From the IMG/VR virus record IMGVR_UViG_2526164619_000013, positions 1-4,911 of that record: a stretch of 4,911 bases of DNA; one strand, given 5' to 3'. The notes below the pieces were generated by a model. It saw only the letters and a program-made list of their open reading frames with translations, ran no database searches and was not told where the DNA came from. Both the position numbers and the translations under genes were made by a program. This document shows positions 1-4,911 of the stretch, piece by piece. The number at the start of each line of letters is the position of its first letter. The first letter of the stretch is position 1. This DNA comes from a virus. Its lineage: Duplodnaviria; Heunggongvirae; Uroviricota; Caudoviricetes.

Positions 1-158
1 TCACCAGTCAAAACTTTTCACCAGCGTCAGCTCGCCAGCATTACGCATCGGTACAATAAATGTTTCCTGTTTCTCATTGACCGATCCTTCATCGGTGATC
101 AGCGTCAGTTGGGCGGTGGTTAATTCCATTTCGCTGCGCCCACCATAGTAGTTGATAT
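1..158 (-). pseudogene. 3' fragment (about 52 codons plus stop) of an unidentified gene whose 5' part is replaced by the IS911-like element
   Basis: The minus-strand frame is open from the IS boundary at 158 to a TGA stop at 3..1 (plus-strand tca), giving ...NINYYGGRSEMELTTAQLTLITDEGSVNEKQETFIVPMRNAGELTLVKSFDW*. The ORF-track entry 1..237 is a read-through that begins inside the IS inverted repeat. The sequence looks protein-like, but I cannot assign a family. Confidence 0.35.
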
Positions 159-1365
<1,207 letters not shown>

Positions 1366-1370
1366 ATCAC

Positions 1371-1406
1371 CTCTGTTCAGGTGGCCAAATTCAGTGTGCC
1401 ACTTCA
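1371..1406. repeat. IS911-like left terminal inverted repeat (IRL)
   Basis: Reverse complement reads TGAAGTGGCACACTGAATTTGGCCACCTGAACAGAG, the partner of 159..194. It is immediately followed (minus-strand sense) by GAGGTGAT-ATG. Confidence 0.85.
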
Positions 1407-1666
1407 GTGTGGCTGAAGCTGAAGTGCGACCGCTGATTGGCGATGTGGTGGCGATGGACTGCGCCGAAGATGTTTACCGTACCGCGCTGGAACAGACGGG
1501 GATCGATATCCAGGGTATTCACCCCGGTGCGTACCGCAGCATGGTGAAGTTTGCCGTTGAGCAGAAGCAGACGGCCAAATCCTCTCCCCGTGTGGCGATG
1601 GATCAGGCCAGCGCATCGACGTTTGCGGCAGATTTCCCCGGTGCAAAACTGAAACGAGGTTACTGA
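1407..1666 (+). pseudogene. 5'-truncated phage gene (C-terminal about 86 codons), possibly the scaffold/protease gene that precedes the head genes; truncated by the IS911-like element
   Basis: The frame is open from the IS boundary to TGA at 1664..1666 (...[85 protein letters not shown]). Its stop lies 1 nt before the next ATG, and the RBS of the next gene (GAGG 1656..1659) is embedded in its 3' end, so it is the upstream member of the operon. The track ORF 1334..1666 begins with a TTG inside the IS and is an artefact. The function is inferred from position only. Confidence 0.55.
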
Positions 1667-1667
1667 T

Positions 1668-2150
1668 ATGAATACTTTTCAGACACACATGAACCAGTAC
1701 CCGGCACCGGGTATTCCGGGGGCGTTTGCCAGTGCTAACCCTCATGCCTCGTATGTGGCGGGAGATGGCGGGCTGATTACCGGCCCTGACGGGCTGGTAA
1801 TTGCCCGGTTTGCCTGGGTAACCAAAGGTGTTGCCGCTAATAAGGGGGCCGGCGCACCGGCGGGTTTTGTTCCTCGTGACGGGCAGGCTTCCATTGTGGA
1901 ATGGCTGGCCGGGGACTCGAACACCATTTATCCGGGGCGTGAATGCACCCTGATGGTGTCGGGGGATTTCTGGGCGCTGACCACCACTACTGCGACGATC
2001 GGGCAGAAAGTATTTGCCTCACTGGCCACCGGGGAGATAGCCACGGGGGCGGCTGGCACCTCGATGGCGGGGTTTGTCGAAACCTGGTTTTCCGTTGCCA
2101 GCGCTGCGGCGGCAAAAGAAGTCATTAAGATCAGTACCTGGAGCAAATAA
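1668..2150 (+). CDS. Phage head-module protein, 160 aa (possible decoration or minor head structural protein)
   Basis: ATG at 1668 with GAGG 8 nt upstream. It is Gly/Ala/Thr-rich and its stop overlaps the next start (TAATG at 2148..2152). It sits immediately upstream of the putative major capsid gene, as a decoration gene does in lambda-like head modules. The functional assignment is inference from synteny and composition. Confidence 0.75.
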
Positions 2151-3178
2151 TGAATAAATTTAAACAGCATTATGCGACGGCAAGTCGTGACTACGGGATT
2201 ATTCTTCCCGGAGCACAGGCTTATTTGCCGAAGGAGTACGCCGCCGATTACGGACTTGCGATGGACGCGCAGCCTGCGCTGGTCACAGCGGCTAACAGCG
2301 GTATCCCTGCGTATTTCACCAATTACGTTGAGCCAGAACTGATCCGCGTGCTGGTGACGCCGATGAAAGCCGCTCAGATTCTGGGCGAAACCAAAAAAGG
2401 TGACTGGACGACACTGTCGGCACAATTCCCGATTGCAGAATCTGACGGGGAGGTGAGTTCCTACGGGGATTACAGCAACAACGGGGTGGTAAGCGTAAAC
2501 GTCAACTGGGTACCGCGCCAGAGCTATCACTTCCAGACCTTCACCGTATGGGGCGAACGTGAGCTGGAGATGTACGGCGCAGCCCGTATTGGCTGGGCGG
2601 CAGAGCTGAACGTGGCGTCAGCACTGACGCTGAATAAGTTCCAGAATAAGTCCTATTTCTACGGTATTGCCGGACTGACGAACTACGGTTTGCTGAATGA
2701 TCCGTCGTTATCTGCACCAATCACCCCGGATACCGTTGACGGTAAACTGAAGTGGGACGACAAGGACGGACAGGGCGTGTATGACGATATCGTGAAACTC
2801 TTTAAGCAACTGGTGAAACAGACTAACGGCCATATTGAGCGTACCGACAAAATGAAACTGTGCATGTCGCCGCTGGCAGAGGTGAACCTCACCAAAACAA
2901 ACCAGTACAGGGTTAACGTGTCCGATCTGCTGGCGAAAAATTTCCCGGCGATGACCATTGAAACGGCGGTGGAATACACCTCTGACGCTGGCGAGCTGGT
3001 ACAGCTTATCGCGGAGCGTCTGGGTGAACAGGATACAGGCTATTGCGCTTTCACTGAAAAAATGCGCGCCCATGCGGTAGTGGCAGATACGTCTTCCTGG
3101 AAACAGAAAAAATCCGCTGGTACCTGGGGGGCGATTATTCGCCAGCCGCTGGCGTATGCACAAATGCTGGGGGTGTGA
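2150..3178 (+). CDS. Putative phage major capsid protein, 342 aa
   Basis: ATG at 2150 overlaps the upstream stop, with GGAG at 2140..2143. It is the largest ORF of the cassette and sits where the major capsid gene sits in lambda-like head modules (about 340 aa expected). It has no obvious similarity by eye to lambda E, HK97 gp5, P2 gpN or T7 gp10, so family membership is unassigned. Confidence 0.8.
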
Positions 3179-3181
3179 GTT

Positions 3182-3529
3182 ATGGCTGAAATGGTAACAG
3201 TGGGCTGCAAACTGCCGAACGGTCTGGTGCTGGAAGTGGGTCAGAAACGGGTTCAGGTGGCAGGCTGGCGGAATAATGCGGTTAAAATTGTGGGGGGCTA
3301 TGGTCTGACGCAGGTCGATAAGGTGTTTTTTGACGCCTGGCTGGCGGAGCACGGACAGCAACCTTATGTGAAAAATGGCGTTATTTTTGCGCAGGATAAG
3401 GCGAACAGTGCAGTCTCGCAGGCTACGGAGCAGAAAGCCGTTAAATCCGGCCTTGAACCGCTGCCGCAGAAAAATCCGGCTCCGGGCGTTAACCGCAATG
3501 ATGAAGTGATGGGTAAACCTCAGGAGTAA
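3182..3529 (+). CDS. Phage head-module protein, 115 aa (possible head-tail joining or DNA-packaging accessory protein)
   Basis: ATG at 3182 lies 3 nt after the capsid stop, with a G-rich SD (GGGGGTG 3169..3175). It continues the co-oriented coupled operon. Function unknown. Confidence 0.75.
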
Positions 3530-3534
3530 ACGCT

Positions 3535-3990
3535 ATGGGTACGGTGACGTTTGACTGTCGGATGTTTGTCAGTCTGTACCCGGAGTTTTCCACGGTGACA
3601 CCGGAGCTACTGACGGCGGTGTTTAACCGGGCGACCGCGTTGTACCTGGATAACACGGACGACAGTCCGGTTACCGACCTGAAGGAGCGGGAACAGCTTC
3701 TGTTCCTGCTGGTTGCGCATCTGTGCGCATTGCGGGGGCTGGGAAACGGGAGAGACGGGCAGGCTGGTCTGGTGGGGCGTATCACCAGTGCGTCGGAAGG
3801 TTCTGTATCGGTATCGGTGGATAATAGCGGCAGTAATGATGCGTCGTGGTGGTATCTCCAGACCTCCTGGGGTGCTGACTACTGGCAGGCGACAGCGCCA
3901 TACCGCTCAATGCAGTATCATTCCGGGGGGGCACCTTCGCGATATCCGGGGCATTATTACCGGGGATACGGGAGGGGGCGTCGATGGTAA
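3535..3990 (+). CDS. Phage head-module protein, 151 aa, with a Gly/Arg/Tyr-rich C-terminal tail
   Basis: ATG at 3535 with AGGAG at 3522..3526 (8-nt spacing). The N-terminal about 75 aa look globular; the C-terminal about 75 aa are low complexity (…[82 protein letters not shown]). The stop at 3988..3990 overlaps the next gene's ATG at 3984. Confidence 0.7.
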
Positions 3991-4568
3991 ATAAAGTCAC
4001 AGGTGGCAAACAGTTCCGGCAGAAGCTGAAACAGGTTGCCGCGAACCTTTCATTGGGTAAAAAACTCAAAGTGGGTTTTCTTGAGGGAGCAACTTACCCT
4101 GACGGTACGTCAGTGGCTTATATTGCCGCAGTTCAGGAGTTTGGTGGAAGAGCGGTCATACCCGCCCGTGAGCAGACGCTCCACTTTCGCTATAACGAAA
4201 AAACGGGAGAAACCGGGCACCGCTTTGTCAAAGCCGGTAAAGGGAATTTTGTTCAGGATGTGGTTATTCCTGAGCACACGGTCACCATTCCCCCCCGTCC
4301 GTTCTTCCGTAAGATGATCGAACATAAAAGTCCCGAATGGGGCGAAAAAATGGCGACCTTATTACGGGCGAATGATTTTGATACTGCGACCGCTCTGGTG
4401 TGTATGGGAGAACATATCAAAGGGCAGTTGCAGATGTCTGTTCGCGACTGGGAAAGTCCGCCCAACGCTGCATCCACTGCCCGGCAAAAGGGTTTTAACA
4501 ACCCGCTTATTGAAACCGGACATATGATGGACAGCGTTGATTATTCTGTAGACGGGGGCAAAAAATGA
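3984..4568 (+). CDS. Phage head-module protein, 194 aa (possible head completion or head-tail connector protein)
   Basis: ATG at 3984 is preceded by GGGAGGGGG (3970..3978) and overlaps the upstream stop. Its TGA stop at 4566..4568 overlaps the next ATG (ATGA). The position corresponds to head-completion genes in lambda-like head modules. Function is inferred only. Confidence 0.78.
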
Positions 4569-4602
4569 ACTTTCACGGTATTGTTTCCGGCGCAGTACGT
4601 CG
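4565..4602 (+). pseudogene. Next operon gene, truncated after about 12 codons ([12 protein letters not shown]) by the IS1 insertion
   Basis: ATG at 4565..4567 overlaps the upstream TGA (ATGA coupling). The reading frame runs directly into the IS1 terminal inverted repeat at 4603 and then hits a stop inside IS1. Confidence 0.5.
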
Positions 4603-4625
4603 GGTAATGACTCCAACTTACTGAT
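4603..4625. repeat. IS1 terminal inverted repeat (insB-proximal end)
   Basis: The 23-bp GGTAATGACTCCAACTTACTGAT has the characteristic IS1 end. The insB stop codon (4620..4618) lies within it. Confidence 0.85.
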
Positions 4626-4911
4626 AGTGTTTTATGTTCAGATAATGCCCGATGACCTTGTCATGCAGCTCCACCGATTTTGAGAACGACAGTGACTTCC
4701 GTCCCAGCCTTGCCAGATGTTGTCTCAGATTCAGATTATGTCGCTCAATGCGCTGAGTGTAACGCTTGCTGATAACGTGCAGCTTTCCCTTCAGGCGTGA
4801 TTCATACAGCGGCCAGCCATCCGTCATCCATACCACGACCTCAAAGGCCGACAGCAGGCTCAGAAGACGCTCCAGTGTGGCCAGAGTGCGTTCACCGAAG
4901 ACGTGCGCCAC
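4618..4911 (-). CDS. insB: IS1 transposase InsB, C-terminal 97 codons (N-terminus beyond the window edge)
   Basis: Translation (V)[96 protein letters not shown] is near-identical to the IS1 InsB C-terminus, with a handful of substitutions relative to the E. coli K-12 IS1 sequence as I recall it. The leading M in the ORF track is an edge artefact. Confidence 0.9.

Follow-up and report, generated by a model that had tools for sequence, protein, structure and literature searches.

Genes and features of the locus

The DNA analysed here, a stretch of 4,911 nucleotides that we refer to throughout as the window, is 100% identical to part of the Shigella flexneri K-315 draft contig AKMY01000053.1, which continues for 17 bp past the window end. 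A segment of phage DNA (1407-4602) lies between two insertion sequences, and the remnant of a chromosomal gene occupies the left end:

1..158, minus strand: 3' remnant of yfaP, last about 52 codons, truncated by IS911 (called ORF 1-129, 42 aa)
159..1406, minus strand: IS911 (IS3 family), complete, 1248 bp (orfA 1033-1365, orfB 167-1006)
1407..1666, plus strand: 3' end of a head maturation protease-scaffold gene (DUF2213 / Pa193_gp24-type), last 85 of 449 codons, the 5' 81% gone
1668..2150, plus strand: ORF1, capsid cement/decoration protein, 160 aa (Pfam, phrog_2122)
2150..3178, plus strand: ORF2, major capsid protein, 342 aa (phrog_264, PDB matches)
3182..3529, plus strand: ORF3, conserved phage protein, 115 aa, function unassigned (phrog_2085, E=2.5e-45)
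3535..3990, plus strand: ORF4, head-to-tail adaptor (DUF4054 / E217 gp27-like), 151 aa (Pfam, PDB)
3984..4568, plus strand: ORF5, neck protein of 194 aa (E=1.3e-51 to phrog_222 'tail completion or Neck1 protein')
4565..4602, plus strand: next neck gene, first 12 codons, cut by IS1 (121 codons in intact relatives)
4603..4911, transposase on the minus strand: one end of IS1, first 309 bp; window and source contig both end inside it

The five plus-strand ORFs lie where an earlier note on this DNA had placed them, and the stop/start overlaps it described are present (TAATG at 2148-2152, ATGGTAA at 3984-3990 and ATGA at 4565-4568), as are SD-like purine-rich motifs 6-10 nt 5' of each of the five starts. 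It was also right that the gene upstream has lost its 5' end to IS911 and that the gene downstream is cut by IS1. An Rfam search of the window found no RNA family, and the composition profile of the window is unremarkable.

Identity of the phage genes

The product of 1407..1666 aligns with the C-terminal part of the 449-aa DUF2213 protein from an intact prophage, and with positions 347-427 of the 428 in the profile phrog_2229 'head maturation protease' (E=3.5e-31). ORF1 matches two Pfam families, XM1_gp53_minor_capsid (PF23982, E=6e-33) and Phage_cement (PF22758, E217 gp24/Pam3 gp6; E=1.6e-19), together with phrog_2122 (E=1.6e-71), and its DNA is identical to that of L001, the only relative with annotation along its entire length. 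Matches for ORF2 comprise phrog_264 'major head protein' (E=6e-91) and, among solved structures, the Pa193 major capsid protein gp26 (PDB 9b40, E=7e-20) and the E217 major structural protein gp25 (8frs, E=6e-19). No match to ORF3 was found in Pfam or PDB; by tblastn it matches 112 phage records, every one of them annotated as hypothetical, and in Klebsiella phage KP12, which is the closest of the sequenced phages checked, the match directly follows and abuts that of the capsid gene. ORF4 belongs with DUF4054 (PF13262, E=2.8e-17) and with the E217 head-to-tail connector gp27 (PDB 8fvh, E=5e-9), a protein whose C-terminal tail inserts between portal subunits (PMC10329688). ORF5, whose protein is identical to that of L001, has tblastn matches in 882 phages, including Pbunavirus-type Pseudomonas phages in which the gene is annotated 'tail completion or Neck1 protein'. 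The gene that follows is intact in L001 (at 23158-23523), and in further relatives (L009-L018) its 121-aa product gives a weak match to the collar family PF22755 (E217_gp28).

The phage ORFs are head and neck genes, not head genes alone: the earlier description of a head cassette fits the cement and capsid genes ORF1 and ORF2, whereas ORF4 and ORF5 are neck or connector genes and ORF3 is unassigned. With a capsid homologue, a cement gene just upstream of it and a gp27-type (DUF4054) adaptor, the segment is a head-neck module of E217/PB1 type. The Pseudomonas phages E217 and Pa193 (Pbunavirus), for which virion structures are solved, have homologous cement, major capsid and head-to-tail adaptor proteins (PMC10329688), and the full-length relatives of the segment share homologous collar, terminator, sheath, tube and baseplate proteins with them too. 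However, E217 and Pa193 are distant in sequence (phmmer E-values 1e-9 to 1e-20); unlike them, the enterobacterial relatives are temperate and carry lambdoid early genes, and the locus described here is a fragment, not a phage.

Relationship to full-length prophages

Over its full length of 3196 bp, the segment shows 99.6-99.8% nucleotide identity with the head-neck region of prophages of full length, which we found in 8 enteroinvasive-type E. coli genomes (e.g. NZ_CP065615.1 at 832.7-870.5 kb, with ipaH3; CFSAN029787; E. coli 53638), and it is collinear with the matching part of these prophages, sharing their gene order and their overlapping starts and stops. The family, which is widespread in Shigella and enteroinvasive E. 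coli, combines lambdoid early and lysis genes with a myovirus structural module of E217/PB1 type that encodes head, neck and contractile tail; enteroinvasive-type E. coli genomes often hold 2-3 copies. In L001 the structural module is complete, running from the terminase small subunit, terminase, portal, MuF, DUF2213, cement and capsid genes through sheath, tube, baseplate and tail fibres to the effector gene ipaH3 at the prophage end, and the gene order in L009-L018 is the same. Set against the E. coli prophages, what the window retains begins at codon 364 of the protease-scaffold gene and stops at codon 12 of the collar-like gene; this piece is lodged between IS911 and IS1 and joined to yfaP, and its adaptor gene ends differently owing to one additional G.

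A megablast search of the segment against 50,697 phage records gave no match, and at 99.6-99.8% identity the family appears, on present sequence records, to be known only as prophages; among sequenced phages, the nearest are temperate phages of Klebsiella, at 74% capsid-protein identity. Other copies of the family are riddled with IS elements and deletions, including an 11-bp deletion in the capsid gene of L009, and L011, L013-L015 and L017 are damaged too.

Insertion sequences and their junctions

IS911 elements are about 1250 bp long, with terminal inverted repeats TGAAGTGG... and the reading frames orfA and orfB. The copy in the window has these terminal repeats, both frames and the expected length, is 99.7% identical to copies annotated as 'IS3-like element IS911 family transposase', and has a 1-bp deletion in an A7 run just past the canonical orfA ATG (window ~1332, as aligned to a reference copy). 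Its 110-aa OrfA variant was considered as a marker for the locus and rejected, being present at many unrelated loci. The IS1 end shows the terminal sequence GGTAATGACTCC... and an IS1 transposase (DDE_Tnp_IS1 on the called product), and its 309 bp are 100% identical to annotated copies of the IS1 family transposase. The right end of IS911 falls exactly at 1406, and IS1 begins exactly at 4603.

Simple insertion of IS911 duplicates 3 bp of a single continuous target. No such duplication is present around this copy, whose flanking triplets are TAT on the left, in yfaP, and GTG on the right, in the phage gene, and these flanks are unrelated loci; together, these observations point to a rearrangement or deletion after insertion. 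The yfaP remnant is 99.4% identical to yfaP as annotated in 5375 E. coli genomes, and its called product carries the Pfam domain YfaP_C. To the left of IS911, AKMY01000053.1 holds the truncated yfaP followed by rcsC, rcsB, rcsD and ompC, 7.8 kb of chromosomal sequence in all. The earlier note had allowed that terminase, portal and tail genes just outside the window would make this an ordinary prophage with two IS hits; on the left it is these chromosomal genes that are found, and no terminase, portal or full protease/scaffold gene is contiguous with the capsid gene on that side. On the other side, the source contig and all related contigs stop inside IS1, and tail genes may lie adjacent beyond it.

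The same junctions recur in independent assemblies, both of them in two (L003 and L019), that of IS911 in two more (L004 and L007) and that of IS1 in another (L006), which indicates that the segment has been inherited within a small clade. This clade is represented by about 14 contigs, nearly all of 2-5 kb, which end in IS elements where they are long enough; besides K-315, its members include GCA_049894805.1, GCA_026136285.1, ERR6006252 and ERR200337. Searches for exact protein matches, with the 42-aa yfaP remnant, the protease ORFs truncated to 85 and 110 aa, ORF4 with its frameshift and the capsid protein as queries, turned up K-315 and otherwise nothing but short draft or Logan contigs; no closed genome with these junctions was among them.

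Origin of the segment

We consider it very probable that the segment is a recently orphaned relic of a temperate myovirus prophage, no longer functional and carried as passenger DNA in neutral decay. In the K-315 lineage, IS911 would have entered the protease-scaffold gene and IS1 the gene after ORF5; recombination between IS911 copies, or a deletion or inversion mediated by IS911, would then have eliminated the upstream part of the prophage or carried it elsewhere, that part comprising the early and lysis genes, terminase, portal and MuF together with 81% of the protease-scaffold gene. We infer this removal or relocation because IS911 joins the phage fragment to a truncated yfaP without a target-site duplication. 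An inversion would leave a reciprocal junction, of the N-terminal 364 protease codons with the other end of IS911; a search with homologues of the full-length DUF2213 protein and with members of its cluster showed no such junction and no N-terminal fragment of about 364 aa in the 40 of 98 members read, which is a point against an inversion. The five ORFs would simply be the stretch of the late operon that happened to sit between two IS insertions, and would remain open for want of time to acquire disabling mutations. Severed from the phage late promoter, the segment is probably not expressed, and capsids would not assemble without portal and scaffold; with late promoter, portal and scaffold all missing, it is best seen as neutrally decaying passenger DNA. 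The first option put forward in the earlier note, simple prophage decay, is supported.

An alternative explanation is that two simple IS insertions struck an otherwise complete prophage, with the rest of the protease gene, the portal and the terminase lying beyond IS911 and the tail genes beyond IS1, in which case the link to yfaP would be a misjoin. Indeed, such insertions are common in the otherwise collinear modules of related copies (e.g. L011, L013 and L015), and the link between yfaP and phage DNA, which crosses a 1.25-kb repeat, rests on the one draft contig from K-315, so that a misjoin is possible. The other assemblies of the clade break inside both IS elements, ending about 30-75 bp into IS911, and so neither confirm nor contradict the link. 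However, the K-315 contig runs continuously through the whole of IS911 into 7.8 kb of chromosome. Moreover, among the 40 of 98 members of the DUF2213 cluster that were read, we found no contig or protein in which the 5' fragment of the protease gene is fused to an IS911 end. We regard this explanation as unlikely, and even if it were true, the protease-scaffold gene and the neck gene would still be disrupted.

Divergence and the openness of the reading frames

Eight lineage-specific substitutions are found in the 3196 bp, 4 synonymous and 4 nonsynonymous, and 3 of the latter lie in ORF4. Additionally, the G-run at 3970-3974 contains an extra G relative to all 10 relatives outside the lineage of the window, which shifts the end of ORF4 from ...GRGVDGK* to ...GRGRRW* and replaces its last four residues. 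The segment was earlier called internally intact, and this holds insofar as all five ORFs are open, but not for the C-terminal end of ORF4. Nor is the intactness notable, as had been claimed: given that 3.7% of possible substitutions create a stop, the probability of no stop among 8 substitutions is about 0.74, and with so few substitutions the openness of the ORFs is no more than chance would provide. They are open because the fragment is young. Lineage-specific dN/dS is about 0.31, nominally below 1 and as such a point against neutral decay, a value that rests on 8 substitutions which may predate or postdate the IS events (one-sided binomial p about 0.1). Two changes within the clade postdate these events: A135T in ORF5, and an apparent loss of 1 bp from the A-run near 2393 in SRR066117, by which the capsid gene is split.

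Possible retention under selection

The earlier note had also raised the prospect that the genes are retained for a reason, whether in a satellite, in a GTA-like element or as co-opted capsid genes. Under a broad form of this hypothesis, head and neck genes would be kept by selection as part of a satellite or GTA-like element, as spare parts for other prophage copies or as a means of interfering with them, or through some other co-option. The open ORFs, the preserved SD-like motifs and start/stop overlaps, and the persistence of the same junctions in about 14 contigs might all be read in this way, and the multiple copies of the family in many enteroinvasive-type E. coli genomes make interactions in trans conceivable. 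Yet the segment is nearly identical to, and collinear with, ordinary prophages, at a divergence where open ORFs are expected by chance; it has no integrase, replication genes, portal, terminase, full scaffold gene or promoter-like site; and its adaptor gene carries both the lineage-specific C-terminal frameshift and 3 nonsynonymous changes. Furthermore, the capsid gene has an apparent frameshift in one clade member, and the only other mutation after the IS events is nonsynonymous. The flanking elements belong to different families (IS911 to IS3, IS1 to IS1) and are not two copies of one IS, which rejects a composite transposon. A scan of both strands from 1250 to 4700 gave 0 sigma-70-like promoters, where 2.8 would be expected from shuffled sequences, although absence of the consensus is not absence of transcription, and the link of the late operon to its promoter/antiterminator region is gone, an IS911 of opposite orientation and then chromosomal DNA having replaced everything upstream. 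Taken as a whole, retention by selection, for which we found no support, seems to us highly improbable.

Much the same slight credence attaches to the narrower proposal that the capsid and neck products act in trans on related phages, poisoning or complementing virion assembly of other prophage copies or of superinfecting relatives; if true, the fragment would not be junk but would be under selection as a 'spare-parts' or exclusion module.

Capsid-forming satellites (cf-PICI) and gene transfer agents (GTAs) have their own portal, small terminase, protease/scaffold and regulation, to which satellites add integrase and replication genes. Like the segment, they are chromosomal islands with capsid and connector genes but no full phage genome; unlike them, the segment has no such portal, small terminase, protease/scaffold or regulation, and what it contains is literally an excerpt from an ordinary prophage. 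A cf-PICI-like satellite can be rejected, since neither the window nor the 7.8 kb to its left holds an integrase, replication module, portal or small terminase of its own, and since DNA 99.7% identical to a full-size prophage is not distinct from its helper. A gene transfer agent is likewise rejected, given the absence of portal and terminase on the left and the lineage-specific tally of 4 nonsynonymous changes, 4 synonymous changes and 1 frameshift; the nonsynonymous change and the apparent frameshift within the clade also count against it.

Implications for prophage decay in Shigella

Rates of IS-linked rearrangement are high in Shigella, where the IS1, IS3, IS4 and IS91 families are enriched throughout, and 103 of 114 reconstructed inversions fall on Shigella branches (PMC8072062). 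IS-fragmented cryptic prophages in Shigella show the same disruption by IS1 and IS3-family elements and the same rearrangement of prophages and chromosomal genes, with no difference of substance from the remnant described here. What we describe is routine IS-driven prophage decay, already known in this genus, of which the segment is one more instance with little importance beyond annotation. For annotation, the lesson is that retention cannot be read from the open ORFs of a prophage fragment that differs from its intact relatives by only about 0.3%. With regard to the prophage family, the window shows IS911 and IS1 cutting up and relocating its pieces in Shigella, and it is for this reason that such pieces appear as stand-alone contigs of 2-5 kb in draft assemblies.

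Gene content and relatives of the cassette

Re-inspection of the window bears out the ORF coordinates, overlaps and two IS junctions reported in the earlier note. Five plus-strand phage ORFs lie between IS911 and IS1, each start being preceded by an SD-like purine-rich motif, with stop/start overlaps at 2148-2152 (TAATG), 3984-3990 (ATGGTAA) and 4565-4568 (ATGA).

Features of the IS-bracketed segment
159-1406, minus strand: IS911 (1248 bp; 99.7% identical to annotated IS911 copies)
5' of ORF1: last 85 codons of a gene; C-terminus of a head maturation protease-type protein (DUF2213 / Pa193_gp24; phrog_2229, E=3.5e-31)
1668-2150, plus strand: ORF1, capsid cement/decoration protein (PF23982 and PF22758)
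2150-3178, plus strand: ORF2, major capsid protein (phrog_264, E=6e-91; PDB Pa193 gp26 and E217 capsid, E ~1e-19)
3182-3529, plus strand: ORF3, conserved phage protein of unknown function (phrog_2085)
3535-3990, plus strand: ORF4, head-to-tail adaptor (DUF4054; PDB E217 gp27, E=5e-9)
3984-4568, plus strand: ORF5, neck protein (phrog_222)
3' of ORF5: 12 remaining codons of a gene; weak match to the E217 gp28 collar family
From 4603: IS1 (100% identical to annotated IS1 copies)

The label of head cassette is thus roughly right, although two of the five genes encode neck or connector proteins and one has no known function. ORF2 is 74% identical to the capsid genes of temperate Klebsiella phages. 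A megablast search of the cassette (1407-4602) against 50,697 phage records returned no match; full-length matches at 99.6-99.8% identity are present in eight complete E. coli chromosomes. The window itself is 100% identical to positions 7852-12762 of locus L002, taken from NCBI contig AKMY01000053.1 (assembly GCA_000268165.1), an assembly listed in a published strain table as Shigella flexneri K-315 (PMC6397287).

The cassette genes sit within a full-length prophage in FDAARGOS_943 (NZ_CP065615.1), which carries lambdoid regulatory and replication genes, four tRNAs (Ile, Arg, Thr and Val, at 10289-10595 of the prophage locus L001) 5' of holin, lysozyme and Rz-type lysis genes, and then a small terminase, a 539-aa gene annotated as hypothetical at the large-terminase position, a DUF1073 portal, a MuF-like protein and a 449-aa DUF2213 protein. 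The cement, capsid, 115-aa, DUF4054, 194-aa and 121-aa proteins follow, then a tail terminator and, further on, sheath, tube, baseplate and tail-fibre genes, ipaH3 and the chromosomal pphA/yebW. This prophage is itself IS-hit: an IS600 copy interrupts the lysozyme gene and an IS1A copy lies close to the tail fibres. More widely, an identical ORF5 protein turns up in 1358 blocks of the public collection, many closed genomes among them, in which structural gene order is unchanged and IS insertions and deletions are frequent.

Two side observations concern these copies. The T3SS effector gene ipaH3 (L001 38035-39750), lying just past the tail-fibre genes, makes the FDAARGOS_943 prophage a vehicle for a chromosomal ipaH gene. 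The window IS1 (4603-4911) shares only 91.5% identity with the IS1A of that prophage (L001 35309-35614), yet many E. coli genomes contain IS1 copies that match it at 100%, so that two distinct IS1 isoforms are in play.

Origin of the left junction

The 3' end of the chromosomal gene yfaP lies left of IS911, followed in the source contig by rcsC, rcsB, rcsD and ompC, and no phage DNA occurs in the 7.8 kb of that contig to the left of the window. The bases flanking IS911 (TAT left, GTG right) come from unrelated genes, and a 3-bp target duplication is hence absent. Such a pattern marks recombination between two IS copies, or a deletion or inversion mediated by an IS, and not a simple insertion. 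The only fully annotated relative, the FDAARGOS_943 prophage, occupies another chromosomal site, by pphA/yebW. In Shigella, high rates of IS-linked rearrangement are documented: one study assigned 103 of 114 reconstructed inversions to Shigella branches and found the IS1 and IS3 families enriched (PMC8072062).

A competing explanation is that two simple IS hits struck an otherwise complete prophage and that the draft contig is misjoined. The link between yfaP and the cassette is seen in one draft contig, where it spans a repeat of 1.25 kb; the remaining clade assemblies all end about 30-75 bp inside the IS elements, and on the right the source contig itself ends within IS1. No reciprocal inversion junction was seen among the 40 of 98 DUF2213 cluster members read, and exact-protein look-ups found no closed genome of the window's clade. 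We regard this explanation as unlikely; were it true, the case would still be ordinary and the prophage still defective.

Three side observations concern IS911 and the genes next to it. At the start of IS911 orfA (1326-1340), an A6 run replaces the reference A7 directly after the canonical ATG and so shifts this start out of the reading frame; an ATG at 1365 that is in frame, within the left inverted repeat, gives a 110-aa rather than a 100-aa OrfA. In the public collection 72 blocks carry the variant, with several copies per genome spread over many unrelated loci, pointing to a propagating isoform or a recurrent homopolymer error; not being locus-specific, it was rejected as a locus marker. 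In the source contig (L002 7578-7851) rcsC directly adjoins the yfaP 3' end, whereas in K-12 the ato operon presumably lies between them; 1538 complete E. coli genomes share the direct adjacency, which is therefore a common backbone variant unrelated to the IS event. Lastly, in several E. coli assemblies (draft members P0126 and P0127 of the DUF2213 cluster) the protease-scaffold gene is split over contig ends between residues 335 and 351, a position different from that in the window, which suggests that a repeat or IS element inserted independently into this gene in another lineage.

Open reading frames and selection

The earlier note presented the ORFs as intact and their intactness as the notable point. 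All five are indeed open, but not all are unaltered. Aligned with 10 relatives outside its lineage and two clade members, the window's lineage shows eight derived substitutions, four synonymous (three in ORF2, one in ORF3) and four nonsynonymous (ORF2 A116V; ORF4 Q32R, P111S and S133A), together with a 1-bp insertion in the G-run at 3970-3974 through which ORF4 ends in ...GRGRRW instead of ...GRGVDGK, each followed by a stop. In E217 it is the extended C-terminal tail of the adaptor that inserts between portal subunits (PMC10329688), which suggests that the altered residues cannot readily be dismissed as dispensable.

A stop codon would arise from only 3.7% of the single substitutions that the ORFs can undergo, so that eight random substitutions would leave every ORF open with a probability of ~0.74, and intactness loses its weight. 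The lineage dN/dS of ~0.31 comes from eight events that cannot be placed before or after the IS insertions, and it does not fall significantly below the neutral value. Among clade members sharing IS junctions no synonymous change was seen; three (L003, L004 and L006) carry the nonsynonymous ORF5 change A135T, and SRR066117, with both junctions, has a 1-bp deletion in the A-run at window-equivalent 2393 that leaves the capsid gene as two ORFs of 101 and 241 aa and could be real decay or a homopolymer sequencing error. Conversely, an 11-bp deletion (window-equivalent 2996-3006) has hit the major capsid gene within the otherwise collinear structural module of CP024694.1, while the gene is open in the orphaned window fragment, which argues that open ORFs in this prophage family track age and not function.

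A scan of both strands of 1250-4700 gave no sigma-70-like promoter, where shuffled sequence would yield 2.8; the window contains no detected RNA family, and IS911 is oriented opposite to the cassette genes. In FDAARGOS_943 these genes continue, on the same strand, a series starting 5' of the lysis genes; in a lambdoid phage a late promoter and antiterminator region is expected upstream of such a series, and neither the window nor the 7.8 kb to its left contains this region. The portal, the terminase, MuF and 81% of the protease-scaffold gene are likewise missing there, and an HK97-fold capsid protein of this type would not be expected to form proper procapsids without portal and scaffold. That selection keeps the genes for a trans-acting role, or one like that of a satellite or GTA, has no positive evidence for it and several points against, and is accordingly very improbable.

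On the best-supported reading, the cassette is passenger DNA, inert and enclosed by two IS elements. The original observation is correct, and what it describes is an ordinary IS-bracketed prophage remnant in Shigella flexneri, a kind of feature that is already known.

Follow-up and report, generated by a model that had tools for sequence, protein, structure and literature searches.

Among the closest known systems to the locus described here is the head module of phages Bcep781 and BcepNY3 (genus Naesvirus). Bcep781 is a virulent soil Burkholderia phage whose genes are split over alternating strands, and its gp12 was identified as the major capsid protein of the virion through protein sequencing (PMC2771037). 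For two PB1-like members of the genus Pbunavirus, Pa193 and E217, the capsids have been solved by cryo-EM (PMC11456595, PMC10329688). The corresponding capsid proteins, Pa193 gp26 (PDB 9B40) and E217 gp25 (PDB 8FRS), have canonical HK97 folds and build T=9 shells, with residues 1-65 being absent from the maps (PMC10329688, PMC11456595). The cement protein of E217 is a beta-tulip trimer, with 180 copies located at the three-fold and quasi-three-fold axes (PMC10329688).

We analyzed a stretch of DNA of 4,911 nucleotides (hereafter, the window; Table 1), for which a preliminary description had proposed a major capsid gene at positions 2150-3178. This reading was borne out by profile searches, structure prediction and comparison with relatives verified in virions. 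There is very little doubt that 2150-3178 is the major capsid gene of a temperate enterobacterial myovirus with a Bcep781/PB1-like head module, that its product has the HK97 fold and that the gene is stranded in an inert remnant. Virion evidence from related phages, to which the preliminary description had pointed as a check, concurs: by analogy with Bcep781 gp12 (protein sequencing; PMC2771037) and with the capsid proteins of Pa193 and E217 (cryo-EM; PMC11456595, PMC10329688), for which this role has been demonstrated, the 342-aa protein would be the main component of the virion shell. The capsid family has already been described, and the gene at 2150-3178 adds nothing new to it.

Table 1. 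Features of the 4,911-nucleotide window, in order of position
Feature	Position	Strand	Remarks
IS911 (IS3 family) copy, upstream boundary	157..1406	-	Coordinates approximate within a few bases
IS911 orfB	167-1006	-	
IS911 orfA	1033-1365	-	
DUF2213 prohead protease/scaffold gene, 3' fragment, ~87 codons	1404..1666	+	Truncated by IS911
Capsid cement/decoration protein, 160 aa	1668..2150	+	PF23982, PF22758, PHROG 2122, Bcep781 gp13
GGAG Shine-Dalgarno site for capsid gene	2140..2143	+	Read from sequence
Major capsid protein gene, 342 aa	2150..3178	+	HK97 fold; DUF2184/PF09950-related Bcep781/PB1-like family
Conserved phage ORF, 115 aa, between capsid and neck genes	3182..3529	+	PHROG 2085 (unknown function), E 2.5e-45
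DUF4054 virion structural protein	3535..3990	+	Pfam PF13262, E 2.8e-17; PHROG 302, E 1.8e-42
Tail-completion/Neck1-type protein, 194 aa	3984..4568	+	PHROG 222, E 1.3e-51
IS1 copy, partial, runs off the window, downstream boundary	4603..4911	-	Annotated as IS1 family transposase

The capsid gene and its family

The capsid ORF starts with ATG and, according to the ORF listing and composition, encodes a protein of 342 aa (~37.8 kDa). Its start codon (2150-2152) overlaps the TAA stop codon of the upstream cement gene (2148-2150) in a TAATG junction, and the GGAG motif is located 6 nt 5' of the ATG, among the last codons of the cement gene. Judging from these sequence features, the arrangement would fit translational coupling of the cement and capsid genes. 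The size and position given for the ORF in the preliminary description were confirmed. Homologous proteins are numerous, with 4456 of them found at E≤1e-5 in a collection clustered at 90% and 638 clusters at 50% identity recovered at E≤1e-3 in an exhaustive search. This conservation is well above chance, and the ORF is genuine.

Lambda E, HK97 gp5, P2 gpN and T7 gp10 are all shell proteins of tailed phages with the HK97 fold. The preliminary description had seen no resemblance of the ORF to any of the four, and BLASTP, phmmer and Pfam agree. Comparison of the capsid ORF with lambda E, HK97 gp5, P2 gpN and T7 gp10A by BLASTP and phmmer yielded nothing significant (the best BLASTP match had an E-value of 0.16 over 45 aa, and the phmmer scores were negative), and none of the models PF03864 (lambda E), PF05065 (HK97 gp5), PF05125 (P2 gpN) and T7 gp10 matched it at E≤0.1. 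Kinship to the classical coat proteins is at the level of the fold only. Whereas HK97 gp5 is covalently cross-linked, the capsid encoded in the window would presumably be stabilized by a separate cement protein. The accompanying suggestion of a less-characterized capsid family held in one respect, in that the family is distinct in sequence from the classical four, but not in the other: with high-resolution structures available since 2023, it is no longer poorly characterized.

The profile search that had been suggested as a check led to a structural family. The 342-aa protein matched PHROG 264 (major head protein), the family of Bcep781/AP22/PB1-like capsid proteins, with an E-value of 6.2e-91 and essentially over the full length, residues 11-342 being aligned to positions 10-321 of the 321 in the profile. 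Bcep781 gp12, the nearest experimentally verified relative, is only 50% identical to it (over 331 aa). Among PDB sequences, phmmer aligned query residues 26-341 with Pa193 gp26 (E 7e-20) and also retrieved the capsid protein of E217 (E 6e-19). When PDB was searched with the family profile, the E-values for Pa193 and E217 rose in significance to 3e-56 and 5e-53, respectively, and the capsid protein of cyanophage Pam3 was also reached (E 1.8e-4). The homology to the two Pbunavirus proteins is near full-length, at ~24-28% identity.

The match to PF09950 (Major_capside, formerly DUF2184) was confined to residues 156-265, and at 17.1 bits (E 0.0036) the capsid ORF falls short of the gathering score of this Pfam family, 26.8 bits. 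Yet 80 of the 127 aligned relatives of the ORF match PF09950 at E≤1e-3, and near-identical proteins were given the name 'DUF2184 domain-containing protein' by their sources. Thus, the capsid ORF appears to represent a peripheral subfamily that is poorly covered by the PF09950 model. NCBIfam searches produced no match for any of the five ORFs, the capsid ORF included. The weak match to PF09950, together with the lack of an NCBIfam match, explains why PGAP failed to name the gene in most cases: among eight near-identical copies from E. coli, one was annotated as 'major capsid family protein', and the remaining seven had 'hypothetical protein' entries only, without a capsid name. Pfam by itself, at 17 bits and below the threshold, would leave the capsid question undecided, and prophage-calling pipelines will under-annotate this enterobacterial head module. 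It is in annotation that the value of the identification lies; its biological weight is small, the protein being unexceptional within a family for which protein sequencing and near-atomic structures are at hand.

The cement protein and the order of the head genes

The 160-aa ORF upstream of the capsid gene, rich in Gly and Ala (20 and 28 residues, respectively, or 30% in total), had been proposed to be a partner of the capsid protein, and this proposal can now be refined to a cement/decoration protein. The 160-aa protein matched Pfam families PF23982 (XM1_gp53_minor_capsid; E 6e-33) and PF22758 (Phage_cement, E217 gp24/Pam3 gp6; E 1.6e-19), exceeding the gathering score in each case, as well as PHROG 2122 (minor head protein; E 1.6e-71), and is 33% identical to Bcep781 gp13, the decoration protein of that phage. 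These profile matches and the similarity to gp13 identify it as a trimeric cement/decoration protein; its name in PGAP annotation is 'structural cement protein Gp24'. The cement proteins of XM1 and Pam3 belong to the same Pfam families. A phmmer search with the 160-aa protein against PDB sequences gave zero matches at E≤1. The 160-aa protein is thus a cement protein and not a scaffold; BcepNY3 has its scaffold nested within the gene for the protease.

The order of the genes in the window, namely, protease(/scaffold), cement, capsid, small ORF, DUF4054-type and Neck1-type, is that of Bcep781 and BcepNY3. The run from the protease (here the fragment) through cement to capsid is the same in Bcep781, BcepNY3 and the intact E. 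coli prophage locus described below. In E217 and Pa193, too, a PF22758 cement gene lies upstream of the capsid gene and is itself preceded by a large gene of the protease/scaffold type, the cement protein of Pbunavirus being 211 aa long versus 160 aa in the window. Like Bcep781, the source of the window is a phage of the contractile-tailed type. Unlike Bcep781, it is temperate, an enterobacterial prophage whose early genes look lambdoid, represented here by a 3.2-kb fragment. The DUF4054 protein owes its functional assignment to family names only and may have a role in head-tail joining. The 115-aa ORF had no credible match in Pfam, NCBIfam or PDB; small unannotated ORFs, Bcep781 gp11 and BcepNY3 gp10, are found at the matching position, the likeness being one of position.

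Several homologues of the 342-aa protein in GenBank are labelled 'capsid and scaffold protein' or 'hypothetical protein', as might be the case if the ORF encoded a different part of the head, namely, a scaffold, decoration or minor capsid protein, that was mislabelled as the major capsid protein through homology transfer. However, the homologue is the shell protein present in 535 copies in the cryo-EM models of E217 and Pa193 (PMC10329688, PMC11456595), the decoration role is filled by the upstream gene, and the scaffold has its own place in BcepNY3, within the protease gene. We consider the probability of such a mislabelling to be negligible and, on the strength of gene context and the cryo-EM assignments, reject a scaffold or decoration identity for the capsid ORF in favor of the major capsid protein.

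Predicted fold and assembly

Structure prediction was the second check suggested in the preliminary description. The elements by which the HK97 fold is recognized are the N-arm, the E-loop hairpin, the P-domain with its long spine helix and the A-domain. Given a diverse alignment of 127 relatives, AlphaFold produced a model of the capsid ORF with a mean pLDDT of 89.3 and a pTM of 0.83. An earlier run with a shallow alignment (41 sequences, 67-94% identity) had resulted in an unusable model (pLDDT 47.4), for which the Foldseek matches pointed in the same direction, with TM-scores of only ~0.35. The best Foldseek match of the 127-sequence model in PDB was Pa193 gp26 (E 1.5e-26, TM 0.78), followed by the E217 capsid protein (TM 0.74) and then, in this order, by the capsid proteins of XM1, Pam3, FCWL1, T1, Sf11 and TW1, along with encapsulins. 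In BFVD, nearly all named matches were capsid proteins, and the top ones had the HK97 fold. Thus, HK97-fold capsid proteins came out on top in both databases. At an alignment offset of +26, the long helix of the model (residues 149-171) coincides with the backbone helix of Pa193 (175-197), and the hairpin at 90-124 coincides with the Pa193 E-loop (126-140). Judging from the model, the 342-aa protein has the HK97 fold.

The capsid proteins of Vibrio phage XM1 (7KMX), Pam3 (8HDT), FCWL1 (9KMG) and T1 (9KZJ) have the HK97 fold variant in common with the model (Foldseek E-values of 1e-15 to 1e-17), and the TW1 capsid protein (5WK1) shares it as well (E 7e-11). For these five proteins, the TM-scores normalized to the target range between 0.64 and 0.75 at a sequence identity of 13-15%, and Pam3 is the only one that the sequence profile detects (at the E-value of 1.8e-4 given above).

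The presence of encapsulins among the Foldseek matches, with TM-scores of 0.6-0.75 normalized to the target, raises the question of whether the 342-aa protein could be the shell of a non-viral, encapsulin-like nanocompartment. However, the E-values for encapsulins are 1e-14 or worse, as opposed to 1e-26 for phage capsid proteins, and the identity to encapsulins is only 12-16%. The neighboring genes encode a phage protease fragment, a cement protein, a DUF4054 protein and a Neck1 protein, genes for terminase, portal, sheath and baseplate are found at the intact locus, and a cargo gene is absent. Membership among encapsulin shells, which would entail a non-phage operon and a cargo, is effectively ruled out by this gene context, and we assign next to no probability to a nanocompartment as opposed to a phage capsid.

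The only low-confidence stretch of the model, the disordered residues 37-53, brackets residue ~41, which aligns with residue 66, the first ordered residue of the E217 and Pa193 capsid proteins. Together, these observations suggest an N-terminal propeptide of ~40 residues. The proteins also differ in length: the Pbunavirus capsid protein has 382 aa, of which the N-terminal 65 are missing from the maps, and the window protein has 342 aa, with a predicted leader of ~40 residues.

What the locus itself shows is that the protein is homologous to verified capsid proteins and has the HK97 fold, that the gene order is conserved and that sequence features of coupling are present; the steps of assembly, cleavage, expansion and cementing are modelled on E217, Pa193 and Bcep781. 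By this analogy, the capsid protein and the DUF2213 protease/scaffold would co-assemble into a procapsid, and the N-terminal propeptide of ~40 residues would be lost at maturation. The shell would expand as DNA is packaged, and trimers of the 160-aa cement protein, in a presumed stoichiometry, would then clamp it at its three-fold and quasi-three-fold axes. The capsid of an intact relative probably has a T number of 7, given that the genomes of close phage relatives are 44-48 kb in size, versus T=9 in E217 and other Pbunavirus capsids with their 66-kb genomes.

A prophage fragment between IS911 and IS1

The 3.2-kb block at 1404-4607 is 99.7% identical to myovirus prophages of E. coli, with the best match being the prophage of E. 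coli strain RMDEC364. The latter carries, in this order, a small terminase gene, a large ORF, which by its position would be the large terminase, DUF1073 portal-type, head morphogenesis and DUF2213 protease genes, the cement and capsid genes, neck genes, a DUF3383 sheath-type gene, and baseplate and fibre genes. Prophages of this type are temperate myoviruses, and the early genes in RMDEC364 are lambdoid-looking (replication protein P and an Rz-type lysis cassette). The RMDEC364 copy is itself probably defective, because an IS66-family element (ISCro1) interrupts it between the neck genes, at 18405-21020, and split DUF1627 pseudogenes are also present.

On the upstream side, the protease gene, which is intact in RMDEC364 (1350 bp, 13914-15263), has been reduced by IS911 to a 3' fragment matching positions 343-427 of the 428 in the profile of PHROG 2229 (head maturation protease; E 1.6e-31). 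Matches to the window from position 158 onwards are annotated as 'IS3-like element IS911 family transposase', and the terminal inverted repeat of IS911 is visible at 1381-1406; the cut in the prophage block falls at 1404-1406. The first 158 bases derive from yfaP, a chromosomal gene (99.4% identity to E. coli), and this segment is present in 5375 of the 5426 E. coli genomes; IS911 thus joins unrelated DNA to the prophage fragment. On the downstream side, similarity to the prophage stops at 4607, the terminal repeat of IS1, GGTAATGACTCCAACTTACTGATAG, can be seen from 4603 onwards, and the cut by IS1 falls at ~4603-4608. It truncates a small ORF at 4565-4607 (14 codons, ATGAACTTTCAC...), which overlaps the stop codon of the 194-aa gene as ATGA and has a counterpart in RMDEC364 encoding a 64-aa hypothetical protein (18161-18355).

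None of the 5426 complete E. coli genomes had the yfaP-IS911-prophage-IS1 arrangement, and in none of them did a single place hold at least 80% of the window; the exact IS911/prophage junction had no match among contigs representing one genome per species. The absence of the arrangement from the E. coli genomes points to a deletion or rearrangement mediated by IS elements in a lineage rich in them, which may be Shigella-like. Genes for terminase, portal, intact protease and tail are all missing from the 4.9-kb window; in principle, the missing head genes could reside elsewhere in the source genome, of which the window covers 4.9 kb. With the head module orphaned in this way, the capsid gene is most likely no longer a working one but an inert relic that was stranded recently. 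The window offers a clean example of a prophage that IS911 and IS1 have pared down to a piece of its head genes.

The five complete ORFs of the remnant are all still open, and over its 3.2 kb the block is separated from the RMDEC364 prophage by no more than 8 substitutions and one 1-bp indel. Both observations could be taken to mean that the cement, capsid and neck genes are not simply decaying but persist because they benefit the host or serve a parasite, for instance, by providing dominant-negative capsid subunits that hamper superinfection by phages with this type of head, or capsid subunits exploited by a satellite. The window would then hold a domesticated structural-gene remnant, not junk. 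However, a very recent IS-mediated truncation predicts near-identity equally well, and with the upstream operon context lost to IS911, no phage late promoter is left in the window. The substitutions in the capsid gene itself are three synonymous changes and A116V (codon at 2495-2497; Val in the window). Ala is kept at position 116 in at least 90% of 41 close relatives: if anything, A116V hints at relaxed constraint and may reflect relaxed selection in the remnant. We know of no host-beneficial or parasitic function for the Bcep781/PB1-like capsid family. Retention for such a role is very improbable, and a recently stranded relic remains the preferred explanation.

Two further peculiarities of the remnant were observed. 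A 110-aa ORF at 1334-1666 is a hybrid, with a TTG start codon and ~23 codons derived from the end of IS911 and the remainder from the C-terminus of the protease/scaffold; it could give rise to a fusion peptide if there were outward transcription from IS911. Shortly before the DUF4054 gene ends, at ~3974 (G-run 3975-3978), the window has one extra base compared to the RMDEC364 prophage, which alters the last codons and shifts the stop, so that the protein has 151 aa in the window and 152 aa in RMDEC364; the downstream 194-aa gene is unaffected.

Follow-up and report, generated by a model that had tools for sequence, protein, structure and literature searches.

In the stretch of DNA analysed here (the window, 4,911 nt in its entire length), a genuine phage gene for a 121-aa neck protein is very probably truncated at position 4603 by an IS1 element, and the phage DNA in which it lies very probably represents a relic bounded by insertion sequences on both sides. 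The gene was severed when an IS1 end was joined to it at 4602|4603, leaving a stump of 38 nucleotides (4565-4602). This stump forms the right-hand edge of a 3.2-kb head and neck relic, whose left-hand edge consists of an element of the IS911 type joined to chromosomal yfaP (Table 1). The locus has thus arisen by the decay of a prophage in several IS-driven steps in a genome of the Shigella/EIEC type. We assume that IS1 arrived by the action of its transposase, either by direct insertion or by an intramolecular transposition giving rise to an adjacent deletion. Exact pseudogene coordinates are thereby available for a collar-like neck gene of which 12 out of 121 codons are left, and the surrounding head genes are to be read as parts of an IS-bounded prophage relic rather than of a nearly intact prophage.

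Table 1. Features of the window with their coordinates and the evidence for their assignment.
Feature	Position	Strand	Evidence and remarks
yfaP 3' end (C-terminal remnant)	1..158	-	stop codon at 1-3; 99.4% identical to yfaP; Pfam YfaP_C
IS911-type (IS3 family) element	159..1406	-	orfA 1033-1365 (HTH_Tnp_1), orfB 167-1006 (rve); ends TGAAGTGG.../...CCACTTCA
DUF2213/Pa193_gp24 gene, 3' remnant (~86 codons of 449 aa)	1407..1666	+	aligns to 9425-9684 of intact prophage locus L001, the end of CDS 8335-9684
Capsid cement/decoration protein, 160 aa	1668..2150	+	PF23982, E = 6e-33; PF22758, E = 2e-19
Major capsid protein, 342 aa, lineage-specific variant	2150..3178	+	position in the module; weak match to PF09950; exact sequence only in this lineage
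115-aa virion-module protein	3182..3529	+	phrog_2085, E = 2.5e-45
Head-to-tail adaptor homologue (DUF4054/E217_gp27-like)	3535..3990	+	PF13262, E = 2.8e-17; C-terminus frameshifted
194-aa neck protein (tail completion/Neck1 type)	3984..4568	+	phrog_222, E = 1.3e-51; without Pfam match
Collar-like neck gene, 5' remnant (12 codons and 2 nt of 121 aa)	4565..4602	+	comparison with intact prophages, PHROG, Pfam, tblastn
AGTACGTCG	4594..4602	.	9 bp expected to be duplicated at the far IS1 end after a simple insertion; inferred from the 8-9 bp duplications of control copies
IS1 right end	4603..4911	-	terminal repeat from 4603, 3' part of insB with stop codon at 4618-4620; the element runs past the window
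GGTAA	4603..4607	.	5 bases found both at the IS1 end and in the intact target gene

The IS1 terminus in the neck operon

The ATG at 4565-4567 overlaps with the TGA stop codon (4566-4568) of the preceding 194-aa ORF in an ATGA tetranucleotide, as read directly from the sequence, and a GGGGG run at 4554-4558, 6 nt upstream of the ATG, represents a plausible ribosome-binding site. The frame starting there comprises 12 full codons (4565-4600) and two additional nucleotides (4601-4602) before IS1 begins at 4603. The string at the meeting point of the frame and the element is GGTAATGACTCCAACTTACTGATAG, and the terminal repeat of IS1 reads GGTAATGACTCC… from 4603 onwards. Past 4602, the chimeric frame continues with seven IS1-encoded codons (R-V-M-T-P-T-Y) up to a TGA at 4622-4624, which adds up to 19 codons in all.

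The exact position of the IS1 end was confirmed by comparison with nine independent 768-bp copies of the element contained in the fetched loci, every one of which starts or ends with GGTAATG. Direct target duplications of 8-9 bp bracket six of these nine control copies and fix the boundary to the base, and the terminal inverted repeat GGT(A/G)ATG... is present at the element boundary in the window, with 4603-4625 corresponding to the ends of the nine copies. The segment from 4603 to 4911 yielded a 99.4% identical alignment with a 768-bp IS1 copy of E. coli SCU-316, which extends 16 nt into the flank. The coding sequence of InsB adjoins the right end of the element (ORF 4618-4911 on the minus strand); its called product matches the DDE_Tnp_IS1 family (PF03400), and the matching records are annotated as IS1 family transposases. 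The IS1 transposase genes converge on the phage operon. The initial annotation had proposed that the frame opened by the ATG at 4565 runs straight into an IS1 inverted repeat at 4603 after 12 codons, and both the sequence and the comparison with the IS1 copies bear this out.

A prophage relic between IS911 and IS1

Prophages in several E. coli chromosomes share 99.66% identity with the phage-derived part of the window (1407-4602; alignment 1404-4607). The intact relative used for comparison is located at ~825.6-872.4 kb of the FDAARGOS_943 chromosome (NZ_CP065615.1; loci L001, L025 and L026) between yebY and pphA, far away from yfaP. It is a mosaic composed of a lambdoid integrase, early region, tRNA cluster and lysis genes together with an E217-type contractile-tail virion module, ends with the type III secretion effector gene ipaH3, and has been disrupted by IS600 and IS1 as well. 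With ipaH3, IS600 and IS1, this 99.7% identical relative belongs with the ipaH-carrying lambdoid prophages and prophage remnants of Shigella and EIEC, whereas the window retains only 3.2 kb of the head and neck module, relocated beside yfaP. In E. coli CFSAN029787 (NZ_CP011416.1), the region of the neck genes and the DUF2213 region match at two places (4.69 Mb and 0.54 Mb), which are separated by about 0.8 Mb round the circular chromosome; this suggests either two related prophages or a single one that has been split.

At the left boundary, the phage DNA adjoins an element which shows the features of the IS911 group within the IS3 family, namely orfA and orfB in a -1 frameshift arrangement and TGAAGTGG terminal repeats, and is annotated as IS3-like element of the IS911 family. 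The other side of this element is fused to yfaP, a core chromosomal gene present in 5375 of 5426 E. coli genomes. The element is flanked by ATT on the yfaP side and by GTG on the side of the phage DUF2213 gene, and the two flanks are of unrelated origins. Because of these unrelated flanks and the lack of a 3-bp duplication, we regard the left boundary as a rearrangement or deletion joint: it is demonstrably chimeric and goes back to an inversion, a translocation or a deletion. The IS911 junction is reproduced in three contigs of the same lineage (L012-L014). An exact look-up of the 70-aa truncated product predicted at this boundary gave no match, and both IS junctions were absent from all complete E. 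coli genomes, plasmids and phage records searched.

The complete window is contained exactly in AKMY01000053.1, a 34-kb draft contig of assembly GCA_000268165.1, with the order ompC-rcsD-rcsB-rcsC-yfaP'-IS911-phage relic-IS1. By exact look-up of the frameshifted 151-aa adaptor and of the 342-aa capsid variant, we found 13-14 contigs carrying these lineage-specific proteins; the remaining contigs of the lineage are at most 3.3 kb long and break at the two insertion sequences.

The initial annotation took the IS1 element as a precise inactivation point for the downstream morphogenesis genes that would make the prophage defective. This holds for the interrupted gene, which is truncated exactly at 4603, but not for the prophage as a whole, which is already a 3.2-kb remnant, so that the arrival of IS1 is not the decisive event. 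IS1 is not what made the prophage defective, because only this 3.2-kb island is present, its left end is cut within the DUF2213 gene, and the adaptor gene is frameshifted. The latter lesion is a lineage-specific insertion of a single G at position 3974 within a G-run, which is apparent by comparison with all intact relatives and results in a product of 151 instead of 152 aa with an altered C-terminus. In phage E217, the C-terminal tail of the adaptor inserts between portal subunits, and the frameshift at 3974 may represent a second inactivating lesion. Genes for terminase, portal, lysis and regulatory functions are not adjacent to the relic. Because a late promoter, an antiterminator region and all functions for replication, lysis and tail formation are not adjacent either, the genes that are left in the relic most likely form a silent cargo.

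Among the five insertion sequences that have expanded in Shigella and EIEC are IS1 and IS911; in these bacteria they interrupt genes and bring about deletions and rearrangements, events that are the norm there (PMC7373316). The case described here shares with the known disruptions by the 768-bp IS1 in these bacteria the same terminal repeat, the 3' sequence of insB, the truncation of a coding sequence at the canonical terminus and the co-occurrence of IS911, and we saw no mechanistic difference from them. The IS1 truncation is a routine and already known kind of IS-driven prophage decay. Its importance beyond annotation is small, as it adds one more example to the IS1- and IS911-driven decay documented for Shigella and EIEC.

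Nature of the junction at position 4603

We consider it rather probable that the collar-like gene no longer continues on the far side of IS1 and that 4603 marks the boundary of a deletion or rearrangement. Deletions and rearrangements by insertion sequences, being the norm in such genomes, speak for this reading. The rearrangement joint at the left edge of the relic argues for it too, and likewise against a simple recent insertion of IS1, which is quite possible and to which we give the lesser credence. After such an insertion, the right half of the prophage would be disrupted by the element at a single point and be continuous apart from that: the far end of IS1 would be followed by an 8- or 9-bp repeat of AGTACGTCG, then by the remaining 107-109 codons of the collar-like gene and by the genes for terminator, sheath, tube and baseplate. 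The predicted far junction is ...GGCAGCAT(C/T)ACC-AGTACGTCG-GGTAAATCCC..., which would appear in sequencing reads as ...ACC-AGTACGTCG-GGTAAATCCCTTTACAGACG, and the rest of the gene, including AATCCCTTTACAGACGCGCTGG, would be retained. This is how full-length IS1 copies usually look, judging from the duplications at six of the nine controls, and the identity of the phage segment to intact prophages is still so high (99.66%) that its decay must be recent. Even the joint at the left edge could be accommodated, since an inversion between two IS911 copies could bring the whole right half of the prophage beside yfaP without any loss.

We looked for the products of a simple insertion at the DNA and protein levels. 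Scans for the IS1 left end followed by 0-30 nt and the continuation of the gene were empty in the genome, viral and metagenome contig collections. This silence is only weakly informative and says little against a simple insertion, because exact scans for the near junction, i.e. that between phage and IS1 at 4603, were likewise empty in the same collections. The first of the far-junction scans covered only the ...CATCACC variant of the IS1 end, whereas the closest IS1 copy ends with ...CATTACC, and both variants were allowed in the later ones. In addition, nine predicted far-junction products were submitted to an exact look-up, which included duplications of 8, 9 and 10 bp, both variants of the IS1 end (for the 9-bp case), and edge-partial forms as well as forms starting at TTG, ATG or an internal GTG codon. 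Eight of them were absent from the protein collection, in which the source assembly and no fewer than ten samples of the lineage are represented, and the ninth, a 74-aa form with an internal start, was recorded only from two unrelated complete genomes. The lack of any predicted hybrid or truncated product from the lineage argues against a simple insertion as a weak negative, as an exact look-up misses any protein that differs by one amino acid or starts at a codon that was not anticipated.

The first five bases of the element, GGTAA, are shared with the uninterrupted target. The intact allele reads ...GTACGTCG|GGTAAATCCC, i.e. ...GCAGTACGTCG-GGTAAATCCC, and the window reads ...GCAGTACGTCG-GGTAATGACTCC. 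Because GGTAA fits both the target and the IS1 end, the alignments to intact prophages reach up to 4607, the first 14 rather than 12 residues of the frame match the intact protein, and the junction is ambiguous by five bases. An identity of this length between target and IS1 end is expected by chance in about 1 of 1000 cases. In the control copy of locus L026, three matching bases (GGT) follow the target duplication. It appears unlikely that the identity has a cause other than chance, be it that IS1 prefers targets similar to its own terminus or that microhomology assisted the joining. Were this so, the position of IS1 ends in Shigella-type genomes would carry a systematic uncertainty of a few bases, and the target choice of the element could in part be predicted.

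The same five bases are the observation from which an origin of the joint without any transposase could be argued, namely by illegitimate recombination between the collar-like gene and a pre-existing downstream IS1 mediated by GGTAA as microhomology. We found no further evidence in favour of such an event and consider it very unlikely: the joint lies exactly at the canonical IS1 terminus, as expected if transposase acted, whereas slippage or end joining would hit this point only by coincidence. Because of this exact position, the action of transposase is still the simplest cause of the joint. A likeness of the window flank at 4586-4602 to the flanks of two other IS1 copies (CCGGCGC-GTACG) was considered as well and is probably a selection effect. 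These flanks are located in unrelated genes (L018, 901-915, a haemagglutinin pseudogene; L023, ~600-617, pgaA) and head a list of ~72,000 places sorted by alignment length.

The source contig ends 17 nt past the window, i.e. 326 nt into IS1 (the window itself ends 309 nt into the element), and assemblies are least reliable at such positions inside an IS1, which could make one suspect an assembly error near the terminus of this draft contig. Such an error is highly improbable, since contigs that were assembled independently from three other samples (L012, GCA_049894805.1; L013, SRR066117; L016, ERR200337) and extend 26-73 nt into IS1 show the identical phage-IS1 junction; we therefore rule out a mis-assembly. 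The junction is genuine and fixed in a small lineage, and it provides a clean lineage marker that is present in the source contig and in the three contigs from other samples.

The interrupted gene and its E217-type context

In intact E. coli prophages, this ATG likewise overlaps the preceding gene by 4 nt and is the start of an annotated 366-nt CDS, which codes for a 121-aa product. The gene is present in the intact relative (L001) and in all ten loci (L002-L011) that were returned for the neighbouring 194-aa protein. The exact 121-aa protein occurs in 638 contigs, and its 90% cluster contains 266 members spanning E. coli and Salmonella. It matches PHROG 1912 ("head protein") over its full length (E = 1.2e-52, residues 1-121 on positions 1-120 of the 122-position profile), and homologues were detected by tblastn in 167 phage records. 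Klebsiella phages come first, at ~62%, followed by those of Pantoea, Burkholderia, Acinetobacter, Xanthomonas and others. The initial annotation had assigned the ATG at 4565 to a genuine operon member that is translationally coupled to the 194-aa gene, and the same overlap and the 121-aa gene in the intact prophages support this assignment. Its N-terminal peptide was to be searched for among phage proteins, and homologues do begin at this residue, as all 15 matches listed align from residue 1. That the 12-codon ORF arose fortuitously and no gene was interrupted, for which only its shortness in the window would speak, has a negligible probability in view of the same start, overlap and sequence leading to a 121-aa product in intact prophages, the full-length PHROG match and the homologues in 167 phage records.

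As to the function of the protein, one source gives it the name "phage collar protein". Its match to the Pfam family of the E217_gp28 collar (PF22755; 26.3 bits, E = 8.5e-06, residues 21-105 on positions 12-93 of the 110-position model) narrowly misses the gathering threshold of 27 bits, and we therefore speak of a collar-like protein and do not assign it to the family. A sequence search of the PDB by phmmer yielded only artefactual matches of the 121-aa protein to de novo designed repetitive TIM barrels, and nothing for the 194-aa protein. The TIM-barrel matches of the respective product of L001 (12582-12947) reach E values down to 2e-06, which are summed from several sub-significant repeats and represent a score artefact in small proteins. 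Because of the narrowly missed threshold and a PDB search returning artefacts only, we use the label of a probable collar or neck protein. As judged from sequence comparison, the interrupted gene probably codes for the hexameric collar located between the head-to-tail adaptor and the tail terminator. In E217, the gp28 collar is a small β-barrel with an N-terminal helix.

Past the 121-aa gene, the intact prophages continue with genes for tail terminator, sheath, tube and baseplate. The gene order is the same as in E217, with cement, capsid, DUF4054 adaptor, a protein of ~120-130 aa, terminator, sheath (E217_gp31_N) and tube (E217_Gp32), and the part from the adaptor to the tube runs in parallel to gp27-gp32. 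In the cryo-EM structure of E217, gp27 forms a dodecameric head-to-tail adaptor, with gp28 as hexameric collar beneath it and gp29 as gateway or terminator (PDB 8FVH, PMC10329688). The position of gp28 between adaptor and terminator is matched by the interrupted gene, with one extra gene intervening. This extra gene, coding for the 194-aa Neck1-type protein between the adaptor and the collar-like protein, distinguishes the module from that of E217. The interrupted gene matches the E217_gp28 model over 82 of 110 positions. Further differences are the lack of detectable pairwise similarity to PDB chains and the lambdoid character of the early and lysis regions in the intact prophage.
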